This document shows, in pieces, positions 1-64,000 of a stretch of 64,000 nucleotides of DNA. The DNA is taken from IMG/VR virus record IMGVR_UViG_3300021426_000001; one strand, given 5' to 3'. The number at the start of each line of letters is the position of its first letter. The stretch's first letter is position 1. This DNA comes from a virus (Duplodnaviria; Caudoviricetes). A model generated the notes under the pieces. That model saw nothing but the letters and a program-made list of their open reading frames with translations, was not told the origin of the DNA and made no database searches. A program made the position numbers and the translations under genes.

Positions 1-86
1 TGTGATCATATATGATGTTTCTCCTTGTAGAGTTTTAGAAATTTAGATATTTATCTGGATTTGGAAGTTCTCTGTAGTCAACTTCT

Positions 87-299
87 CTAGTCGCAGAGGA
101 GCTGCGGGCCTGAGGACTCCTTCAAGTAGTAAGTGACTTCCTCGCCAACGCTCTCGATCTTCTCGATCTCGAGGTTCATCGAAGAGAGCTTGTCCTGAAG
201 TTTAGACGGGTTGATGATGTCGGCCTCACTGAGCGGTGCTGCGCCCTGATTTCTGACTCTTCCCGAAATTACGAATCGTGTCATAAATTGATTCTCCAT
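87..299 (-). CDS. hypothetical protein, 70 aa
   Basis: ORF with phage-like codon usage; late-type GATAAATA on the minus strand at 310-317. Confidence 0.7.
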   Translation of the reverse strand: MENQFMTRFVISGRVRNQGAAPLSEADIINPSKLQDKLSSMNLEIEKIESVGEEVTYYLKESSGPQLLCD

Positions 300-420
300 T
301 TTTATTGTATATTTATCACATAGAACTAAGCTAAATCAGCTTTTGTAAAGATCTTTTTACATAAATCTTCGCAAAACGTTGAGAATTTAGAAGCTCGATT
401 CAGTATATATATTTGGATCA

Positions 421-516
421 AAAGATCAACTACTACTGGTCGAGAACAGGAGTTTTCAGATCCGCAAGGATCCAAAGATGACTTTCCGAGGTAGTAGGCG
501 GGAAGTCATCTTTTTT
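421..516 (+). ncRNA. putative ~95-nt structured small RNA: four hairpins and a loop-loop (kissing) pairing, ending in an intrinsic terminator
   Basis: Stems 424-428/437-441, 442-447/452-457, 459-463/468-472 (GCAA tetraloop) and 474-488/499-513 followed by a T-run; loop CTACTAC (430-436) is the exact complement of loop GTAGTAG (491-497). Confidence 0.55.
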
Positions 517-545
517 GTTTATCCAAGTTTACAAAACAAAACTGG

Positions 546-553
546 TATAAATA
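546..553 (+). promoter_or_regulatory. T4-type late promoter TATAAATA upstream of the large structured RNA
   Basis: Exact TATAAATA, the same octamer found upstream of many structural genes in this window. Confidence 0.7.
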
Positions 554-557
554 AAGC

Positions 558-1220
558 AACCGCAAAAGATTATTAGATTTTGAATTAGATTAGAACTGAA
601 TAGAACTGAATAAGACGATTTTTGAAGAAGAGCTTAAAAGCACTTGAAGTCACAATAAAGGTCACAATGTCGAGGAGTTCGCTCCAAAAGCATTTCGCAG
701 GGCTCTTGCTAAACAGAACTGCGATTCTATGCAGGACACATAGTCTTAATAATTTTAGCCGCACAGAGAGAAAGGGCCGAGAGGCATCTGCAGGCTGTGC
801 GCTGCTGGGGTGGACAGCTGGTCACCCGATGAAAAGTCACTCATCAATGGCCGATCTTGGTCAGAGGCAGCATGAATCCGGGCCGACGAACGAAGTCTAA
901 GTTCACGGTCTAAATAGCTGAGAAGACGAACGAGATAAAGATCCAGGTGGATCTACGCGATCTCGTTCACATAGCCGTCGCGGCATTTTCGAGATGTAGC
1001 TGGTGTACAGGGCGACCGCATCATAAGCTCGAGAAGTAAGTCCCTAGTAAAGTCGATAGAGCGAGAGGCACACTGAAGATAGCAGGAGGCCCGAAAGGGA
1101 CGCAGGACTGTGATTCTTTGGGAGTCAGAAGTTCAGGAGATTGCTAGTTCCCCGTTTTACGGGCTAGTTGTCTCCTGAGCTCCTGGCTCCTGAAGAATCA
1201 CAGGAGACTTTCTCTCTCCC
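558..1220 (+). ncRNA. putative large (~650 nt) highly structured non-coding RNA
   Basis: No credible ORF; dense helices with UUCG (678-681), GAGA (779-782) and GAAA (1093-1096) tetraloops, a multiway junction at 801-871, and a long hairpin at 1108-1203 with G-U pairs. Confidence 0.7.
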
Positions 1221-1260
1221 AAAATGTCATCATGTCAACACAAAGTCATATCAAATTGGC

Positions 1261-1348
1261 TGTTCATAAGCTGTTCATAAGCTGTTAATAGATTGTTAAT
1301 AGATTGTTCATAAGCTGTTAATAAAATGTTAATAGATTGTTCATAAAA
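1261..1348. repeat. 8 tandem 11-bp repeats TGTT(C/A)ATA(A/G)NN, DnaA-box-like or iteron array; candidate origin element
   Basis: Units start at 1261, 1272, 1283, 1294, 1305, 1316, 1327 and 1338. Confidence 0.85.
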
Positions 1349-1415
1349 ATGAGGACCGTCTTCGTTAGAAGACGGATGAGCGAAGCGAATGGATGATAGC
1401 TGTGATAAATAGACT

Positions 1416-1733
1416 ATGAGACGAGACTTCACTCCTTATCTTCAACTCATTCTAGAGGGCAACGCTTCTGTTCCCTCGTCGCTCGTGCACGAGACTTCTG
1501 ATGTCCATCGTGAGACTCAATCTCAAGTTGAGATAGTCACTCAGAGAAAGCTGACTCCGCAAGAGAAGTTCCTTTCGATGAAGACAGTGAAGCGAGAGCC
1601 GTTGAAGTCTCCGACGATCACAGTAGCGACTTTCGAGTGGACTATGGACATTCCTCTCAGTCAGCTCCGTGAAGTAGCAGCGAGAGCTAACAGAGAGATG
1701 AGAGAAGCTATAAGAGAGCTGAGAAAATCTTGA
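1416..1733 (+). CDS. hypothetical late protein, apparently leaderless
   Basis: GATAAATA at 1404-1411, then 4 nt, then ATG; N-terminal LILE motif. Confidence 0.7.
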   Translation: MRRDFTPYLQLILEGNASVPSSLVHETSDVHRETQSQVEIVTQRKLTPQEKFLSMKTVKREPLKSPTITVATFEWTMDIPLSQLREVAARANREMREAIRELRKS

Positions 1734-1752
1734 TTTTTAGGGATTTTTAGGG

Positions 1753-1781
1753 TTTACAAGAGAAACCGAAATTCCTATATT
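1753..1781 (+). promoter_or_regulatory. early promoter TTTACA-N17-TATATT
   Basis: Member of a 10-copy conserved motif; followed by GTAAAACAAA and an AAGGAC SD. Confidence 0.85.
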
Positions 1782-1823
1782 GATAGCGTAAAACAAATCA
1801 ACCTTCAACAAGGACCTATCAAT

Positions 1824-2123
1824 ATGAAGATCAAGACTTTCCAATTCCTTCTCTCCAACTTCTGCGGCAACGACCTCCACACTAACGGCTGCTTCAAAGA
1901 GAGCAAATACAAAGCTAATCAGAATACTCCGTACAGCAGCGAGAAGCAGATCGACCGAAAGCTGAATCGCTGGATCGAGAAGAACAATCCGATCATTCAC
2001 GACATCAAGATCACTACTTACACGATCGACCGCCACAACAACGGCGGAGACGACACTGTGGCTGCTATCTACACGATCACTTACGATCTTCCGGCTGGCG
2101 CAGAAGTCAAGGAGGAAGCATAA
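1824..2123 (+). CDS. hypothetical early protein
   Basis: Early promoter and SD directly upstream. Confidence 0.8.
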   Translation: MKIKTFQFLLSNFCGNDLHTNGCFKESKYKANQNTPYSSEKQIDRKLNRWIEKNNPIIHDIKITTYTIDRHNNGGDDTVAAIYTITYDLPAGAEVKEEA

Positions 2124-2614
2124 TGAGTGTAAATGAGGGAATCATCTACGGAATCATCCTCAGCTTGATCCTCGTATGCATTGGAGGCGGGCTTCACAAG
2201 CTTGACGATCTCTACAACGACAGAGCTGCTCAGAAAGCTTCTCAGGTCATTCCAGAAGATCTGCGAAAGCTCCAGAAGCAAGAAGAGTCGCTCGGCGTCA
2301 CTCAGTGCAAGAAGATGCCTCGGGTGAGCAACCTAGAAGAGTCATGGGCGTGCACTGCTGAGCTGCCAGACGGAACTGTCAAGAAGATACTCTTCGATCA
2401 GTCCACTTTCGACGGAAGAGCGTGCTCAGTCACTATCGTCAAGCCCGACGAGTCTATCGAGAAGCGCGCATACAGCGGAGACGGTCTCCACGTGAAGCGA
2501 AAGACCGTCATCGAGGATGTCAAGACTCGAAAGAAGACCAAGGGAGAGACCGTGGAAGAGCTAGATCCATCAACGTGCCTGTACTTCTTCCAGCAAGTCA
2601 AGCTCGCTATGTGA
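2123..2614 (+). CDS. hypothetical membrane-anchored protein
   Basis: TAATG overlap with the upstream gene; N-terminal hydrophobic helix GIIYGIILSLILVCIGGG. Confidence 0.75.
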   Translation: MSVNEGIIYGIILSLILVCIGGGLHKLDDLYNDRAAQKASQVIPEDLRKLQKQEESLGVTQCKKMPRVSNLEESWACTAELPDGTVKKILFDQSTFDGRACSVTIVKPDESIEKRAYSGDGLHVKRKTVIEDVKTRKKTKGETVEELDPSTCLYFFQQVKLAM

Positions 2615-2620
2615 TCCCTG

Positions 2621-3310
2621 CTATGTTACTTGGAAGAATCCCTGAGGATCGAACTTCACTTCGTACTTAGTGCAGGGCATCAGAGACTCGAAGTCAATGA
2701 ATCCGATCGGGTAGATGGTCTCTACCCCTTCGTGTTGTTTCTGTACTCCAATCAAGCATCCGTTAGCGACAGACAGAGAAGATCCAGAGTACGTGATGTT
2801 CTCGGCTCTGACTCCAGGAGCATCTCCGTTCAGGAAGGTTAGCGGCACATGGTACATGTCGTACTCGGCTTCGTCGAAGTTTCTCTTGAACGGCATGTAG
2901 CCTCTCAGAGCTTCGACTGGATTCTCAGAAGGCTCTCTGTTGCTGTTCAGCTCGGCGTTGTAGTTCGCCTTCTTCACGAACGAGTCTATGTAAGTAGACT
3001 TGCTTAGATTCTCTTTCATCGGAATGTTGAAGACTTCCTCGTATGTCTTGTCCGTCTCGTTGTACAGTCCGTTCGAGTCACAGACCCACGGCCTAGCGTC
3101 CATTCTCGATGACGGGTATGTGAACTTAGAGTCGGATACGAACAGGCCAGAGACGCCCTCTAGGCCGATTCCAGGGAAGTCGTCTGACGGCTTGAAAGTG
3201 TCCCAGTCTCCAGAGGTCGTGAGGTACGCGTGAAGATCATCGTACGTGTCCGACTTTCCCTCTCGGCTGAAGAGATAGTCTATGAACTGCGGATATGCTT
3301 TGTATTTCAC
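2621..3310 (-). CDS. putative virion structural protein (small phage beta-rich family)
   Basis: C-terminus ITYSGSSLSVANGCLI...PIGFIDF...EVKFDPQGFFQV resembles a widespread ~150-aa phage structural family; AGGAGG SD. Confidence 0.55.
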   Translation of the reverse strand: MKYKAYPQFIDYLFSREGKSDTYDDLHAYLTTSGDWDTFKPSDDFPGIGLEGVSGLFVSDSKFTYPSSRMDARPWVCDSNGLYNETDKTYEEVFNIPMKENLSKSTYIDSFVKKANYNAELNSNREPSENPVEALRGYMPFKRNFDEAEYDMYHVPLTFLNGDAPGVRAENITYSGSSLSVANGCLIGVQKQHEGVETIYPIGFIDFESLMPCTKYEVKFDPQGFFQVT

Positions 3311-3319
3311 TTGTTCCTC

Positions 3320-6300
3320 CTAGTCTGCGTCGATCTCGGCGAGAAGTCCGTAAGCGGAAGTCGCATCCTTCGGACCGAAGTCGTGTCTCTCAGGGAACTC
3401 CCAGATGTAGCAGCCAGAGTCGATGTCTCTTCCGTACCCAGCGTCAAGCATACAGACTAGATCGTTGTTCTTCTTATCTACAAGGAGCATTCCTCGATAG
3501 TCGTCTCCCTTGACTGCTATGCCCTCGTCGAACCATGCGCCTGGCTTAGAGTTGTCGTCTCTTCTGTTCATGAGCTGGATGAGAGCCCACTCGGACGGCA
3601 TGTAGCCGAGACGGACGCATCCGCCGTCGTTCATGCACTCGTCTGCGCCCTTCATAGCGTACTTCAGGAACTCTATTCCGTCAGACTGCTTGTCGATCTG
3701 GTGGATCCAGAGACCTCTTGTCTCCTTCTCTCTCACGTTAGCGTACATCACGTGGAATGAGAGCTCGTGGTTGTCAGTCGGACCCATGTCGTAGTCCCAC
3801 GTGAAGTAGCGGTCATGGATTCCGTCTTCGATTCTTCTCATGTAGAAGTATAGCATCCAAGTGTTGAAGTCTGTCGGCATGTTCGACACCTGAACGTCCT
3901 GATGTAAGTTTATCGGTGAGGAGATTATTGACTTGTACAGCTTCGTGAATGCGAAGTTCGGAGATCCGTCTAGGAGCTGCTGGTAGATGTCGTAGTAGTC
4001 AGAGTTCGGAGAGTCACATGTCGGAGACATGTGAAGATCTATCTGACCGACAGAGACAGCTCCCGTGCTCTTCACCAACTTGAGTCCGTCAACCCTGATC
4101 AGGTGCGTCGGGAAGAGATGGTAGCTCTTGTTCATGTTGTTTCTGATGCTGTTCTCTCCAGCGACAGAGCCGAAGCTGTAGAGCTCATCAGTGCTGATCG
4201 TGTACTTCTGGTCTCCCTCTACCTGAGTCGGATTCATCGGAGACATCGGAGTCGTCTCGTTCCAGATCGGCCAGTGTCTTCTATCGAGCCAGTTTCTCGT
4301 GAGACCGAACATCTTCAGATCATCCCAAGCCTTGTCTGCGAGAGATGTCACGTTGTGCATGATGTTGATAGCTTCTGGATAGTTCGAAGACTGGAACGGC
4401 ACATACTGTGAGTCAGACTGTGTGATTCCAGATCTCTTCATGAAGAAGTTGTTGTAGTCGAGGACGTTAGATATGTTAGCCCACTCGATGAACGGCTTGA
4501 AGATTCTTGAGTTGACTTTGTCGAACTCAGCTTCGAATCCGTCCCATAGCTCGATGTTTCTGAATCTCGTGACTTGAGCGTCTTGCTGAAGAAGCATCAG
4601 ACCGTTAGTGTTGCAATCCTCTCGCTCGAATCCAGGGAACGGGCTTGTGCCGATCTCGTTCTGGTGATACTCGTAGACTGGAGCGACGAGTGCGAACTTG
4701 CTAGCGATTCCGATGACGCGATCGTTAGCGTCTTCGCTTCCGTAGTAGTCTGGAGAAGCGTTAGTCAGACGGTTGATGAAGTCAGCAGCGCTCTTTGTCA
4801 TAGAAGCTCTCACGTTCATGATGCTTCCACACTCAGCCTTGTTGAACGTTCCGGTAGCTTCTGACTCTGGCTTTTGGGTTCCGTCACTGCGAAGTCCAGA
4901 CTCGAAGTTTCCGTACTCGATGAAGCGCTCTGAGTGGTTGATCATGCCAGCTACTGCGCCGATGTTGTAGATAGACTTGAGCTGGAATCCTATCTGAGTT
5001 CCGTTCGTCTCGTTCACGTCGTAAGCGGGAATCAACGGCCAGAACTTCACGTGGCGCTTGTTGTACTTCATTCCCTCGACTCCACTGAACTGATTTGCTA
5101 GATCGTGAGTGAAGGTCTCCACGTTCAAGTCATTCTCCATGCTCGTCTCTTCTACGGCAGAGATCGGGAGATAGATTCTGCTGATCGGGACTCTGAGCAG
5201 CACATGGATCATCTTGTGGCTCTTATCTTCTTCTTGAGGTCCAAAGATAGTTATGTCAACGAACATGTCGTCCAGATTTCCGACAGCTCTCTTTCCGTCA
5301 CCTGTCGCGGTGTTGTTATGAGCGATATGGTTTATCTTTCCAGTGCCGTCCTCGTTCTTGGTCACGAGATAACACGGATCACCGTCTCTCTCAGTGTAGT
5401 ATATTCCAGACTTGCTTACGTCTGTGTTCTGGAAGAATCCGACCTTAGTAGCTCCGTTCTGTGTTCTGCCAGCTAGAGGAATTCTGATCTTCTCGATTCT
5501 AGCGCTCCACTGCTCGCCGAGAATGAGGTTCAACTTCTCTTCGCCGCTCATTCCCTCCATCTGCTGGGCTTCCTCTTCCGTCACCATAGACTCTAGCGTC
5601 TTCGTGCTTCCGAGGATTCCAGCGACGATGGATTCAGCCTTGTCATCGAGATCTAGATCAGATGGAGCAGCTCTCAACGGTGTAACTTCGATGAGACTTC
5701 TCTTGACGCCGAACTGATCCTGCGTCAGTCTATTGTTGTCAGTCTGCATCACGGCATCCCACATCATATCTTCTCTGATCGAGCAGAACATGTTCGGATT
5801 GTTTGCGTGATCATTTATGATGTCCGTAGTGAGGAATCCGAATGAGTCGTTGCTCACTGGATTCTTTGCTGCAGGGCCGTCTTCTCCAGCAGCGTAAGTT
5901 CCAGGAGGCATGTACCAGCAGAAGTCTGGACCGTTGCTTGGAGAGCTGAACAGGTTCTTTGGTGCATTTGTCTCATTCGGACCGGTAGCAGACGGGATGA
6001 CGAACTTGCTATTGTAGTCTGACGGGAGCCAGCTCTCAGAGCGGTTGCAAGTTCCGAAAGGACCGCCATTCTCTTGGTTGAACGGACTCTCGTAGCCCGG
6101 ATAGATGACGTTTGGATCAAAGGCAGAGTTCGACAGCATGTCGCAGCCGAGAGCTACCTTGGCGTTCATTATGTTTCTAGCGAATCCGATAGCGTTCTGT
6201 CTCGTTGATCCGTGTGCGCTGTTGTTGAAGACCTCGCCGTACTCTAGAGCGTCAGCGAGGCTTATGTCATTGAGGCCACCTGGATTGTCTCTCTCGTCGA

Positions 6301-8872
6301 GAGTCTTTGCAGCGTCTCCGAGATAGTTCAAGTCGAGGTGCTTGACTCTGAAGCTTATCGTGCTAAGATCTTCAAGAACAGCAGCGCTAGCATCGTTTGC
6401 GATGCTCCACAGCGGAACGGCTACGTTAGATTTCCACTTGTCGTTCCAGTTGTTGAATACCTTGATCTCTCCCTGGTTCGGGCACTCGACTCCATCAAGC
6501 TCTGGTCTACTGATCTTGTAAGTCATGCGGAACAGGTTAGTTCCGCCGTCATCGATCAGACTCTGCTCAGCTTCAGCACGTTCCTCTTCAGTGTATGGAG
6601 CGTTGCTAAGATCAGCCGATGGAGGACCGAATGTCAGCTTAGCGTTCTTGATCTCGATTGGAATGTCGCTACCGATGCTGCTGCGAGTAGCAGAGTCGTT
6701 CACTCTGAAGTTGCAGTTCTCGAACGCTGAATCTGAGTAGTCATTGTCGTAGCTGTTGAAAGTCCAGTGAGTTCCAAATCTGTTCTTGTCATCGTCGAAG
6801 TAGCAGTTTCCGTTGACGCCAGAGCAGATGAAGCTCTTGAAGTCGTAGAATCTCGGTGAGACTCTGACACAGTCAGCAGAGCATCCAGAATATACCTTCA
6901 TGTCACGGCTTAAGTCAGAGAAGCCGTTAGCGTTCTGGTAGTAGTCGTAGTTGTAGCCGAACACGTTCACGAGGTTGTGGTAGTCGTCTCCGTACTCTGG
7001 CGTGTGCTGATAGTCCCTCGTGTAGTTTCTGTACATGTTCTGGCAGCCCGAGTCGGCTGAAGAGTTCATGTCGTTCTCTACGATGTCAAGGACCGTAGTG
7101 ACTCCGTTGATTTCGCCGCAGTTCTGCTTTCCGCATACTCCGCCGATGAATCCGACGAACGTGTCGCTTGACTCCTTGATGTGGTGACGGCAGTCGATGA
7201 ATCTTATCGTTCCGAAGTTGTTTCCGACGATCGGAGAGCAGTAGTATGCGATTCTTGCTCCAGGATTCATTCTCTGGTGCGGAGTGACCTTCTCGTTTCC
7301 ACGCTTTATGAACATCACGACTGTGTCAAGGATCTGCTGGGCTATGTAAGAGCCGTGGTCGAAGTCCTTGTTCATCATGTGATTGTCGTCGCTTCCGAGA
7401 AGCTTAGCGATCGAGTAAGTCCCCTTCTCGTCGTACGTCTTCCAAGATCCGAGATTGTCGATCGTGTTGCAGAGGACTCTGTCAAGGAAGAGCTGAGTGA
7501 ACTCGGTAGTGATCAACGGAGATCTGAAACCTCTCACTACGTTCACCGGTGAGTTCACAGACACGTTGCCCATGTACTGAAGATAGCCGTCTCCACCGTA
7601 CCACCCATCAGCGCTCGGAATAGACTTGGTCATTCTCACGCTGCTCTGATCCAGCACATCAGAGACTGAGCACTTCGGCTCAGAATACATCTTCAGGCCC
7701 TGTCTGTGCATCTGAAGAAGTCCTCCGAGCAGACTGTAGCCCATAGCTTCGTTGCAGTGAGCTAGCACGAGGCTCGGAAGATCCTCAAGATTGTAGATGT
7801 CCAATTGACAGTTCGTGAACCTTGAGCTTCCCACGTCGTCGAACAATGAGTCGACGCCCTCGTTGAAGTAGCCGACGTACGGGATGATGTTGTAGATTGA
7901 GTTGATGCAGAACTTGTTCGGGAAGAATCCGTTGTAAGCGCTGTTCGTGTTCGTAGAGTCGCCCTGAGTGTACTCGTACTTGTTTCCGACAGTGTATACC
8001 TCTGGGCAGAATCCGTCGAATCTCATCTCTCCAGAAGTGATGATGTTCTCGACTGTTCCGTAGTTCGTTCCCACAAGAGCGCCAACGACTACGTCTGAGC
8101 AGTCATGGACCATCTTCTCTAGCGAGATCTTCTGCTGGTTTGAGAACAGAATATTCTCGACAATTCCGTTTCTCACGACACCTCTCGGACCGAGATATCC
8201 GATGAGACCGTTAGAGTTGTTCTTGCAGATGAACTTCTTGTTGATCAGCTTGTGGCAGTTCATGTCGAACACTCCCTGGAAGGGTCTCTCAGGGTTAGTG
8301 CAGATCATGGACTCTAGCGTGTCAGTGTCATTCCAGTTTCCGATGTCGTCTCCGAGAACTACCTTCAGCTTGTTGTTGAAGTTGTTCTCGTCGTTTGTTC
8401 TCTTCGCGATCCAATTCAGGTGAGACTTCTTAGTCACGTAGTAGAATCCGGAGTTCGTGTTCTCCAGATCTTCTGTAGCCTGGATGTCGCCTGAGTCGGT
8501 GTTCCAGAGATACGTAGCGAGCGTTCCAGATGTCGCAGAAACGTCTGAGTAATAGACATGAAGGAACTTCTCCCAGTTGTCTGGGTTCACGAAGATCGGC
8601 TTGTCGCTGAGATCGTCTGGCTCGTAAGCGCTGTACTCGACTCCGAATGAGCTGTACTCGAATAGGCAGTTCTTTAGAGGCTTGATGCCCTGAACGTTCT
8701 CGGAGTATGTGTTGAAGTCCTCTAGATTTCTGTACTGCTCTAGAGCGATCTCTGTGTTGTCGTAGTTGTCGAAGAATGTCGAGTTGACTGGGATGCCGCT
8801 GCACTCGAATGACACCGGCACTTGGCCATTCAACATCTTCTCTTTGAATGAATTGAAGAATACTTCTCGCAT
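3320..8872 (-). CDS. giant (1850 aa) putative virion/tail-associated protein with GLUG-like repeats
   Basis: Long ORF with GLUG-like motifs (VGALVGTNYGTVENI, IVGNNFGTI, IGGVCGKQNCGEING); late promoter variant TGTAAATA 4 nt upstream. Confidence 0.7.
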   Translation of the reverse strand: MREVFFNSFKEKMLNGQVPVSFECSGIPVNSTFFDNYDNTEIALEQYRNLEDFNTYSENVQGIKPLKNCLFEYSSFGVEYSAYEPDDLSDKPIFVNPDNWEKFLHVYYSDVSATSGTLATYLWNTDSGDIQATEDLENTNSGFYYVTKKSHLNWIAKRTNDENNFNNKLKVVLGDDIGNWNDTDTLESMICTNPERPFQGVFDMNCHKLINKKFICKNNSNGLIGYLGPRGVVRNGIVENILFSNQQKISLEKMVHDCSDVVVGALVGTNYGTVENIITSGEMRFDGFCPEVYTVGNKYEYTQGDSTNTNSAYNGFFPNKFCINSIYNIIPYVGYFNEGVDSLFDDVGSSRFTNCQLDIYNLEDLPSLVLAHCNEAMGYSLLGGLLQMHRQGLKMYSEPKCSVSDVLDQSSVRMTKSIPSADGWYGGDGYLQYMGNVSVNSPVNVVRGFRSPLITTEFTQLFLDRVLCNTIDNLGSWKTYDEKGTYSIAKLLGSDDNHMMNKDFDHGSYIAQQILDTVVMFIKRGNEKVTPHQRMNPGARIAYYCSPIVGNNFGTIRFIDCRHHIKESSDTFVGFIGGVCGKQNCGEINGVTTVLDIVENDMNSSADSGCQNMYRNYTRDYQHTPEYGDDYHNLVNVFGYNYDYYQNANGFSDLSRDMKVYSGCSADCVRVSPRFYDFKSFICSGVNGNCYFDDDKNRFGTHWTFNSYDNDYSDSAFENCNFRVNDSATRSSIGSDIPIEIKNAKLTFGPPSADLSNAPYTEEERAEAEQSLIDDGGTNLFRMTYKISRPELDGVECPNQGEIKVFNNWNDKWKSNVAVPLWSIANDASAAVLEDLSTISFRVKHLDLNYLGDAAKTLDERDNPGGLNDISLADALEYGEVFNNSAHGSTRQNAIGFARNIMNAKVALGCDMLSNSAFDPNVIYPGYESPFNQENGGPFGTCNRSESWLPSDYNSKFVIPSATGPNETNAPKNLFSSPSNGPDFCWYMPPGTYAAGEDGPAAKNPVSNDSFGFLTTDIINDHANNPNMFCSIREDMMWDAVMQTDNNRLTQDQFGVKRSLIEVTPLRAAPSDLDLDDKAESIVAGILGSTKTLESMVTEEEAQQMEGMSGEEKLNLILGEQWSARIEKIRIPLAGRTQNGATKVGFFQNTDVSKSGIYYTERDGDPCYLVTKNEDGTGKINHIAHNNTATGDGKRAVGNLDDMFVDITIFGPQEEDKSHKMIHVLLRVPISRIYLPISAVEETSMENDLNVETFTHDLANQFSGVEGMKYNKRHVKFWPLIPAYDVNETNGTQIGFQLKSIYNIGAVAGMINHSERFIEYGNFESGLRSDGTQKPESEATGTFNKAECGSIMNVRASMTKSAADFINRLTNASPDYYGSEDANDRVIGIASKFALVAPVYEYHQNEIGTSPFPGFEREDCNTNGLMLLQQDAQVTRFRNIELWDGFEAEFDKVNSRIFKPFIEWANISNVLDYNNFFMKRSGITQSDSQYVPFQSSNYPEAINIMHNVTSLADKAWDDLKMFGLTRNWLDRRHWPIWNETTPMSPMNPTQVEGDQKYTISTDELYSFGSVAGENSIRNNMNKSYHLFPTHLIRVDGLKLVKSTGAVSVGQIDLHMSPTCDSPNSDYYDIYQQLLDGSPNFAFTKLYKSIISSPINLHQDVQVSNMPTDFNTWMLYFYMRRIEDGIHDRYFTWDYDMGPTDNHELSFHVMYANVREKETRGLWIHQIDKQSDGIEFLKYAMKGADECMNDGGCVRLGYMPSEWALIQLMNRRDDNSKPGAWFDEGIAVKGDDYRGMLLVDKKNNDLVCMLDAGYGRDIDSGCYIWEFPERHDFGPKDATSAYGLLAEIDAD

Positions 8873-8889
8873 GTATTATTTACACGCGA

Positions 8890-10713
8890 TCACTTCCACT
8901 TCTTAGCAGTGTCAAGGAGACCGTTCTGATCGTCTCTTCCGATGACGGTTCCAGTAGACAGCATGAACTTCAATCGAGCGCCATCGCTTCTGTCTATGCT
9001 GTTCACTGGAGGAATCTTCTCTGGGTTCAGGGTCGACTCCTCGACGGACGAGATAGCAGTCGGAGACTCTTCGTCGATCGTGAACTTCTTGTAAGCGCAG
9101 CCGTAGTCTCCGTTCACCATCCACTCGTCGAATCCGTAGTCGTCGTGCTTCTCGAACATCGTCTCGACGATCTCGTCCCAGTTCTGAATGTCGTCTGTGG
9201 AGATGTCGTAAGCGCCATCCATAGAAGTGTCTTCTGATAGCAGATGCTTACTTCTGTGCTCGTCCAAGTTTCCAGTGCTCCAGCGCATCCAGTACGCCAT
9301 CCAGAGCTGATCGTCGTTTCCTCTGAAGAAGCACGGATGACCGAGATTTCTGTGGATCCAGCAGTTGTGGTCACGATAGTCGTGAGCGACGTATGAGTAA
9401 GGACGGTTGATCAGCTGGAATGACTGATCTGCGTACGACTTGATCTTGGCAGAGTCGCGTGAGAGAGGAATGTACATTCCCCAGTTCTCCATGTAGTGCC
9501 ACTGGCCCCAGTGATGGCTGTCGTGGTTGTCTACGCCCAGCGTCTGCTTCTTGTTGATTGGAGAGCGCTGCGTTAGGAAGTCGAACGCCCACGGATCGAA
9601 CATGAAAGTCTCAATGATCAGCTCACGAGCCATCTGGCGGAGATAGTATGTCTGGTTTTCGATCTCTTCTGGAGACTCGAAGATAGCGAGCAGCTTATTC
9701 AAGGTTCCTCTCTTGTCTGACCAGCCGCTAGCCTTCCACTCTTCGCACACTGCTCTCCATTGAGCTTGATGCTCTTCAGTCAACGGATATGTGAGGAAGT
9801 AGTTTCCGAGATAGTCGCGTCCGTTCACATTTGGATAATCAGATTTTCTCCTGTAGCCATCTAGGAACTGCTTGTCCAAGTACGCGATGTAATATCCCTC
9901 AGACAGCTTCTTGCAGTAGCGGTCGTATGTCTCTACAAGGTGCTTGACTGGTGTCCATGATCTTGTGTAGCCGTTCCACATGTACAAGCTGATGCCAGCT
10001 CTAGGCATCATGATCTCTGCTGGATCAGAAGTGCACATCTCTATCATAGCCTCAGCGTTCAGGTCAGCTTCTCTGCTCTGAGATGCGCCAGTGATGATGT
10101 TGTAGAGAAGGAATGGCAGAGAGACTTCTCTGTAGTTCTCTACGAGAGATCCAGCGCCGACGATATAAGTGATAGCCATCGGAAGCGCCATAGCTGGTAT
10201 GAATAGCGAAGATACGACGTCGACTGGAATCTTCCACCATGAGCTCCAGCCCTCGCGTGAGATGTGCTCGATAGCTTCAGTTAGTCCGCCTGTCAGGAAA
10301 GCGACGCATGCGCGTGCCCAGCCAGGAAGTGTCTGGTAAGTGTGAGAGTATGTCGGAGTGTATGAGCTGATCTTGAAGTAGCACCAGTTAGACAAGCTGT
10401 TGACCCAGAAGTAGTTCGGGACGTTGTCCTTGTCAGCGGCTTCGCTCTTGCTGTCTTCTGTAGCTTTCTTGTACTTCTCGATCTCTTCGAGACTGAGAAT
10501 CGTGTTGCAGTCTCTGCCGAGATCCTTGACGGTCTTCTTCTGAGTTCCATAGTAGTACTCGTACGGTGACTGCCAGCCGTACTTCGACTTCGCTTCTTCG
10601 CGAATAGAGTCCATTCCCTTCTCGAGGTCGAGATAGGACAGCTCGACTTTGATCTCGGTGGACTCTTTCTCGTTCTGGCTGCTGCGGTTTTTGAATCTGA
10701 ATAGGTCTAGCAT
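8890..10713 (-). CDS. hypothetical 607-aa protein with a central hydrophobic region and a Trp/His-rich C-terminal part
   Basis: Long ORF with typical codon usage, co-oriented with the 1850-aa gene. Confidence 0.75.
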   Translation of the reverse strand: MLDLFRFKNRSSQNEKESTEIKVELSYLDLEKGMDSIREEAKSKYGWQSPYEYYYGTQKKTVKDLGRDCNTILSLEEIEKYKKATEDSKSEAADKDNVPNYFWVNSLSNWCYFKISSYTPTYSHTYQTLPGWARACVAFLTGGLTEAIEHISREGWSSWWKIPVDVVSSLFIPAMALPMAITYIVGAGSLVENYREVSLPFLLYNIITGASQSREADLNAEAMIEMCTSDPAEIMMPRAGISLYMWNGYTRSWTPVKHLVETYDRYCKKLSEGYYIAYLDKQFLDGYRRKSDYPNVNGRDYLGNYFLTYPLTEEHQAQWRAVCEEWKASGWSDKRGTLNKLLAIFESPEEIENQTYYLRQMARELIIETFMFDPWAFDFLTQRSPINKKQTLGVDNHDSHHWGQWHYMENWGMYIPLSRDSAKIKSYADQSFQLINRPYSYVAHDYRDHNCWIHRNLGHPCFFRGNDDQLWMAYWMRWSTGNLDEHRSKHLLSEDTSMDGAYDISTDDIQNWDEIVETMFEKHDDYGFDEWMVNGDYGCAYKKFTIDEESPTAISSVEESTLNPEKIPPVNSIDRSDGARLKFMLSTGTVIGRDDQNGLLDTAKKWK

Positions 10714-10757
10714 TCTACATACTTCCGATATATTTCTATTTATTTCGATTTTCTGGA

Positions 10758-10786
10758 TTTACGAATTGATGAGAAAATCCTATATT
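10758..10786 (+). promoter_or_regulatory. early promoter TTTACG-N17-TATATT
   Basis: Conserved early motif. Confidence 0.8.
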
Positions 10787-10818
10787 GACTGTGTAAACTT
10801 AAACAAGGGACTTATCAA

Positions 10819-11145
10819 ATGAAATTCAAGATTCTCGGCAGCAATATGATGAGCGGCACAGGCTCAGTAAATTCCCTCATCGACTACGTAAAAGGCAAGA
10901 AGTTCGACAAAATAACGAAATTCGACTATCAGGGCGACACTGATCATATTGAATTCACCAAGGATCGCATCAAGTTCACTGATCAAGACAGAAGCATGAA
11001 GTTCGGCTGGTTCTTTGAAGAACTCTGGGTATTCGAAAACGGAAAAGAATTTACTGCTTACGGCAACTGCGAGAACGCAGAATACGTAAAGCAGATCAAG
11101 ACAAATCTCAAGAAGGCAGCAAAAAATAAATCTAGAAAATCTTAA
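10819..11145 (+). CDS. hypothetical early protein
   Basis: Early promoter plus AAGGGA SD. Confidence 0.8.
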   Translation: MKFKILGSNMMSGTGSVNSLIDYVKGKKFDKITKFDYQGDTDHIEFTKDRIKFTDQDRSMKFGWFFEELWVFENGKEFTAYGNCENAEYVKQIKTNLKKAAKNKSRKS

Positions 11146-11154
11146 AAATCTGGG

Positions 11155-11183
11155 TTTACAAGCTGTTTGGATTTTCTTATATT
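11155..11183 (+). promoter_or_regulatory. early promoter TTTACA-N17-TATATT
   Basis: Conserved early motif with GTAAAACAAA leader at 11190. Confidence 0.85.
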
Positions 11184-11222
11184 TTACTCGTAAAACAAAA
11201 CAACTCTAACAAAGGACTTACA

Positions 11223-11684
11223 ATGAAACCGGAAGAATTCAAGAAAATTTGGAACAATCTCATGGAAAATGGCCTTCCAGTCAAGAAGGAAACGAGAACC
11301 GAACTTCATCTCGAAAGCGGTCTCAAGGGCTACCTCACAGACGGTGGCGCTATCATGACTCTTGAATTCCCGAACGGTCGAATCATGGAATGCTTCACTC
11401 TTCTCGGCAAGGATGTCACAGTAGAACGCCGTCCAGCCAAGAACAAGGTCACGGCTAAGGAAGTCAAGGAAGCCATGAAGAAGGCTAAGCTCGAAGAGAT
11501 GAACAAGCGTGGCGATCTCGTCATTCCGAAGGAATACCGCGAACTCGTCGAAAAGGCGCTCAAGATCGCAGAGATCGCACTCAACGAGAACAAGCAAGCT
11601 ACTTGGATCATAAACATGGCTCAGGGCAAGAACAAGGCAAAGCAGATCCACTGGCTCCTCAAGAACGTCGCTAAGGTTGGCTAA
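11223..11684 (+). CDS. hypothetical early protein
   Basis: Early promoter plus AAGGAC SD. Confidence 0.8.
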   Translation: MKPEEFKKIWNNLMENGLPVKKETRTELHLESGLKGYLTDGGAIMTLEFPNGRIMECFTLLGKDVTVERRPAKNKVTAKEVKEAMKKAKLEEMNKRGDLVIPKEYRELVEKALKIAEIALNENKQATWIINMAQGKNKAKQIHWLLKNVAKVG

Positions 11685-11685
11685 T

Positions 11686-11826
11686 ATGAAGCAAGAACAG
11701 AACAAGCTGAAGAATCCGAGAGACTGGCAGCCGAAAGACTGGGCCGAGCGCATGGGAAAGAAGATGGGAATCCGTCAACAGGACATCAAGCTCTTCAAGA
11801 TGTCGCTTCTGCGAGGAATGAGATAA
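11686..11826 (+). CDS. small hypothetical protein, 46 aa (MKQEQNKLKNPRDWQPKDW...)
   Basis: Fills the gap between early genes; TAATG overlap with the next gene; absent from the ORF track. Confidence 0.65.
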   Translation: MKQEQNKLKNPRDWQPKDWAERMGKKMGIRQQDIKLFKMSLLRGMR

Positions 11827-12221
11827 TGAACATCTTCAGAAAGATAACAGAAGCTTTTGACGGAACCGCTTACATCGAGAAGCTCGCCAAGCGTCTCGAT
11901 GAGCTCAACATCCCGTACGAACTAACCTCCGTCTTCAAGATTCATGACCAGTTCGACAAGATGACCTTTCCGTGGACGACTGCTGACGTGATCTGCAACT
12001 ACGGATCTTACGGCCACGAGAATGGCGAATACGAAGTCATGGGACGAGATCTACAGACAGTAGAAGAAGCTGCTTGGGATGAAGTAACAGGTCACATCAA
12101 CCTCGAAGACATGGTCAAGCGCATTCAGACCGCCTACAATCGCACCTTCGACGAGAAGAAGGAAGAGAAGCGCAAGACCGTCAACGAATACTTCAAGAAG
12201 AGGAAAGAATATGGAGTTTAG
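11826..12221 (+). CDS. hypothetical early protein
   Basis: Translationally coupled ORF. Confidence 0.75.
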   Translation: MNIFRKITEAFDGTAYIEKLAKRLDELNIPYELTSVFKIHDQFDKMTFPWTTADVICNYGSYGHENGEYEVMGRDLQTVEEAAWDEVTGHINLEDMVKRIQTAYNRTFDEKKEEKRKTVNEYFKKRKEYGV

Positions 12222-12552
12222 CAAGGCTTACGACTACTTCGAGAAGATGGGCTTCGAGTTCAAGTTCGACGAAGCTACTCCAGCTTGGGCATGGTCGAAC
12301 TGCCATGTGCTCTGGAAGGGCGTCGAGTTCGGAGTCATGTACCAAGACAACATGAGGCTGAGCGATGGCAACGACATGCTCTATCAGTACTCCTACAGAT
12401 ACAGCTTCTATCCCGACAAGGAGATCTACGATCTGGTAGACAAGTTCATCAAGAACGCTAGAGAGATTCCCGCTAAGCGCGTCATCGAAACCAAGAGAGA
12501 TCGCGCTAACCAAGTCCGTGACTACTTCGCCAGAAAGCGTGCTGCCGAGTAG
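12211..12552 (+). CDS. hypothetical early protein
   Basis: Overlapping operon ORF with an SD. Confidence 0.75.
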   Translation: MEFSKAYDYFEKMGFEFKFDEATPAWAWSNCHVLWKGVEFGVMYQDNMRLSDGNDMLYQYSYRYSFYPDKEIYDLVDKFIKNAREIPAKRVIETKRDRANQVRDYFARKRAAE

Positions 12553-12579
12553 CTTGGTAGCTGGTAGTATAAATAAAAC

Positions 12580-12921
12580 ATGGACAGATTCTATGAGTTT
12601 CTAATCAACGAGGGCATGCACCGAAAGAAGATGATCCGCGACGGAAAGGTCGTGGTCAAGTGGGTAACAGACAAGCCTGGAGTGACTGAGATTCAATATG
12701 ATCAGTTCGGGAATCCTCACGAAGAGCGTATTCCAGCCGAGAAGATCAAGGCGATGAAGGACGCTGCGAGAAAGAACAAGAGCAAGCGTGAGGGAGCTAT
12801 GGCTCAGCGTGAGGTGCACAAAGCGATGAGCATGAATAAGAGACGCCACGATCCCGATCTGAAGCACTACGACAAAGAGTTTCCAGACGTAAACAGCGAA
12901 CACGACCAGTCAACACTATAG
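12580..12921 (+). CDS. putative internal head protein, leaderless
   Basis: TATAAATA at 12568-12575 then ATG 4 nt later; N-terminus MDRFYEFLINE resembles a T4 capsid-targeting sequence. Confidence 0.65.
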   Translation: MDRFYEFLINEGMHRKKMIRDGKVVVKWVTDKPGVTEIQYDQFGNPHEERIPAEKIKAMKDAARKNKSKREGAMAQREVHKAMSMNKRRHDPDLKHYDKEFPDVNSEHDQSTL

Positions 12922-12930
12922 GGGGACGAT

Positions 12931-13086
12931 ATGGATCACAAAGAATTCATGGAGAAGCAGGTGCATGACATTGAAGTCGCAAAATACTACGAGGGAATCC
13001 GCATAGGAAGAGACCCTGGTCAGGAGTTCGTCAAGAAGTGGATTCTCGACAACGCAGCAGAATACCGAAAAGAAAACGACAAGTGA
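12931..13086 (+). CDS. small hypothetical protein, 51 aa (MDHKEFMEKQVHDIEVAKYYEGIRIGRDPGQEFVKKW...)
   Basis: GGGGGA SD and typical codon usage; absent from the ORF track. Confidence 0.7.
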   Translation: MDHKEFMEKQVHDIEVAKYYEGIRIGRDPGQEFVKKWILDNAAEYRKENDK

Positions 13087-14049
13087 TCACTTGAAGATCT
13101 TTCTGTCGCTGTACAAGTGAAGACGAGAGGAGTTCATCCTCTGGTCTATTTTGCATTTTATGGTGAACTTCATCTTCTCTCCGAGAGTGTCTTGATCGAG
13201 CTCGTAGCTCCAGTTCTCTACTCCCACGATGAAGTAAGTGTCAAGGACGCCAGCTCTGAGAACGTCCAGTCTGTGCAGAGGCTCGTTGAACTTCGTTCTT
13301 CCGTAAGTCATTCTCTGCTTGTCGTTCCATCCTCTGACTAGAACTTCGTCTGCTACTGTCGTGACTGCGTTAGCGAAGTCTTCAATCGTGTCCAAGAAGC
13401 TGCTCTCTTCTTTCTCTTTCTCGCTGCCTCCGAACATTATTCTTCCGCCGTCTTCTAGTGCTTTCTTTCCGATTGGAACGATGCTTCCGAGACCGGTCAT
13501 AGCCTGGTCAACCGATCTGTCGATCAAGTGAGTGAACTTGTCTACCGTCTCCACAGTCGCGTACTTAGTCAGGTAGTCGATCACGGCTTTCTGAGAAGAT
13601 GGAGGGCATGACGGATCGAACAGCTCTAACGGTCTCTTCCAGGCGTCGAAGACAAGCTCGAAACCCTCACTCTGGAAGTCTTTCGCTGTGTAGACTTTCT
13701 TCGTGTAGTTTCCAGAGAGCTGAACGTTCAGATTAGCGCCGACTGCTCCACCTAGAGCGTTAGCGATAGATCCTCTTCCCGTGAAAGTGTTCTGAAGAAG
13801 ATCTGTGAGTGACTTCTGAGGACCCTCTGCCGTCTCAGTCGTGAACGAGAGAGTCGGAATATTCTCATTGTCAAGGATTCCGCAAATTGACGTAGACTTT
13901 CCGCCGTCGTTCGTAGTCAGAACGAACCAGTTGTTTCCATAGAGGTTCTCCGAGAAGCCGTTGAACATCGCGTTCTGCGATGCCGTGAAGGCTATCTCTG
14001 GCGATCCATCGCCGTCTAGCTTGATATTCTCGTTCTTAGCTTCGCTCAT
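13087..14049 (-). CDS. putative baseplate/tail-tube junction protein (gp48/gp54-like)
   Basis: Tail-tube-like pattern and position among tail genes; similar layout to its neighbour. Confidence 0.4.
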   Translation of the reverse strand: MSEAKNENIKLDGDGSPEIAFTASQNAMFNGFSENLYGNNWFVLTTNDGGKSTSICGILDNENIPTLSFTTETAEGPQKSLTDLLQNTFTGRGSIANALGGAVGANLNVQLSGNYTKKVYTAKDFQSEGFELVFDAWKRPLELFDPSCPPSSQKAVIDYLTKYATVETVDKFTHLIDRSVDQAMTGLGSIVPIGKKALEDGGRIMFGGSEKEKEESSFLDTIEDFANAVTTVADEVLVRGWNDKQRMTYGRTKFNEPLHRLDVLRAGVLDTYFIVGVENWSYELDQDTLGEKMKFTIKCKIDQRMNSSRLHLYSDRKIFK

Positions 14050-15020
14050 TCTCTGTACTCGTACTTGAACATATCTATCATCTGAGACGGAGAGACTTTA
14101 GTGACGCTCTCTAGACTCATCTCGATCTTGCAATACTCTGGACATGCGCCGACTCTCTTTCCGTTGCCGTCTATGATTCTCACGATGTGTGGCGAGAACT
14201 TGAAAGTGAGCTTCTTGATGTAGAAGTCGACATACATAGACGGCTTTCTGGAGTCTATGAACTTTGCACCGTTCGGATCAGTCACGCTAATGCAGAACGT
14301 GTGTCCCAGACGCTGTCCGACTCCCATGACTCCAGCAGCTACTTTCTCCAGGCCGTCTAGACCCTTCTTAGCAGACCCGTTGAAGTCTGAGAAGACTCCG
14401 ACTGCTGCGCTTCCGACATCCTTGATTCCGCCGAGAATGAGCTTTCCGTTGTCTTCTTCAAGATTCTTCTTCATGGCCGCGATGTTGTCTTTGACGATTC
14501 CAGTGCTGAACGCAGTAGATGGCATCATGGCTGTCTTTCCGAGATTCATCCAGTCCCACATCGAGCTGAGCTTCTCGTCGTGATAGGTGATCGCGGGATA
14601 CATGTTGTCTCTGTCGTATCTCAGACCCTCTACGTGAGCTCCGACAGAAGACTTAGGAATTGTCGGATAGGCTAGAATCTCGAAGTCGAATTTGATGTAT
14701 GCGTCTGAGAGCTGTGCTGCGAGCTGCGTCCACTTGTCTGTCAAGATCGGCGGCTTGTAGTACTGACCACCCAGCATCTGGACGATCTTTCCTGGAACGC
14801 TCTCGTCTCCTCCAGCGATTGTCTTGATCTTGTCTGTGATCCACTGAGAGTTGCTCTTGTCCCAGTCGCCCCAGTCGGTAGCGTAGCTTACTTTCGGAAA
14901 CTCCTTGATGTAGCCAGACATGTTCACGCATGTCTCTTTAGCCTCGTCACTCAGAGGATAGATTGTGAGAACGCCCTGCTTAGCGTTTTGACCACCCCAA
15001 AGCTCTATCTCTTGGCTCAT
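14046..15020 (-). CDS. putative baseplate tail-tube cap protein (gp48-like)
   Basis: C-terminal FYIKKLTFKFSP...PEYCKIEMSLES resembles gp48-type tube-fold proteins. Confidence 0.45.
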   Translation of the reverse strand: MSQEIELWGGQNAKQGVLTIYPLSDEAKETCVNMSGYIKEFPKVSYATDWGDWDKSNSQWITDKIKTIAGGDESVPGKIVQMLGGQYYKPPILTDKWTQLAAQLSDAYIKFDFEILAYPTIPKSSVGAHVEGLRYDRDNMYPAITYHDEKLSSMWDWMNLGKTAMMPSTAFSTGIVKDNIAAMKKNLEEDNGKLILGGIKDVGSAAVGVFSDFNGSAKKGLDGLEKVAAGVMGVGQRLGHTFCISVTDPNGAKFIDSRKPSMYVDFYIKKLTFKFSPHIVRIIDGNGKRVGACPEYCKIEMSLESVTKVSPSQMIDMFKYEYRE

Positions 15021-15023
15021 CTA

Positions 15024-16400
15024 TTAGTCTCCCGAAGTAACTGCTGGAACTTCTTCTCTGCTCTGCTCTTTCGGAGTTCTGCTTCTCCACTCTACAGTGA
15101 ATGTTCCGAACTCCTTTCCTATCGCCTCTAGTGCGACTCTCATCTTGACTGCTTCGTCAAGTATCAGCTTGACCGTCGTGTCGCTAAGCTCGCTGTTTAT
15201 CGTGTCATTGCTGCTCGTTACTCGTCTGATGTCGTTCTCGGCTGGTGTCTCCCTTAGCATAGCGACTGCTTCAGTGAGCTTTCTCATGTTGCTGTCTAGC
15301 ATCTTCACTAGAGCGTCCTGACCAGCTACGAGAGGACGAACTGCTGCGCTGAAAGCGTCCATGTCAGTCTCTCTGCGAGCGCCGTCAGAAGATCTCTGGT
15401 TCATGATCTGGACTTTCATCGTCGAGCTCAAAATCTCGACGACCTTCTTCTGGAACTCTGGGTTCGTCTCGATCTTGATCTTGCTCAGATCGGCTGCAGG
15501 AATCTTGAGTCTGTCTATGCTAGCGCGAATGCTGTCTGCTCCAGACTCGACTGCACGGATCAGAGCTTCGTTGTCTGATCCGATTGAGATTCCTGCGACA
15601 GCTGCCTTGACTTCTCTCACTGCACTGACTATCTCCGTCTCTCCGCTAGCGATTCTGCTCAGAGTAGAGCTAGCGGCTCTTAGATCCCTCTGCATTCCGA
15701 GAATCTGAGGGTCTGCCTCTTGTCTAGGTGTCGTCTGCTGCGATGATGGCTTGTTTCCGAAGATGAGTCCCTTGACTCCTCCGGATGCGACATCTCTTAC
15801 GCTGTGAGACACGTCGACGATGGCGTCTATGCCCTTTCCGATGATCTTGTAGAGACCGTATAGCACGACGGCTAGACCACCCACGATAGGGATAGCGAGA
15901 GCGACTCCGACTTGAGTCGGGCTAGACCACGCTTTCAGGAAGTCTGCTGCGCTGTCGCAGAGGAGTCCGATCTTCTTCTCTAGGTCTCTCGGAATGACAG
16001 ACTGAGCGTTCATTCCAGCGATGGGCGTGTTCTGGACTCTCGGCGCCTCTACTGCCGTTCTCTCGTTCTCTCTAGCGATCGTGATGTCGTTCGCGTCACC
16101 CTTGACTATTGCGTCTTTCAGCTGCTGCAGGCCGTAAGTCATCTGGACCGTGTGATTTCTCATGTTGGTCACGATGGCGCTTCCGTAGAGATTCACCGAG
16201 CTGTGAAGGAGCATGATCTGTGGCGAGATCTCAGACTCCATGATGGTCAGAGTGTCAGAGATTCTGTCAAGAAGCATTCCGTTTCTGCGGATGTCGTGGC
16301 CGAGCTTGAACTGCAAGTTCTCCTCAGCGGCCCAGACGAGATCGCCGACTTGGCGCATCTCATCTCTAAGTTCACTCAACTTCTTGGTCTGATCGTCCAT
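15024..16400 (-). CDS. helical virion protein, possible tape-measure/baseplate hub (gp29-like)
   Basis: Ala-rich helical sequence with one hydrophobic segment; late promoter at 16420-16427; adjacent to gp48-like genes. Confidence 0.35.
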   Translation of the reverse strand: MDDQTKKLSELRDEMRQVGDLVWAAEENLQFKLGHDIRRNGMLLDRISDTLTIMESEISPQIMLLHSSVNLYGSAIVTNMRNHTVQMTYGLQQLKDAIVKGDANDITIARENERTAVEAPRVQNTPIAGMNAQSVIPRDLEKKIGLLCDSAADFLKAWSSPTQVGVALAIPIVGGLAVVLYGLYKIIGKGIDAIVDVSHSVRDVASGGVKGLIFGNKPSSQQTTPRQEADPQILGMQRDLRAASSTLSRIASGETEIVSAVREVKAAVAGISIGSDNEALIRAVESGADSIRASIDRLKIPAADLSKIKIETNPEFQKKVVEILSSTMKVQIMNQRSSDGARRETDMDAFSAAVRPLVAGQDALVKMLDSNMRKLTEAVAMLRETPAENDIRRVTSSNDTINSELSDTTVKLILDEAVKMRVALEAIGKEFGTFTVEWRSRTPKEQSREEVPAVTSGD

Positions 16401-16535
16401 ATTTCACCACTTTACACGTTATTTATAGCGCATTAGAGACGGTTTTAAAGCGCTTTAAGTATACAGCCGTGTGTTACCTTGGCCTTCTTAAAAAGCGCTT
16501 TAAAACGTCACGTATTCGTCTCTAGCGAAGCTTCC

Positions 16536-17789
16536 TCAGTCAGCGATCTCGGTATCATGTTTCATGAACCAGTGCGTATCTACTCGCTCATTGTTGCTGT
16601 TCAGATAGTCTTTTCTGCCAGAAGCAGTGTAGTCGTCCTCTGTGAGCTTCGAGAAGTCGTAGCGCTCGGTCATGCTGCCCTCCCAAGATCTAGCGGCGCT
16701 GTCGTAAGTTCCAGACTGCTCCATGTAGTTTCCTGAGATTCCGATGATCGACTTGTAGCGGTCTGCCTCTTCGCTCTCAACTGCGCTCGTGAACTTCCAG
16801 ATTCCCTGATCCTTCTGAGCCAGCTCGAAGTAAGCATTGTAGTTCTCGGCTGGCGTCCATACGCTGACTCCAGGAGCGAGCTCTTCCTTTCTCTGAATGA
16901 TTCCAGCGTCCTTGATCGGAAGGTCTGCGCTGTCTGCGATGTAGAACTCTGGCTTGTCTGGATCCTTAGAGCCAGAGAATGTGTTGACAATCTGCTGGGT
17001 CTTGTAGACGGCGATAGACGGGTTGAGGGTGACGATGATCTGGTCGATGATTGCGCCGTACTCGATCTTGGTGTAGAGCCAGCCCTCTATCGTGAAGTGG
17101 AACTTAGCCTCTACTTCTCGCTTGTCCTGCTCTCCCATGTCTTCAGGCATCGAAGTGTCGACAGAGTCTAGCTTCATCTTTATGCTTCTTCGGATGTTCA
17201 TGAACCAGAACTCTTTGATGAAGAGGAACGCGTCTGGATTGAATCGTGTGCATATCTGCTCGATCATCTGGAGGAGATCAGACATCTTCTCAGCTTTCGC
17301 AGTCAGAGTGAATCCGAAGTTGTACGGAACTGGCTTAGTGTCTGACCAGAGAAGCTGAGCCTGACCCTCTTCGATTCCTCTGTCCATCATGTAGTTCTCG
17401 TAGAAAGTTCTGCAAGCCATTGATGATGCAGCTCTAGTCGCGTCATACTGGAACGACGTGATCTGGTAGTACATGTTCGGGAGAGGAATGTAGTAAGTCT
17501 TTCCAGACTCCTGCTCTTTGCGGAAGTCGTGGGACTTAGCTCTCGGACCGAACTTTATCGGGACTTGAATTCTCTTTCTCGGATAGCCCTTCTCGTCGTA
17601 TCTGATCACGTACAGGTCATTGAAGAAGTTAGTGAAAGCTACCATTATCGCTCTCAGAGTGTCGGCGAAGTAGTAGCCTATCGGGTACCCGAGGTCTCCT
17701 CTGTCATCGATCGTCGCTTTCCACCAGCCGTGCTCATCCGGTCTGTAGCCAGGCGTCTTCCAGTTGCTCTCTGCCATAGATTCTCCCAT
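16536..17789 (-). CDS. tail sheath stabiliser/terminator (T4 gp15-like)
   Basis: YYFADTLRAIMVAFTNFFNDLYVIR...IQVPIKFGPR...PVPYNFGFTL...LQMIEQI motifs. Confidence 0.85.
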   Translation of the reverse strand: MGESMAESNWKTPGYRPDEHGWWKATIDDRGDLGYPIGYYFADTLRAIMVAFTNFFNDLYVIRYDEKGYPRKRIQVPIKFGPRAKSHDFRKEQESGKTYYIPLPNMYYQITSFQYDATRAASSMACRTFYENYMMDRGIEEGQAQLLWSDTKPVPYNFGFTLTAKAEKMSDLLQMIEQICTRFNPDAFLFIKEFWFMNIRRSIKMKLDSVDTSMPEDMGEQDKREVEAKFHFTIEGWLYTKIEYGAIIDQIIVTLNPSIAVYKTQQIVNTFSGSKDPDKPEFYIADSADLPIKDAGIIQRKEELAPGVSVWTPAENYNAYFELAQKDQGIWKFTSAVESEEADRYKSIIGISGNYMEQSGTYDSAARSWEGSMTERYDFSKLTEDDYTASGRKDYLNSNNERVDTHWFMKHDTEIAD

Positions 17790-17817
17790 CGCTATATATT
17801 ATCTATAGAGGAACTTT

Positions 17818-18687
17818 ATGTCTGAGATCAACTACTGGAGAATTCCGTACACGCAGCTGCCGTCACTCGGCGAGAGATATCCGCAGGGAAGCTCTATAAA
17901 ATTCAGATGCATGACTGTGAACGATCTGAAGTACATGGCGTCACTCAAAGATGAGAACGCAGACGAGATGGTCACTGACATCCTGGAGAGATGCTTGAAG
18001 CTAGACGGCGTCAGGTTCGACCAGCTTCTCAGAATGGACAGGCTCACAATGCTGTTCTTCATCAGAACGAACACGTTCTTGCTCTCGAACGGATTTCAGA
18101 CAGAGTTCGACTGTCCGCACTGCGGGTCTAGAGAGCGCCAAGAGTTCAAGATGTCGGATCTCAAAGTAAAGAAGATCACAGAGTCTACGATTCACGACGT
18201 AGACATGGTAGACGAGCTCGGAATATGCGTCTCTGGAGAGTACAAGACCTTCGCTGACAGAGTCTATCACTCTCCAGATCCTCTCATCGATCTGATCCTC
18301 AACAACACGGATCTGGCTCACTGGCAGGACATGACGGTAGAGCAGTGGACTGACTGGATCTACAATCTTCCAGCCGACAAAGTGGCTAAGCTCAAGAGAG
18401 CAGCTAACGACGCTAGATGCGGAGTTCTCGGATACGTAGATCTGAAGTGCAGCAAGTGCCGAAAGACGCTGAGAGTCGGCGTGGACATCTCAGACAAGAG
18501 TCTCTTCAACAAAGCGAAGCTGTCTGTCCTGATCCGCAACAAGATCCAGATAAGCAAGTACTGCGGCGTCCAGATAACGGATGACACGCCATACAACGAA
18601 GTTGAGCTGACTATCGCCATCGTGAACGAGCTGTCAGAGGCAGAGGCTAGAAGCATGAAAGAATCTAAGAACGGAGCTAAGAAGTAA
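17818..18687 (+). CDS. baseplate hub assembly protein (gp26-like) with two CxxC motifs
   Basis: LPSLG...IKFRCMTVNDLK...CPHC...CSKC pattern; directly upstream of the gp5-like gene. Confidence 0.65.
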   Translation: MSEINYWRIPYTQLPSLGERYPQGSSIKFRCMTVNDLKYMASLKDENADEMVTDILERCLKLDGVRFDQLLRMDRLTMLFFIRTNTFLLSNGFQTEFDCPHCGSRERQEFKMSDLKVKKITESTIHDVDMVDELGICVSGEYKTFADRVYHSPDPLIDLILNNTDLAHWQDMTVEQWTDWIYNLPADKVAKLKRAANDARCGVLGYVDLKCSKCRKTLRVGVDISDKSLFNKAKLSVLIRNKIQISKYCGVQITDDTPYNEVELTIAIVNELSEAEARSMKESKNGAKK

Positions 18688-19496
18688 TGGACCAGACGCT
18701 ATCAAAGATTTTCGGTGGACTCGAAGATGACGGAATGGGCGGACTGAACACCGTCAACCACGACGATAAGAAGTTCAAAGAGACATGGACTGGAAAGGTC
18801 GTAGACAACAAGGATCCGTTCCGAATGGGCCGAGTGAAGATCAGGATCTTCGGAAGATATGACGGAGTGGACGACGCAGCTCTTCCGTGGGCTATGCCAG
18901 AGTGCGCATATCTAGGATCTTCAACTGCCAACCTAGTCATTCCGACTGAGGACGCTATAGTTCGTGGCTACTTCGAGAACGGCGATCCGTATAAGCCAAT
19001 CTACACTGGAATGATCACTCAGATGAATCCAGTAGAAGCAGCAGTCAAGGCTTTCACTGGACTCGCTAGTCCAGGAGAGACTATTCTGGATGAAGCTACG
19101 AACGATCTAGACTATCCGAACGTGATGGTTCTGGGAAAGACTGATGACGGCGAAGCAGTCATAGTAAACAGATCAAACGGCCAGATCAAGATAAATCACA
19201 GATCTGGCCTGAAGATTCAGATCGACCCTAACGGCAGCATCACGGTCGAGCAGTCGATGTCTAAGAAGATCACCAATCCGCTTCCAGCGAAGATGGACGT
19301 GACTATCGAGGGAGACACTAATCTAACAGCTAACGGAGACGTAAATCTCACCGCTAAGATGAACGTCAACATCAACGGAGTGACTGGAGACGTGAATCTC
19401 GGAAGAAACGGACTCAAGCAGCTGATCTGCGCTCATCCAGTATGCTTCGTCACTGGCGCTCCGACTAACGGTGGAAACACTAACGTGAAGGCTTAG
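18687..19496 (+). CDS. baseplate central spike (gp5/gpV-like OB fold, no lysozyme domain)
   Basis: WTGKVVDNKDPFRMGRVKIRIFG...LPWA motif; beta-repeat C-terminus ending in CFVTGAP. Confidence 0.85.
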   Translation: MDQTLSKIFGGLEDDGMGGLNTVNHDDKKFKETWTGKVVDNKDPFRMGRVKIRIFGRYDGVDDAALPWAMPECAYLGSSTANLVIPTEDAIVRGYFENGDPYKPIYTGMITQMNPVEAAVKAFTGLASPGETILDEATNDLDYPNVMVLGKTDDGEAVIVNRSNGQIKINHRSGLKIQIDPNGSITVEQSMSKKITNPLPAKMDVTIEGDTNLTANGDVNLTAKMNVNINGVTGDVNLGRNGLKQLICAHPVCFVTGAPTNGGNTNVKA

Positions 19497-20062
19497 ACCT
19501 TTCCAGCTTCTCTGTCAATCTTAGCGTGCTTGAATCCGAGGTCTATTGCTTGCTTCACGGTGATGACATCGCCTAGCTTCAAGCCTAGCTCGTTCTTTCC
19601 GTCTGCGCTCAGAGTAGACGGCTTCAACGGTTCACCTGGATGGAACGTGAACATGCACTCGCCGTAGCCGTCATCTCCAGTTATCAGAATCGTATATGCG
19701 CACTTCATCATGTCGCCGTTGAAAGGCTTGATGCTGAGCGACAGCTTTCCGGTTCCCTTCGGATCGATCAGGTAGCACTTCATGTCTTCTGGAAGCACTT
19801 CGAGCGAAACCATCCCGACCCAGCCGTTGAGATGCTGATCGTGAGTGATAAACGCGTGGCAGCCAGCAGCGATGTTCTCGTGATAGTATGGCTCCCACAT
19901 AGCGTGCATGAGCGCCCACTCCAAGTCGCGAACGTCCGAGTAGTCATAGCAGCTGCCCTTTCCGAAGAGAAGACGCTGCTCAAGGCACTTCTTGAAGTAT
20001 TCTGGATCGTGCTCCTTAGTTCTCAGAATGCACGCTCTTACGTGTTCAGTCGTAGATTTCAT
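19493..20062 (-). CDS. hypothetical protein
   Basis: ORF with AGGAG SD, in an early minus-strand operon. Confidence 0.75.
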   Translation of the reverse strand: MKSTTEHVRACILRTKEHDPEYFKKCLEQRLLFGKGSCYDYSDVRDLEWALMHAMWEPYYHENIAAGCHAFITHDQHLNGWVGMVSLEVLPEDMKCYLIDPKGTGKLSLSIKPFNGDMMKCAYTILITGDDGYGECMFTFHPGEPLKPSTLSADGKNELGLKLGDVITVKQAIDLGFKHAKIDREAGKV

Positions 20063-20073
20063 TGCTTAGTCTC

Positions 20074-20484
20074 CTAGAAGTTAGTCGAGATGATCTCTTT
20101 CCACTTCAGCCAGTTGTTGATTGTGAACGACAGCGATGTCACGTTCTTCAGCGTCTCTTCGAGCCAGCCCATGTAGTACCGCTGCTCGATCAGCGCCTTG
20201 TTGATCTTCGCAACGGCTTCGTCAAGGTAGCACTGCTCGTCAAGTTCTTTCGACGTGTATGCGAAACCATCGCCCTTCATCTTGTTCTTCGCCTTCGCTT
20301 TAGACTCTTCGAGCTTGTCTTCGAGCGTAGCGACGACGGCGACTTGCTGGCGGTAAGCGTCAATGTACTTCTGCTTGATGCCTGGAATCTTCATGTTGAA
20401 TTCCATCAAGTCGTCGTGGTTCTCTGGAAGTACTGTGTCTTCCTGCGCCATCTTCTGATACAGCAAAAAGTCTTCTTTTTTCAT
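20074..20484 (-). CDS. uvsY: recombination mediator UvsY-like protein
   Basis: Size, helical pattern and C-terminal FTINNWLKWKE; GGAGGAG SD before the ATG at 20484; next to gp46/47. Confidence 0.65.
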   Translation of the reverse strand: MKKEDFLLYQKMAQEDTVLPENHDDLMEFNMKIPGIKQKYIDAYRQQVAVVATLEDKLEESKAKAKNKMKGDGFAYTSKELDEQCYLDEAVAKINKALIEQRYYMGWLEETLKNVTSLSFTINNWLKWKEIISTNF

Positions 20485-20645
20485 TACGACTCCTCCAGCC
20501 ACTTCATGAACTGGTCACGATCAGTCACAATATCTCCATCTATCTCTTCGAGGAGCTTCTTCGCCGAGTACTTGCGACCCTCCGAACGGAGTTCGCCATA
20601 CTTTTCGATTTTCTCCATAATCGATTTTTTCTTGTTAGAGTCCAT
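20484..20645 (-). CDS. small hypothetical early protein, 53 aa (MDSNKKKSIMEKIEKY...)
   Basis: Lies between an early promoter and uvsY; AGAGG SD; TAATG coupling. Confidence 0.65.
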   Translation of the reverse strand: MDSNKKKSIMEKIEKYGELRSEGRKYSAKKLLEEIDGDIVTDRDQFMKWLEES

Positions 20646-20668
20646 AAGGAACCTCTCTTGTTATGCAC

Positions 20669-20697
20669 AATATAGGAATTTACTCTCATTTTGTAAA
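20669..20697 (-). promoter_or_regulatory. early promoter TTTACA-N17-TATATT (minus strand)
   Basis: Conserved early motif. Confidence 0.8.
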
Positions 20698-20751
20698 CCC
20701 CTATCACTCGAAATCCTCAAAAGCGCCAAAATTGTATATTTAACCCGAAAT

Positions 20752-22518
20752 ATGTACGTGAAATTCAAGAAAATCAGATTCCGCAACTTCATGTCCTACG
20801 GCAACGGCTGGACGGAAGTGAACTTCGGATCAAAGCTGACCATCATCAACGCAGTGAACGGATCGGGCAAGTCGTCCATCGTGGACGCTATCTCTTTCGT
20901 TCTCTTCGGAAAGCCGTATAGAGAGATCAACATCAAGAGCCTCGTGAATCTCATCAACAAGCGCCATGCCGAAGTGGAGATCGACTTCGACATCGGCAGC
21001 GACTCATATCACATGATGAGAGGGCTGCAGCCGTCAAAGTTCGAGATGACCAAGAACGGCGAGACGGTTGATCTGCTGTCCTCGAAGAAGCTAAATCAGG
21101 TAGAGATCGACAAGATTCTCGGCGTAAAGTATCTTCTCTTCAAGAACGTGATGTGCATTGGCGCAATCTCAAATGTGCCGTTCTTCAACATGAGCGTCCC
21201 TGACAGACGCGAGCTACTGGAGACCATCTTCGGACTCTCGAACATTGCAGAGATGCTGAAGGACGTGAAGCTGAGAAACAGCAACAACAAGTCGGCGCTA
21301 GTGAGCAAGCGAGCTTCGAGAGATGCCGTCAAGACCTGCATCGAGAACACGAAGACCTTCATCGCTGACACGATCCAGAAGTCTAAGAAGTTCGAAGAGA
21401 ACCAAGCTGCAAGAATAGCTAAGATTCGAGAGCACATCGACGAGATCACTGACGAGATGATGAAGCACAAGATGAACGCTTCGAAGTGCCAAGCGAAGCT
21501 GGAGGAGCTGAAGCCCAAGTTCGACATCTTGGAGATCGACAGACTCAAGAAGTCGTTTGATCAGATGAATGAAGTCTTGGCTGTGAACCTCGCTAGATAC
21601 AAGGAGATCCGAGAGAAGCTGTCGAACCGAGACAAAGCCGTCTGTCCTATATGCGGAACGGACCTCTCAAGCGAAGAGGCTGTGAAGTATTTCGAGAAGC
21701 TTGAGAGGGAGTCCGCTAGCCTCTTGGAAGAGCGAAAGAGGGTGAACGCCGAGATGGAGGAAGCGACTGCCGCTTACAACGAGAACACGAACAACCTCAA
21801 CTTCTACACGAAGGTAGAGCAGAGAAAGCAGCAAGAGCTTGACGCCATGACTCCGCTAGAGAAGTCGATTCTCTTCAACGAGAAGCAGATCTACGACATC
21901 GAAAAAGAGACCAACGACTTCGACGTTACCGAGCACAACAAGAGTCTGGAATCCTACCAGAGCCAGGAGACGCAGCTGAACAAGGAGATCGATGAGCTAG
22001 AAGAGAAGATCGCAGTCGACATCGACTTGGCCTCTATTCTCTCAGATGACGGAATCAAGCGCTACTTCTTTGACGAGATCGTTCCGGTGCTCAACATCAA
22101 AGTGAACGAGTACATCAAGAAGTTCGGCTTGGATCACGAGATCGAGTTCGACAACGGACTCAACTACCAGATCCGTCGTGGTCAGCTCGAGATGGAGTAC
22201 AACGGCCTCTCGAACGGCGAGAAGACCAGAGTGAACGTCGCTATGATGCTCACCTTCTACGACATCGCAAAGCAGCTGTCCAACTGGAGCTGCTCTATAT
22301 TGTTCATGGACGAGATCTTCGACACTGGCATTGACGCAGACGGAATCAACTCGTTCCTTCAGGAGCTTCTCGGAATGCTAAATCGCGACGAGAAACTCGG
22401 CGTGTACTTAATTTCGCACAAGCTAAATGAATTAAATTTGAACAATATAGAGTATGATACGATGAAGGTCTACAAGAACGGACTCTTCAGCAAGATACAC
22501 ATGAAGGAAAGCAAATGA
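20752..22518 (+). CDS. recombination endonuclease ATPase subunit (T4 gp46/SbcC/Rad50-like)
   Basis: FKKIRFRNFMSYGN, Walker A NGSGKS, CPIC zinc hook, LSNGEK signature, FMDE Walker B; true start is the ATG at 20752. Confidence 0.95.
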   Translation: MYVKFKKIRFRNFMSYGNGWTEVNFGSKLTIINAVNGSGKSSIVDAISFVLFGKPYREINIKSLVNLINKRHAEVEIDFDIGSDSYHMMRGLQPSKFEMTKNGETVDLLSSKKLNQVEIDKILGVKYLLFKNVMCIGAISNVPFFNMSVPDRRELLETIFGLSNIAEMLKDVKLRNSNNKSALVSKRASRDAVKTCIENTKTFIADTIQKSKKFEENQAARIAKIREHIDEITDEMMKHKMNASKCQAKLEELKPKFDILEIDRLKKSFDQMNEVLAVNLARYKEIREKLSNRDKAVCPICGTDLSSEEAVKYFEKLERESASLLEERKRVNAEMEEATAAYNENTNNLNFYTKVEQRKQQELDAMTPLEKSILFNEKQIYDIEKETNDFDVTEHNKSLESYQSQETQLNKEIDELEEKIAVDIDLASILSDDGIKRYFFDEIVPVLNIKVNEYIKKFGLDHEIEFDNGLNYQIRRGQLEMEYNGLSNGEKTRVNVAMMLTFYDIAKQLSNWSCSILFMDEIFDTGIDADGINSFLQELLGMLNRDEKLGVYLISHKLNELNLNNIEYDTMKVYKNGLFSKIHMKESK

Positions 22519-23597
22519 GAGTAGCGCTAACAGGAGACCTTCACTTCGGCGTGAAGGACAGCGACAAGACATTCCAGAACTCGCAGTTCGAGTTCATGGC
22601 GCAGATGGTGATGGAGTGCAAGGCAGAGAAGATCAGCGAGATCTTCATCCTAGGCGATCTGTTCGACACGAGACACAGTCTGAACGTGTTGACGCTCGAC
22701 CGAGTTATCGACTTCTTCCTTGACCACGAGGACGACGAGGTTACTTTCCACATTCTGCTAGGAAACCACGACCTCTACTACAAGAACTCGCTTCTCGTCA
22801 ACTCTCTGAAAGTTCTGCGGGGAATCCGCAACATCAGGATCTACGATCACCCTAAGCAAGTCGGAATCACTCACAGACCGATGGAAGATGGAAACAAGAT
22901 GGTCGTCTTCGACACGCTAGTCGTTCCGTGGGTGACGGACTACGAGCAGTTCAGAAACGAGGTCATCGGAAAATATCCAGAGACGAAGAGGATCTTCGGT
23001 CACTTCGATGTCATCGGCGCCAAGATGGACAACTTCCAGGTCTCTGAGAACGGCTTCGAGAAGGAGGAGCTTCTCAACTCTTGGCAGTATGTCTACTCTG
23101 GCCACTATCACCACCACTCGGAGACGGTAGTCGGAGACAAGAGACTGGTATACATCGGAAGTCCGTATCAGATCACGAGGGCTGAGATCGAGCCAAAGGG
23201 CTACTACATCCTTGACACAGACGACGAGTCACTCACCTTCAAGCGCAACACATGCTGCATCGAGTACAAGAAGCTGACATATCCGGAGTTCCCAGAGGAT
23301 CCAGATGACTTCATCACTGGCAACATCGTGGACGTGGAAATTTCGTGGGAAGACTCTAAGTACATGAACAAGGTGAACGAGTACCTTGAGAGAGTAGAGA
23401 GCTACAATCCAGCATACCCAGTCAACGCCATCTATCAGAAGAAGAAAGAAAACGCGTCAACCATGAAGATCGACGCGTCAAAGATAACGATCCTGTCGCT
23501 CGGCAAGAAATACATCGACGACAGTCAAGACATCAAGAACAAAGCTAAAGTCTACTCAGAGTTCAAGGATTTGTACTCGAAGTACTCGGTTCAGTAG
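22515..23597 (+). CDS. recombination endonuclease nuclease subunit (T4 gp47/SbcD/Mre11-like)
   Basis: GDLHFG, GDLFD, GNHD, GHF and SGHYH metallophosphoesterase motifs. Confidence 0.95.
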   Translation: MRVALTGDLHFGVKDSDKTFQNSQFEFMAQMVMECKAEKISEIFILGDLFDTRHSLNVLTLDRVIDFFLDHEDDEVTFHILLGNHDLYYKNSLLVNSLKVLRGIRNIRIYDHPKQVGITHRPMEDGNKMVVFDTLVVPWVTDYEQFRNEVIGKYPETKRIFGHFDVIGAKMDNFQVSENGFEKEELLNSWQYVYSGHYHHHSETVVGDKRLVYIGSPYQITRAEIEPKGYYILDTDDESLTFKRNTCCIEYKKLTYPEFPEDPDDFITGNIVDVEISWEDSKYMNKVNEYLERVESYNPAYPVNAIYQKKKENASTMKIDASKITILSLGKKYIDDSQDIKNKAKVYSEFKDLYSKYSVQ

Positions 23598-23697
23598 CTT
23601 CGCTCTTCTTACCTTTCCTCTTAGCGCTCGTCTCTTCGACGGGCGTTTCTTTTTGCTGTTCTGGCTTGCTGTATGGCGTTCTTACTCTGACTCCCAT
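23563..23697 (-). CDS. small hypothetical protein, 44 aa (MGVRVRTPYSKPEQ...)
   Basis: AGGAG SD; last gene of the minus-strand operon; overlaps the 3' end of gp47. Confidence 0.5.
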   Translation of the reverse strand: MGVRVRTPYSKPEQQKETPVEETSAKRKGKKSEATEPSTSSTNP

Positions 23698-23708
23698 AGT
23701 GTTTCTCC

Positions 23709-24083
23709 TTAGTTTATTTCAAGAGCGTCCTTGAGCTCTTTTGGCAAAAATTTGTCTAGCATCCTGATGGTCTTGAACTTCTGATCTTTGACGAGCTGCT
23801 TCACGCAGCTCCTGGCTTGCGTGATGAAGAACGGATCATTGACCATGCTCTTCGTGAACTCGTCGACTTCCTCGTCCGTCAGGTGCATGACTAGGTTCTG
23901 GTTCTTGTTTCTGTTGAGGGTTACGAGCTTCTTCAACGCGTAGAGATTGATCAGCTGGACCACCCACATCTTCGGCTTGTCCTCGGCGCAGAAATCCCAG
24001 ATCTTCGGCTCATCGACTTCATTGTCCATGTCCAGAAAGACATGAGGCTGTTCGAGAATCAGCTCTTCTACTATGTATCTCAT
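23709..24083 (-). CDS. hypothetical protein
   Basis: ATG at 24083 coupled to the upstream stop (TGATG). Confidence 0.7.
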   Translation of the reverse strand: MRYIVEELILEQPHVFLDMDNEVDEPKIWDFCAEDKPKMWVVQLINLYALKKLVTLNRNKNQNLVMHLTDEEVDEFTKSMVNDPFFITQARSCVKQLVKDQKFKTIRMLDKFLPKELKDALEIN

Positions 24084-24595
24084 CAGTTCGATCCAGTCAA
24101 GCTGTTGTAGAATACGATGACAGCGGCGCACAGCTTGAGCGCGTCAAGGTCTCTGTCCTTATATAGCGTGATCTGAGCGAACGACTTTGGCGAGCAGTTG
24201 TCCCAGTTGTGCCAGTCGAACTTAGCATTTTGAACTGCTTGCATCACGTTCTTGCATGCGCCACGGATCTGAGACTCGAAGTCCTTGATCTGCTGGCCCA
24301 TAGTGTCATACTTCGTCACCTTCCCGCAGTCATTCTGGAACGCCTTGTGGATTCCCTCTATGACTGCCTTAGCGACATCTACCTGCGGTCTTATCGTATC
24401 TGCCAGGCTAGATCTGATGGATCCAGAAGCTGGCTGAGACTGTGGCGCTGGCGCTGTCTGCTGTTGAGGCGCTGGCGCTGGTGCGGGAGCTTGAGCAGGC
24501 TGTTGCTGCTGAGACTGCTGTGCTGGCGATGGCGCTGCTGGCGCATCTTCGTTCAGCTTATGTCTTCTTATTGCGAAGTCCTTGAAAGTCTTCAT
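24083..24595 (-). CDS. putative internal head protein
   Basis: N-terminus MKTFKDF...KLNE resembles a T4 capsid-targeting sequence; P/A/Q-rich linker. Confidence 0.65.
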   Translation of the reverse strand: MKTFKDFAIRRHKLNEDAPAAPSPAQQSQQQQPAQAPAPAPAPQQQTAPAPQSQPASGSIRSSLADTIRPQVDVAKAVIEGIHKAFQNDCGKVTKYDTMGQQIKDFESQIRGACKNVMQAVQNAKFDWHNWDNCSPKSFAQITLYKDRDLDALKLCAAVIVFYNSLTGSN

Positions 24596-26898
24596 TGCTT
24601 TTCTCCGTTCTGCTCTGTATTCTGCTGTTGAGGCTGTTGTTGAGGCTGCTGTTGCTGCTGTGGCTCTTTCTTCTCTTCAGTCTGCGCCAGGTTGATGACA
24701 GAGAACGGAATTCCGTTCTCGCCGAAGATCTCCTTGGCGTCTTCTTGGTAGATCTTGGCTGGCTGTGCTGTCACTCGCTTAGCCTGCTCTAGTCTAGGAT
24801 CTACCGTCTTGATGAACTTCTCGATGTTCGTGAAGTCGCAGTCCTTGATCGTGAGGAACTGAGTCACGTTAGTCACGCTCTGGAGTGAAGCGATGATTCT
24901 GAATTCGCGATTGAGCTCGTCGCCGAATCCCTGAACCTTGCTTCTGAGGGCAGTCAGGCTCTTTCTAGCTACAGCAGTGACTTCTTGCAGCTTGAGATTC
25001 TTGATTCCCGTTATAGAGATGTTCATGCTCTTCAGACTGTTGAACTGAGCGTGAGCCTTGAGGGCTGAGATGTATCTCGTGTACTGATCGAGAATCTCGT
25101 CGAAGAACTGTGCGATAGCGTAGAACGTAGAGTATCTGCCGTCCTTGATCAGATCTCGCTTAAGATCGACGTTTCTCTGAATCATGCGTGAGAGAACAGG
25201 ATCCTTCTTTATCCAGTGCTCGACGCCGTGAGTGAGCTCGAAGACGAAGGTCGGCTTCTCTTGCTGAGTCTTCTGCTCTTCAGCTTCGAGAACCATAGAC
25301 TCTGACAGAGCCTGATCAATTTTCGCTGGATCGACTCGAACTCTAGCAGCGATCATCTTCTTCTGGCCGTCGTTCAGATCAGACCACTTGTCCTTCTGGA
25401 AGAAGTTGTGCATCGTCTTCTGTATGGTGCTCTTCTGCTCGTCTGTGAGCTCGGACTTCTGATCCTGAGACTTCGTCTCTTCCTGCTTCTGCTCAGGCTT
25501 CTTTTCTGGCTCCTTCTGCTCTTCGCCGTTCTTGATTGTGAACGGCTGGAACGAGAACTGACGGAACGCTTCCTGATGTCCGTAAGTGCCAGCGAAAGCT
25601 CTGAGAAGCAGATAGATGAGGAAGTTGTAGCGGAGAATCACGTTTGCGACTTTCTCCTGAATCTTCTCGTTCTCGTCTTGCTGCTTGACTGGCTCTTGCT
25701 GCTGTGGATTCTCGTCTTCTCCAGCGTCAGCTGCGCTATTCTGTTCGTTCTCTTCCTGCTTCGCACCTTCTGGGTCTGGCTCGATAGTAGCTTCGTTGAC
25801 GAGATCTCTAGAAGTGATGGACAGATTCAGTGCAGCGAGTCGTGATGCGAGATCCATAGACTCTTTTTGCTGTTCTTGCTGTGGCTGCTCTTTCTGCTCT
25901 TTAGGCTCTTCATTCGGTTGAACTCCGAGAACTTGGAGATCGTCTTCGAACTTCCAGCCCTTCATCACTGTTCTCTGAAGCTGCTGGACGCTCTGTGAGA
26001 ATGTCTTCTTGTTTGCAGCCTCTGACTCAGCGTTCATGTTGTCGAGATCGAGTCCGAGCTTCTTGTACTCGTCCTGAGCCTGCTTGTTCTCACGGACCTT
26101 TCTCATATTCTCTTTGATCTTCGGCCAAGCTGCCTTGCGGAAGTAAGAGTTCGGGTTGAGGAGCTCATGCAGTCCGAAGAAGAAGATCTTCAGCGGAGCT
26201 GTGAGAATGTTCGTAGTAGAGCCCATGACCGTGTCGTACGCCTTGTTCTTCGCATCGCCGACAGCGGTCTTGAGGGAGTCATAAGTGCCCTTGCCCCAGA
26301 ACTTTCCGCCCTCCTTTGAGCTGACGAACTGATCGATGGCGCCAGTCTCTTGAATCTTCTTCCAAGTCTTGTACTTCGTCTGAGCTGCCTCGGCTTCTCT
26401 CAGGACTGTGTCTCCGAGAGCGGCAGCTACGATCTTCTTCTGCTGATCCGAGAATTCGATGTTTCCGCCCTTCTGGATCTCTGCCTTAGCGTCTGACTCT
26501 GCCTTCTCTTGAATATTCTCTAGCTTTCCGAGAGCAGTGTTGTAGCCTGAAACTTCCTTCATCTGTCTAAGGAACTTGCTGTCGATGTTGACTTCTGATA
26601 GAGCTTTGTCAAGCTTCTCGTAGTCGATCTTGTTGTTGTCAGTTCTGTTGAGAAGCATCAAGCATCTGAGAGCTGCGTCATACTCGACCAGCTCGCCATA
26701 AGTCTCGAACTCCTCGACTCCAGAGAAAGCAGTCTGGAGATTCTCTTTGCTCGGCTTGCCGGGATTTACTTCCTTGAGCATATCGCCGACAGTGATCATG
26801 TGAAGCACGAAAGCCTGAAATCTTCTCTTGTAAGTGTTGTAGACGCAGTCCCTGTTCGAAAACGCTTCTACGATGTCTCTGCTAGTCCATTTAGCCAT
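24592..26898 (-). CDS. large putative internal head/core protein with Q/E-rich linkers
   Basis: Late promoter at 26924-26931; several L/V-x-E candidate cleavage motifs (IVE, VLRE, LVNE, VLE). Confidence 0.55.
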   Translation of the reverse strand: MAKWTSRDIVEAFSNRDCVYNTYKRRFQAFVLHMITVGDMLKEVNPGKPSKENLQTAFSGVEEFETYGELVEYDAALRCLMLLNRTDNNKIDYEKLDKALSEVNIDSKFLRQMKEVSGYNTALGKLENIQEKAESDAKAEIQKGGNIEFSDQQKKIVAAALGDTVLREAEAAQTKYKTWKKIQETGAIDQFVSSKEGGKFWGKGTYDSLKTAVGDAKNKAYDTVMGSTTNILTAPLKIFFFGLHELLNPNSYFRKAAWPKIKENMRKVRENKQAQDEYKKLGLDLDNMNAESEAANKKTFSQSVQQLQRTVMKGWKFEDDLQVLGVQPNEEPKEQKEQPQQEQQKESMDLASRLAALNLSITSRDLVNEATIEPDPEGAKQEENEQNSAADAGEDENPQQQEPVKQQDENEKIQEKVANVILRYNFLIYLLLRAFAGTYGHQEAFRQFSFQPFTIKNGEEQKEPEKKPEQKQEETKSQDQKSELTDEQKSTIQKTMHNFFQKDKWSDLNDGQKKMIAARVRVDPAKIDQALSESMVLEAEEQKTQQEKPTFVFELTHGVEHWIKKDPVLSRMIQRNVDLKRDLIKDGRYSTFYAIAQFFDEILDQYTRYISALKAHAQFNSLKSMNISITGIKNLKLQEVTAVARKSLTALRSKVQGFGDELNREFRIIASLQSVTNVTQFLTIKDCDFTNIEKFIKTVDPRLEQAKRVTAQPAKIYQEDAKEIFGENGIPFSVINLAQTEEKKEPQQQQQPQQQPQQQNTEQNGEKQ

Positions 26899-26993
26899 AC
26901 AACTTCCTTGCTGTGATACGATTTATTTATACACAAGAGAAACGCTGCTGAGAGACCCAGCAGCGCCCATTTATTTCACGGAGTAGACGGAAA

Positions 26994-27410
26994 TTAGTCT
27001 TCGTCCATCGAGCCGTAGACGTTCTCGTTGTCCATTGCGCTTACTACAGCAGCTGCCTGTTCAGCGTCAGCGGATCCGTCGTCTTCGTACTCGACCTTGT
27101 CGATGATGCTCTTGATGGCTTCGAGCTCGGCCTTCGTCACCTGAATGGTGAAGAGTTCGCCGTCATCTTCTGGAGTAGATCCTGCTGGAGTCTCAGCCGT
27201 TGCGCCTGCTTCTGGCGGAACTTGTGCTGGAGCGCCCTCGTCTTCCTTCAGAACCTTGTAGCCGTGAGCCTCGGCAACCTTGATTGCCTCCTGGATCATA
27301 GCTTCCTTGTCGTCCTGCTTAGCAGACTCGCCCACCACCTTGTAGCCGTGAGCCTCTGCCACCTTGATAGCTTCGTCGAGCTGTTCTTGAGTGATTTTAG
27401 AGTCCTTCAT
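26994..27410 (-). CDS. putative acidic head protein with a duplicated EAIKVAEAHGYKV motif
   Basis: Late promoter at 27431-27438; internal tandem repeat. Confidence 0.65.
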   Translation of the reverse strand: MKDSKITQEQLDEAIKVAEAHGYKVVGESAKQDDKEAMIQEAIKVAEAHGYKVLKEDEGAPAQVPPEAGATAETPAGSTPEDDGELFTIQVTKAELEAIKSIIDKVEYEDDGSADAEQAAAVVSAMDNENVYGSMDED

Positions 27411-27444
27411 GGTATTTCCTCTCTTTTTGTTATTTATAGAATTC

Positions 27445-27912
27445 TTACGATCTTCTTCCGTTCATTGCGATTCTCTTGATAGCGTCACGCAAGTCTTGGA
27501 CGATGATCTGTTCGTTCGCGACCAGCCCGTAAGCGCTCGCGAAGGTAGATTTAAGCTCTTTGGCCTTTCTCGTGATGGCGTCTCGCAGCTCTGGATCCTG
27601 TGGATAGATGAGAGCTTGTGCGATCTGCGTGTCGTCGAGATTAGCAGTTTTGCAATAATCGGTGTAGCCGACCACTATCTCGGAAGCGACTTCGCGAACC
27701 ATCGGCAAGATGACTGATGGATCTGCGAACTGCTCGTTGACAGAGTCAGTGTTCAACTCTTCATTCTGGCCGGGCGGAGTGTCATCCTGGATGATCAGCT
27801 TAGCGCCACAACACGGACAGACTGGATTGGAGAGATTCACTACGTAAGCGTTCTCTTCATCGTCCAGTCTCTCTAGAATTCTCAGAGCACCCTGTTGAGT
27901 TTCTGAAAGCAC
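27445..27912 (-). CDS. hypothetical protein with a CPCC motif
   Basis: Operon ORF with a GTG start and an SD. Confidence 0.7.
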   Translation of the reverse strand: MLSETQQGALRILERLDDEENAYVVNLSNPVCPCCGAKLIIQDDTPPGQNEELNTDSVNEQFADPSVILPMVREVASEIVVGYTDYCKTANLDDTQIAQALIYPQDPELRDAITRKAKELKSTFASAYGLVANEQIIVQDLRDAIKRIAMNGRRS

Positions 27913-27915
27913 GAC

Positions 27916-28968
27916 TTATTCCTCGTCTTTCTTCTCTTCCGTATTCTTGTTCTCGTCAGACTTCTTGGAATCGTCGGACTTCTTCTCGTCCTTGTCCTTG
28001 TCATCCTTTCCAGTCTTCTTGTCGTCATCGCAGCATCCGCTCTTGCATCCGCCCTTGACTCCAGTTTCGACCTTAGCGTCCTTGTAGAGCTTCATGAAGG
28101 AGAGCTTCTCGTCTACCTTCTGCTCTTCGTTGACTGCTTGTGCTTCAGCTGGCTTGTACTCTTCACCGAGCAGCTCCTTCTTGAGAGCGAGCTTAGCCTC
28201 GTCGATCTTGTGACGGATCTTGGCCTTGATAGCAGTCTCTAGGATAGGATCGAGCTTGTAGAGCTTGCCTGACTCGACGATTCCGATGATAGAACCAGAT
28301 GTGCTGTTGAGCATCTTTCCGAACTTCTTGTTTGCGCGATAGTTCTCTGACTTGAGCTCGTCGCCCTCGGCAGACTCGTCGAGACGGGAAGTGTCGTCAT
28401 CGTCGTCCTGAGACTCGTTCGGCTTGTCTTCAGTGTTCGGCTCAGCTGCCTGCGCTGGCTGTTGCTGTTGCTGATCTCCACCCTGTGCTGGCGGCTGTTC
28501 GTCCTGACCTGCAGCAGCTGCATTGTCAAGATCGAGATCTAGGTTTGGCGGAGCGTTCTGAGCGCTCTGGTCTCCACCCTCTGAAGCTGGTGCCGGTTCT
28601 GCAGGTGCTGGCTCTGCTGGAGCAGGTTCTGCTGGTGCCGGTTCAGCCGGAGCTGGTTCTGCGGCTGGCTGCTGACCCATGTTCTCTACCTTGTCGGTGA
28701 GCTTCTGTAGTGCGACAGCCTGGTTGTTGATAAGATCCTTGAGACCGCTTAGAGTCTGGTTCAGATTCTCGATAGCGCTAGCTTCTTGGCTAGCCTGAGA
28801 GCTCTGCTGAGCGGATCCCGTGCCACCAAGAAGATCTGCGAAATCATCGTCGTCGCTAGGTGTCGTAGCTTCTGGAGCGCCTGCGATATTTTCGGCAGTA
28901 GCTGGCTTCTGAGCGATGTCAGAGAGGAAATCCTCGTTCACTGCAGCTTTTTGGTTCTTAATTGTCAT
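27916..28968 (-). CDS. acidic low-complexity prohead core-like protein with PAEPA repeats
   Basis: Late promoter at 28999-29006; VNE/LDE motifs; AEPAP repeats. Confidence 0.6.
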   Translation of the reverse strand: MTIKNQKAAVNEDFLSDIAQKPATAENIAGAPEATTPSDDDDFADLLGGTGSAQQSSQASQEASAIENLNQTLSGLKDLINNQAVALQKLTDKVENMGQQPAAEPAPAEPAPAEPAPAEPAPAEPAPASEGGDQSAQNAPPNLDLDLDNAAAAGQDEQPPAQGGDQQQQQPAQAAEPNTEDKPNESQDDDDDTSRLDESAEGDELKSENYRANKKFGKMLNSTSGSIIGIVESGKLYKLDPILETAIKAKIRHKIDEAKLALKKELLGEEYKPAEAQAVNEEQKVDEKLSFMKLYKDAKVETGVKGGCKSGCCDDDKKTGKDDKDKDEKKSDDSKKSDENKNTEEKKDEE

Positions 28969-29006
28969 ATTTAACACCCTTCTAGTATTGCTTTAGATTA
29001 TTTATA

Positions 29007-29435
29007 CTAGAGTTCTGAGATGACAGTTTTCATCTCATCGGAGTTGACGAGAGAATCCCAGTCGTCTTTGATCTCTTTCCAGTCGTTGAAGGAGTGAATT
29101 CCGTATGTGAGCATGTTGCAGATGTCGTTGAGACGCCAGTCGATGACTTTCTTGCAGTCCTCGGTAGATGCGTCGCGGAAGCTGCAAAGGAACTCGCTCG
29201 GAGTGAAGCGCTTCTTGATCTCCTTGAACTGCTTCGGGTACTTAGCCACGATAGCGTCGATCTTCTTGAAGAGGGCCTTGAGAGACTCAGACTTCTTGAT
29301 GTCTTCGTCTGAGACGCCTCTGCTGCTCTTCAGCACGCCCCACATGTAGTAGAGCGGGTTAGTGTCTTCTTCCTTCTCGAAGACTGCTGACTCGTTCAGG
29401 AGAAATTCCTGAAGATTCTTGTATTCTTTTGCCAT
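29007..29435 (-). CDS. putative internal head protein
   Basis: N-terminus MAKEYKNLQEFLLNE is CTS-like. Confidence 0.6.
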   Translation of the reverse strand: MAKEYKNLQEFLLNESAVFEKEEDTNPLYYMWGVLKSSRGVSDEDIKKSESLKALFKKIDAIVAKYPKQFKEIKKRFTPSEFLCSFRDASTEDCKKVIDWRLNDICNMLTYGIHSFNDWKEIKDDWDSLVNSDEMKTVISEL

Positions 29436-29450
29436 TCTTAGCTCCTGAAA

Positions 29451-30746
29451 TTAGAAATTGAAATAGATCGTTCCTGGCGCTTTATAGTCATCCAAGTTTC
29501 CTACGTTCATGTCTGGCGCATACTGCCATGTCTCGTGAGATCCGGATGCCCAGTAAGCGGAATTAGCGCTGACTGTCTCTGAAGCGCCCTCCCATAGAGC
29601 AGCAGACTGCTTCCAAGTGTTGTCCTCGTAAGCCCATGCAGCTGAGTTCGCGCTGACTATCATGGAAGCGCCGTTCCACAGATCTGCTGAGTCAGAGAGA
29701 TCTTGATAAGCAGAATTCCAGATGCTCGCTGAGTTGATGACTGCGCTGTAAGCTGAGTTCCAGTACTGAGCGCTGTTGATAATCACCTGGTAAGCTGAGT
29801 TCCAGTAAGCAGAGTCCGCGCTTACGATGTTTACCGTCGTGTTCCACTGGTTATAGTGGTTGTGAACTTCTTGTGTGTGCTTTTCCCAGAAAGCAGAGTT
29901 CTCTTTCACGGTCATCGAAGCGCCGTTCCAGAGATCGGCCGAGTCGTTCCAGCCGCTAACTGTAGCGGAGGTTACGTTGTAGACCCAGTCTTGCGTTCCT
30001 CTGAGCATAGCCCAGATCTTCTCAAGCTGTGGGAATACGCCTGCTGGTGCGAAACCGGAATTCTCTATGTAAGCAGAATTTACGTCGAAGAACAGATCGC
30101 CATACTTGTAGATCCAGTCATAGATCTCGTCGATGACGTTCATTCCGACCCAGTTTCTCTTAGCCGACTCTCCCCAATGTCCGCCATCGTAGAGGTCGTT
30201 TGCGGCTTTCGCCAAATCCTCTATGGTCTTTCTCATTGACGGAGAGAGACCTAGCGGAAGCTTTGCGCCATTTCCTGACAGAGAGTCGTCAGTCTGAACC
30301 TCGGTAAATGCGCTGTAAGTAGAGAGGAATGCGCTCGTAGCAGAGATGAAGTTCTGAACGTCTTGGAATGCGCCAGAGTCGTATCTCTGAGCCATGCTGT
30401 AAGCTGAGTCCCAGTAAGCTGAGTGTCCGCTAACGATCTCGGAAGCTGAGTTCCATAGATCGGCTGAGTCTTTCCAGCTCTCGTCGTGACCGTTGTTCCA
30501 AGCAGCAGAGTTAGCGCTGACAATGTCGTGGACGCCGTCCCAGCGATCCACTTCAGCAGAAGTTATGCACATGCAGGGATCTTGGTCCCCTGAGCAACAG
30601 TTCTCCCAGGGGTACACGCCGATCACTGGTTCAGTGTCGTTTCTCCACGGTCTAGGCCATGCGGGCCAGACGCCGTCTTCCCTGTGCTTAGGGTAGACTG
30701 ACGGCCAAGGTCCGCAGGGTCCATGTGGAAATTTCTTCTCGTCCAT
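29451..30746 (-). CDS. putative fibrous virion protein with Trp/Ser/Ala/Asn repeats
   Basis: Recurrent SANSAxW / DSADLWNxAS / NSAY repeats; ends in PGTIYFNF. Confidence 0.55.
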   Translation of the reverse strand: MDEKKFPHGPCGPWPSVYPKHREDGVWPAWPRPWRNDTEPVIGVYPWENCCSGDQDPCMCITSAEVDRWDGVHDIVSANSAAWNNGHDESWKDSADLWNSASEIVSGHSAYWDSAYSMAQRYDSGAFQDVQNFISATSAFLSTYSAFTEVQTDDSLSGNGAKLPLGLSPSMRKTIEDLAKAANDLYDGGHWGESAKRNWVGMNVIDEIYDWIYKYGDLFFDVNSAYIENSGFAPAGVFPQLEKIWAMLRGTQDWVYNVTSATVSGWNDSADLWNGASMTVKENSAFWEKHTQEVHNHYNQWNTTVNIVSADSAYWNSAYQVIINSAQYWNSAYSAVINSASIWNSAYQDLSDSADLWNGASMIVSANSAAWAYEDNTWKQSAALWEGASETVSANSAYWASGSHETWQYAPDMNVGNLDDYKAPGTIYFNF

Positions 30747-30767
30747 TCGTCAGCTCTCCAGCTCTAA

Positions 30768-31220
30768 TTACTTACCTGCAGTGTTTCTTGCGTTCTGGCA
30801 CTGGACGCCGAGATCGTGAATTGCAGTGCCGATCTTGATGATTCTCGGATCTGCGATCTTAGCGATGTTCTCCTTGAGCTTGTCGTAGATGTCCTTTCTG
30901 GTCGGGTAGTCACGCTCTTGAGTGAACCACTCTTCCTTCAGGTATGCGGTGAGCTCAGTCACGAGGTCCTGCTGGAAGCCGTCGAGAGCCTTCATACAGT
31001 CGTTGTCGCCAGCTGCCTTCTTGAAGTACTTCTCAATGAGCTGACCCATAGCGCTCTTTGTCTGCGGAGTGTTTGCTGGAGTCGTGTCACCAGAGATGTC
31101 TGAACCGCTGATGTTGCCCTTAGGCTCTTCTGGCATCTTGCCAGTGATCTCGTCCTCGAAGACTTCTGGATTGTAGTTAGCGTCCTCGTTTAGTTTCTGT
31201 CTGAATTGTGCGAAATCCAT
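30768..31220 (-). CDS. putative internal head protein
   Basis: Late promoter at 31251-31258; MDFAQFRQKLNE is CTS-like. Confidence 0.6.
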   Translation of the reverse strand: MDFAQFRQKLNEDANYNPEVFEDEITGKMPEEPKGNISGSDISGDTTPANTPQTKSAMGQLIEKYFKKAAGDNDCMKALDGFQQDLVTELTAYLKEEWFTQERDYPTRKDIYDKLKENIAKIADPRIIKIGTAIHDLGVQCQNARNTAGK

Positions 31221-31268
31221 AGATTTTACCTCTATTTTGATTGCTTAGTTTATTTATACTCTTTCTCT

Positions 31269-32093
31269 CTACCAGCCGTCAAATGGATCGAACGGATCCG
31301 ACTGGCGCTTCTGGTTGCATACGTGTGCTGGCTCATCGTTCGGCTGATAGCGCTGAATTCCGACGTCATCTCGCTTCACGAAGTCGTTGACAGCCAGGAT
31401 GTCGCAGGATGCTGAGACTTCTGAGGTCTTGTGCTCCATGTCGAACGACTCGGCTAGCGACGTGTAGTCAGCGATCGGCATCTTGTCGTCGTTCTGGTTC
31501 ATCACGTCCACGTCTTCGTGGTTGTTCTTCCAGATTCTCAGGGTGAAGTTGTAAGTGATCGGTGTTCCGAGGAACGCGGAGCCGTCTTTGAACTCTTTTA
31601 CGTTGATGACTTCGTAGTACTTGTCGCAGTACTTGAAGTACATTATGTCGCCGATCTTAGGCTTGTAGATCTCGTACTGGATCTTCGTGCGGTTGTAGTC
31701 ATACTGGCTAGCCTCGCTGAAGTGCGCGATTGTAGCCTGGACCTCGAAGACCTCTTCGTAGAGCATGCCCTGAAGCTGATACTGCTTCTGCAGGTTTGGA
31801 ATGTCTGGCGTGTAGATAGAGAGTCTGAATCTGCGAACTATGTTCTCTAGCGGATCCTCGCCGAGCAGACGGTCTCTCTTAGTCGAGATCTGCTTGATGT
31901 AGTAGTCGATCTCGAAGCCGTACATGTTGTAGGCCTCGGAAGTTAGGGAAGACATCAGTGCTGCTTCGTTAGCGTAGCACGAGTCCTTGTCAGTGCCGTC
32001 AAACGGAATCGGATTGTTCCAGTTCCACCCGCTGACAGAGCATCCGCCAGCGCCGAAGATTCTCTTGAACTCTGCATTGAAATCAGTCGCCAT
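31269..32093 (-). CDS. neck protein (T4 gp14-like)
   Basis: SEAYNMYGFEIDYY...LLGEDP...PKIGDIMYF...YEVINV and terminal DPF motifs. Confidence 0.85.
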   Translation of the reverse strand: MATDFNAEFKRIFGAGGCSVSGWNWNNPIPFDGTDKDSCYANEAALMSSLTSEAYNMYGFEIDYYIKQISTKRDRLLGEDPLENIVRRFRLSIYTPDIPNLQKQYQLQGMLYEEVFEVQATIAHFSEASQYDYNRTKIQYEIYKPKIGDIMYFKYCDKYYEVINVKEFKDGSAFLGTPITYNFTLRIWKNNHEDVDVMNQNDDKMPIADYTSLAESFDMEHKTSEVSASCDILAVNDFVKRDDVGIQRYQPNDEPAHVCNQKRQSDPFDPFDGW

Positions 32094-32111
32094 ACAGTAT
32101 ATATATCAGGT

Positions 32112-33431
32112 ATGAACGTATCCACAATCATCTGCACTTACATCTACCAGACTTTCGTGACTCTGAAGACTGCGCTGGAGGTCACTCAGGCAGCTGCTGA
32201 GAAGATTCTGGACCTGATCTACGGCATCGTGAAGCTCGCGCTGTTCTCGATCAGAAACATCCTGGAGCCGATAATCAGCATCATACGATCTTCGATAACG
32301 TCGCTCATGAAGTCGCTTGGAGCATTGTGGATTCGTGACTTCTCAGACTCGGAGATGTGTAAGAATCTCTACAAGTGCGAGTTCTTCCGTGACTATCTTC
32401 TCAATCCAGATTCGATTTTCTCAAAAGCCGTCAAGGGTCTCTTCGGACTAGGAGATGATTCCAGACCCATAAGAGTTCAAGCAGCTCTGCATGAGATAAC
32501 ACAGGACTTCCAGACCTTCAAGCGTCAGATCTGCTCTGGCGTCTCTCTGGACTTCACGTTCGACGCCATCACTGGTCTATTCCAGGAGTTTCTAGCGAAA
32601 GTGAACAAGTGGTGCAGATGGCTTCAGAGAAAAGTGGACGCGATCTACAAGTTCCTTAGATACTATCTCGATTTTCTCAAGAGAGCTGGCGTCTTCGAGC
32701 TGTTGAACCAGCTGAGAGCTATGTTCGACTGCATTCTTGACGAGACGGAGCTCTGCACTAGCGTCGAGAGCGCTGGATCTTACTATCGCGCATTCATCGG
32801 AAAGATGCACTTGTACTGCACGAAAGCTAACGACTGGATCATCAGGCCAGACTACGAGAACATGTGCACGGCTTTCGCGAACAATAAGATCGCAGAGCTC
32901 AGAGAGATCGGAAACACGCTGGAGAACGGACTCAGACTCTTCGTCAATCCGAGCAACGTGAGACCGACCTCTGACTGCCTCAATCTCGCTGGCCACATCA
33001 CTGGAATCGGAAAGGCGATAGTCACTGGAAAAGCTTCTCACATTCCAGTCTACAAGTACGTGAAGACGACTGCTCAGAAGCTAATAGACGCCTGGAAGGG
33101 AAGCAGCGCAAACAGAGGGCAGTACAAGTCGTTCGATCTTCTTCTCTCTGATCTTCACTTCGAGAGAGACGGCGTCTATGTCGCAGACGCTAAGCTAGAC
33201 CTCGAAGAGGATACGCTCGCAGAAGAGACTGCTATGACTCTTGACGAGAGCTCGGATCTCTCTAACATGAACAAGGGAATTCTGGTAGGTGACAACATCT
33301 ACTCAGCTTCTTATGCGCTTGAGTCATTCAAGACTGGCGCCGACGAAGACATCGTGAACTACTTCAACGAGTTCAATGTCGGCTACACTGACCTCATCAA
33401 CCTGAATGACGTCGCTAGGATGTACGCTTAA
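32112..33431 (+). CDS. hypothetical helical, Cys-containing protein
   Basis: 439-aa ORF divergent from gp14 across a TATATATA element. Confidence 0.75.
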   Translation: MNVSTIICTYIYQTFVTLKTALEVTQAAAEKILDLIYGIVKLALFSIRNILEPIISIIRSSITSLMKSLGALWIRDFSDSEMCKNLYKCEFFRDYLLNPDSIFSKAVKGLFGLGDDSRPIRVQAALHEITQDFQTFKRQICSGVSLDFTFDAITGLFQEFLAKVNKWCRWLQRKVDAIYKFLRYYLDFLKRAGVFELLNQLRAMFDCILDETELCTSVESAGSYYRAFIGKMHLYCTKANDWIIRPDYENMCTAFANNKIAELREIGNTLENGLRLFVNPSNVRPTSDCLNLAGHITGIGKAIVTGKASHIPVYKYVKTTAQKLIDAWKGSSANRGQYKSFDLLLSDLHFERDGVYVADAKLDLEEDTLAEETAMTLDESSDLSNMNKGILVGDNIYSASYALESFKTGADEDIVNYFNEFNVGYTDLINLNDVARMYA

Positions 33432-33439
33432 ACTATCTC

Positions 33440-35140
33440 CTACTCATTTTCTGAGTCATTTTCTGAGTTAGTTACTGAGTTTGTTGAACTCACTTCATCA
33501 GATCTCTCCTTGTAGAACATGATCTGAATGTTGCTGACATGATAGTTCGATAGATCTGAGCCACTCTGGCCTTTGATAGCTAGAGAGTGAAATGGCTCGT
33601 TAAAGCTGTTCCTTTTGAACTTGAAGTTCAGAGTGTTGCTGTACTGACCACGTGAGGCTGAAGGTGTGGTGTCATCGAGCGCAAGAAGATGGTCGAAGTT
33701 CAAGTTAGCAGAAGACTCATACTCACTACCATTAGCCTTCAGAAGAACGAGAGATATGGACTCGAAGTTATCATTCGGATAGCAGTTGAAAGAGCCCTCT
33801 ATCTTCGTAGTGCCTTCAGGAATGTAGATCTTCTTCAGAATAGATGTGTTAGAGCCGATGTTCAGAAGATCATCTTTGTACATCTGAAGCGTCAAGTCTT
33901 TCTCTGGAGTCGGAATCGGCTTCCACTTAGCAGCTCCGTCAGTGTCGATAGTGAAGACCTTTCCTGTGTCAGCTGGAGTACTGAAGTTCGGAGCTACAAA
34001 GAACTTCTGAGTAGCGTCATCGTTCTGAATTCTTGTACCCTGCTCAGATGTCACTACAGAGATGCCAGATTTGTCTACGACAGGAGTTTGACTTCCTTGG
34101 TTGTACTTGACCCAAGAGATCTTGCCATCTGAAGCAGCGATGTTGTCCCTAGCAGTCTTTTTCTGTGCATCTGTTAGTTTAGAAGTCTGATCATGGTCGA
34201 CTCTAACGACCTGCTCTTCTGTGACAAGATCTTGAACCTCGTCGGAAGGATTGCACCAATGAATTCCATGAGGATCAGAAACGCTGTACATGCGCATCTT
34301 TGTAGTATTGTAGCTAGAGTTGATGTTCTCTGAGAGGAAAGTTCTGACTAGTCTTCTCTTAGATGCATCTCCCGCTGAAATGCAAGTGAAGGTCATTCTG
34401 TACTTTCTTCTATTTTGAGAGTCCGTTCCCTGATTCCAGTAGCTGCTGAGATAGTATGTGTAGTTCTGAGACTCAGAGTCGCCGAGAAGGACTAGTATCT
34501 TGCTCTTCTGGTTCATCCATTGGTAACACTTCTCTGCAGTGATATAGAGATCATCGCCGTATAGCTCATCGTTGACCTCTTTCAGATAGGCGAGTTGTCT
34601 TCCCTCGTCTACATCGTATGGGCTCGTCTCGTACGAGACCTTGCACATTATCACGCGATCTTTAGCAGAACGAGTCGGTACCTTTCCAGTAGAGTAGATA
34701 TTTCCGTTTGCGTCTGCATATACATTGATGTCAGTGAGATTGATAGATTCGCTGCCCTCTACGCTAGTGAAGGTCATCCAGATGTTATTGTTTGTGCATA
34801 TGCATCTGCCAGGGAAGTACAGACGGGTGTTCATCTCTGGATCTAGACTCTCGTTGAGGATGAAATATTTTCCATCAGCGTGCCATCCAACCATCTGCTC
34901 TTTTGTGACTATGTTTCCATCAGAGTCAGCGATCCAATACTCTGGAGGATTCACTTCTTCCTGACCAGGAGCCTTCAAGTAGAGATTCACTACTTCCTTG
35001 TTCTCTCCAATAGCTTTAGCGAGTTCAATTTCATTTTTCCATAGAGGATCTATTGTGTTGTCGTTGAGCCATTTGCCGTCAGCTATCGTACTACGATCCC
35101 AGCCACTAACGTCTTCAAGGATAATATTTCCGATTTTCAT
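33440..35140 (-). CDS. putative tail fibre / receptor-binding protein
   Basis: LTDAQKKTARDNIAA and DTGKVFTIDTDGAAKW tail-fibre-type motifs; more AT-rich than its neighbours. Confidence 0.55.
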   Translation of the reverse strand: MKIGNIILEDVSGWDRSTIADGKWLNDNTIDPLWKNEIELAKAIGENKEVVNLYLKAPGQEEVNPPEYWIADSDGNIVTKEQMVGWHADGKYFILNESLDPEMNTRLYFPGRCICTNNNIWMTFTSVEGSESINLTDINVYADANGNIYSTGKVPTRSAKDRVIMCKVSYETSPYDVDEGRQLAYLKEVNDELYGDDLYITAEKCYQWMNQKSKILVLLGDSESQNYTYYLSSYWNQGTDSQNRRKYRMTFTCISAGDASKRRLVRTFLSENINSSYNTTKMRMYSVSDPHGIHWCNPSDEVQDLVTEEQVVRVDHDQTSKLTDAQKKTARDNIAASDGKISWVKYNQGSQTPVVDKSGISVVTSEQGTRIQNDDATQKFFVAPNFSTPADTGKVFTIDTDGAAKWKPIPTPEKDLTLQMYKDDLLNIGSNTSILKKIYIPEGTTKIEGSFNCYPNDNFESISLVLLKANGSEYESSANLNFDHLLALDDTTPSASRGQYSNTLNFKFKRNSFNEPFHSLAIKGQSGSDLSNYHVSNIQIMFYKERSDEVSSTNSVTNSENDSENE

Positions 35141-35192
35141 ACTCTACTCCAAATTCTTTCTTTTTATTTATGGAAGTTTTTGATTTTCTCTA

Positions 35193-35221
35193 TTTACAAA
35201 ATGATGAGAAATTCCTATATT
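35193..35221 (+). promoter_or_regulatory. early promoter TTTACA-N17-TATATT
   Basis: Conserved early motif with GTAAAACAAA at 35228. Confidence 0.85.
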
Positions 35222-35262
35222 GATAATGTAAAACAAATCAACCTCCTTCAAAGGACATCGAA

Positions 35263-35718
35263 ATGGAAATCAAGACTCTCAACGACTTTCTCACTGCTTA
35301 CACTTCTGCTGCTAAGGGCTCTGCTGAACGAGACAGCGTCGCAGAAGACATCTGGGGTGACTGGTTCTGCAATACCTCTTCTCTTCCTCGCCGCACTAAG
35401 AAGTTCATCCGTCCGTTGAAGGAGCTTGTCAAGGCAGTTCCGGAAGCAGCTCAGTTCACCCATGTCAGCGGCAAGAACTGCTGCCCGGTCAATGGTCCGA
35501 CCTACGACGCTCTCCGTCTCTTCGATCTCGAAGACAACTTCATCGTCTGGATGTGCTTCGATGATGTCCGCGAAGATCACCGCTTCGTCATCGAGGATAG
35601 GGACGGCGACGTTCACTTCGAAACCGACGATCGCGACGAAGCTATCGCAAAGTTCATCGAAGTCACTCGCAACTACCTCACGGCTAAGGGCCTCATCAAG
35701 GCTAAGGAGATCGCATAA
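35263..35718 (+). CDS. hypothetical early protein
   Basis: Early promoter and AAGGAC SD; DWFC and KNCCPVNGPTYD motifs. Confidence 0.8.
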   Translation: MEIKTLNDFLTAYTSAAKGSAERDSVAEDIWGDWFCNTSSLPRRTKKFIRPLKELVKAVPEAAQFTHVSGKNCCPVNGPTYDALRLFDLEDNFIVWMCFDDVREDHRFVIEDRDGDVHFETDDRDEAIAKFIEVTRNYLTAKGLIKAKEIA

Positions 35719-35981
35719 TGCAATCTGAAAACTTCACTATCGTCATCAACGAAAAGGGCTTACCTCCTCGTGCCGTCAGTGGCCTCTTGGCTGGTCTCAG
35801 AGATCGCCTCGGATGCCATCCGATCGTGACTGCCGAGCCGAGCAAAGACTGCTTTTACACAAAGATAGTCATGCCCGGTGAGCATGACTTCAAAGATGTA
35901 ATGGCTGCCACTACTGAGATCAACTACTGGATCGATCCAGAAAACGTGATAGAGTTCAGCTTCTTCGGAAAGAAAGCTTAG
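35718..35981 (+). CDS. hypothetical early protein
   Basis: TAATG coupling and AAGGAG SD. Confidence 0.7.
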   Translation: MQSENFTIVINEKGLPPRAVSGLLAGLRDRLGCHPIVTAEPSKDCFYTKIVMPGEHDFKDVMAATTEINYWIDPENVIEFSFFGKKA

Positions 35982-36790
35982 CCGACCAAGATCTCGTTCA
36001 CTGGCGTCTCTAGATCGATTCTCTCCTCGACTTCTTTGATGAACTCCTTGAAGTCTGCTGCGAGAGAGTCGCCGTTTAGTTGACCGCCACCAGCTAGCTG
36101 CAGCGTGTACTTTCTGAGACCGAGCGTCCAGAGCCATCCAGCCTTCGCTACGACGTACTTTCTGAACAGAGGGTCCTGAATTATGTTCTCGAACTTCTCA
36201 CGCTTATACACGCGCAATAGCGCTCTGTCTGGGTATCGCGGAGTCGGACGAACGAACAGCTCCTTGGATTCTCTGATGTACTTGACGCGGTACTTTCTTC
36301 CAAAAGTCATCTTCGCTTCTTCGAGCCAAGTCATGGTAGCGTCCCAGTTTCCGAGAATGTCGCCATAGTCAGCAGTGCCCCAGCACGTAGAGACGTACTT
36401 TCCACCTCCGTACGGGAGGAACTGGTTCACCATCATGTTGTTCACGGGCGTGAGCAGATTGTCCACGTTTCCGAGCCATGAGGCTAGCTCTAGGTCAACG
36501 ACTTCTTCAAGCTCTTGACAGATCTTGTAGTGCGTCATTCCAGGGACGAGCTGGAAGGCTAGGTAGTCTTCTCTGTGTCCCTGGCTGTAGTACTTCCAGA
36601 AGTATCTCAGCGAGTCTCCAATGACGTCCAGCAGCTGCTCCTCTGTCAACTCGACGCATATTCTAGGTGCGCCTAGCTGTCTCAGAATGTAGGCCATGAG
36701 AGCCCTGATGTTCTCCAAGTACCCGAGATCATACATCGGATCTCGGTGCTCGCAGAACTTCTCTGTTCTAGGATTGCTGTTCTCTGCCAT
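35978..36790 (-). CDS. neck protein (T4 gp13-like)
   Basis: YILRQLGAPRICVEL...LRKYTLQLAGGGQLNG motifs; CAT at 36788-36790 and TTA at 35978-35980 place it on the minus strand, so the ORF-track label + is wrong. Confidence 0.9.
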   Translation of the reverse strand: MAENSNPRTEKFCEHRDPMYDLGYLENIRALMAYILRQLGAPRICVELTEEQLLDVIGDSLRYFWKYYSQGHREDYLAFQLVPGMTHYKICQELEEVVDLELASWLGNVDNLLTPVNNMMVNQFLPYGGGKYVSTCWGTADYGDILGNWDATMTWLEEAKMTFGRKYRVKYIRESKELFVRPTPRYPDRALLRVYKREKFENIIQDPLFRKYVVAKAGWLWTLGLRKYTLQLAGGGQLNGDSLAADFKEFIKEVEERIDLETPVNEILVG

Positions 36791-36801
36791 CGATCAGCCT
36801 C

Positions 36802-37431
36802 TTATGCGGATTCCTTCTCTGGGTTCGTCTCTTGGTAAGTAGAGTATCTGATGGTCACTTCACGAGTGATCTTCTCAGAGCCCTCTTGGTCGAGCGAAGT
36901 CTGAGCTAGGTTCTTCGGCCAGCAGTAGTAGAGCGTGTAGTCGTGAGGCATACCAGCAGCGAGACGAGAGTCGAAGCAAGTGAGCTTCAGCTTAGCGCTG
37001 TAGTCCTTCATGTAGTTGGACACAGCAGCGCCAGTCTTCTGATCAAAGTATGTGCCAGCGTCACCGCCGTCTAGCTTGATGTCGTTGTTGTGGATCAGGT
37101 TGAACCATGAGTGGATCATGTGAGACGTAGTCCAGTCTTGGAACTCGTCGAACTTCAGCGTGATCTCTCCGTCAAGCTTTGTTCTGCCGGGGTACACTTT
37201 CTTGGATCCCTGCCAGTGAGTCTCAAGCTCGCCCTCGATAGATCTCTCTGGGAGAGAAGCGAGTCTGCAACGGAGCGTGAACTGTCTCGTTCCACCGAGC
37301 TGCTTGAAGAGCGTGGCAAGAGGAGTGCCCTCTTCAGGCAGAAGGACTGCCTGCCAAAGGAAGTTCTTAGCAAGGTCGGCGAATGTGTCGATCTCGCTAG
37401 TGAACACGTTCATATCATTTTCTTGTGCCAT
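36802..37431 (-). CDS. tail tube protein (T4 gp19-like)
   Basis: CRLASLP...HWQGSKKVYPGR...YCWP...EVTIRY pattern; late promoter at 37465-37472. Confidence 0.85.
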   Translation of the reverse strand: MAQENDMNVFTSEIDTFADLAKNFLWQAVLLPEEGTPLATLFKQLGGTRQFTLRCRLASLPERSIEGELETHWQGSKKVYPGRTKLDGEITLKFDEFQDWTTSHMIHSWFNLIHNNDIKLDGGDAGTYFDQKTGAAVSNYMKDYSAKLKLTCFDSRLAAGMPHDYTLYYCWPKNLAQTSLDQEGSEKITREVTIRYSTYQETNPEKESA

Positions 37432-37459
37432 GAAAATTCTCCTACATTTAACTCTTTTA

Positions 37460-38479
37460 CTAGTTATTTATACTTTTCGGACCAATAGCCGCCGAGCAAG
37501 TCACTGTGTTATGAGCTACACCAGAGAATTCTGGATTTAGATAGGTCGTCCACTCGTAGACTCTCATCTGGGTTTGGCTAGGATATCCTATCTCCCACGT
37601 AGCTACATCGATGGACTTATCTTTAAATCCGTTTGGTACACTCTCTAGCGCATACTTCGATCCAGTCTTGTCATTCACTAGAGCTGCGCTGAATCCAGAG
37701 AATTCGAAATATTCTCTTAGATTGTCTGGCATGAATCCACTCGTAATGATCTTGTAAAGAGGATCTCCGTTAGTGAACAGGAAATCTCTGTCATAGCCGT
37801 AAGCGTTGTTCTTGTACGGCTCTGCGAGATACTGACCTGTGCTAGGATCATATCCGTAGTCTACACGGCTCTCGTCGTTTGGAATGACCTTGTCTTCTCC
37901 TTCGCTCTTTATTGGAAGACACTGGAGGATGAACGGCGGAAGGATTGCACGATACTTGACTGTCGGGAACACTCCGTCGATACCTTCACGGAACTTGACC
38001 GTCACTTCAGCGTCATTGAAGCCGTAGCTACCTGCAGCAGCTCCGATGTAGATAGTCAGCTCGTACTTTCCAGTCTGCTCGTTGTACGTGAAGCCAGGAT
38101 CGTAGAAGATCAGCTCTTTGATGCCTTGTATTCCATCGCGTGTTCCCATGTTGAATGTCACGGTCTTTCTGTTGTTTCCGATGCACTCCATGACCGTCAT
38201 CTCGAACTTAGCGAGATCGTCTGCTTTTCCGAGATGACTTCCGATGTTGTCAGAGAACTCGATGACTGTCGCATCATACATTCTGGCTTTCAGAGTCGCA
38301 TTTGTGATTCCGAACTCTGGTCTCTCTCCACCTCCATGCTCTGGATCTGGGATGTAGGCTATCGTAGCGTAGCTTACATCTACATCCCTGTCGTTCGGAA
38401 GTCTTCTGTATGTGAAGCTAGCGCTATAGTCGATCTTCTCGATTGGCTCTTCTTGCTCTTCTGTCAACTCTTCATTCAT
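37460..38479 (-). CDS. hypothetical structural protein (probably baseplate)
   Basis: Lies between the gp6-like and tail tube genes. Confidence 0.6.
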   Translation of the reverse strand: MNEELTEEQEEPIEKIDYSASFTYRRLPNDRDVDVSYATIAYIPDPEHGGGERPEFGITNATLKARMYDATVIEFSDNIGSHLGKADDLAKFEMTVMECIGNNRKTVTFNMGTRDGIQGIKELIFYDPGFTYNEQTGKYELTIYIGAAAGSYGFNDAEVTVKFREGIDGVFPTVKYRAILPPFILQCLPIKSEGEDKVIPNDESRVDYGYDPSTGQYLAEPYKNNAYGYDRDFLFTNGDPLYKIITSGFMPDNLREYFEFSGFSAALVNDKTGSKYALESVPNGFKDKSIDVATWEIGYPSQTQMRVYEWTTYLNPEFSGVAHNTVTCSAAIGPKSINN

Positions 38480-38488
38480 CTTCTAAAC

Positions 38489-41194
38489 TCACTGCGCATA
38501 GACGTATCTGAATCTGAGTCTCACGACTGGGATGTCGCGGTCTGAAGTATAGTTCACGATGTTGTTGTTGTCATCCAAGATGTTGTCGTCGAAGATCTGC
38601 TTGAGTGCCGGATATACGTAGTTGAAGTTTCTCTTAGCAGTATCGTAAGACACGTCACCGCTCTGGATGGCGTCTCTCAGCATGAAGTAGAAGGACTCTT
38701 CGCTGAGGTTCTCGTTGAGGTTGAAGCTGTTAGCGCCGACTCTTCTGAAAGTCTCCTCACGGACGACTTTTCTAGCCACTAGGTCTTCGATCTCTGATTG
38801 AAGCTTGCTGTAGTTAGCGAGAATGTCGCTCATCGCGTTAGCCATCTTCGTAGCTTCTTCTACCTTTCCGCTCGCCCTGAGAACAGCTAGCCTCATGAGA
38901 AGCTCCTGCATACTCTCTTCAAGCTCGTAGTACTCTGCTGGGAGTCCAGCGTCGAACTCGATCTCGTAGGGAAGCGGAATCGGACGCTCGTCTGTGCTCG
39001 TCGTGACAGGTCTTCCAGTGATCCAGTTCTCTACCGCGTAGATTAGCTTAGAGTCAACGCTTGACATGCGGTTCTTTGTGAAGAATGAGTCTTCTTCGAG
39101 TACGATGTCGAAGTAGTACCCGTCGTCAACTGTCGGATTGCCGTTGAGCGAGAGATAGACATTGTCTGGATCTACGCTCACTTCGTCGATTCTGAACTTC
39201 TCTTCTCTCTGATTCTCCGACTGGATGATCAGACTTATGTCCTTTCCGACCATGCTCTTCAAGATGTCCCTCATGTCGTTTCCGCGAATGTCTTGCTGCG
39301 GGACTATGAGGATGTTCTTGTTCGTCTTGACGTCTCCAGGCTCGAATCTGTAAGTCTTCTCAGTTCCCTTGATGAGCTCAGAGACCTTGATGTCGATGTT
39401 AGCTCTCTTTGCGCCAGCGTGCTTCAGGATCTGGTTGTAGATGTCGGACTTGAAGATCTGGGACTTGAAAGTCGTGTTCTGTGCGAGCCACTTGTACAGG
39501 TCGTTCTCTAGCTCATCTTTGAACTTAGAGAGATCTACGTGTCTGTCGACCTGTATGTCGCCGACGCAGTCGTAGTAGTGGAACAGCGGAGGCATGCTGA
39601 TGAGCTTCGTGTTGATCATCATTCTGTCTTCTGCGTCTGCTCTCACTTGGAGCGCCCACTGACCGAAAGTGCTACGATCGGTGTACTGATCCTGGGTCGT
39701 TCCCTTTGGGTATATAAGGAACGACACGTAGTCGAACAGGTGGCTCATGTAAGTGCTGTAGTCGATGTAGAGAGATGAGCTCGATAGATCTTCCTTCTCG
39801 TCGAACACGTTGACTGGACGGTAGAGACCGTTCGTATCGCGATAGATGTCTGAGAAGAGGCAGTACATGATCAGGTTCGTTCTGCCAGCGTCGTGCTCTC
39901 CGAGCTGATCTTCCATCTGATTTTCGCCGTATGCGATAGCGTGCTTCACGTTGATCGGATCGGTGATAGTGAGAAGGTAAGACATGAAGTCAGGCAGTGT
40001 GATCAGCTTAGCGTTTGATGCGAAGTAGATCTTTGCGTTTCTCTTCATCGCGTCTCTGGCCTCGAAGTCAGTTCCGCCGTGGATAGAGCTCTCGAAGAGG
40101 AATGTCACGTTGTTGCTGATGTTGGTGACTCTGCCCACTCCAGATGCGTATACCTTTCCGACAGTTCTCATCTGTGATCCGACTGCGTCAGGGTAGTTAG
40201 CCTCTGATCCGTCAGTTGTGAAGTACTGAACATAGATGCTCTGATCTGTGCTCGTGAGTCCAGGAGAAGTGTCTATTCCGTTTCCGAAGTATAGACGAAC
40301 CGTCTTGTCGTAGTTCGATCTGATGCAGACGACTGGAAGAGGCGCATCTCCGGGCTTCCTCTTCTTGATATTCTTGTTGAGCTCGACCGCTTCGTCCTCG
40401 ATCTCGAACAGATTGTTCTCACAGAAAGCGTCTGCTTGGTCAGTTCCGATTCCGACTTTGCACAGACCGTACAGCTTGTTGTACTCGCCGTTCTTGAATG
40501 CGAACGGATCTCTTATGCCGTAGTAGTTAGAGAACTTCAGATCGTCGATGTCATACCACTGGTACTGCTGTCCGACCTTGCTTGAGTAAGTGATTGAGTC
40601 GAGGACTTTCACAGTCTTCTTGCCCTGAACGACCCTGATCGTGTGCAGCTTAGAGGTAGCAGCGCTGTTGACCTTTCCGTCTAGCGTGATGTAGCCCTCT
40701 TTCTGAGACTCGTAGCCGTTGACTGCGAATCTGATCTTCTTAGTCCATGACGGATCCTGGCCTCTAGCAACATCGTCGTCTGTCAGCGTGTAAGAGTAGC
40801 ACGCGTCGAGCATGTAGTCATGTCCGTTGAAGCTGAACGTGAGACTCTCGTTGTTCAGCCAGATCGTGTCGCCAGACTGAACCGTCTTCGGAAGAGGACC
40901 TCGAATGTTGAGCGAGATGTCTGCTACTGCTGGAACTGCTCTCTTCGGATTGTAGCCGAGGTTGTGGGACAGCTTGATGACACTCGAGTCTAGCTTAGCA
41001 GTGTCGAGGTAGTTCTCCTCGGCAGTTCTCTGAATGTAGTAGTTCGTCAAGTCCATGACGCCAGAGAACAGCTCCTGGAAGAAGGAGTATATGCTAGCCT
41101 TGCTGAGATTCTTGTATCTCTCGTCTGCTAGAATGCGGTTGTTCCACTCGTCTAGAATGGATTGATGCGTCAATTTTGTATAGTCCAAGCTCAT
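38489..41194 (-). CDS. baseplate wedge protein (T4 gp6-like)
   Basis: ENYLDTAKLDSSVIKLSHNLGYNPKR, LYFGNG and YFTTDGSEAN motifs. Confidence 0.9.
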   Translation of the reverse strand: MSLDYTKLTHQSILDEWNNRILADERYKNLSKASIYSFFQELFSGVMDLTNYYIQRTAEENYLDTAKLDSSVIKLSHNLGYNPKRAVPAVADISLNIRGPLPKTVQSGDTIWLNNESLTFSFNGHDYMLDACYSYTLTDDDVARGQDPSWTKKIRFAVNGYESQKEGYITLDGKVNSAATSKLHTIRVVQGKKTVKVLDSITYSSKVGQQYQWYDIDDLKFSNYYGIRDPFAFKNGEYNKLYGLCKVGIGTDQADAFCENNLFEIEDEAVELNKNIKKRKPGDAPLPVVCIRSNYDKTVRLYFGNGIDTSPGLTSTDQSIYVQYFTTDGSEANYPDAVGSQMRTVGKVYASGVGRVTNISNNVTFLFESSIHGGTDFEARDAMKRNAKIYFASNAKLITLPDFMSYLLTITDPINVKHAIAYGENQMEDQLGEHDAGRTNLIMYCLFSDIYRDTNGLYRPVNVFDEKEDLSSSSLYIDYSTYMSHLFDYVSFLIYPKGTTQDQYTDRSTFGQWALQVRADAEDRMMINTKLISMPPLFHYYDCVGDIQVDRHVDLSKFKDELENDLYKWLAQNTTFKSQIFKSDIYNQILKHAGAKRANIDIKVSELIKGTEKTYRFEPGDVKTNKNILIVPQQDIRGNDMRDILKSMVGKDISLIIQSENQREEKFRIDEVSVDPDNVYLSLNGNPTVDDGYYFDIVLEEDSFFTKNRMSSVDSKLIYAVENWITGRPVTTSTDERPIPLPYEIEFDAGLPAEYYELEESMQELLMRLAVLRASGKVEEATKMANAMSDILANYSKLQSEIEDLVARKVVREETFRRVGANSFNLNENLSEESFYFMLRDAIQSGDVSYDTAKRNFNYVYPALKQIFDDNILDDNNNIVNYTSDRDIPVVRLRFRYVYAQ

Positions 41195-41244
41195 ATAGTA
41201 TTTATAGAACCGGATAAATAAGCATATCTCAAAGGAGAACTACG

Positions 41245-42153
41245 ATGAGAAAAACTAAAGACGTGACACTGAATATCTCTAGCGACGATGTGCTGAAGAT
41301 GATCGAACACGAGGAGAAGACCATGAAGGTCTCTAGCAAAGGTATGCTGAAGGCGGTCAAGGATTCTCGCGAGCGCTTTGACAAGTTCGCTAAGAAACTA
41401 AAAATCCTCGGACCTGAGGGAGAGGAAGAGTTCAAGCCGTTCACATGGCAGAAGAACCTCGGTCTCGCATTCCAGCAGGCTTACGAGTCTAAGAAGAAGT
41501 ATCAGAGAAACTTCGTCGTCGTGAATCCGAGACAGGGCGGAATGACTACCCTTCTGTGCGCATACGCTCTATGGCTCGCATCTACGAAGCCGTGCAAGAG
41601 AGTTGGAATTCTCTGCGGCAGCAACATGCAGGGTGTCGAGAAGATGTTGAGAATCCAAGCGATGTATGACTCTCTCCCTAACTATCTGAAGAAGCCGATC
41701 AAGAAGAGACGCAAAGATCTGCTGGAGTTCACAGACGGAAGCTACATATATGCTACTCACGCCCATAGGAGCGAGGTGCTCGGAAAGACGCTCGATCTGG
41801 TGATTCTGGATGATGCAGCGTTTATCAGGGATCTATATGACTTCTTCAAGTGCTATCTACCGATGCACTCTGCTATGTGCGTCAACTCTAAGACGGACAA
41901 GCCTCAGATGATCGTGACATCTGCTGCTAAGCCAGGGACTGCCTTCGCAGATCTCTATGGTAAGGCAGTCGGAAAGAAGTCTCTGTTCAGAAAGGTGCGC
42001 ATTCCGTGGGACTGCCGTCCCGGCCGAGACAAAGCCTGGAAGGAGAAGATCATCCGCGATTACGGCCAAGCCTTCTTCGACTTCGAATACGACGGAAAGT
42101 TCGCCTCATATTCCGAACCTCCTACTCAGAAATCTGATCCGAAGAAGTCATAG
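41245..42153 (+). CDS. terminase large-subunit ATPase-domain paralogue with degenerate Walker motifs and no nuclease domain
   Basis: FKPFTWQK, PRQGGMTT, LVILDDAAF and PGRDKAWK...EYDGKF match the gp17 N-terminal domain; the ORF ends at the domain boundary. Confidence 0.8.
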   Translation: MRKTKDVTLNISSDDVLKMIEHEEKTMKVSSKGMLKAVKDSRERFDKFAKKLKILGPEGEEEFKPFTWQKNLGLAFQQAYESKKKYQRNFVVVNPRQGGMTTLLCAYALWLASTKPCKRVGILCGSNMQGVEKMLRIQAMYDSLPNYLKKPIKKRRKDLLEFTDGSYIYATHAHRSEVLGKTLDLVILDDAAFIRDLYDFFKCYLPMHSAMCVNSKTDKPQMIVTSAAKPGTAFADLYGKAVGKKSLFRKVRIPWDCRPGRDKAWKEKIIRDYGQAFFDFEYDGKFASYSEPPTQKSDPKKS

Positions 42154-42781
42154 TAGACTTCCCAGATCCGTTCGACTTCTCGTAACGGAAGTCTCCAATG
42201 GTCATTGTCCCTTCCAGGGCAGTGACCTCTTCTTTTGTTATCTTGCGGAGTCCTACCTGCTTCTCGACGTAGAGCATGTTGTGGGCGTTCGTCTTGTTGA
42301 TCTCAGCTTCGAGTCCGAGACGGAAGCAGCGGTTCATAGAGAGCGACATCTGCCATGCTTCTCGTTCTACGAAGTAGCGAGTGATGTTGTCGCATGGCAG
42401 CTTCGGGAGCTTGAGAGTCTCGATGATCGGCAGATCTTTCTGGGTGTATTTTCCGCCGTTGCATGCGAAGTGGATGTAGTGGGAGCACTCATGGAGAAAG
42501 ATCGCTACGTCGTGATCAGATTCGAACTTGAGCACGTTCCTCTGAGTGTCGTAGTAGTTTTTCGAGAGATAGAGGATGTTGACGAACTTCTGAGTCGTGA
42601 AGAATCCTCCGATCCCTCTGCGATCCAGAACTTCTTGGTCCTGAAATACGATAGAAGCGTACTTGGCAGAGGTGATCTTGCCGCGAATGAAGTTCCATGC
42701 GATGCTGAACTTCTTGTTCTCTTCAGTGAGTTCGAGCTTTGCGACCTGAATTCTGGTCAAAATGATGCGGTTGTCTTTCAT
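42122..42781 (-). CDS. putative zincin-like metalloprotease (HExxH)
   Basis: IFLHECSHYIH plus a downstream EREAW; early promoter and AAGGGA SD place the start at 42781. Confidence 0.65.
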   Translation of the reverse strand: MKDNRIILTRIQVAKLELTEENKKFSIAWNFIRGKITSAKYASIVFQDQEVLDRRGIGGFFTTQKFVNILYLSKNYYDTQRNVLKFESDHDVAIFLHECSHYIHFACNGGKYTQKDLPIIETLKLPKLPCDNITRYFVEREAWQMSLSMNRCFRLGLEAEINKTNAHNMLYVEKQVGLRKITKEEVTALEGTMTIGDFRYEKSNGSGKSTMTSSDQISE

Positions 42782-42811
42782 GAGTGGTCCCTTGTTCCTG
42801 TTTACGCTATC

Positions 42812-42902
42812 AATATAGGATTTTCTCAAGGCTTTGTAAATGGAAAAAATTGAGATTTTCTCAAAAATAGGGGTTTACAAAGTGTCTGGAAAATCCTATA
42901 TT
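42812..42902. promoter_or_regulatory. divergent pair of early promoters (minus 42812-42840, plus 42874-42902)
   Basis: Both match TTTACA-N17-TATATT. Confidence 0.85.
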
Positions 42903-42931
42903 CTACTCGTAAAACAACAAAGGACCTAGAA

Positions 42932-44746
42932 ATGGAAATCGAGATCACTCCGGAAAACGTAGAAAAGAAGTTCGCCAACGCAGTCGACTACTACTGCATC
43001 TACATGCCGAACCTCCTCAACTTCTACCAGCTGTTCACACGCCGCGTGAACAACAAGATCGCTTCCATGAGAATCTGCGTCAAGCGCGACGTCACTCCGG
43101 TTCTCGAATACAACGAGAAGTGGGTCTGCGAAATCGACCCGGCTCTCTTCAATCAGGCTCTCGCAATCGATCTCTACCGCTTCATCAATCATCACTGCAC
43201 GCTTCGTGAACTTCAGGGCGCTAACGCTTTCAAGGCTTCCACTGCCGTCTGCAACAGCCCGGAACTTCAACAGTTCCTCAAGGCTGCTCCGTTCGAACTC
43301 GCCGAGATGGCTAGAAAGCTCATCTGGTCTCGCGAAATCATCGAAGAAGAGATCGGAGAGAAGATCTCTGATGAAGACTGGTATTATGAATCCGTCTTCG
43401 AGATCCTCAACCGCAAGTCTCCGCAACAGCAGCAACAGAACCAGAACCAAGACGACAACCAGTCTGGATCTGGTCAGGAACAGCAGCAACAGTCTGGGTC
43501 TTCCGACGATGACAAGAAGGATGACAACAAGGACGGCTCTGGCAAGAACGACCAGAAGGACAAGGACGACAAGTCCAAGGGCTCTTCTAAGAAGGACAAG
43601 GATGGAGAAGAGGGCGACAAGGACTCTGACTCCGACCAACAGGACGGAGACGGTGACGGCGACGAAGAAGACCAAGACCAGAACTCCAACGGCAAGGACG
43701 GAAAGGACAAGGACTCTAACGGGAAAGACGGAAAGGACAAGGACTCTAAGGACCAAGACCAAGAAGGTGACGGCAAGGGCGACAAGAACCAGAAGTCCGA
43801 TGGAAAGGACGGAAAGGATGACCAGAACGAGCAGAACAGCCAAAACGGCGGCAAGGACGGTCAGGAGGGAGACGAAGAAGACGACTCCGACGAACAGGAC
43901 GGCGAAGGCGATTCTGACTCCAAAGACGGTCAAAACGGCAAAGACGGCGATTCCGACAAGCAGGACGGAAACGGCGGAAAGAGCCCTCGTGACCAAGAAC
44001 TCGACGACAACGCCAACGCAGATCCGTCCAAGGCTCCGAACAGCACTGGAAATCCGTTCAAGGACTGGAGCTCTAATGGCGACGAAAACACCGAAGAATG
44101 GGGCAGAAATCAGGTCGTAGACCAGCTCATTCAGGAAGCTTTTGAACACAGCAAGAGCACTGGCTGGGGCTCTCTCACCGGTTCCGAGATCTCTCAAATC
44201 GAGATCGCCAACCGCAGAAAGATCAGCATCACGCCGATTATCGCTTCTTTCGCTGCCTCTGTCCGCACGAGAAAGCGCTTCGCAACCCGCATGCGCTACA
44301 ACAAGCGCTACGGATTGATCTTTCCGGGCTACCGTCTCGACCGCAAGTCCAGAATCCTCTTCGCCATCGACTCTTCGGGATCTATGAGCGACGAAGACAT
44401 CAACAAGGGCTGCGCAATTCTGCACAACTTCCTCAAGAAGTGCGACATCGACGTGGCATTCTGGGATGCACAGATGATTGACCCGTTCAAGTTCAAGAAG
44501 AACATCACGAAGATCGATGCTCCGGGCCGTGGCGGCACTGATCCGCACTGCGTAGGTGAATACCTCGACGAACATCAGAAGCTCCACTACGACGGCGTCA
44601 TCCTCTTCACTGACTGCATCTGGCGCTGGGAAGAGAACAACCTCAAGATGCCTATCTTCATCATCAGCTCGGAAGAAAAATACCGCGTGCCGAGCTTCGT
44701 GAAGCACCATACGACGATCCAGGCTCTCACTCACTGCTTCGACTAA
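42932..44746 (+). CDS. VWA-domain protein (DUF2201-type: peptidase-like N-domain, acidic low-complexity linker, VWA)
   Basis: MIDAS motif IDSSGSM, GRGGTD, ILFTD; D/K/G/Q-rich linker. Confidence 0.85.
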   Translation: MEIEITPENVEKKFANAVDYYCIYMPNLLNFYQLFTRRVNNKIASMRICVKRDVTPVLEYNEKWVCEIDPALFNQALAIDLYRFINHHCTLRELQGANAFKASTAVCNSPELQQFLKAAPFELAEMARKLIWSREIIEEEIGEKISDEDWYYESVFEILNRKSPQQQQQNQNQDDNQSGSGQEQQQQSGSSDDDKKDDNKDGSGKNDQKDKDDKSKGSSKKDKDGEEGDKDSDSDQQDGDGDGDEEDQDQNSNGKDGKDKDSNGKDGKDKDSKDQDQEGDGKGDKNQKSDGKDGKDDQNEQNSQNGGKDGQEGDEEDDSDEQDGEGDSDSKDGQNGKDGDSDKQDGNGGKSPRDQELDDNANADPSKAPNSTGNPFKDWSSNGDENTEEWGRNQVVDQLIQEAFEHSKSTGWGSLTGSEISQIEIANRRKISITPIIASFAASVRTRKRFATRMRYNKRYGLIFPGYRLDRKSRILFAIDSSGSMSDEDINKGCAILHNFLKKCDIDVAFWDAQMIDPFKFKKNITKIDAPGRGGTDPHCVGEYLDEHQKLHYDGVILFTDCIWRWEENNLKMPIFIISSEEKYRVPSFVKHHTTIQALTHCFD

Positions 44747-44765
44747 CTTCAACCAAGGACAAACT

Positions 44766-44981
44766 ATGAACAAGAAACTCATCGCACGCTTCATCCACGA
44801 CTTCGTAGAATCCAAGTACCGCGATCTCATTCCCTACTCTGTCATCGAGAATTCAGTCACTGTGTACCCTGATGGCAGATTTGGCTTCAACTGTCATGAT
44901 CTGATGATGAAGTACGGGATAGGCCTAGATCAGTTCAAGAGGGACTTCTCAGACCTGATTCTGATCTTCAACAAGACGTAG
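44766..44981 (+). CDS. hypothetical early protein
   Basis: AAGGAC SD. Confidence 0.7.
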   Translation: MNKKLIARFIHDFVESKYRDLIPYSVIENSVTVYPDGRFGFNCHDLMMKYGIGLDQFKRDFSDLILIFNKT

Positions 44982-45015
44982 CGCATAAAAATCCGAGAAA
45001 ATCTGAAAATCGAGG

Positions 45016-45044
45016 TTTACAAAGAACCTCGATTTTTCTATATT
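45016..45044 (+). promoter_or_regulatory. early promoter TTTACA-N17-TATATT
   Basis: Conserved early motif with GTAAAACAAAGG at 45051. Confidence 0.85.
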
Positions 45045-45072
45045 GGGAATGTAAAACAAAGGGAATTGAACC

Positions 45073-45378
45073 ATGAGAAAAGATGAAAAGCTCCACAAAA
45101 TCTACGTTGCGCTCGAAAACGCACTCAAAGATCTCAATCTTCAGCATCACGGCTATCCGGAAATAGTGAACTTCACGGTCTTCCAGACTGGCACTCCAGA
45201 GGTCTTCGCATTCTTCCCTAACCTCGGTCTCGTTGAGGCTAAGGTAGCTGCAGGCGAGACTACGGTCGACGAAGTCATGAGGAACGTCAAGAAGTTCGAC
45301 GACGAAACCGCAGAATATCTCTTCGAAGTCGCATCCGATCTCTACTTCCACAACACTTTCGTGGGTCTTCCCAAATAA
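45073..45378 (+). CDS. hypothetical early protein
   Basis: Has its own early promoter and SD. Confidence 0.8.
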   Translation: MRKDEKLHKIYVALENALKDLNLQHHGYPEIVNFTVFQTGTPEVFAFFPNLGLVEAKVAAGETTVDEVMRNVKKFDDETAEYLFEVASDLYFHNTFVGLPK

Positions 45379-45404
45379 AACTCAAAATTTTCTCGATTTT
45401 GGGG

Positions 45405-45433
45405 TTTACAATCTGTTGAGAAATTCCTATATT
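45405..45433 (+). promoter_or_regulatory. early promoter TTTACA-N17-TATATT
   Basis: Conserved early motif. Confidence 0.85.
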
Positions 45434-45478
45434 GATAATGTAAAACAAAAGAGCTAACTTCAACAAGGACCATTTAAA

Positions 45479-46606
45479 ATGCTCGAAAAAGTCTCTATCG
45501 CAGAATTTATCGAACTCGCCCTCTGCTGCCCTGATGAACAGGCAATGCTCATTCTCGGCGACTTCGGTATTGGTAAGACCCAAGTCGTTCAGAAGGTCGG
45601 AACTATTCTCGGAATAGACGTCATCGTGTTCGACTGCACTCACCTCAATGACCCTGGCGACATTCTCGGTCTTCCGTCCATCATCAACGGTCGCACCATC
45701 TTCAACCCGACTTACTGGTATCATCCTGAAAAGCCGGTGCTGCTCTTCTTCGACGAAGTATTCCGTGCTACTCCGGAAGTTCGCGCTGCTCTCATGACTC
45801 TCTGCTTGGACCAGACAATTGGCGACAAGAAGCTCGCTCCTGGCTCTCGCGTCTTCGCTGCTGCTAACCCGCCGGGATTCCACGGCTACGAAGGTGAAAT
45901 TCCTGACCCGGCTCAGCTCTCCCGCTACGCTCCGTACTGGCTTGATCCGACCTTCAACGAATGGTACGAATACGCTAAGGAAGCTAAGGTTCACCCAGCT
46001 ATCCTCGAATACTTGAACAACAACAAGAAGGACCTCGACGCTTACTCCGCTGCTAGCGACATGAACGTCGCAGCCGACGACGGCAACGGCGCCGACCTCA
46101 AGATCCTCCAGTGCCGTCGTTCTTGGTTCAAGGCTTCCGACAACCTCTACAAGGCCGAGAAGGTCAAGAAGGTCAAGAAGCTCGACCGAAACCTCGTGAT
46201 CCGCATCATGAGCGGCTACATCCCGGCTACGATGGCTGTGAAGTTCGCTCAGACCTACATGAACACTTCCACTTCGAGCCTCAACGCCGAAGACGTCCTC
46301 AACGACTGGAAGAAGGTCAAACCGGCCGATGGCGCTAAGCTGGATGTGCCGACCGCTGCAAAGCTCGCTGGCGACATCAAGCTCATCGTCAAGGAAACGA
46401 TGAAGGAAAAGGGATCTATCCCGAAGAAGTGGAAGAACAACTTCTCTGGCTTCATTCAGGAAGGTCTCTCGAAGGAATCCCAAGTCGCTGTCATTAACAA
46501 CCTGATCTTCCAGGACATGACGAACAACGAAGACTGGGTCTTCTGGATCTCCGACGACGAACTCCAGTCGTTCTTCGAAACCACGGTGGCCTCCAAGGTC
46601 GCCTAA
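45479..46606 (+). CDS. MoxR-like AAA+ ATPase
   Basis: Walker A GDFGIGKT, Walker B LLFFDE, sensor AAANP, arginine finger DPAQLSR. Confidence 0.9.
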   Translation: MLEKVSIAEFIELALCCPDEQAMLILGDFGIGKTQVVQKVGTILGIDVIVFDCTHLNDPGDILGLPSIINGRTIFNPTYWYHPEKPVLLFFDEVFRATPEVRAALMTLCLDQTIGDKKLAPGSRVFAAANPPGFHGYEGEIPDPAQLSRYAPYWLDPTFNEWYEYAKEAKVHPAILEYLNNNKKDLDAYSAASDMNVAADDGNGADLKILQCRRSWFKASDNLYKAEKVKKVKKLDRNLVIRIMSGYIPATMAVKFAQTYMNTSTSSLNAEDVLNDWKKVKPADGAKLDVPTAAKLAGDIKLIVKETMKEKGSIPKKWKNNFSGFIQEGLSKESQVAVINNLIFQDMTNNEDWVFWISDDELQSFFETTVASKVA

Positions 46607-46619
46607 CATTAAAATTCTC

Positions 46620-46677
46620 GGACCCTCACCCTTTCCTTATGGTCCTTTGTTTTACACTGGGTGAGGGTCCTTTCTTG
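46620..46677 (+). terminator. intrinsic terminator with a 12-bp stem and a 27-nt loop antisense to early leaders
   Basis: GGACCCTCACCC/GGGTGAGGGTCC followed by TTTCTT. Confidence 0.75.
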
Positions 46678-46701
46678 TATAAATAAAGAGAGGTTTAAAT
46701 T

Positions 46702-47466
46702 ATGTCAATGGATATTGAAAAAGCGCTTAACATACTCTCTGAGTCTCACATCATCTTGGAGAGAAAGAAGGTCTCTGAGATGACTCCTGAAGAGTACGAG
46801 AGAGATCTCGCAGCGAGAAGAAAGAGAAGAGAGCTTAGAAAGCAGAGAGCTGCTAACGCTTCGCCTGCTCAGCAGCCTGAGAAACCGAAACAGGCTGAGC
46901 CGAGAGAAACTCCGAAGCCGACTGGAAAGTGGTACGTGATCGGAAGGAGATCTCCGATTCCAGAGACACTAGAAGAAAAGGGACTCGTGAAGAAGCTCGC
47001 TACTAATGAGGACCTAGATGCATTCTTGAGATACAAGGGCGGTCTGAAGATGGGCCCGTTCGGCACTAAGGAAGAGGCTGTGGCTGCAGCGAGAAGCTCA
47101 GTGAAGAATCTAGTGAACTATTACAGAGATAGAATCTCCAAGAAGGTAAAAGAGAATCCAGACTACTTGACTGAGTACTCTCAGGACAATTCCTACGTCA
47201 ATTCTAAGCTATACGTAGTAGACTTCTCCGAGAAGAACCGCAAATGGTCTAGCGGTAGAAGAGGTCCGGGCGACTCTGGCTGGTGGTACAACTCAGACGA
47301 TGAGGCTTCTGACAATTTGAACAGACCAGCTAAGAAGTTCAACGACGACCTCACGAAGCTCATAGAGGATGCACTAGAGGCTAAGCGTGAGCGTCAGAGA
47401 CGCAGCAGCTACTCTTCATGGGATCCGAACTCTCCGACCTACAGAAACGTCTTCGCTCATCATTAA
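46702..47466 (+). CDS. putative internal head protein (paralogue 1)
   Basis: TATAAATA at 46678-46685; ILSESHIILE N-terminus. Confidence 0.65.
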   Translation: MSMDIEKALNILSESHIILERKKVSEMTPEEYERDLAARRKRRELRKQRAANASPAQQPEKPKQAEPRETPKPTGKWYVIGRRSPIPETLEEKGLVKKLATNEDLDAFLRYKGGLKMGPFGTKEEAVAAARSSVKNLVNYYRDRISKKVKENPDYLTEYSQDNSYVNSKLYVVDFSEKNRKWSSGRRGPGDSGWWYNSDDEASDNLNRPAKKFNDDLTKLIEDALEAKRERQRRSSYSSWDPNSPTYRNVFAHH

Positions 47467-47481
47467 GAAGGAGATTTGAAC

Positions 47482-47955
47482 ATGTCTATGGATCTAAAAA
47501 GAGCACTTGGAATTATCAATGAGTCTAGACTCATTCTTGAGCGTAAGAGGGCTTCTGAAATGACGCCTGAAGAGCACGAGAAGTATCTAGCTGATAGATC
47601 GAACAGAAGAGCTGCGAGAAAGAGAGTAGCGTCTTTCGCAGTAGAGAGGAACAAGCTAAAAGAACTAATCGCTTGCGCCGAGGGTCTACTTGGGGCTAGA
47701 GAAGAGCTCCTGAAGAGAGGCTGGGAACCACTAGAGGGACGTGACATCGACAAAGAGCATCAGGGATTCTGGCTCAAGAAGGCTAATGGACCCGATAGAT
47801 GGATATATGTTGGAGCCCACATCGCATACCTAGGCGATGGCGTAAGAGTACGTATCGACAATCCAGCAGAAGATGCGTTCATAAAGCCTGTAGCTACTAA
47901 GGAATCGATCGTATCAGCTATCGATAATCTCTTGGCTAAGAACAATCTTCAGTAG
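47482..47955 (+). CDS. putative internal head protein (paralogue 2)
   Basis: Shares its N-terminal ~50 aa with the previous gene; AAGGAG SD. Confidence 0.65.
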   Translation: MSMDLKRALGIINESRLILERKRASEMTPEEHEKYLADRSNRRAARKRVASFAVERNKLKELIACAEGLLGAREELLKRGWEPLEGRDIDKEHQGFWLKKANGPDRWIYVGAHIAYLGDGVRVRIDNPAEDAFIKPVATKESIVSAIDNLLAKNNLQ

Positions 47956-47970
47956 AAGAAAATCCAAATG

Positions 47971-48010
47971 ACAAAAAGAGCAGAGCCGTCAAGCTCTGCT
48001 CTCTTTTTGT
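47971..48010. terminator. bidirectional intrinsic terminator
   Basis: AGAGCAGAGC/GCTCTGCTCT stem flanked by A- and T-runs between convergent genes. Confidence 0.85.
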
Positions 48011-48025
48011 GATGACAGTAAGTCC

Positions 48026-49996
48026 TTACAGATCTTTCATCTCGAGCGCGTACTCGTACCACTTTCTGGCGTCGAACTCTCTCTTTCTGTCATTGGAGTA
48101 TGACTTTCTCGGAGTGAGGAATCCGACGATTCTCGTGTACTGATCATAGACGCCTTCGCCGCAAACTGGACAGATGTTCGTTCCCACGAAAGCGTGATGG
48201 TTCTTGCAGACGTTGATCTTCGTGTTGAATGCGAAGTAGATCACGCCTCTAGAAGCGATCTTGTTGAGCATGTCCCACGCGACATCCTTGTTCGGGAAGT
48301 TGCTCTCGATGTTGATGTGAGCGATAGCGCCGCCAGAGCACATCTTGTCGAGGACTGAGGAGAGACGGATCTTCTCCTGGATAGTGCACTTCTCTTTGAG
48401 CGGGATCCACTGGTTCGAGTAGATGAAGTCGTCATCTCTGTCATAGAGAAGGTTGTCCTTCTGGCAGAGAATCACAGCAGCTCTCTCGGCTGGAACAGAC
48501 TCGATGTTGAAGCTGTACTTGTCAGTGAAGTTGTCCTTCACGTCGTTGATCGTGTCGAAGATTGCTTGAGCGAGCTTGATTCCCTCGTCAGTGTAGCTCT
48601 TGTTTCCGAACTCGTCAGTCTTGATGAATCCGAACTCCTTGATTGTCTCGTAGAGTCCGAGAATTCCGACAGTGCTGTACTGATGGTTGATGTCGATTCC
48701 GCCCTCGATGTAGTTCGGCAGAAGTCCACGCTGAACATTCTTCGTGATGATCTCTCGCTGGACGTCGAGAAGCTTGCAGCAGAGCTCAGTTCTCTTTCTC
48801 AGCAGCTTGAGGTAAGCGTTGATCCAAGAGATCTTGGAGTCTTCCTTCTCCTTCTTAGTCTCGATAGCGATTCTCACTAGGTTCATCGTATTGACCTTGA
48901 TCGATCCGATGGATAGCGAGGTTCCGCCGATGGAGTTCATGAAGCCCTTGAGCTTTGATGTGTCACTCAGCAAACGACAGCAGTTCGACAATGTAGTCAC
49001 GTCTTCTGAGACGAAGAAGTTAGAGTCGTTCCACTTCGTGTTGTGGTCAGAGCACCAGCGAGCGAAGTCTTCGTCAACAAATTTTCCGTTCTTGTACTGC
49101 AGCGAGAAGGTGAGCACTGGGAACGTGAACATGTTCTCGCTGCGGATCTCTGATACGACTTCCATGAAGATCTTCTGATGCTCGATGAAGTCTTCCATCT
49201 GGTCGATGAAGAATGTTCCGTCTGGGTACTCTAGACCGCCGAAGAGAGCTTCACAGTACTGACGGTCGAAGATTGACACGTTAACGAATGCAGTCTGGTC
49301 AATGCGCATAAACGGCTGATTTAGGCGGTATATGAGCTTCTGGAAGGCCTGTCTAAGGTAACTATCCGGGTCCTTAGTATAGAAGCCCTGATCTACGTCT
49401 TTGCGCCAAAAATAGTAGGTCCATACGAGGATGTTCGGAATGCCGACTGCGCCAGAGCTTCTGTTGCTCATGAATGACACGAACTCGATCACGTCGTCGA
49501 GGAACGTTCCGAGGTGCTTCGGCGGTACGTTGTTGTAGTTCTTGAGGAAGAACAGACCCTCTTTAGCGAGGCGGGTGAGGTCGTAAGCGAAGCAGTAGCC
49601 CATGTAGGTAGAAGTGCAAGCGTCGTGCAGATAGAATCCGCCGTTGTACTCCTGATTGAGCCACTCGCGGGCGGTCTTGAGTCCGTATTTCTGCTTCAGC
49701 TCAAGGAAGAGCTTGTTGAACGCGAAGATCTTGTCAAGCGGCTTGTCTTTCTCGTTCAGGAGGGCTCTGATGTCCTTTGTAGAAGCGTTTGCGTTAGCGT
49801 CGATAGTGACATCTGCTGTTACTGCGTTCTTCGCAGTGAATGCGTCAATGAAGTCTGAGAAGTTCAAGTTTCTCTCAGCGAATCCGTTGAGAACTTCGAA
49901 GTCTTCGCCGTAGGTCTCTTCGATGCTAGCTAGAGCCTTTGAGAAGTCCTTGTTGACCTTCAGCGGGATGTTGAAAACTGAATTGTTTACTGCCAT
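48026..49996 (-). CDS. nrdD: anaerobic (class III) ribonucleoside-triphosphate reductase, no ATP cone
   Basis: YLHD, YCFA, NCCRL, ESVPAE, CKNHH...CPVC and the glycyl-radical loop TRIVGFL. Confidence 0.95.
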   Translation of the reverse strand: MAVNNSVFNIPLKVNKDFSKALASIEETYGEDFEVLNGFAERNLNFSDFIDAFTAKNAVTADVTIDANANASTKDIRALLNEKDKPLDKIFAFNKLFLELKQKYGLKTAREWLNQEYNGGFYLHDACTSTYMGYCFAYDLTRLAKEGLFFLKNYNNVPPKHLGTFLDDVIEFVSFMSNRSSGAVGIPNILVWTYYFWRKDVDQGFYTKDPDSYLRQAFQKLIYRLNQPFMRIDQTAFVNVSIFDRQYCEALFGGLEYPDGTFFIDQMEDFIEHQKIFMEVVSEIRSENMFTFPVLTFSLQYKNGKFVDEDFARWCSDHNTKWNDSNFFVSEDVTTLSNCCRLLSDTSKLKGFMNSIGGTSLSIGSIKVNTMNLVRIAIETKKEKEDSKISWINAYLKLLRKRTELCCKLLDVQREIITKNVQRGLLPNYIEGGIDINHQYSTVGILGLYETIKEFGFIKTDEFGNKSYTDEGIKLAQAIFDTINDVKDNFTDKYSFNIESVPAERAAVILCQKDNLLYDRDDDFIYSNQWIPLKEKCTIQEKIRLSSVLDKMCSGGAIAHINIESNFPNKDVAWDMLNKIASRGVIYFAFNTKINVCKNHHAFVGTNICPVCGEGVYDQYTRIVGFLTPRKSYSNDRKREFDARKWYEYALEMKDL

Positions 49997-50132
49997 TTCA
50001 ATTATTCCTTGTAAGAGAATTTCGCCACATGGAAATAGCAGCAGACTAATGATCTGCTGCTTTTCCGAAGTCTTTTTAGTTGACTGAGTCTTTCATAGAG
50101 TGCCTGTGGCTGGTCGTTTATTTATACGACGG

Positions 50133-50351
50133 CTACTCCTGATTTTTGTTGATCCATGCGCATCCGTCGCGGAAGTCCATGACCACTCCGTCAACCTCCA
50201 GGAGAGGAACGGTAGTGAATCCGTGAGCTCTAGCGACGTTCTCGATCTCAGACTGCTCGGTGACTACTGTGTGTTCGATCTTCGCATCATCGAGCTTCTT
50301 CTTCATCACGTTGCACTTTGGACATCCAGTGCTGTACATCTTTACTGTCAT
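50133..50351 (-). CDS. nrdH: NrdH-like glutaredoxin
   Basis: MYSTGCPKC...VPLLEVDG; true start is the ATG at 50351. Confidence 0.85.
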   Translation of the reverse strand: MTVKMYSTGCPKCNVMKKKLDDAKIEHTVVTEQSEIENVARAHGFTTVPLLEVDGVVMDFRDGCAWINKNQE

Positions 50352-50361
50352 CTGGCATCTC

Positions 50362-50823
50362 CTAGTTGTTGATAGAGCACTCGTACTTGATCGGAATCTG
50401 CTTCGGAGCCTTGAGAGGATCCTTGAGCTCAGCAGTGTCTTCCTCACGGGACTTGAAGAACGGATAGACGATGTTCTTGATGTCGTCGTCCTCGACATCC
50501 TTCTCGATAGTCATCATGTATGTCGTGGTCTGCTTCTTCTTGTTCTTCTTCACAGCTAGCTCACAGAGAATGCCCTCGAACTCTACGCCGCCGAACACGA
50601 CAGTGATCTGCTCGTCGAGCGGGAGCTGAATGTTCTTCCATGTGTCGTTGCTAGCGAGTTCGCCGATCTTCTTGAGATAAGTGTCGTTCGTGAAGTGGCG
50701 GATGAGGACTGGAGAGCCCTCTTCAACTACCTTGATAGTGAGCTTTGCGTGCGGGATGAGGTCTTCTTTCTTGGTGAAGAACTTGTAATTTTCGAGTGTT
50801 GCTTCAGTGATTTCAACTTTCAT
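50362..50823 (-). CDS. hypothetical protein
   Basis: ORF with AGAGGA SD. Confidence 0.75.
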   Translation of the reverse strand: MKVEITEATLENYKFFTKKEDLIPHAKLTIKVVEEGSPVLIRHFTNDTYLKKIGELASNDTWKNIQLPLDEQITVVFGGVEFEGILCELAVKKNKKKQTTTYMMTIEKDVEDDDIKNIVYPFFKSREEDTAELKDPLKAPKQIPIKYECSINN

Positions 50824-50895
50824 AAGTTTCCTCTTTGATTTTTATGCCTTCAAAATCTACAAAAATGCAGACGATTCTGTTTTCGTCTGCCATAG

Positions 50896-51273
50896 CTAGA
50901 AAATCTCGCGATCGTAGATGTATGCTGCTGCCGACTTCGGATCGAGCTCCTCAGATATGGATCTCGTGAGGAGCGTGAGGAAGATGTCTTTGACGGTCTT
51001 GTAGCACATCAGCTCGTCTTCTACCAAGCGGTCATATCCCTCGTTAGAGTGACCCTTTGAAGCGTATAGCTGATCCATCTCAGCCTTTAGACTAGTGAGG
51101 TTCAGCCACTTCTTGTCGTGGAAGAGATATACCGAGTTGTCGGACATTCTCTTTCCCAGCCACTTTCCAGCAGACTCCTCGGCGATCGTCTTCACGTCGT
51201 CTGAAGAGCTGGTCAGCGATACGCCAGGCTCCACGGACTCTTTGAGAGCAGCTACCCAATCAGTCAATTTCAT
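50896..51273 (-). CDS. hypothetical protein, possible head protein
   Basis: MKLTDWVAALKES N-terminus. Confidence 0.65.
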   Translation of the reverse strand: MKLTDWVAALKESVEPGVSLTSSSDDVKTIAEESAGKWLGKRMSDNSVYLFHDKKWLNLTSLKAEMDQLYASKGHSNEGYDRLVEDELMCYKTVKDIFLTLLTRSISEELDPKSAAAYIYDREIF

Positions 51274-51751
51274 TCAGGAAAACCCTCAGATCTTCTAGCG
51301 TCTTCTTCATGTCGTTTCTGCGGAAGAGAACGGCGTTGCCCTTAGCGGCTTGGAACTCTTCTACGTTCTTCTCGTAGTCGTCGATCAGAACGGTCTCTTT
51401 GTCAGCGAAGTCTGCCTTGTCTCTTCTCTTAGCTACGAACACGATGTCCATCGGATTGGCTCTGAGATTCTGCTCGAGCCACATCTTCTTTCCGATTCTA
51501 GCGTTGTCGTCGACTGCGTGAGAGAGGATGTAGATCTTCAGATCGTGCTTCTTGCTGAACGCGTACAGTCTAGAGTACAGCCAGAGTCCCTCTACGATCG
51601 GCGGAAGATCAGCCCAGAAGTGCTCGTCGACCTCTTTGAACCCCTCTTCGTTGAAATATCCAGTGTCTGGATCGTAGAATCCGAGCTTCTCAGCGCCAGC
51701 CAAGAAGTCAACCAAGACTCCGTCCATGTCGATTGCTACTTTCTTTATCAT
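51260..51751 (-). CDS. 5'(3')-deoxyribonucleotidase, HAD family
   Basis: IDMDGVLVDF, GKKMWL and LIDD motifs. Confidence 0.9.
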   Translation of the reverse strand: MIKKVAIDMDGVLVDFLAGAEKLGFYDPDTGYFNEEGFKEVDEHFWADLPPIVEGLWLYSRLYAFSKKHDLKIYILSHAVDDNARIGKKMWLEQNLRANPMDIVFVAKRRDKADFADKETVLIDDYEKNVEEFQAAKGNAVLFRRNDMKKTLEDLRVFLNEID

Positions 51752-51754
51752 AGT

Positions 51755-52180
51755 TTATTTATACTTAAGCAAAAAGTCTATCACAGTCTTAGACGGCTTG
51801 TCTTCGCGCAATCTGCCGTCAGAGTAGATGTAGTTTATGATTTCTGTGTTCTCTATGCGGACTGGATCGAATACTCTCTTTCTGTTGTACTCTCGAACGA
51901 AAGCTTTGCATCCAGGAACGATAGAGTTGAGCTCTTCTTCTGTGAAAGTGACTCTCGGATAGCTTATGAGCTGCTTCATCTTGTGCATTCCCATGATCAG
52001 CTTCTCTCTGAGCTCCACGGGCAGATGATGGAGATTCAGTCCAACGAAGTTGTTGAGGCTCATCTGGCTCGGTCGTATGCAGAAAATGAGAGGCTCCTGA
52101 TCAACGTCGGGAGCCGTGCTCTTAGCTACATAGTGAAAAGAGTAGAAGAAGCCGTCCACGATCAGATCTGTGTGCTTCAT
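51755..52180 (-). CDS. DNA end protector protein (T4 gp2-like)
   Basis: DQEPLIF...FVGLNLHHLP motif. Confidence 0.8.
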   Translation of the reverse strand: MKHTDLIVDGFFYSFHYVAKSTAPDVDQEPLIFCIRPSQMSLNNFVGLNLHHLPVELREKLIMGMHKMKQLISYPRVTFTEEELNSIVPGCKAFVREYNRKRVFDPVRIENTEIINYIYSDGRLREDKPSKTVIDFLLKYK

Positions 52181-52785
52181 CCTATTCTCCTTCCGAGATA
52201 GTTGTCGATCCAAGTCGCTCTGTCGTAAGTGAAGAACTTCTCTACGACTGGCTCAAGCGACATGAACCAGCTCGGTCTTCCGTTGTACTTTCCAGGCTTG
52301 CAGACTTCCCTCATGACTTCTGGCGGAGCGTTTCTGACGAATCTCTGGACCTCGGTTAGAGCTACCATGATGATTCCCTTGCATCCGCATGACATGTACC
52401 AGAAGTCGTCTTTGACTCCGTGACCGATGAAGTTGCAGAGGTGCTCGATAGCGTCTCTCTTCGGATCATCGTATCTGTTAGGGAAAGACACAGAAGCGTA
52501 GCCGTAGTCACGAGAGTACTTCACGTCAACGTAGACCATGTACTCGCGCTGCGGACGACCGTGCATGTCGCATCTAGCGATTCTGAAGTCTCCTAGCTGC
52601 GCGTTCTTCATAGCGCTCTCGTTCCAGATCACTACGTGAGGGAGAGGATCTTTGGTCTCTCCGACGACAGAGTGAATGACGATCCAGTCGAGTCCGTTGT
52701 CTTCGATGTACTTAGAGAAGTACTTGACCATCTCGTCTTCGATCTCGAAGCCAGCTTTAGCGTTGGGTGATGTCAGCTCAGACAT
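52177..52785 (-). CDS. putative PD-(D/E)xK nuclease
   Basis: GFEIE...GDF...YVDVK catalytic-like spacing. Confidence 0.5.
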   Translation of the reverse strand: MSELTSPNAKAGFEIEDEMVKYFSKYIEDNGLDWIVIHSVVGETKDPLPHVVIWNESAMKNAQLGDFRIARCDMHGRPQREYMVYVDVKYSRDYGYASVSFPNRYDDPKRDAIEHLCNFIGHGVKDDFWYMSCGCKGIIMVALTEVQRFVRNAPPEVMREVCKPGKYNGRPSWFMSLEPVVEKFFTYDRATWIDNYLGRRIG

Positions 52786-53467
52786 ATTCTAGTCCCTCCT
52801 GAAGGTCTTCTTGATTCTCCATGACGCTCTGCTGATACTCGTCGCTCTCAGATTCGAACATGTGGTCATCGCCAGGGAACTCTTGAGCGAGCTCTTCCAG
52901 ATCTTCTTGACTTGCTTCCTCTCGTGCGAGTCTCTCAGCTCTCTCCTCTTCTCTCTGGCGCTTTCTCTCTTCCTTCTTCTCTTCCTCGGACTCTTCTTCG
53001 CCTTCTTTCTTTCTCTTCTTTCTGGATCCTGGACCCTTAGTGCCCCAAGCGTGAACCCACGCTTCTGAGTAAGAGTCTGTCGACCAAGTGTTGACGAGCT
53101 CAGTGGAGTTGCCGTCACTGTCAGCAGAAGAGGTGTTCAGAGTAGCGAACTCGTTAGATTCGAACTTGTACTTGTTGGACCAGAGGACTAGCTTTGACCA
53201 GTACGCGGACTGAAGCAGGAACGCCAGAGCTGAGTTCGGAGTGCCGTCTTCGCGGTACTCGTTGAAGTTCTTGAAGTAGTGCTCGATCACGTAGATCACC
53301 ATGTCTTGAATGAAGTCATAGTAAGCGCGATCATCTCGATTCTTCTTGATCTGGTAAGCGCAGATCTCGATCAGATCATCCCAGAGCTGAGCGTGATCCT
53401 TCTCGCTGATAGTTCCAGCGTTGTAAGCGACGATTCTCTTCGCGAGCGCTTTGTTGTCGATTCTCAT
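52778..53467 (-). CDS. late-transcription sigma factor (T4 gp55-like)
   Basis: IDNKAL...DFIQD...KNFNE...NSALAFLLQSAY parallels gp55; acidic tail; TATAAATA promoters throughout the window. Confidence 0.7.
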   Translation of the reverse strand: MRIDNKALAKRIVAYNAGTISEKDHAQLWDDLIEICAYQIKKNRDDRAYYDFIQDMVIYVIEHYFKNFNEYREDGTPNSALAFLLQSAYWSKLVLWSNKYKFESNEFATLNTSSADSDGNSTELVNTWSTDSYSEAWVHAWGTKGPGSRKKRKKEGEEESEEEKKEERKRQREEERAERLAREEASQEDLEELAQEFPGDDHMFESESDEYQQSVMENQEDLQEGLEYV

Positions 53468-53479
53468 TGGCTTTCTCCT

Positions 53480-53701
53480 CTACTTGTTTCTGTAGACGAT
53501 CCTGCCTCTGCTGAGGTCATACGGACACAGCTCTACTAGGACGATGTCGTCCGGGTTAGTTCTGATACGGTTCATCTTGTGCATCTTTCCAGCTAGCGTG
53601 CAGATGGCTTCGCTCCCGTTGCCGAATCCGACTCTGAATCTGATTCCGCCGAGCGCTTCTAGGACCCTTCCCTCTACGGTTATCGGCTCTTCTTTCGCCA
53701 T
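53480..53701 (-). CDS. infA: translation initiation factor IF-1
   Basis: MAKEEPITVEGRVLEAL...GKM...IR...VELCPYDLSRGRIVYR. Confidence 0.95.
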   Translation of the reverse strand: MAKEEPITVEGRVLEALGGIRFRVGFGNGSEAICTLAGKMHKMNRIRTNPDDIVLVELCPYDLSRGRIVYRNK

Positions 53702-53702
53702 C

Positions 53703-54887
53703 TTAGATGTTCTCCATCGTCTGAGTGTTGCGGTCGATAGCGGCTAGAAGACGGTTGACTGCGTCTGAAGTCTCTAGGATGATTCCGGACTTGTCGAGGT
53801 TGTCGTACTGCCACTTGATCAGCTCGTTGTAGTTGTCTTTCTTGCACATAGCCCAGAACTTCTTGTCGAGCTCTTCAACGGAGATGTCAGTTCTGATCTT
53901 GCAGTCAGGGAAGATCTCTTCGTATGGGCTGTCACTAGAGTCCGGGAATACGGATCCGAAGAAGCCCATGCCAGCGATAGAAGACTCGTAGAATCTCAGC
54001 GCAGACTTTGAACGGTTGAACTCGTTGTCCACGAGCGGAGCGATCTGGAAGTCAGCTTTAGTGCTCCAGCAGCGTCTCGGATAGTTGTACGAGTTGGTCC
54101 ACGGAATGAACTGAATCTTCGGTGCGATCTCTGCGAAGAACCACGGAAAGTCTCCCATGATCTTGAAGTTGATCTTGTCTTCCTTCACGTTCTTGATGAC
54201 CCACTCTCTGAAAGCCTGATCCCAGTCTCCCATGTCGCCCTTGGTGCCAGGGAAGTTCTTGCTCGGATCTGGACGCTGAGGGTTCATGTAGTGTCCAGAG
54301 GCGCCAGAGTAGAGAACTGTCGGCTTGACGAGGTCTTCTGTGATCGGCTGTCTCTTCTCGCAGGACCATAGGAATCTCGGCACAGTGTTTCTGACAGTCA
54401 CTACGTTGTCTAGCGAGTACTTCTGGGAGATGATCTTCTTCAGGTAGTCTGTCGAAGTCATGATAGTGTCGAAGAGCGGGAGGATCTGGTGAAGAGCGTC
54501 CTCTACTTCTCCGTCCACGTCTGCCTCTTGGCGTCTCACGTAAGACATGTTGTATGGCGGAACTGACTGATCACGGAACGGAGACTTGAAGAACAAGTCG
54601 TCGATCTCGTAGACCATCTTGAATCCGAACTTAGCCTGGAATCCCTTGTACTTCTGAACGATAGACAGGTGCTGGTATGTGCATGGCTTCTGCCAGATTA
54701 TCGCTTTCGTCTTGCTGAGAATTATCGGATCTAGCGTGTAGACTGGAAGAATCACAGCCTTGACGCCGAAGTCGTTAGCGTTGAGATAGTCAGCGAAGAA
54801 ACGGCAGCGAACATGGCTGCAGCCTGAGTTGTCCGACAGATAGAAGAGCACTAGGTTCTTGTTGTCGTCTGAATTTACTTTAAGCAT
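53703..54887 (-). CDS. putative glycosyltransferase (GT-B-like)
   Basis: SGCSHVR, YEIDDL, STDYLK and IAPLVDNEFNRSKSALRFYE motifs. Confidence 0.75.
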   Translation of the reverse strand: MLKVNSDDNKNLVLFYLSDNSGCSHVRCRFFADYLNANDFGVKAVILPVYTLDPIILSKTKAIIWQKPCTYQHLSIVQKYKGFQAKFGFKMVYEIDDLFFKSPFRDQSVPPYNMSYVRRQEADVDGEVEDALHQILPLFDTIMTSTDYLKKIISQKYSLDNVVTVRNTVPRFLWSCEKRQPITEDLVKPTVLYSGASGHYMNPQRPDPSKNFPGTKGDMGDWDQAFREWVIKNVKEDKINFKIMGDFPWFFAEIAPKIQFIPWTNSYNYPRRCWSTKADFQIAPLVDNEFNRSKSALRFYESSIAGMGFFGSVFPDSSDSPYEEIFPDCKIRTDISVEELDKKFWAMCKKDNYNELIKWQYDNLDKSGIILETSDAVNRLLAAIDRNTQTMENI

Positions 54888-54938
54888 CTAGTTTCCTTGA
54901 TTTACTGTTACCAATTAAATATAGTACTTTTTCTCTAT

Positions 54939-56174
54939 TTATAGTTTCTCAAGGATCTTGAACTTGAGGCTCATGGACGGATCAGACTCTTCTATTTTTT
55001 TATCTCTGAAGGAGATCTCTACTGGACGCCCGCCGAATAGCACGTAGCTGTTTCCATTGAGATCAATGTTGACTATCGCTCTCTTTGTCGGCTTCTTGTT
55101 CATGGCAGCTTCTATGAAGTCATTCTCGACTCCCAGCTCTCTCACGACAGTTCCTGAGCTCAGCACGATGTGGTTGTAGCCAGTTCCGTCTCTTCTCACA
55201 TCGCGGCCGTAGTCTCCCAGGATGTAGTGCAGGAGCTGGTATGTTCTGAATAGCGGCTTTGGATGCTCTGGATCGTGTCCGAGGTTGAAATTTAGATATT
55301 TCCTCAGCAGCTCTCCGTATGTCTCGGCGCCCAGCTTCTCTGCCTGGTTGACGACTATGTCTCTGTCTCTGTCGACTATTCCATTGAAGCGGTTCTCCAT
55401 GTCGTTGAGAAAAGCTCTGAAAGTGGTGTTGCACAAGAAGATCGGACGATTGAGCTCTGACGGGACTACGCTCTTCATCGAGACACGGCACTTCTCTGAG
55501 AGCTGAACGTCTGCACGGTCTACGTATGTGTAGTTCTTGATCACTTTGTCGGCTGCTACCCAGCGGAACTTGAGTCCCTCGCACTGAGATCTCCAGACTG
55601 GATCTCTCGCCATCTTGTCCCTGTAGAAGTCCACGATCTTGAGAATCTCGTCGCTCTTCTGCTTGACGTACTCGATCTTCTGGTCTAGCTGGTTCAGGAG
55701 ATTTCTGACCTTAGACGACTCGTCGTTGACACCTCCGACGATGTCCATTATGGCGTCAGCGATGAGCGGATTCAGACCCTCTCTCACTATGACAGCAGAT
55801 GCGTTGCTCTTCAGCATCGCTATCGGGATCAGCTCAGTGAGCATAGCGTTGAAGTTCGTGGATATGTTCACTTGCGGCTTAAGGATGATAGTCTTGAGAA
55901 TTCTGCCGTGTCTGTTGTCTTCACGCAGATTTAGAGCGCCAGAGCTGCTTCTAGGGACGTATTTCTCGTACTGCGGATAGATACCGTTGACTGGTCCCAG
56001 ACTCGCTATTTCGGCTAGTTTTGCGCTTCTGTCGTCATTGTAGATGTAGAATAGCGTCTTGCTGTTGCTTCTCTTCGTGTCCAGCTTGAATTTTGGCTCT
56101 GGAAAGTTCAGTTCTAGAAATGAATTGAGCGGATCTTGCTTGTCTGCTTCTTGCTTGTCGATTAGTCCGAGCAT
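54939..56174 (-). CDS. putative restriction-endonuclease-like protein
   Basis: TE...RADVQL...VSMK resembles an AD-x(n)-SxK variant of the PD-(D/E)xK motif. Confidence 0.4.
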   Translation of the reverse strand: MLGLIDKQEADKQDPLNSFLELNFPEPKFKLDTKRSNSKTLFYIYNDDRSAKLAEIASLGPVNGIYPQYEKYVPRSSSGALNLREDNRHGRILKTIILKPQVNISTNFNAMLTELIPIAMLKSNASAVIVREGLNPLIADAIMDIVGGVNDESSKVRNLLNQLDQKIEYVKQKSDEILKIVDFYRDKMARDPVWRSQCEGLKFRWVAADKVIKNYTYVDRADVQLSEKCRVSMKSVVPSELNRPIFLCNTTFRAFLNDMENRFNGIVDRDRDIVVNQAEKLGAETYGELLRKYLNFNLGHDPEHPKPLFRTYQLLHYILGDYGRDVRRDGTGYNHIVLSSGTVVRELGVENDFIEAAMNKKPTKRAIVNIDLNGNSYVLFGGRPVEISFRDKKIEESDPSMSLKFKILEKL

Positions 56175-56226
56175 AGATTCTCCGAGTTTTGTAAAGAAAT
56201 TTTATCTTATTTTATAAGAAAACGGA

Positions 56227-56255
56227 TTTACAAAACCCGCCAAATTTCCTATATT
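56227..56255 (+). promoter_or_regulatory. early promoter TTTACA-N17-TATATT
   Basis: Conserved early motif, but without the GTAAAACAAA leader. Confidence 0.8.
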
Positions 56256-56301
56256 CTATTTACAGTTCCAGAGAGGACTGCTAGAAAAAAGGAAAAGAAA
56301 A

Positions 56302-56580
56302 ATGAATCAAAAGCACATCTACAGCAAGCGTCTCGGCCGAGTAGCCGACTTCCACGGAACAACGTCTCAGAATCGCGTATGCGTTCACTATCCGAACCTC
56401 ATTCAGGCTAACGGTCAGCCGACATACGGTCAGATCCTCATCGGCCGCAACAACGTCTGGATCAGCGATGACCAGTACCGCATCCTTCGACTCGCTGAAC
56501 AGAAGCGTCAGCTAAAGCGCAAGAACGCCTTCGCTAAGGACGTTATCCAGCACGCAGACAAGATCATCGCAGCTCTCTAA
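56302..56580 (+). CDS. hypothetical basic early protein
   Basis: Has its own early promoter and terminator. Confidence 0.8.
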   Translation: MNQKHIYSKRLGRVADFHGTTSQNRVCVHYPNLIQANGQPTYGQILIGRNNVWISDDQYRILRLAEQKRQLKRKNAFAKDVIQHADKIIAAL

Positions 56581-56597
56581 AAGACTTGGGTGAACAC

Positions 56598-56636
56598 AAA
56601 AAGAAAGAGAAGAGGCAGAACCTCTTCTCTTTTTTA
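56598..56636. terminator. bidirectional intrinsic terminator
   Basis: AAAGAGAAGAGG/CCTCTTCTCTTT stem with A- and T-runs. Confidence 0.85.
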
Positions 56637-56654
56637 TTTCCTTTCAGCTTCCGA

Positions 56655-57005
56655 TTACTCAGCCTTTGGGAACTGAGTGTCCTTGCCGTCCACGTAGGTG
56701 CTACGTCCAGACTGCGGGAGGTTGAAGGCCTCTGAGACCTTTTCACTCTTGGCAGTGTCGTAACCCTCAGTGAAGAGAGCGGAAGTGACGAATGCAGAGC
56801 TTGCGCCCTTCTTCGGTTCACCCCAGCCAGACTGCGGAAGGTTCATCTTGAAGGTCTCCTGAACGTCAGCCCAACCATTTGGTGCGTTGGTCTTGTCGAA
56901 TTCAGTGTAGATTCCATCAAGGTAGCTGCTGGCGTTGAAAGCAGAATCTGGGACCTGCTTGTCATTGCCAATGTGGTACTGAGACTTAGAAGGTAGTTTG
57001 TACAT
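56655..57005 (-). CDS. hypothetical protein downstream of the major capsid gene (possible decoration protein)
   Basis: AAGGAG SD; internal repeat NLPQSG twice. Confidence 0.65.
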   Translation of the reverse strand: MYKLPSKSQYHIGNDKQVPDSAFNASSYLDGIYTEFDKTNAPNGWADVQETFKMNLPQSGWGEPKKGASSAFVTSALFTEGYDTAKSEKVSEAFNLPQSGRSTYVDGKDTQFPKAE

Positions 57006-57041
57006 TTTCAAAATTCTCCTTGTGTTAAATTTTTACTCTGA

Positions 57042-58373
57042 TTACCACGTACCCTCATCGCCTTCACCGTTCAGACGAGCTGCGAGGCCTTCGAATCTGA
57101 GAAGTCTGTAATAGTTCTCAGCGCCGAGCATATTGTCGGCAAAGGCGTATCTGGTCATCACGCCAACTCTCGGAGAGAAGTCACGTGGATCAGTTGCCTG
57201 AAGAGTCAAGCTCGTGATGTACGGGCAGTAAACGACACCGCAGTTAGAAAGGCCTTCGCCCTTGTATGCGATGAGCACTTCACCGTTGTCCATGTTGGTC
57301 ATCGGATCGACAGCGTTGTTGTCGATGAAGACCTTGATGTTGCCGTTCAGAGTACCTGCGGCAGCAGTAGCAGAGCTACCGTTCACGTTGGTAACGATCT
57401 TGCTGAAGTTCGGAGCAGCGATCTGCATAGCAGTTGCGATGTCCGGAGATACGACAGCGATGTTACCTGCAGAGGTACGAGTGCTGGTTCTGATGTTGTT
57501 AGAAGCTGCGATCACCTTAGCGACGATGTTAGCCAGTCTCTCCTGAGACCAACGACCGTTCCAACCGTCACCAACGCCACCTGCGCCTGGAGCATTGCTT
57601 ACAACGCCTTCCTTGAAGCGGAAGATCTTCGGCGTGCAGAGAGCCTTACAGTGAGCGATAGTCTCACGGTCGACTTCCTGAACGAGCTCTTCCTGACAGG
57701 TCTTGATCATCTCGCTCATCATGTCGAGGTGCTGCATAGACTCGACGTCCTGAGCAGACTCGATAGAGAAGCTTGATCCGACCTTACGGGTCTTAGCTGC
57801 CACGACCTGCGTAGCGAGCATGAGTCCGAGCTCCGGCCACTTCTCGAACTTGGCTGGATCGCCACCTAGCTTCCAGTGCTCAGCAGCCTCAGTCTCAACT
57901 GCGGTACCTGCATCTGGCTTACCGTCGCGGTTAGCCGTAGAGCCAGTGAAGCCAGAGAAGCGAGCGACGTGCTTCCAAGCAGCTTCAATGATCTGCGTAG
58001 GATCTGCCGTCTTGTAGATACGACGGACAGCGCAAGCCAGAGATACTGGACCTGCCATCGGCTGAACGCCAACGAGGACGTTTGCGAACATTTCTGGGAA
58101 AGCTCTACGAACGATGGCCATAGAGATGTTCGGGAGAACACCCTTGCCCGGACCGCCGTGCGGAATGCCCTGGTTGAGACCAGTAGCGCCACCAACGCCC
58201 ATGCTGAAGTCTTCGTCAAGTCTCATGCCCTTCTTTACCCAGCGGTCCTGGTTCTCCAGAAGCTTGGCAGTGTTGGCACGAATATACTTGTCACCGATCG
58301 AAGCAACAGAAAGTGCATTTGGCTTTTCGCTCCATGCCTCTGTGATTGTCTTCTGTGAAGAAAGTATTTTCAT
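57042..58373 (-). CDS. major capsid protein (T4 gp23-like)
   Basis: LLENQ, VRRAFP, VGVQPMAGP, VAAKTRK, YCPYI and PRVGVMTRY motifs. Confidence 0.97.
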   Translation of the reverse strand: MKILSSQKTITEAWSEKPNALSVASIGDKYIRANTAKLLENQDRWVKKGMRLDEDFSMGVGGATGLNQGIPHGGPGKGVLPNISMAIVRRAFPEMFANVLVGVQPMAGPVSLACAVRRIYKTADPTQIIEAAWKHVARFSGFTGSTANRDGKPDAGTAVETEAAEHWKLGGDPAKFEKWPELGLMLATQVVAAKTRKVGSSFSIESAQDVESMQHLDMMSEMIKTCQEELVQEVDRETIAHCKALCTPKIFRFKEGVVSNAPGAGGVGDGWNGRWSQERLANIVAKVIAASNNIRTSTRTSAGNIAVVSPDIATAMQIAAPNFSKIVTNVNGSSATAAAGTLNGNIKVFIDNNAVDPMTNMDNGEVLIAYKGEGLSNCGVVYCPYITSLTLQATDPRDFSPRVGVMTRYAFADNMLGAENYYRLLRFEGLAARLNGEGDEGTW

Positions 58374-58396
58374 TCTCTTTTACTCCTTGAAAATTC

Positions 58397-59428
58397 TTAC
58401 ATCTCGCAATATCTTGCCACAGAGGTCAGATATGCGTCCGTGTTTTCGTCGATTCTCTCTCTCGACTCTTTGTGTGATTTGATACGTTCATTTACGAAGT
58501 CAGGCGTGCTATCTTCTGTGATAGACTTTGGAACGAACGCTGGCTTAGCTGGCTGTCTCTTTGCAGCAGATTCTGCCACTAGAGAGCGATATTCCTTTGT
58601 GGGAACCTTCGACTCGCGGATAGCCTGTTCACGAGCTTCTGTGATTCTTCTTGCGGATTCTCTTAGCATTCCGCAGTAAGCATCGATGTCCTGCTTAGTA
58701 GTAGCGAAAGACTTCTCGGCGAAGAACTTCTTCACGTTGGCAGCATCCTCGGTAGAGAGTCCGACAGACTTCTCAGCGATTAGTGCGCGCTTTGCATACT
58801 TCTCAGCACGGTCAGAAAGCGTCATGTTCTCATTGATCTGCTTCTTGAGAGTCTCTTCGAGTTCGGCAACGTGTGCCTGAGCCTCTTTGATCTTCTTCTT
58901 GCCAGATACGTTGAGCGGAACATACTGCTCCTCGAAGAGGTTCTGGATACCCTTGATGATCGGGGCGAATGTCTCGTTGACAGCGGCCTGCTTGATCTGA
59001 TCTGGTGAGATCTTCTCTACGATTGCGTAGTCAAGATAACGGTCAAGCTGTGCGAGGATCGACTCTTCCATCAAAGCCAATTCTTTTTCGTATTTCTCCG
59101 CGAAAGCCTTCTCGAAGTACTCAGCGATGTAGTCCTGACAAGCCTTTTCGACTTCCTCCGTCTTCTCGTTGAGTGCGATAGAAGCGTTCTTCGCGATCGT
59201 TGCTGTCTTGATCTTGATGTACTGCTCTGCATCCTCATCGAGTTTCTTAGACTTAGCCTGTAGAAGCTCGTCCACTCTCATGGCGATATATTCTTCAGCT
59301 CTCTCGGAAATGAGATTACTCTCGGCTTTGACTCTAGCGTCAACAGCTTCATTGAAGGATTCCTGAAGTCCATTCAGGTCCTCTTCTGTGAGGCCGAGCG
59401 CCTTGAGCTTTTCTACGATTTTATCCAT
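58397..59428 (-). CDS. prohead core scaffold protein (T4 gp22-like)
   Basis: Coiled-coil acidic protein directly upstream of gp23; LDRYLDYAIVE and IKGIQNLFEEQYV motifs. Confidence 0.85.
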   Translation of the reverse strand: MDKIVEKLKALGLTEEDLNGLQESFNEAVDARVKAESNLISERAEEYIAMRVDELLQAKSKKLDEDAEQYIKIKTATIAKNASIALNEKTEEVEKACQDYIAEYFEKAFAEKYEKELALMEESILAQLDRYLDYAIVEKISPDQIKQAAVNETFAPIIKGIQNLFEEQYVPLNVSGKKKIKEAQAHVAELEETLKKQINENMTLSDRAEKYAKRALIAEKSVGLSTEDAANVKKFFAEKSFATTKQDIDAYCGMLRESARRITEAREQAIRESKVPTKEYRSLVAESAAKRQPAKPAFVPKSITEDSTPDFVNERIKSHKESRERIDENTDAYLTSVARYCEM

Positions 59429-59557
59429 CTATTTCCTCCGGCTTATGTTTTATATATTACGGAAAATTTTCCTATTTTTTGCTTTTTTGAACAATTCTTG
59501 AAAAAAGTTAACATTTTGTTCAAAAATTGTTCATAAAAGGGTCATGTAAGTTATTTA

Positions 59558-60301
59558 TCAGATCTTGTCGGTGATGTCGCGTACTTGTTCGACTTCTCCG
59601 TTAGCCTTGTTGGCGTCGATCTTCTTTGCGTTCTGGAAGTTCAGAAGAGCTTCCTTGATCTTCATAGTCACGTAGTTCTTCGTCTTCTCGTCCACAGACT
59701 CGATGCTGCGCTTCACGATGTCAGAGAAGGACTCGTTGTTCTGAATGTCCTTGAAGTCATCGTCGATGAGCTTCTTTCCGTTGGCGACTAGCTCTAGAAC
59801 GTTCTTAGCTGCGTCAACCTCGGCTAGATCGATGTCGTTAGCTTGAATAGTCTTGTTCAGACCTGCAAGAACGCCGTCGAAGTCGTAAATCCCTGCAGCA
59901 CCGGGACCTCTGTCGTTGGGACTTCCGTCACCTGCTGGCGCTCCCTTGAAGTCGGGATCATCTTCACGATCTCTGAACTTGTCATTAGTGCTAGTAGTGT
60001 CATCGCCTGGCACATCATCTGAGCTAGTTGAGCTTCCTCCGCTTGGTCCACCGCCAAATCCTCCTAAGTCTCCGCCTCCGCCAATGTCTCCACCGCCTCC
60101 GAGATCATCTGCTGGCGGAGTGTCGTTGAATCCTCCATCGTCTGAAGGTGCCGTGTCGTCTGCTGGCGGCGCATCATCGGCTGGAGCTGCATCGTCTGCT
60201 GGAGGGGCTGAGTCATCTGGACCGTCTTCTAGCAGAATCTTGCTGAAGTCGATGGGCTTAACCCTCTCGTTCACGTACTGTCTGATATTCTCAATTGACA
60301 T
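59558..60301 (-). CDS. acidic prohead core-like protein with a Gly/Asp/Pro-rich linker
   Basis: ILLE motif, low complexity, position in the head cluster. Confidence 0.55.
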   Translation of the reverse strand: MSIENIRQYVNERVKPIDFSKILLEDGPDDSAPPADDAAPADDAPPADDTAPSDDGGFNDTPPADDLGGGGDIGGGGDLGGFGGGPSGGSSTSSDDVPGDDTTSTNDKFRDREDDPDFKGAPAGDGSPNDRGPGAAGIYDFDGVLAGLNKTIQANDIDLAEVDAAKNVLELVANGKKLIDDDFKDIQNNESFSDIVKRSIESVDEKTKNYVTMKIKEALLNFQNAKKIDANKANGEVEQVRDITDKI

Positions 60302-60302
60302 G

Positions 60303-60626
60303 TCAAATCTCCTGTTTCTCTAGGGCCTCTTGCAGATTCTTTCTCGACAGCTTGAACGTGTTAGCGCACATCAGGTAGTCGAATATTCGGCGATTCAGCT
60401 TAGCGTCGCAGTTCTCGCCAAGGATCAGAAGCATGACTCTCTGCTTGTCATGGTTCTGTATGGCGTCTGCCAGTATGTCGAAGGTGTGCGAGTACGTGTT
60501 GTAGATCACGTCGTAGTCCTTCAGATCCTCGCGGTTGCAGATGCTCAAGATGAGCTTTCGAAGGAACTCGTCCTTCTTGCTGATTCGGTAGAAAATCGAA
60601 AATCTTGTGTAGAGAGGTCTTCCCAT
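60303..60626 (-). CDS. hypothetical protein
   Basis: Late promoter GATAAATA 5 nt upstream. Confidence 0.7.
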   Translation of the reverse strand: MGRPLYTRFSIFYRISKKDEFLRKLILSICNREDLKDYDVIYNTYSHTFDILADAIQNHDKQRVMLLILGENCDAKLNRRIFDYLMCANTFKLSRKNLQEALEKQEI

Positions 60627-60649
60627 TGCTTTATTTATCCAGAAAATTT

Positions 60650-61381
60650 CTACTCTAGCTTGAACTTCGGCAGATCTTCTTCTTTGACCTTCTGAACTGG
60701 AGGCATAGCGCTCTTGACGAGCTTGAGAAGCTCATCGGAAGCGAAGTTGAACGTGTTGTTGATCTGTGTGATCTGAGCGCCATGACCATTCTGGCCAGCT
60801 GCAGCAGCTTCCATCTGATCTTTCATCACGTCGTGCTTGATGTTTCCAGTGCCCTTGTCCTCTACGATCTTGTAGTCTGTCACCATCTGGTCTATCTTGG
60901 CTAGACGCATGATGTTGTCAGAGACAGTCTTAGAGAGATTTCCGTATACCTCGAAGAGGTGCGGGTTAGTGCCGATCTTCAGCTGAGACTCGATGCAGTC
61001 CAGGACAGCTCTGTTGTCGGAGATGAGAGCCTTTAGCTGCGCCTTCATGTAGGCGCGATCTTCGAGGTCATATCTCTGGAGCTTCACTTCTTTTTCGAGC
61101 GCTACGATCTGCTTGTGATCTTCCTTCGCTTTCTGCTTCATCTCAGCTACTGACGGACCGGACGGCTCGTCATCTTCGTCTGACTCTTGTGCGTCTGGAA
61201 CAGTGTTCACGAGAGCGTCGTCTAGGAAGCTCATCGGATCTGGCGCTGCGACTGGAGGAGTCGGAGTCACTTGCTGCGCTTCTGAAGCTAGTTGAGGTTT
61301 TGGCTGTGTATTTCCCTCGTCTCTAACGTCTTCTATCTCGAAGTCGCGGACGAGAGCATCGATTGAAGTTTCTAAGCTCAT
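60650..61381 (-). CDS. small terminase subunit (T4 gp16-like)
   Basis: PHLFEVYGNLSKTV and ITQINNTFNFASDELLKLV motifs. Confidence 0.7.
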   Translation of the reverse strand: MSLETSIDALVRDFEIEDVRDEGNTQPKPQLASEAQQVTPTPPVAAPDPMSFLDDALVNTVPDAQESDEDDEPSGPSVAEMKQKAKEDHKQIVALEKEVKLQRYDLEDRAYMKAQLKALISDNRAVLDCIESQLKIGTNPHLFEVYGNLSKTVSDNIMRLAKIDQMVTDYKIVEDKGTGNIKHDVMKDQMEAAAAGQNGHGAQITQINNTFNFASDELLKLVKSAMPPVQKVKEEDLPKFKLE

Positions 61382-61470
61382 AAGTTGTCCTTCTTGGATA
61401 TTCTATTTATCGTGAAAACACAAAAACGGCTGCCGCTCTTGCGACAGCCTTAGTGAACAGATGGATGAGC

Positions 61471-62970
61471 TTAGATTTTCAGAGTTCTCTCTTTGAAGAA
61501 CTCCTTTAGACCGTTGAGCTTTCTCACGATGACTCGGTCGATGTCGAGAAGATCAGCGTCGATTCTCTCCATCTCCTTGATCAAGTCCTTAGAGTCCTTC
61601 TCAAGCTTCTCAATGTCTACCTTCTTGAGAGCAGAGAGCTTAAGGTCTGTGATGTACTCAGCGCCTTCTTTGACTTTCTGAGGATCTTTAGTCTTCTTGA
61701 AGAGCGGAAGATTCTTCGCGATGTAGTCTTCCGTCTCGTCTGCTTCTAGAGCCTTCTTGATCACGTCTAGGTGCTTAGCAGCGTCGATTCGGCACACAGT
61801 CTTGAAGTACTTTAGCTCAGTGTCAGCTCTCTCAACCTTCAAGAGCTTAGCTTCCACTTCTCTTCTCCAGTCTAGCCATATCTTCATGTAGTCGATTAGT
61901 CCCAGCTTTAGGAGCTTAGTATCGATGTCGCGGATTTCTGGATTGGCGCTTCTTCTTCTGTCTAGAGCGTAGTACTGGACAGTGTAGTTCTTGATGAGAT
62001 GCTTGTGAATCTCCTTCTCGAAAGTGTCCTCGCCAACGAACATGACTTCGAAGTTGCAGGGATTTTCTTTCGTAGAAGCGTCATTAGCATACTGGACCAT
62101 TCTGTCGCCGTCTACCTTCTCGTCCATGAGCTTGATCATAGCAGCTTGGAAAGCAGAGGGCTTGAATGTAGGACAGTAGCCAGTGACGTTCAGAATGTAG
62201 CTCTTCTTTCCGACTTTCGTGATAGTGTAGTCGCATTCGTAAGTGAGCTTGCCCTCGCCAGTCTCGTAGATCTTGATCAGCTCGTCGACTGGAGTTAGAA
62301 GCTTTCCGCCAGATGTGCCGTCAGGACCGTGGAAGACCTTCATGAGATCTTTCATCTTCACGCTGTCCCACTTCTTCAGGACGATCTTCAGAGCTTCTAC
62401 GACTTCCTGTAGGTTGTGGTCAGGAGTGTGGTACGTGATAGCGACTCCAACGCCGTCACCGCCGTTGACGAAGAAGCACGGAAAGTCCATAGGGATGTCG
62501 ATTGGCTCCATGTACTCGCCAGAGAAGTTCGGAACTTCTTCCGCTACGCAGTAAGACTCCATGCACTTCTGACCGAGCTTAGAGAACTTGCACTCTGTGT
62601 ATCTCGGAGCAGCAGCTTCGTCATCTACGCTTCCCCAGTTACCCTGACCCTGAACGAGACTGTATGTCTGATTCACGAGAGTCTGAAGAGGCTTATATGC
62701 TTCTGAGTGCGGGTGGTACTTGCCCATAGTGTCGCCGAGAACTCTTGCGCTCTTGACGGTCGGAGATGAGTTCCAGCACTTCATGTCGTACATAGCCTTC
62801 AGAAGGCGTCTCTGTGCTGGCTTAAGGCCGTCTCTCACTGACGGAATCATTCTGTCTTCGAGGACAGACAGACCATACTCGGTGATGTTGTTCTCTAGAA
62901 CACCCGTGAGATCTGCCTCCCTGATAGTCGGTGCTGTCTCTTCTTGTATCAAAAACTTCTTTTTTGCCAT
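61471..62970 (-). CDS. type IIA topoisomerase subunit A (GyrA/ParC/gp52-like, no C-terminal pinwheel)
   Basis: DGLKPAQRR, KSARV, GKYHPHS, GQGNWGS and AAPRYTE (catalytic Tyr). Confidence 0.95.
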   Translation of the reverse strand: MAKKKFLIQEETAPTIREADLTGVLENNITEYGLSVLEDRMIPSVRDGLKPAQRRLLKAMYDMKCWNSSPTVKSARVLGDTMGKYHPHSEAYKPLQTLVNQTYSLVQGQGNWGSVDDEAAAPRYTECKFSKLGQKCMESYCVAEEVPNFSGEYMEPIDIPMDFPCFFVNGGDGVGVAITYHTPDHNLQEVVEALKIVLKKWDSVKMKDLMKVFHGPDGTSGGKLLTPVDELIKIYETGEGKLTYECDYTITKVGKKSYILNVTGYCPTFKPSAFQAAMIKLMDEKVDGDRMVQYANDASTKENPCNFEVMFVGEDTFEKEIHKHLIKNYTVQYYALDRRRSANPEIRDIDTKLLKLGLIDYMKIWLDWRREVEAKLLKVERADTELKYFKTVCRIDAAKHLDVIKKALEADETEDYIAKNLPLFKKTKDPQKVKEGAEYITDLKLSALKKVDIEKLEKDSKDLIKEMERIDADLLDIDRVIVRKLNGLKEFFKERTLKI

Positions 62971-63007
62971 TATTAGTTTACCTGTTTAGTTCAAATATAG
63001 AAAAATT

Positions 63008-63490
63008 CTACATTTCTATCACTTTCTGCTGAATGAGGTATCGCAAGTAAGCGTAGATGTGCTTGCAGAATGTCGGAATCTTGCCAGGATTGTTCACCCT
63101 GTTCGGAATCATAGCGACTCCAGGCGCTCTTCCAGCGTAGTTCTTGTTCTGCTGGAGCGGGTACGCGACATTGTAGCGGAAAGCGTTGCAGGTGCACTTG
63201 ACCTCTACGACGCAGTTGATGTCGAACGGATCTTCAAGCGTCTTTCTGTGGAACTGAACGAGAATCTTGTAGTTCTGGTTCTGGAGAGACGACTGGACAG
63301 TGCCGTTGCATATCAAGTTGAGAGTGTCTTTGCCCTTAGAGGTAGAGTTTATGATGCGCAGATTCTTGTAGTCAGAGTAAGGGAAGACTTTCTTGAAGTT
63401 ATCCCTGAGCTGAATCAGACTCTGCTTTTCGTCTACTCTTTGACTTGGTCTCTGGCTCTCGCTGAACTGTAGGAATCTCAACATCTTCAT
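63008..63490 (-). CDS. SWIM zinc-finger protein
   Basis: CTC...CKH motif; CTS-like N-terminus MKMLRFLQFSE. Confidence 0.7.
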   Translation of the reverse strand: MKMLRFLQFSESQRPSQRVDEKQSLIQLRDNFKKVFPYSDYKNLRIINSTSKGKDTLNLICNGTVQSSLQNQNYKILVQFHRKTLEDPFDINCVVEVKCTCNAFRYNVAYPLQQNKNYAGRAPGVAMIPNRVNNPGKIPTFCKHIYAYLRYLIQQKVIEM

Positions 63491-64000
63491 CTCTCCTGAA
63501 TAGTGCGAACTTGTTGATCGGGAACGTGTTTGCTAGTCTAGCCCACTTCTCGAAGACTGGCGCTCTCAGCTCGTTGATGTTCTTCGGCAGATCACCAGGA
63601 GAAGCGTGCCATACGCTGACTGGGATAGTGCAGATTCCGAAGCCGTTTCTGAGTCCCTGGAGACAGAAGTCCACGTCATAGAAGTGGTAGCTCGGGATGT
63701 TCTCGTCGAATCTCTGCTTCTCGAACACGTCTGTGTGGATCCACATCACGCATCCGTCAACTGTAGCGAGACCGTCATGGTAGCCAGGCCAGTCTCTCAT
63801 CTCGTAGAACTTCGGCGGCTCTACTGGCTTCTTGTCTGGTCCGAGAACTCTCTGCTTGATGTAGCCGACTCCGTTGACTTGACGGTCTGGATTCCACCAG
63901 TGCATGAGATAGTCCAAGTTGAGCGTTCCGATGACGCCAGCGATTCTCTGACCCTTCTCGTATGCCTGATCTAGTCTAGCAGCTACGATGTCTTGAGGAG
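63399..64000 (-). CDS. glycosyltransferase family 2-like protein (5'-partial)
   Basis: AGVIG, TVDG, FDE...YHFYDVDFCL...H motifs; the frame stays open to the window edge. Confidence 0.75.
   Translation of the reverse strand, partial: PQDIVAARLDQAYEKGQRIAGVIGTLNLDYLMHWWNPDRQVNGVGYIKQRVLGPDKKPVEPPKFYEMRDWPGYHDGLATVDGCVMWIHTDVFEKQRFDENIPSYHFYDVDFCLQGLRNGFGICTIPVSVWHASPGDLPKNINELRAPVFEKWARLANTFPINKFALFRRDEDVEIPTVQREPETKSKSRRKAESDSAQG

What the first reader, a model, noticed from the sequence alone, without database searches (positions are those of the whole stretch)
546..1220. Large (~650 nt) highly structured non-coding RNA behind a late promoter
Seen in the sequence: the longest gene-free stretch of an otherwise packed window. 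It starts at an exact TATAAATA (546-553) and is filled with helices: GGAG-UUCG-CUCC (674-685); 695-700/719-724; 761-766/795-800 enclosing GCC-GAGA-GGC; a four-way junction closed by 801-805/867-871 with arms 808-812/823-827, 828-832/841-845 and 848-852/859-863; 881-885/906-910; 928-936/960-968; 987-993/1028-1034; CCC-GAAA-GGG (1090-1099); and a long terminal hairpin. Stable tetraloops and G-U pairs point to function as plus-strand RNA. Established: phages carry large structured ncRNAs of unknown function (GOLLD and ROOL classes). I see no tmRNA, RNase P, group I or group II hallmarks. Inference: a possibly new large phage ncRNA expressed late, or a primer RNA for the adjacent origin-like array.
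Basis: partly seen in the sequence, partly recalled or inferred. Interest (0 to 1): 0.85.

Follow-up and report, generated by a model that had tools for sequence, protein, structure and literature searches.

The report
Large phage RNA, cow-rumen-2 family
The gap holds a real gene for a large folded non-coding RNA of an uncultured T4-like rumen phage. Its conserved core is the catalogued but unexplained 'cow-rumen-2' motif, which turns out to be one part of a much larger RNA carried by many rumen phages.

Summary
The plus strand folds far better than shuffles (z -7.8; minus strand -2.7). The unusually stable part is 757-1222 (z -6.1); 558-756 is an ordinary AU-rich leader (z -0.7).

It is not a wholly new class. 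Positions 934-1048 match Rfam cow-rumen-2 (RF02947) at 58.9 bits, E 4e-10, just under the gathering score of 66. A family profile aligns 957-1184 colinearly, including a conserved 3' hairpin element at 1148-1174.

I collected about 110 related loci from rumen phage and metagenome contigs, forming about 30 lineages. In them the 106-nt Rfam motif is the core of a free-standing RNA of about 330-450 nt. That RNA has a covarying pseudoknot, a conserved 3' hairpin and interchangeable 5' domains. The window carries the most divergent and most expanded version, with a 5' domain of its own.

RNA-library contigs from four ruminant studies cover it. ORF 622-900 is frameshifted in a 96%-identical relative.

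The function is unknown. A trans-acting structured RNA is the most likely reading; a cis leader or an origin-linked role is less likely. I class it as a new variant of a known kind.

The parts
546..553 (+). TATAAATA, a T4-type late-promoter motif upstream of the RNA
   Evidence: It is an exact match. The octamer occurs 13 times in the window against 0.26 expected, mostly just upstream of ORFs. Two copies also precede the homologous RNA in L045/L096. Its use as this RNA's start site is an inference.
558..756 (+). AU-rich 5' leader or extension with local hairpins 674-685 and 695-724; specific to this lineage
   Evidence: Folding is no better than shuffles (z -0.73). RNA-library contigs cover it. 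Hairpin 674-685 shows a compensatory A676C/U683G change in the variant seen in runs X16 and X17. No counterpart exists in other family members, whose RNAs start right at the 5' domain.
761..800 (+). Hairpin GCACAG/CUGUGC enclosing GCC-GAGA-GGC. Positions 765-774 are also predicted to pair with 1208-1217 as a helix closing the whole domain.
   Evidence: Complementarity was read. The closing helix appears in both the MFE and the centroid structure. No covariation is available because the known relatives are identical here.
801..927 (+). Lineage-specific 5' domain: a four-way junction at 801-871, hairpin 881-910 and a linker
Evidence: The covariance model of the common family 5' domain does not match here; its best hit in the window lies elsewhere at E 0.14. 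L079 carries U844A, which would break the pair 829-844.
934..1048 (+). Conserved core, the Rfam cow-rumen-2 motif. It comprises the extended hairpin 1 (928-968), the AGCCGUCG linker, a bulged-U helix (982-984 with 1040, 1042-1043), helix 987-993/1028-1034, a 7+4 internal loop (AUGUAGC / UAAG) and an apical hairpin.
   Evidence: cmscan gives 58.9 bits, E 4.4e-10, full model 1-106. All 35 columns that are invariant across the 31 aligned sequences, window included, are by that count present in the window. The helices covary across the family.
1049..1108 (+). Linker between the core and the 3' hairpin, with an insertion carrying CCC-GAAA-GGG (1090-1099)
   Evidence: The nhmmer alignment to the family profile runs through this stretch, with an insertion of about 85 nt in the window.
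1109..1202 (+). Long terminal hairpin whose tip carries the family's conserved 3' element (UUCC...GGCUnnnnGUCUC, 1148-1174)
   Evidence: The hairpin has an MFE of -66 kcal/mol. The pattern TTCC-N(2-14)-GGCT-N5-TCTC occurs once in the 64-kb window, here, and once in 76 of 110 related loci; where checked it lies about 90-115 nt after the core. It is aligned by nhmmer.
1203..1222 (+). 3' strand of the predicted closing helix (CUUUCUCUCU) and the probable 3' end region
   Evidence: It is present in the MFE and centroid structures. No clear intrinsic terminator follows; the scan found one weak terminator-like site at 1187-1206. The 3' end itself is not mapped.

Best explanation
Positions about 560-1220 (plus strand) are a stand-alone gene for a structured non-coding RNA of an uncultured T4-like rumen phage.

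Anatomy:
- The functional body is a closed, multi-helix domain of about 460 nt (761-1218).
- Its conserved centre (934-1048) and its terminal hairpin tip (1148-1174) are homologous to a family of phage RNAs. The 106-nt core of that family is catalogued in Rfam as cow-rumen-2.
- In most rumen phages the family RNA is 330-450 nt long. It has its own promoter-like element, a pseudoknotted core, a conserved 3' hairpin and one of several interchangeable 5' domains.
- The window carries the most divergent and most expanded version. It has a private 5' domain, longer stems, inserted hairpins and a 5' leader of about 200 nt behind a late-promoter motif.

Likely mode of action (inference): the RNA acts in trans as a folded particle. 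Its invariant unpaired nucleotides and pseudoknot would form a binding or active site for a partner common to many hosts or phages. In this it resembles the phage-borne ROOL and GOLLD RNAs. It probably does not act as an mRNA leader or a replication primer.

Shown here: the gene, the strand, the homology, the covarying structure of the family, and presence in RNA libraries. Inferred: late transcription, trans action and any partner.
For: Structure and strand:
- z = -7.8 on the plus strand against -2.7 on the minus strand.
- z = -6.1 for 757-1222.
- G-U pairs are frequent in the covarying family helices, for example U-G in 18 of 22 sequences at one pair.

Homology:
- Rfam cow-rumen-2 matches at 58.9 bits, E 4.4e-10, over the full model, on the plus strand.
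- nhmmer with family profiles gives E 6e-13 for 962-1050 and E 5e-13 for a colinear alignment of 957-1184.
- The 3' element pattern is unique in the window and lies 120 nt after the core. It is present once in 76 of 110 loci.

The family is larger than the Rfam model:
- The motif lies in ORF-free gaps of 360-935 nt in all but one cluster of the viral loci.
- The 5' domain covaries: 90% of cells are paired against 38-49% when the partners are slid, and 0 of 500 shuffles reach the observed score.
- The 5' domain is found once per locus in 78 of 100 loci.
- The core helices and a pseudoknot covary: pair 27-104 is CG in 23 and UA in 8 sequences with no exception, and pair 26-105 is UA 20, GC 8, AU 2.

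Not coding: ORF 622-900 is cut to 45 codons by a 1-nt insertion in the 96%-identical L079. Variants X16/X17 carry two 1-nt insertions inside it.

Conservation: the variant in X16 differs at 14 of 630 positions in the RNA, against about 6-7% in the flanking genes. A676C/U683G is compensatory.

Expression (weak evidence): contigs of RNA libraries from four studies cover 447-1140. In X16 the contig over the RNA has word depth 109.6, against 6-13 for contigs over neighbouring genes.

Trans rather than cis:
- No conserved neighbouring gene; at most 5 of 31 lineages share one.
- The downstream gene is on the opposite strand in 7 of 30 lineages.
- Three diverged copies lie in one 415-kb phage.
Against: - The Rfam score is below the curated gathering threshold (58.9 < 66).
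- The common family 5' domain is not detectable in the window.
- The family pseudoknot has no obvious counterpart at the canonical position. AAG at 923-925 cannot pair with GCA at 1018-1020; a GCG at 957-959 could pair with 1017-1019, but in a different topology.
- The window-specific helices (761-927 and 1049-1108) have almost no comparative support, because only near-identical relatives exist. One change in L079 (U844A) breaks a proposed pair.
- All RNA evidence comes from assembled contigs of metatranscriptomes. These may contain DNA and cannot show ends, strand or timing.
- In 23 of 30 lineages a same-strand gene follows closely, so a leader role is not excluded.
- No function has been shown for any member.
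Confidence: 0.7

Rival explanations
1. Cis-acting leader. The RNA is the structured 5' UTR of the following gene or operon and controls its transcription elongation, stability or translation, as a riboswitch-like or antitermination element would.
For: In 23 of 30 lineages the next gene downstream is on the same strand. In about ten of them it starts within a few tens of nt of the RNA's 3' end. The RNA always follows a promoter-like element.
Against: The downstream genes belong to unrelated families, including tail tube, a 999-aa unknown and a 455-aa unknown. In 7 of 30 lineages the downstream gene is on the other strand. In the window an 88-bp repeat array and about 200 nt separate the RNA from the next plus-strand ORF. 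Co-directional neighbours are the default in densely packed phage genomes.
Confidence: 0.12
2. Origin-linked RNA. The transcript, or the act of transcribing it, primes or activates replication at the adjacent array of eight 11-bp-phased TGTT(C/A)ATA(A/G) repeats (1258-1345). Known parallels are the R-loop primers of T4 oriF/oriG and transcriptional activation of lambda ori.
For: The RNA ends about 40-50 nt before the array. The same RNA-then-array order, including a shared GTCATCA spacer block, is kept in L110. There the array is 85% identical although the RNA is otherwise of the compact type and the flanking genes are unrelated. The locus lies at a switch of gene orientation.
Against: Only window/L079 and L110 have such repeats; the other 29 or so lineages have none within 335 nt downstream. 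A primer has no need for a conserved pseudoknotted fold with 35 invariant positions. It is not shown that the array is an origin.
Confidence: 0.1
3. Not a functional RNA. The region would be a decaying or small protein gene (ORF 622-900), or spacer DNA whose helices arose by chance.
For: A 92-codon ORF with a TTG start exists. Positions 558-756 fold no better than shuffles.
Against: The ORF is frameshifted in close relatives. The core matches a curated RNA family at E 4e-10. The RNA is more conserved than the neighbouring genes. z is -6 to -8.
Confidence: 0.03

Closest known systems
cow-rumen-2 RNA motif (Rfam RF02947; from the 224-motif survey of Weinberg et al. 2017, PMC5737381; listed among the R-scape-improved families in Rfam 15, PMC11701678)
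   Same: The window's 934-1048 aligns to the whole 106-position model with hairpin 1, the AGCCGNC linker, the bulged-U helix, the second helix, the AUGUAGC/UAAG internal loop and the ACAGG-NNGA-CC apical hairpin. Both come from the rumen, and neither has a known function.
   Different: The score is 58.9 bits, below the gathering score of 66; other phage copies score 88-113. The window RNA is 4-6 times longer than the model. Hairpin 1 is extended and branched. AGCCGCCA has become AGCCGUCG, and the apical loop AUGA has become GCGA. The covarying pseudoknot is not evident. The Rfam entry does not describe the 5' domains, the 3' hairpin or the phage origin that I find for the family.
ROOL (RF03087) and GOLLD (RF01998) large ornate RNAs
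   Same: They are large, intricately folded RNAs without a known function. They are often carried by phages or prophages and are sometimes placed next to tRNA genes (PMC5737381). In four lineages of this family the RNA also directly follows, or lies within about 2 kb of, an array of 11-25 tRNA genes.
   Different: Neither model matches, even at E up to 10 (and for L020). The size and the conserved sequences differ. Homo-oligomeric cages, shown for ROOL and GOLLD by cryo-EM (bioRxiv 10.1101/2024.12.08.627333), have not been tested here.
Giant cow-rumen-1-containing RNA noted earlier in this scan (e1-5237292 and related notes)
   Same: The situation is parallel: a short Rfam 'cow-rumen' motif proves to be a piece of a much larger structured RNA from the rumen.
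   Different: It involves a different motif (RF02946), a different architecture (three modules of about 315 nt each) and a reported bacterial rather than phage origin. I did not test those notes.
Primer transcripts of T4 oriF/oriG and the iteron-bearing oriE (from my knowledge of T4 replication)
   Same: A T4-like phage, with an RNA gene abutting a repeat array in a non-coding region.
   Different: The T4 primer RNAs are ordinary transcripts that form R-loops and have no conserved fold. Here the fold is conserved across about 30 lineages, most of them without repeats.

Membership tests
Rfam cow-rumen-2 (RF02947) | Covariance-model score at or above the curated gathering score (66 bits) | tested here: not met
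   58.9 bits, E 4.4e-10, model positions 1-106. There was no hit in the gathering-threshold scan.
Rfam cow-rumen-2 (RF02947) | Invariant nucleotides of the core (AGCCG.C, GAUGUAGC, UACAGG, GACC, UAAGC, GUAAGUCC) | tested here: met
   All 35 columns that are invariant across the 31 aligned sequences (window included) are, by that count, present in the window.
Rfam cow-rumen-2 (RF02947) | Nested helices: hairpin 1, bulged-U helix, second helix, inner and apical hairpin | tested here: met
   Window pairs are 928-936/960-968; 982-984 with 1040 and 1042-1043; 987-993/1028-1034; 1001-1003/1021-1023; and 1010-1011/1016-1017. The same helices covary in the family.
Rfam cow-rumen-2 (RF02947) | Pseudoknot between the strand 5' of hairpin 1 and the 3' side of the apical hairpin (columns 26-27 with 104-105) | tested here: inconclusive
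   It covaries without exception in 30 family members. In the window the canonical position (923-925, AAG) cannot pair with 1018-1020 (GCA). GCG at 957-959 could pair with 1017-1019, but from inside the hairpin-1 loop.
Extended rumen-phage RNA family (core plus flanks, defined here) | Conserved 3' hairpin element UUCC..(A/G)GGCUnnnnnUCUC about 90-120 nt after the core | tested here: met
   There is a single match in the window, at 1148-1174. It occurs once in 76 of 110 loci and is aligned colinearly by nhmmer.
Extended rumen-phage RNA family (core plus flanks, defined here) | Common 5' domain (AAGUC..UUCCUCGGAaCGAAG..CAAcUCAAUG..UCGGUAGAGGG) | tested here: not met
   Model R1 finds it in 78 of 100 loci but gives no significant hit in the window. 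Type-B loci (17) and L045/L096 also lack it and carry other 5' domains.
ROOL / GOLLD / OLE, RNase P RNA, tmRNA, group I and II introns | Match to the family covariance model or ARAGORN | tested here: not met
   No hit at gathering thresholds over the whole window or at E up to 10 over 300-1500. ARAGORN finds no tmRNA or tRNA.
Origin primer RNA (T4 oriF/oriG type) | Constant association of the RNA with an origin or iteron array | tested here: not met
   Repeats lie downstream only in window/L079 and L110, out of 32 clusters.

The most novel reading that the evidence does not exclude
The cow-rumen-2 motif is only the visible tip of an unrecognised class of large (330-660 nt), pseudoknotted, modular RNAs. 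These are carried by many unrelated rumen phages: T4-like phages, 400-kb jumbo phages with three paralogues, and phages with big tRNA arrays. The class would stand beside ROOL and GOLLD, with an active or binding site built from about 35 invariant nucleotides. It may be a ribozyme or a self-assembling particle that acts on a universal host target. The window's copy would show how far the scaffold can be expanded while the site is kept.
Probability: 0.3. Interest if true: 0.75.

Novelty: new variant of a known kind. Interest (0 to 1): 0.55.

Why it matters
Large structured RNAs with many invariant unpaired nucleotides are rare, and in the past they have turned out to be ribozymes, riboswitches or RNA-only assemblies. 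This analysis makes four points:
- An orphan Rfam motif known only from unclassified rumen DNA is placed in phages.
- The real RNA is three to six times larger than the catalogued model.
- Its 5' domains are swappable.
- At least one lineage escapes Rfam's threshold altogether, so annotation pipelines miss it.

It gives a defined set of about 30 lineages for R-scape, SHAPE and cryo-EM work, and a concrete question: what do phages of many kinds need this fold for?

Tried and rejected
- blastn of 400-1450 against GenBank phages gave no match. No whole genome is held for the window.
- A search for relatives through the flanking 105-aa protein in IMG/VR found nothing.
- A looser second DNA pattern added only one locus, L039. 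L039 is GC-rich, looks protein-coding and lacks the other family elements, so I treated it as a false positive.
- nhmmer with the common-type profile reaches only the core. Model R1 of the common 5' domain does not hit the window; the apparent MAFFT match of UCAAUGG at 844-850 to the family loop CAAcUCAAUG may be chance.
- tRNA adjacency is seen only in the L047/L026/L048 group, and at 2 kb in L096, so it is not general.
- Conserved partner protein: clustering of all ORFs within 4.5 kb gives no family shared by more than 5 lineages. Those found are SbcC/SbcD-like, tail tube, head closure and unknowns.
- Host inference: the nine hits in species-representative genomes lie in MAG bins labelled Bacilli, Lachnospiraceae, Methanobrevibacter and Succinivibrionaceae, several on contigs of 170-270 kb. 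I read these as mis-binned phage contigs and made no host call.
- RNA ends and timing: all runs laid were assembled contigs, so no 5' or 3' end, strand or expression time could be read. Stretches without cover (for example 1201-1400 in three runs) say nothing.
- A coding reading of the core: an ORF in L020 runs from AUGG to UAG, but L001 has a stop after two codons and L010 has no AUG, so I rejected it.
- RNase P-like P4 resemblance (AAGUCC / GGCUU): the strand order and context differ and no covariance model hits, so I rejected it.
- Rfam scans of the type-B (L061) and type-C (L045) RNAs show only cow-rumen-2, so their 5' domains are not catalogued either.
- Papers: full-text searches found cow-rumen-2 only in the Rfam 15 paper's table. 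The supplement of the 2017 survey is not held.

Full report
**What is there**

The window belongs to a distant T4-like myophage. PHROG hits include tail sheath stabiliser, SbcC-like gp46, topoisomerase II, NrdD and baseplate wedge. Earlier notes of this scan describe the same genome as an uncultured rumen T4-like phage. DNA nearly identical to the stretch occurs in ruminant gut metagenomes of ten studies.

Between the minus-strand ORF 87-299 and the plus-strand ORF 1416-1733 there is no credible gene. The only ORFs of 60 aa or more are 622-900 and 1235-1432, and 1235-1432 lies on a repeat array. The next largest gap in the 64 kb is 165 nt.

TATAAATA at 546-553 is one of 13 copies in the window, against 0.26 expected. 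The others mostly sit 5-50 nt in front of ORFs, many of them structural genes. This is the behaviour of T4-type late promoters.

**Check of the structure claims**

| Stretch | Strand | Energy or z |
|---|---|---|
| 546-1225 | plus | -234.5 kcal/mol, z = -7.8 |
| 546-1225 | minus | z = -2.7 |
| 757-1222 | plus | z = -6.1 |
| 558-756 | plus | z = -0.73 |

The outstanding stability therefore belongs to 757-1222. In the predicted fold, 765-774 pairs with 1208-1217 and closes the whole domain. The highly structured RNA is about 460 nt, preceded by an AU-rich leader of about 200 nt that holds two good local hairpins.

**Not coding**

In L079, a metagenome contig 96% identical over 300-1428, a 1-nt insertion after 752 truncates ORF 622-900 to 45 codons. 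The variant present in RNA libraries X16 and X17 carries two 1-nt insertions inside the ORF.

**Known families**

A scan of the whole window against Rfam 15 at gathering thresholds finds nothing. ARAGORN finds no tRNA or tmRNA.

With an E-value threshold over 300-1500, the only meaningful hit is cow-rumen-2 (RF02947) at 934-1048 on the plus strand. It scores 58.9 bits against a gathering score of 66, with E 4.4e-10 and the full model aligned. No ROOL, GOLLD, OLE, RNase P or intron model appears, even at E 10. The remaining hits are microRNA-type models that simply match the long hairpin.

**The family**

A pattern taken from the core, ATGTAGC-N6-ACAGG-NN-GACC-N6-TAAGC, gave these hits.

| Collection | Loci |
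|---|---|
| IMG/VR viral contigs | 38 |
| JGI and other metagenomes, almost all ruminant | 71 |
| Species-representative MAGs of inconsistent taxonomy | 9 |

The IMG/VR hits include contigs of 230-424 kb, and one 415-kb contig holds three diverged copies. Every representative I scanned is a true cow-rumen-2 match at 88-113 bits. At 93% identity the loci fall into 32 clusters. One is a false positive (L039) and one is the window's near twin (L079).

The motif always lies in an ORF-free gap, of 360-935 nt in all but one cluster of the viral loci. Conservation extends far beyond the 106 nt:

- A promoter-like TTTACA-N17-TATAtT(TG) comes first, followed within about 10 nt by a 5' domain.
- The 5' domain reads AAGUC-UAUUUCCUC-GGAaCGAAG..CAAcUCAAUG..UCGGUA-GAGGGAUAG-CC. 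Its two helices covary: 90% of cells are paired against 38-49% when partners are slid, 11 of 16 pairs show double changes, and 0 of 500 shuffles reach the observed score.
- One or two variable hairpins follow, then the core.
- A linker then leads to a hairpin whose tip carries UUCCUnnAUAGGCUnAnnGUCUC.

A covariance model of the 5' domain finds exactly one copy in 78 of 100 loci. The remaining loci carry other 5' domains. 'Type B', with GGUCUUCCUAAAG and GAGGCACCUAA, occurs in 17 loci. A further type occurs in L045/L096. None of these is in Rfam.

Within the core, all nested helices covary, and so does a pseudoknot between the strand just 5' of hairpin 1 and the 3' side of the apical hairpin. 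Pair 27-104 is C-G in 23 sequences and U-A in 8, with none unpaired. Pair 26-105 is U-A 20, G-C 8 and A-U 2. This pseudoknot competes with one pair of the nested Rfam structure as printed. It may be among the two pairs added in Rfam 15 (PMC11701678), but I could not check that.

The family RNA is thus about 330-450 nt, modular and pseudoknotted.

**Where the window fits**

The window keeps the core, and all 35 columns that are invariant across the 31 aligned sequences (window included) are by that count present in it.

It also keeps the linker and the 3' element. nhmmer with the type-B profile aligns 957-1184 in one colinear hit (E 5e-13), with an insertion of about 85 nt in the window. The 3' element pattern occurs once in the 64 kb, at 1148-1174, 120 nt after the core. 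The chance of any match in the whole window is 0.23, so a match at this place and strand by chance is of the order of 3e-4. The same pattern occurs once in 76 of 110 loci.

The window's long terminal hairpin (1109-1202) is therefore the family's 3' hairpin lengthened by about 20 bp. Hairpin 1 is likewise lengthened and branched (928-968).

The window does not have the common 5' domain. Positions 761-927 (a hairpin, a four-way junction and another hairpin) are private to this lineage or too diverged to recognise. The pseudoknot is not evident at its usual place.

L110 is a related phage that shares the downstream repeat array at 85% identity, yet it carries a compact RNA of about 340 nt with the common 5' domain. 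The expansion in the window is therefore recent on the scale of the family.

The stretch TTAATAATTTTAG at 746-758, just before the structured domain, resembles TTAGTAATTTT(T)AG in front of the L110 and L010 RNAs. It might be a second, family-type start. This is unexplained.

**Expression**

Six metatranscriptome runs hold part of the stretch. I laid four, from four studies, on 1-6000. Their contigs cover these ranges.

| Run | Ranges covered |
|---|---|
| X19 | 447-580 and 630-975 |
| X10 | 499-675 and 704-1099 |
| X17 | 566-1084 |
| X16 | 511-1140 |

In X16 the contig over the RNA has a mean word depth of 109.6, against 6.1, 13.4 and 8.2 for the contigs over the neighbouring genes of the same variant phage. 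This is only a weak hint. Depth is one figure per contig, DNA may be present in RNA libraries, and contigs show neither ends nor strand.

The same variant differs from the window at 14 of 630 positions in the RNA, but at about 6-7% in the flanking genes. A676C with U683G turns an A-U pair of hairpin 674-685 into C-G.

**Function**

Nothing is known for any member, so the following is inference.

Against a cis-regulatory leader: the downstream genes are unrelated, and they lie on the opposite strand in 7 of 30 lineages. In the window the next gene is about 200 nt away, beyond a repeat array. However, a same-strand gene follows closely in many lineages, so this cannot be excluded.

Against a primer or origin role as the family function: repeats follow the RNA only in window/L079 and L110. 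The conserved RNA-then-array order in those two phages does leave room for a local link.

For a trans-acting folded RNA:
- It has its own promoter-like element.
- It has no fixed neighbour.
- Three paralogues occur in one jumbo phage.
- About 35 positions are invariant, mostly unpaired, around a pseudoknot.
- It occurs in phages of very different types.
- In one group of lineages it is placed at the end of tRNA arrays of 12-25 genes; a further lineage (L096) has an 11-gene array about 2 kb away. ROOL and GOLLD share this property (PMC5737381).

In two T4-like lineages (the window and L045/L096) the RNA follows TATAAATA. Elsewhere it follows a sigma-70-like element, so the timing of expression may differ between phages.

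**Verdict**

It is not categorically new. It is a divergent, expanded variant of a family whose core is already in Rfam.

What is new is the phage origin, the true size and modular build of the family, and this sub-threshold member. The scan had met a parallel case for cow-rumen-1 on other DNA, but not this family. It had noted this same stretch in an overlapping window without follow-up.

Noticed in passing
window 1258-1345: An array of eight 11-bp-phased repeats, TGTT(C/A)ATA(A/G), lies directly after the RNA. It is 85% identical in L110, although the flanking genes are unrelated. In L079 it is longer by a 42-bp insertion of about four repeats.
   Followed up: partly
window 386-520: Candidate small RNA upstream of the big one. 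A sigma-70-like promoter, TTTAGA-16-TATATT (386-413), is followed by a hairpin, GAUGACUUUCC...GGGAAGUCAUC, plus U6 (478-516). RNA-library contigs reach into it (447-580 and 499-675). Read-through from here may explain RNA cover upstream of TATAAATA.
   Followed up: partly
window 1356-1375: Hairpin CCGTCTTC-TAAC-GAAGACGG between the repeat array and ORF 1416. It scores as a minus-strand terminator. L079 has the compensatory pair of changes C1357T and G1374A.
   Followed up: no
window, 13 sites (for example 16420, 26924, 28999, 31251, 46678): TATAAATA is about 50-fold enriched and sits just upstream of many ORFs, giving a late-promoter map of this phage. A TTTACA-N17-TATATT element lies at 1753-1781 in front of ORF 1824.
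   Followed up: partly
L023, L032, L036 (all from IMGVR_UViG_3300028832_000001, 415,750 bp): One jumbo phage carries three diverged copies of the RNA, belonging to three different clusters. Two have the common 5' domain and one has the type-B 5' domain.
   Followed up: partly
L012, L026, L046, L047, L049, L058, L089: In this group of phages the RNA sits, on the same strand, directly after arrays of 12-25 tRNA genes. The last tRNA ends about 60 nt before the RNA's promoter-like element.
   Followed up: partly
L045 1-590 and L096 (ORF 546-1046 nt upstream of the RNA core): A phage sigma-70-family factor gene lies upstream of the RNA, and two TATAAATA copies directly precede the RNA.
   Followed up: no
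L001, L003, L020, L035 and relatives, 3' tail of the RNA: A short segment of the linker hairpin is repeated in the 3' tail, and the repeat changes in step between lineages: ACAGAU twice, ACGGAAUAU twice, GACGAUA twice. This suggests two alternative pairings or a symmetric contact. It is unexplained.
   Followed up: no
window 581-602: The tandem duplication TAGAACTGAA x2 in the leader is 22 nt shorter in the variant seen in run X16, so the leader tolerates length changes.
   Followed up: no

Follow-up and report, generated by a model that had tools for sequence, protein, structure and literature searches.

Why would a large phage maintain a free-standing terminase ATPase domain in which catalytic residues have been replaced? 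The question is raised by one gene in the window, a stretch of 64,000 nucleotides from a Caudoviricetes virus. An earlier note on this DNA had read the gene as a terminase decoy or sponge, or a packaging-motor regulator, and had expected the functional terminase to lie elsewhere in the genome.

Gene identity, active-site motifs and locus

The gene encodes a 302-aa protein (P0001) and has no internal stop. It matches Terminase_6N above the Pfam cut-off as well as PHROG terminase families, and in a PDB search it resembles residues 92-268, the ATPase domain, of T4 gp17 (2o0h, E 1e-9). A predicted model built from a 148-row alignment (pLDDT 88) has a TM of 0.75 to 2o0h and covers both subdomains, and P0001 keeps the whole ATPase domain including the lid subdomain. 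These results confirm the gp17-like N-terminal domain that had been described from the letters alone.

In the alignment to 2o0h, M100 of P0001 falls on T4 K166 and D190 falls on T4 E256, so the two replacements that the earlier note reported, Walker A Lys to Met and Walker B Glu to Asp, are borne out. E256 is the catalytic glutamate of T4, and in lambda terminase the same Glu-to-Asp change (E179D) is lethal and slows packaging about 13-fold while some weak ATPase is kept (PMC6379665). Across alignment A1 (P0001 and its orthologues), the Walker A lysine is Met or Thr in 23/23 sequences and the glutamate after Walker B is Asp in 23/23. Some full-length terminases have the P-loop lysine shifted in front of RQ, but this compensating lysine is absent from P0001, which has Asn there. 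Motif III, which the earlier note did not list, is also degenerate (T-S-A-A, expected S-T-P), and the arginine of I-R-G is Leu in P0001 and is retained in only 4/23 orthologues. Q69, R96, T101 and D189 are retained and are invariant in A1. When the P-loop lysine is lost on top of the glutamate, real turnover is unlikely, and from this motif loss P0001 is probably catalytically dead.

The RNase H-like nuclease domain is absent from P0001 in either form, fused or intein-joined, and the stop comes after the linker. A search for longer forms of the family found none, which is weak evidence. Judged by its motifs, P0001 has the gp17-fold ASCE ATPase domain but is not a functional T4-type large terminase (TerL), as the lysine, the glutamate and the nuclease are all missing.

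P0001 has a fixed place in rumen jumbo phages of ~250 kb. The gene order is gp13, tail tube, wedge-like gene, P0001, HExxH gene, vWA, MoxR, and the same order is found in a 49%-identical relative and in rumen contigs of 251 kb and 257 kb. The HExxH gene is kept at the same place in all of the ~250-kb relatives examined. Because this convergent gene overlaps the 3' end of P0001 by 32 nt, there is no frameshift continuation, and the earlier description of a stop at the ATPase/nuclease boundary that is not a simple frameshift stands. Upstream, the Shine-Dalgarno sequence ends 7 nt before the ATG and is preceded by a T4 late-promoter variant, GATAAATA, which occurs 7 times in the window (0.67 expected), mostly right ahead of starts. 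The late-promoter site is kept in 5/5 of the ~250-kb loci checked. Across four orthologous loci it reads GATAAATA, AATAAATA or the canonical TATAAATA, and the canonical form is found in two distant orthologues (L007 and L019). This enrichment and the orthologous loci support the late promoter, strong Shine-Dalgarno and intact frame that had been noted before. Contigs from RNA libraries of two studies cover parts of the gene; strand and level are unreadable from contigs, and the runs were picked with the window. Coordinates are collected in the table.

Features of the P0001 locus and of the probable small terminase gene (window positions)
Feature	Position	Strand	Basis or remark
Canonical late promoter of divergent baseplate-wedge-like gene (38489-41194)	41199..41206	-	Back-to-back; also present in G001, which lacks the paralogue
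T4 late-promoter variant GATAAATA	41213..41220	+	Over-representation, site conservation
Shine-Dalgarno AAGGAG	41232..41237	+	Sequence
Stand-alone gp17-type ATPase-domain paralogue (P0001)	41245..42153	+	Pfam, PHROG, PDB, model; no nuclease, no intein fragment
Adenine-binding Gln69, retained	41449..41451	+	Invariant in A1
Near-invariant basic patch, residues 81-88	41485..41508	+	Alignment A1
Walker A P95-T101, Met100 for Lys (Thr in some orthologues), Arg96 kept	41527..41547	+	
Near-invariant basic patch, residues 150-157	41692..41715	+	Alignment A1
Walker B Asp189 and Asp190 (Asp for catalytic Glu)	41809..41814	+	Invariant in 23 sequences
Degenerate motif III (T-S-A for S-T-P)	41917..41925	+	Alignment
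Convergent HExxH gene (ATG 42781, stop 42122)	42122..42781	-	Overlaps P0001 3' end
Terminator-like hairpin after P0001 stop	42200..42227	+	Consensus match only
Probable small terminase (TerS)	60650..61381	-	Weak PHROG 445 match, E 0.015; promoter GATAAATA at 61404-61411

Two other features were seen nearby. Long antisense open frames (42926-44830 and 45287-46609, both on the minus strand) lie over the vWA and MoxR genes and are probably a by-product of codon bias, and the tandem late genes at 46702-47466 and 47476-47955 (+) have near-identical N-termini, a local duplication.

There are 22 orthologues of P0001 (264-302 aa, 75-98% identity); one is a cut fragment and the others are similar in length. 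All 22 lack both the Walker A lysine and the catalytic glutamate. Frames are whole and dN/dS is 0.27-0.29, so that neutral decay, for which dN/dS across relatives had been suggested as a check, is not borne out. That P0001 is a real gene maintained under purifying selection is well supported by these comparisons. The conserved promoter site and the purifying selection likewise support the maintained, non-catalytic paralogue of the earlier note, non-catalytic being read from the motifs. Between the window and L003, dN of P0001 is 0.097 versus 0.004-0.048 in five neighbour genes. The variable positions of the protein include residues 124-135, 171-179 and 198-218. In the comparison with L006:10001-10867, dS of P0001 (0.54) is about half of that of the flanking genes (0.95-1.6), hinting that the allele may have moved between lineages. 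Scans of IMG/VR, JGI metagenomes and GTDB with P0001 and A1 gave no orthologue.

The split terminase and the paralogue clade

The window belongs to a contig of 262,403 bp (100% over 12.5 kb). At a distance of about 17.6 kb outside the window, this contig has a 298-codon Terminase_6N gene (P0223; L165:1-638) whose residues 88-298, read directly, have intact Walker B, I-R-G and motif III, followed by a 32-aa intein N-fragment (IntN). Walker A was read in a 97%-identical copy of a close strain and is intact there. The half with intein-C and nuclease was read in relatives (L061-L066 among the loci read) as an unlinked gene, more than 100 kb from the ATPase half in both G001 and G002, and the split layout is also found in 400-kb relatives. 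P0001 is about 40 kb from its own TerL-N and not adjacent to it. These gene structures indicate that two unlinked genes with an atypical split intein encode the true terminase, the nuclease half having been seen in relatives. The expectation of a functional terminase elsewhere thus holds in that a second ATPase with intact motifs is on the contig, but the full-length gp17 does not, as the gene is split instead.

An IntN starting with Cys after QEYA is present in P0223 and L165 and absent from P0001. The earlier note had considered that P0001 could itself be part of a split terminase; this fails because an intein fragment is missing from P0001 but present on the second, motif-intact ATPase. As far as its sequence tells, P0001 is neither half. 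The probable TerS gene is conserved in 5/5 related genomes, and a Pfam search for TerS with PF11053 gave no match. The GATAAATA variant common to P0001 and this gene is not kept in G001. We also observed that the leader of the probable TerS gene resembles that of P0001 after the common GATAAATA.

We gathered the family by profile search over 1.8 billion proteins, in which short relatives ranked first. The short ATPase-only relatives group in one old clade (support 100/98) that is distinct from the split N halves. Several members end in E-Y-A-x-E-F-I-G-S without an IntN. Because this end spans the intein site of the spliced TerL, the source was an uninterrupted terminase gene. Recent duplication from the phage's own TerL lineage was rejected (AU p 7.6e-5), and so was origin from an intein-bearing N half, by a tree test and by the C-terminal E-F-I-G-S without IntN. 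P0001 shares just 30-32% identity with its own TerL. Its domain has a net charge of +18 versus a median of +4, and the pI of the clade is 8.6-9.7 versus 5.8-7.6 for TerL-N halves.

Many members of the clade, P0205 and P0209 among them, have intact motifs, including the gene at the exact same locus in G002 and G003. Between these genomes and the lineage of the window, TerL-N is 90% identical and TerS 66-73%, versus 35-36% for the paralogue, which is catalytically intact there by its motifs. Other members are degenerate in the same way as P0001 (P0025, P0029 and partly P0031). The tree needs three changes, but a single origin of the loss of catalysis is not rejected (AU p 0.39), so we do not claim several independent losses. 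G001, a complete DTR genome, encodes the two TerL halves but lacks the paralogue; its junction is clean, with the wedge promoter abutting the HExxH stop. That the paralogue is accessory and dispensable is well supported by its absence from this complete genome. Every genome examined that has the paralogue also has a split TerL.

Outside the studied clade there is a separate set of 250-310 aa proteins with only the terminase ATPase and with other degenerate motifs (P0035, P0038, P0042, P0057, P0071, P0078, P0081, P0096, P0127 and P0171). In the complete 424-kb genome G006, the third terminase-like ORF (L158:1495-2070, 191 aa) has degenerated much further and shows no recognisable Walker motifs.

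In 400-kb jumbo phages, a late-promoter-like site is separated from the start of the paralogue by a conserved multi-hairpin leader of about 125 nt that shows compensatory changes (L020:7843-7976, L021:7849-7982, L009:8302-8427 and 26 IMG/VR loci). All 29 full copies are directly upstream of the paralogue family, often amid tRNA genes. The leader had no match in Rfam and none by BLAST in GenBank phages. The leader model R1 had no match anywhere in the window, where the intergenic region upstream of P0001 is 50 bp, or around T4 vs.8.

Possible roles of the paralogue

It is well supported that P0001 is an accessory, late (by its promoter), ATPase-only copy of an ancestral unsplit large terminase that has lost the P-loop lysine and the catalytic glutamate. 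Since it is under purifying selection without apparent catalysis, it would act by binding and not as a motor. Because it is optional and diverges far faster than TerL, it resembles a gene involved in conflict more than one whose product works with conserved phage machinery.

The reading that we tentatively prefer, possible but short of probable, is a late decoy against terminase-sensing immunity of the Avs1-3 or Upx type. Terminase ATPase domains are ligands of Avs1-3 and Upx; Avs2 contacts terminase by way of a bridging ATP, and Avs3 engages both active-site residues and ATP (PMC13601566). As a decoy, P0001 would be made from its own late promoter and strong Shine-Dalgarno, probably in excess of the trans-spliced TerL, and would show a terminase-shaped surface to the host sensor. 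The protein occupying the sensor would then lack the ATP-loaded site touched by Avs2 and Avs3, and the real motor would be shielded in hosts with such a sensor. Consistent with this are the lack of the paralogue from a genome with both TerL halves, its rapid divergence in an unchanging genomic position despite low dN/dS and a whole frame, the hint of allele exchange in the comparison with L006, the conserved late-promoter site, and the position of the lost residues at the nucleotide site, the part contacted by Avs2 and Avs3.

A terminase look-alike can also be a trigger instead of a shield, because ATPase domains on their own raise EcAvs2 activity more than 1000-fold and also activate Upx, and T4 vs.8 causes toxicity together with EcAvs2 (PMC13601566). 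Most Asp-to-Ala mutants of Walker B and the nuclease are still able to trigger Upx (PMC13601566). The family did not need to be dead, because syntenic orthologues with intact motifs exist, and the low identity of P0001 to its own TerL and its far more basic character also count against a decoy. Slightly less likely than the decoy reading as such is the more specific claim that P0001 is the first natural antagonist of terminase-sensing immunity built from terminase, a former trigger that no longer activates the sensor once its ATP site is lost. The intact P0209 and the putatively dead P0001 are alleles at one locus and so form a natural test pair.

It is rather unlikely that P0001 is a non-catalytic modulator of the phage's own packaging, binding small terminase, portal or unspliced TerL halves and restraining cutting or initiation until proheads are ready. 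The late timing, the promoter variant that it has in common with the probable TerS gene, the retention of the whole domain with its lid, and the split TerL in every examined genome with the paralogue would all suit such a role. However, the paralogue is absent from the complete relative G001, where the common promoter variant is not kept either, and its divergence from G002 and G003, compared with that of TerL-N and TerS, is unlike that of a partner of conserved machinery.

Unlikely, too, is a nucleic-acid-binding protein on a terminase fold, in which an ancestral ATPase worked with the structured RNA and this lineage lost hydrolysis together with the neighbouring RNA but retained the basic surface. 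The basic clade with its near-invariant Lys/Arg patches and the covarying leader directly upstream of the paralogue at 29 loci of 400-kb phages point that way, but P0001 itself has no such leader, basic charge alone is weak evidence, and the leader could be purely cis-regulatory.

We consider it improbable that the family has a job that needs no hydrolysis, its active-site changes being an escape from terminase sensors and not a decoy design, with weak ATP binding or slow turnover perhaps remaining. Intact and degenerate members do occur in one clade, with Gln69, Arg96, Thr101 and Asp189 invariant; lambda E179D keeps weak ATPase, and vs.8 shows that such proteins can be sensed. This explanation names no job, however, and the combined loss of lysine and glutamate speaks against turnover.

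More improbable still is a weapon aimed at co-infecting phages or satellites, in which P0001 as a dominant-negative subunit would poison the competitor's terminase ring and spare its own. An accessory, fast-evolving, late protein only about 30% like its own TerL could play this part, and the lambda Glu-to-Asp mutant is both slow and lethal, but orthologues at the same locus are intact and cross-binding is a proposal. Finally, a neutral relic or the N half of a split terminase is very improbable: the gene changes more quickly than those around it and may be lost, and the phage group has a separate nuclease gene, but purifying selection, whole frames and a conserved promoter site argue against a relic, and the ATPase half on its own contig, with intact Walker B, motif III and IntN, argues against an N half.

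Large phages have been known since 2017 to carry extra terminase-ATPase genes, and attention was drawn to vs.8 in 2026, with no function assigned. Since one locus in close relatives gives dead, intact and absent states, the decoy idea is testable with few genes in E. coli. Should the dead allele block Avs or Upx, this would show that a phage can shield an immutable immune target and that activation of the sensor needs the ATP site. If P0001 instead binds RNA or the packaging motor, it would be a new accessory of T4-type packaging with trans-spliced terminases.

Comparison with known systems

P0001 has the fold of the T4 gp17 N-terminal ATPase domain (2o0h, 2o0j, 3cpe; PF03237) and keeps the Q motif, the Walker A Arg and the Walker B Asp. 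Unlike T4 gp17, it has no nuclease, its Lys166 and Glu256 equivalents are replaced, motif III and I-R-G are degenerate, and it is strongly basic and accessory. The split TerL N half, P0223, is also a free gene of about 300 codons with only the ATPase domain, ending near the same place. P0223 has intact motifs and the 32-aa IntN, whereas the paralogues run into a C-extein-like E-F-I-G-S without IntN, at 30% identity.

Truncated terminase genes with no function assigned have been described in Rak2-like jumbo phages (CBB_274), phiM12 and phiN3 (PMC5259590). Like P0001, genes of the CBB_274 kind are second, incomplete gp17-domain genes in genomes that also encode a working terminase, and a 235-aa CBB protein came up as a structural match. 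CBB_274 adjoins TerL, whereas P0001 is unlinked, with its own late promoter, in a phage with a split-intein TerL. As an ATPase-only second gp17 gene, P0001 is, by its sequence features, a truncated terminase paralogue in the loose sense.

T4 vs.8 (NP_049732) is comparable to P0001 in being free-standing, terminase-ATPase-like, lineage-restricted and relevant to Avs2 sensing, although the two have no significant pairwise similarity. With 219 aa, vs.8 keeps Walker A and B and activates EcAvs2 (PMC13601566), whereas the Walker motifs of P0001 are degenerate. Truncated terminase paralogues as such are known from Rak2-like CBB_274 and vs.8. What is new is a defined clade whose gene is dead, intact or missing at a single locus in different relatives, in a split-TerL background, with an RNA leader in distant members.

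Follow-up and report, generated by a model that had tools for sequence, protein, structure and literature searches.

The 64,000-nt stretch of DNA analyzed here, hereafter the window, derives from an uncultured jumbo phage of the T4-like type found in the ruminant gut. DNA sequencing runs containing window sequence came from sheep, cattle, and goat gut. Relatives, on contigs of 110 to 298 kb, carry Gp23, gp13, gp32, and NrdD, and one that has direct terminal repeats is 243 kb long. A nucleotide search against cultured phages gave no match, and protein matches to cultured phages were only 24 to 28% identical.

The early promoter class is σ70-like (TTTACA-N17-TATATT), with nine exact copies in the window against 0.01 expected. 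Most copies are followed 5 to 6 nt on by GTAAAAC and then by the Shine-Dalgarno (SD) sequence (C)AA(A)GGACC; the early leader class claimed in a preliminary description of this DNA, with its AAGGAC(C) motif, is therefore real. Transcription start positions of the early mRNAs were inferred from promoter spacing. The T4-type late box TATAAATA was found 13 times in the window against 2 expected, every copy lying upstream of a gene start. An early cluster consisting of a divergent gene, a VWA gene, a 71-aa open reading frame (ORF), a 101-aa gene, and moxR is closed by the hairpin that is the subject of this analysis. The features of the locus, in window coordinates, are as follows.

42783 to 42840, minus strand: early promoter and 5′ untranslated region (UTR) of the divergent gene (orthologues of 199 to 207 aa), with the SD sequence AAGGGACC here.
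42874 to 42931, plus strand: early promoter and 5′ UTR of the VWA gene, a candidate target, with AACAAAGGACC at 42916 to 42926.
45016 to 45072, plus strand: early promoter and 5′ UTR of the 101-aa gene, containing the best match in the window (13 nt exact, 45050 to 45062).
45405 to 45478, plus strand: early promoter and 5′ UTR of moxR, a candidate target, with TGTAAAACAAA at 45439 to 45449 and AAGGACCAT at 45465 to 45473.
45479 to 46606, plus strand: early moxR-like AAA ATPase gene lying 5′ of the hairpin (Pfam AAA_5; orthologues).
46620 to 46631, plus strand: 5′ arm of the hairpin, GGACCCTCACCC, paired in 100% of cells across 10 relatives.
46632 to 46658, plus strand: 27-nt loop, antisense of the compact early 5′ UTR by sequence match.
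46641 to 46649, plus strand: anti-SD core GGTCCTTTG, complement of the early SD sequence (C)AAAGGACC, universally conserved.
46649 to 46656, plus strand: GTTTTACA, complement of the predicted 5′ end of early mRNAs (TGTAAAAC), lineage restricted.
46659 to 46670, plus strand: 3′ arm of the hairpin, GGGTGAGGGTCC, identified by inverted-repeat search and covariation.
46671 to 46677, plus strand: T-rich tail TTTCTTG, terminator-like in sequence.
46678 to 46685, plus strand: late promoter TATAAATA for the gene at 46702, 7 nt past the stem.

As the late promoter starts 7 nt after it, the hairpin closes the early unit, and as the late box drives the gene at 46702, that gene is independent of read-through. 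A late promoter was found 4 to 10 nt past the hairpin in many relatives, and what lies downstream of the hairpin is either a late promoter or the convergent nrdD terminator. Between the VWA-gene promoter and the hairpin no strong terminator was identified, and a transcript containing the hairpin can therefore include several of the matching leaders. Four ruminant metatranscriptome runs contained moxR, on low-depth contigs, none of which covers 46620 to 46670. One metatranscriptome contig crosses the moxR promoter, for which read-through or DNA is a possible source.

The segment at 46620 to 46670 is a perfect inverted repeat, with arms that are 100% complementary, forming a 12-bp GC-rich stem around a 27-nt loop, exactly as had been described before. 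RNA folding retained the 12-bp stem as one hairpin (minimum free energy, −29.7 kcal/mol; z = −3.2). Ten of the 12 bp are G-C pairs and TTTCTTG follows, which matches the GC stem and U-tract of an intrinsic terminator, as does the position at the end of a transcription unit, 13 nt past the moxR stop codon. The loop of an intrinsic (Rho-independent) terminator typically has 3 to 8 nt. Here it has 27 nt, and 23 to 28 nt in relatives, and a terminator consensus scan with loops of 3 to 8 nt made no call at the hairpin. No Rfam family, C4 included, matched either strand of 45350 to 46800 at an E value of ≤1. Two further pairings of the loop were considered and rejected: that of its GGTCC with a stem arm can form in most relatives but involves the other arm in the window and is not conserved, and that with the C-terminal codons of moxR (CAAGG) is absent in the relative L001.

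Conservation was assessed in 17 relatives with a MoxR identity of 60 to 99%, drawn from IMG/VR, JGI metagenomes, and public assemblies. A hairpin lies 3′ of moxR in all 16 relatives with sequence beyond the gene, at 60 to 78% protein identity, and its loop, on the conservation of which the earlier interpretation hinged, was kept in each of them (16/16). In a stem alignment of 10 relatives, 120 of 120 pair cells were paired and 5 of the 12 pairs showed double compensatory changes, while controls slid along the alignment were paired in merely 37 to 60% of cells. Stem sequences in L013/L021, L019, and L014 are largely different, with pairing still perfect. L010 and L018 have a terminal G-U pair that would be an A-C mismatch if read on the minus strand; such pairs are valid only in plus-strand RNA and point to it as the structured molecule. 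The stem is a real conserved RNA structure.

The loop is 23 to 28 nt long in all relatives except L022 (11 nt). GGTCCTT and then (T)(T)G are present in every loop 3′ of moxR and are complementary to (C)(A)(A)AAGGACC. Synonymous-site identity in moxR between the window and relatives is only about 0.57 to 0.69, and GGTCCTT is nonetheless invariant, in contrast to the hairpin flanks and the 5′ portion of the loop, which vary among relatives. These comparisons indicate selection on the loop. The window, L001, L019, and L014 have an 18-nt block of it in common, save for one T indel in the T run. In L022 the long stem has been lost, and an 8-bp hairpin with an 11-nt loop, TCCTGGTCCTT, carries CTGGTCCTT, lacks a U-tract, and is followed by a true terminator. 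Retention of CTGGTCCTT in this small hairpin without a U-tract shows that display of the loop, and not termination, has been conserved. The T-rich tail is present in most relatives, poor in L019, and missing in L022.

Two parts of the loop have different histories. The preliminary description held the loop to be antisense to both the 5′ end and the SD sequence of early leaders. The SD part of this claim stands, as anti-SD GGTCCTT is universal, but the GTTTTAC part (GTTTTACA) is retained in the window, L001/L018, L019, and L014 and has been replaced in a large clade that includes L003, L005, L007, and L013. Pairing with the 5′ end is therefore not general. Leaders in the clade without GTTTTAC often still begin with GTAAAAC. 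The GTTTTACA half of the loop is probably ancestral, as some of its carriers branch basally in the MoxR tree.

The reverse complement of the loop corresponds to a whole compact early 5′ UTR, with GTAAAAC at the predicted start and then the AAGGACC SD region. The sequence TGTAAAACAAAGG occurs exactly twice in the 64-kb window, at 45050 to 45062 on the plus strand and in the loop on the minus strand; shuffles gave 0.66 hits, even with two mismatches permitted. In a window scan the 15-mer GTAAAACAAAGGACC was exact only in the loop, and its hits with three mismatches were the early leaders at 1788, 11190, 35228, 42912, 45051, and 45440. All of the leader matches that had been listed before (45050 to 45062, the pair in the moxR leader, 42916 to 42926, and the partial matches) were recovered. 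By our own arithmetic, the chance expectation for a 13-nt exact match to the ∼400 nt of independently defined early 5′ UTRs is roughly 1e−4. Random large loops found 10- to 14-nt exact matches somewhere in a 240-kb genome when ribosome sites were searched genome-wide, a noisy search; since matches of this length are common by chance, the case rests on the identity and conservation of the matched sequences and not on match length. Loop-to-leader duplexes had energies of −17 to −25 kcal/mol, compared with −9.4 ± 3.1 kcal/mol for the background across the window, and the duplex with the leader of the 101-aa gene (−25.3 kcal/mol) was the top nonself match in the window. Duplex energies were used in place of RNAcofold predictions for hairpin plus leader, as RNAcofold treats loop-to-linear pairing as a pseudoknot and returned identical values for shuffled loops. 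The window shares its second anti-SD tract, TTCCTT, with L013 and L021 only.

Promoters of two complete relatives and of the window were searched for A(A/G)GGACC in the 60 nt that follow them. The motif was found at 17 of 44 early promoters and 0 of 55 late promoters in one complete relative (P = 1e−7), at 19 of 38 and 0 of 48 in the other (P = 6e−9), and at 4 of 11 and 0 of 13 in the window. Late genes have GAGAGG-type SD sequences or hardly any leader. On these counts AAGGACC is private to early genes, and given its absence from late leaders, an anti-AAGGACC loop would tell early from late mRNAs. A conserved seed in the loop, with targets carrying AAGGACC, is as expected of a small RNA (sRNA), although its position in a terminator loop is atypical.

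Three orthologous early leaders, those of moxR, the VWA gene, and the divergent gene, were compared in each phage. In each phage the loop has an exact complement of 9 to 16 nt, reaching the start codon, in one or more of the early leaders. The best partner is the leader of the VWA gene in L014 (16 nt), of the 101-aa gene in the window (13 nt), of moxR in L019 (13 nt), and of the divergent gene in L003, L006, and L012 (12 nt). Wherever its sequence is known, the moxR leader has a 9- to 13-nt exact complement, as same-mRNA pairing of the icaR type (see below) would require. The length of the T run preceding G in the loop (2, 3, or 4) follows that of the A run preceding GG in the leaders of the VWA and divergent genes, and in L019 in the moxR leader. 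A T4 loop goes with A4 and A4 leaders in L014 and a T2 loop with A2 and A2 leaders in its sister L022; L001/L018 combine T4 with A4 and A3, and the window T3 with A3. The T3 loop of L019 is matched by an A3 run in the moxR leader that is unique to this phage, and the large clade has T2 and A2 throughout.

Permutation of loops against leader sets favored the true pairing with a P of about 1e−4, a value that is confounded by clade structure and carries little weight. Each complete genome contains leaders with two, three, and four A's, so some match in run length is easily obtained. Loop and leaders had been expected to covary in relatives if they pair; the T run does follow the A run, but the covariation is largely at the level of clades and partly confounded with ancestry, and among members of one clade the loop is at times matched better by the leaders of another phage. 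The covariation thus lends moderate, not strong, support to pairing.

The two complete relatives, G001 and G002 (both from IMG/VR), were scanned for perfect GC-rich stems of at least 11 bp with GGTCCTT in the loop. Exactly two such strong hairpins were identified per genome, the moxR hairpin and a second family, so that the anti-SD loop motif, which the preliminary description had proposed to look for in other terminators, does recur, with one further case in each complete relative. The second family combines an 11-bp stem with an 11-nt loop of sequence T(C/T)CTGGTCCTT, also has a U-tract, and ends another early unit, of three small genes. Its stem shows a compensatory change between G001 and G002, and a late promoter lies 3′ of it in three contigs. 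Each genome has ∼24 terminator-like hairpins, among which about 0.02 such loops would be expected by chance (our own estimate). The motif is present in only 2 of these ∼24, and with two hairpins for ∼20 target mRNAs the stoichiometry would need a long-lived fragment. In G002 both anti-SD hairpins match the leader of their own unit through a variable G after ACCA. The second hairpin of G001 matches its own first leader over only 7 nt but a distant early leader over the entire 11-nt loop. Scans of IMG/VR with 16- and 17-mers returned mostly chance matches in unrelated contigs and a few extra copies of both hairpin families in the closely related contigs L023, L024, and L084.

A different hairpin, 3′ of gp32, has a loop that complements the ribosome site of the major capsid gene over 13 nt in both complete relatives. 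This loop covaries with the capsid site between the genomes, TCCTTTT occurring with AAAAGGA and CTCTTTT with AAAGAG. The distance between gp32 and the capsid gene is 17 to 19 kb, with early-type promoters and terminator-like hairpins intervening in G002; given this separation, the gp32 hairpin would most likely act on the capsid site in trans. It is an independent case of the same architecture.

The most likely reading, which would join the conserved structure and its covariation, the conserved loop, its complementarity to leaders, the early-specific SD sequence, and the recurrence in relatives, is that the hairpin loop is an anti-ribosome-site RNA that represses early translation, acting in cis or in trans. 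A probability of about 0.55 appears appropriate for this reading. The hairpin would serve the early moxR and VWA-gene transcription units as an intrinsic terminator, either ordinary or leaky, its strong 12-bp stem ending and protecting the RNA. The large single-stranded loop would present GGUCCUU(U)G and flanking bases, the complement of AAGGACC, either on the full-length mRNA or on a 3′ fragment that resists decay. In the cell it may then pair with the translation initiation regions of moxR, possibly of the 101-aa and VWA genes, and of other early mRNAs with the same SD sequence, concealing the SD from the 30S subunit and perhaps exposing the duplex to RNases. Late mRNAs, with other SD sequences, would escape. 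Since hairpin and targets are synthesized jointly, the predicted outcome is negative feedback, or a timed shutoff of early translation if a stable, stem-protected 3′ fragment outlives the mRNAs. A duplex of at least 10 bp inside a closed loop needs a large loop, which would explain the odd and conserved loop size. Both action in cis, as in icaR, and action in trans, as for RNAIII, are compatible with the data. At least some action in trans is favored by the sequence comparisons: the best partner is not the same in all phages, one match is to a gene on the opposite strand, and gp32 and the capsid gene provide a precedent.

The loop could also act solely on the SD sequences of its own transcript, by 5′-3′ pairing of the icaR type with no class-wide action in trans, and would then limit the rounds of translation per mRNA or couple decay to completion of the transcript. 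The complement in every known moxR leader fits this, as do the two G002 hairpins that match the leader of their own unit through the G after ACCA and the possibility, in the absence of a strong terminator after the VWA-gene promoter, that several matching leaders lie on one RNA. However, the best-matching leader differs by phage among moxR, the VWA gene, the divergent gene, and the 101-aa gene, and the divergent gene, which provides the best match in L003, L006, and L012, is on the other strand and never in cis. The second hairpin of G001 likewise fits a distant early leader better than its own (all 11 loop bases versus 7 nt), and the gp32 hairpin most likely works in trans. Action restricted to the same transcript is therefore judged unlikely.

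Conserved large loops on stable stems are typical platforms for protein binding, and the loop could be the site of a phage RNA-binding regulator or nuclease, its antisense likeness being incidental or serving termination or 3′-end processing. In the clade of L003, GGTCC-(N)-GTCT is found in both the 5′ arm and the loop, but this likeness is missing in the window, L013, and L019. A search of the two complete relatives for RegA and RegB, made without a positive control, gave no Pfam match, which would leave room for another regulator, yet there is no candidate protein. The conserved bases are precisely those that complement the class-specific SD sequence, and they shift in register with the leaders; a protein site is for these reasons considered quite unlikely.

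The reverse complement of the loop holds an entire compact 5′ UTR in the right order, the start part and then the SD part, like a copied piece, and the start-site part has decayed in one clade. The hairpin could thus be an ordinary terminator whose loop arose by inverted duplication of an early leader and has no present function. A neutral relic of this kind is improbable, however, as the anti-SD core is invariant while the stem, flanks, and synonymous sites have diverged; it persists in the rebuilt small hairpin of L022; an unrelated second stem bears the same loop core; and the T run of the loop changes alongside the A run of the leaders.

In T4, lysozyme (gene e) and soc are controlled by hairpins that mask their ribosome sites on early transcripts. 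Here, too, a hairpin might mask the downstream late ribosome site on early read-through RNA, with transcripts from TATAAATA escaping, and the late promoter within 4 to 10 nt of the hairpin in many relatives, and also after the second family, would suit such insulation. Against this, neither loop nor stem has complementarity to the ribosome site of the late gene that follows, which is AAGAGAGG in the window, that gene having almost no leader in G002, and the hairpin is retained in L001, L005, L007, and L014 with no late gene downstream, making this explanation very improbable. A role on the minus strand or at the DNA level, as the leader and SD sequence of an antisense ORF (45287 to 46609, minus strand; 440 aa, starting 11 nt beyond the hairpin, its frame open in most relatives) or as a recombination or inversion site, is barely credible: there is no early or late promoter upstream on the minus strand, and a −10 element there would fall on a stem arm; the antisense frame is interrupted in L001 and L007, and opposite the VWA gene there is a comparably long ORF as well, marking the ORF as a codon-usage artifact; the G-U pairs, which form on the plus strand only, would become A-C mismatches, so that the remnant of a minus-strand early leader that the preliminary description had weighed against its own idea is not borne out; and all 17 relatives are collinear, with no inverted arrangement.

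Should the anti-ribosome-site reading be right, a private early ribosome-binding sequence and matching antisense loops would constitute a compact, protein-free feedback or timer. Early shutoff in large lytic phages beyond the T4 model is mostly obscure in mechanism. The noncanonical SD sequence of the early genes would be explained, and the terminator loop would be a new functional seed position for bacterial and phage riboregulators. The same design recurs within the genome family, from gp32 to the capsid gene, and may be a general principle; it is also a possible source of orthogonal translational switches for synthetic biology. A further extension is tentative and on balance doubtful: the terminator loops might form a network of riboregulators that is an RNA-only part of the temporal program in T4-like rumen jumbo phages, and perhaps in other phages, with the two hairpin families directed at early AAGGACC and the gp32 hairpin at the capsid site, replacing or complementing RegA and RegB, and with the private early SD sequence having evolved as its handle.

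RNA elements with anti-SD sequences are already known, namely, the icaR 3′ UTR, the loops of RNAIII, 3′-derived sRNAs, and the c4 RNA of P1 and P7. A literature search found no description of a terminator loop with a class-specific anti-ribosome-site sequence in a lytic T4-like phage. The preliminary description, which knew of no phage example, was right in this narrower sense only, as c4 is a partial precedent in phages and the icaR 3′ UTR and RNAIII loops are close bacterial analogues. The loops of c4 RNA pair with sites in phage mRNA and mask a ribosome-binding site, c4 being part of the same transcript as its target. It is made as a separate RNA by processing and maps 5′ of its target, within a temperate phage's immunity operon, whereas the present element is a terminator hairpin of a T4-like lytic phage and has no match to C4 in sequence or structure by Rfam search. 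This antisense RNA of phages P1 and P7 corresponds to the Rfam family C4 (mentioned in PMC8198154).

In the icaR mRNA of Staphylococcus aureus, a UCCCCUG motif in the 3′ UTR pairs with the SD sequence of the same mRNA (PMC3868564). The likeness lies in an anti-SD motif at the 3′ end of an mRNA that is the complement of the SD sequence in its own 5′ UTR, and the proposed outcome would also be a block of initiation and a substrate for RNase. In icaR, however, the motif is in a long 3′ UTR of >100 nt and addresses the mRNA's own SD sequence; here it is in a terminator loop 13 nt past the stop codon and addresses a class-wide private SD sequence found at the first genes of about half of the early promoters, so that action in trans is possible. 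The setting also differs, being a lytic T4-like phage.

Hairpin loops of RNAIII and the Rsa RNAs of S. aureus bind SD regions (PMC2837412, PMC2790875), those in the 3′ domain performing this task in RNAIII. As would be the case here, an exposed loop is directed at the ribosome sites of several mRNAs; the staphylococcal loops block the 30S subunit and invite RNase III. They are C-rich (UCCC), usually small, and part of a dedicated regulatory RNA, while the present loop is U-rich (GGUCCUU), 23 to 28 nt long, and part of the 3′-terminal region of an early operon of protein-coding genes. sRNAs that originate from the 3′ ends of mRNAs share the terminator of the parent gene (reviewed in PMC9438474), and a regulatory RNA from this locus would likewise come from an mRNA 3′ end and retain the terminator hairpin. 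In known examples the seed mostly lies in a single-stranded region that precedes the terminator, and dependence on Hfq or ProQ is common; the phage RNA, in contrast, would have its seed in the loop of the terminator. In T4, RegB cuts GGAG in early SD sequences and RegA binds early initiation regions (PMC1702504, PMC3014915). The class-wide inactivation of early mRNAs via their ribosome-binding sites would be common to both systems, but RegA and RegB are proteins, whereas in the phage described here an RNA loop would recognize the early-specific SD sequence.

In the window, two late genes form a cassette that lies exactly between the anti-SD hairpin, which is located 3′ of the early moxR gene, and a bidirectional terminator; the T4-type late promoter box TATAAATA at 46678 drives this cassette.

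46702-47955, cassette of two late genes
47977-48002, bidirectional terminator

The cassette is absent from five related phage contigs (L001, L004, L005, L012, and L014), in which the terminator directly adjoins the anti-SD hairpin, and different genes occupy this position in other relatives. In some relatives, the convergent nrdD gene is interrupted by inserted ORFs (L018, 5809-9363; L021, 1333-5692), which comprise a 372-aa gene and DUF7487/MTES_1575-like genes; a split nrdD carrying such ORFs suggests intron, intein, or homing-endonuclease insertions.

Upstream of the hairpin, a tandem unit of ∼17 nt (GCGCAAGCTTCGCTTA-like), which is a repeat of the stop-codon region of moxR, is present in one to three copies in relatives.

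L003, 4110-4136, tandem units from moxR stop codon to hairpin
L005, 4122-4161, same
L006, 4110-4153, same

No such units follow the moxR stop codon in the window. The L019 locus is a mosaic; its MoxR protein falls with the L003 clade, on a long branch, but the window type is seen in its moxR leader, hairpin loop, and downstream late gene alike. Within the L003 clade, the loops (L003, L004, and L010; e.g., L003, 4149-4174) carry TTCAAC followed by TGGTCCTT, and the early leaders carry TTCAAC followed by AAGGACCA. These sequences give the impression of an in-place inversion confined to the SD core; the likeness may be due to chance, because the common part is a 6-mer.

Long ORFs were also identified antisense to two genes of the early cluster.

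45287-46609, minus strand, 440-aa ORF over moxR
42926-44830, minus strand, 634-aa ORF over the VWA gene

The frame over moxR is intact in most relatives and broken in L001 and L007. These breaks disfavor a real gene and better fit a codon-usage artifact, in which TTA, CTA, and TCA codons are scarce.

Two further perfect inverted repeats were found in the window.

45006-45036, 12-bp repeat around the −35 box of the early promoter of the 101-aa gene
16442-16506, 15-bp repeat with a 35-nt loop, read on the minus strand

The T-run of the first continues into the −10 box of the same promoter; by its sequence, this repeat resembles a combined terminator-promoter cassette and may form a partial end of the VWA unit. 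The second holds the palindrome AAAGCGCTTT within both arms and is located between two minus-strand genes, immediately upstream of a late TATAAATA box.

Additional hairpins were identified in the two complete relatives, G001 and G002.

G002, 21750-21782 (L046, 1750-1782), plus strand, second hairpin family, 11-bp GC-rich stem, 11-nt loop, U-tract
G001, 11068, minus strand, second hairpin family
G002, ∼176,930-177,000, plus strand, hairpin downstream of gp32
G001, ∼103,600, minus strand, hairpin downstream of gp32
G002, near 195,070, major capsid gene start

The second-family hairpin, with the 11-nt loop T(C/T)CTGGTCCTT, stands at the end of a three-small-gene early unit separate from that of moxR, and its stem carries a compensatory change between G001 and G002. 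In G002, L075, and L084, TATAAATA lies directly 3′ of it. Over 13 nt, the loop of the hairpin 3′ of gp32 exactly complements the ribosome site of the major capsid gene, and the two covary between G001 and G002, TCCTTTT being paired with AAAAGGA and CTCTTTT with AAAGAG.
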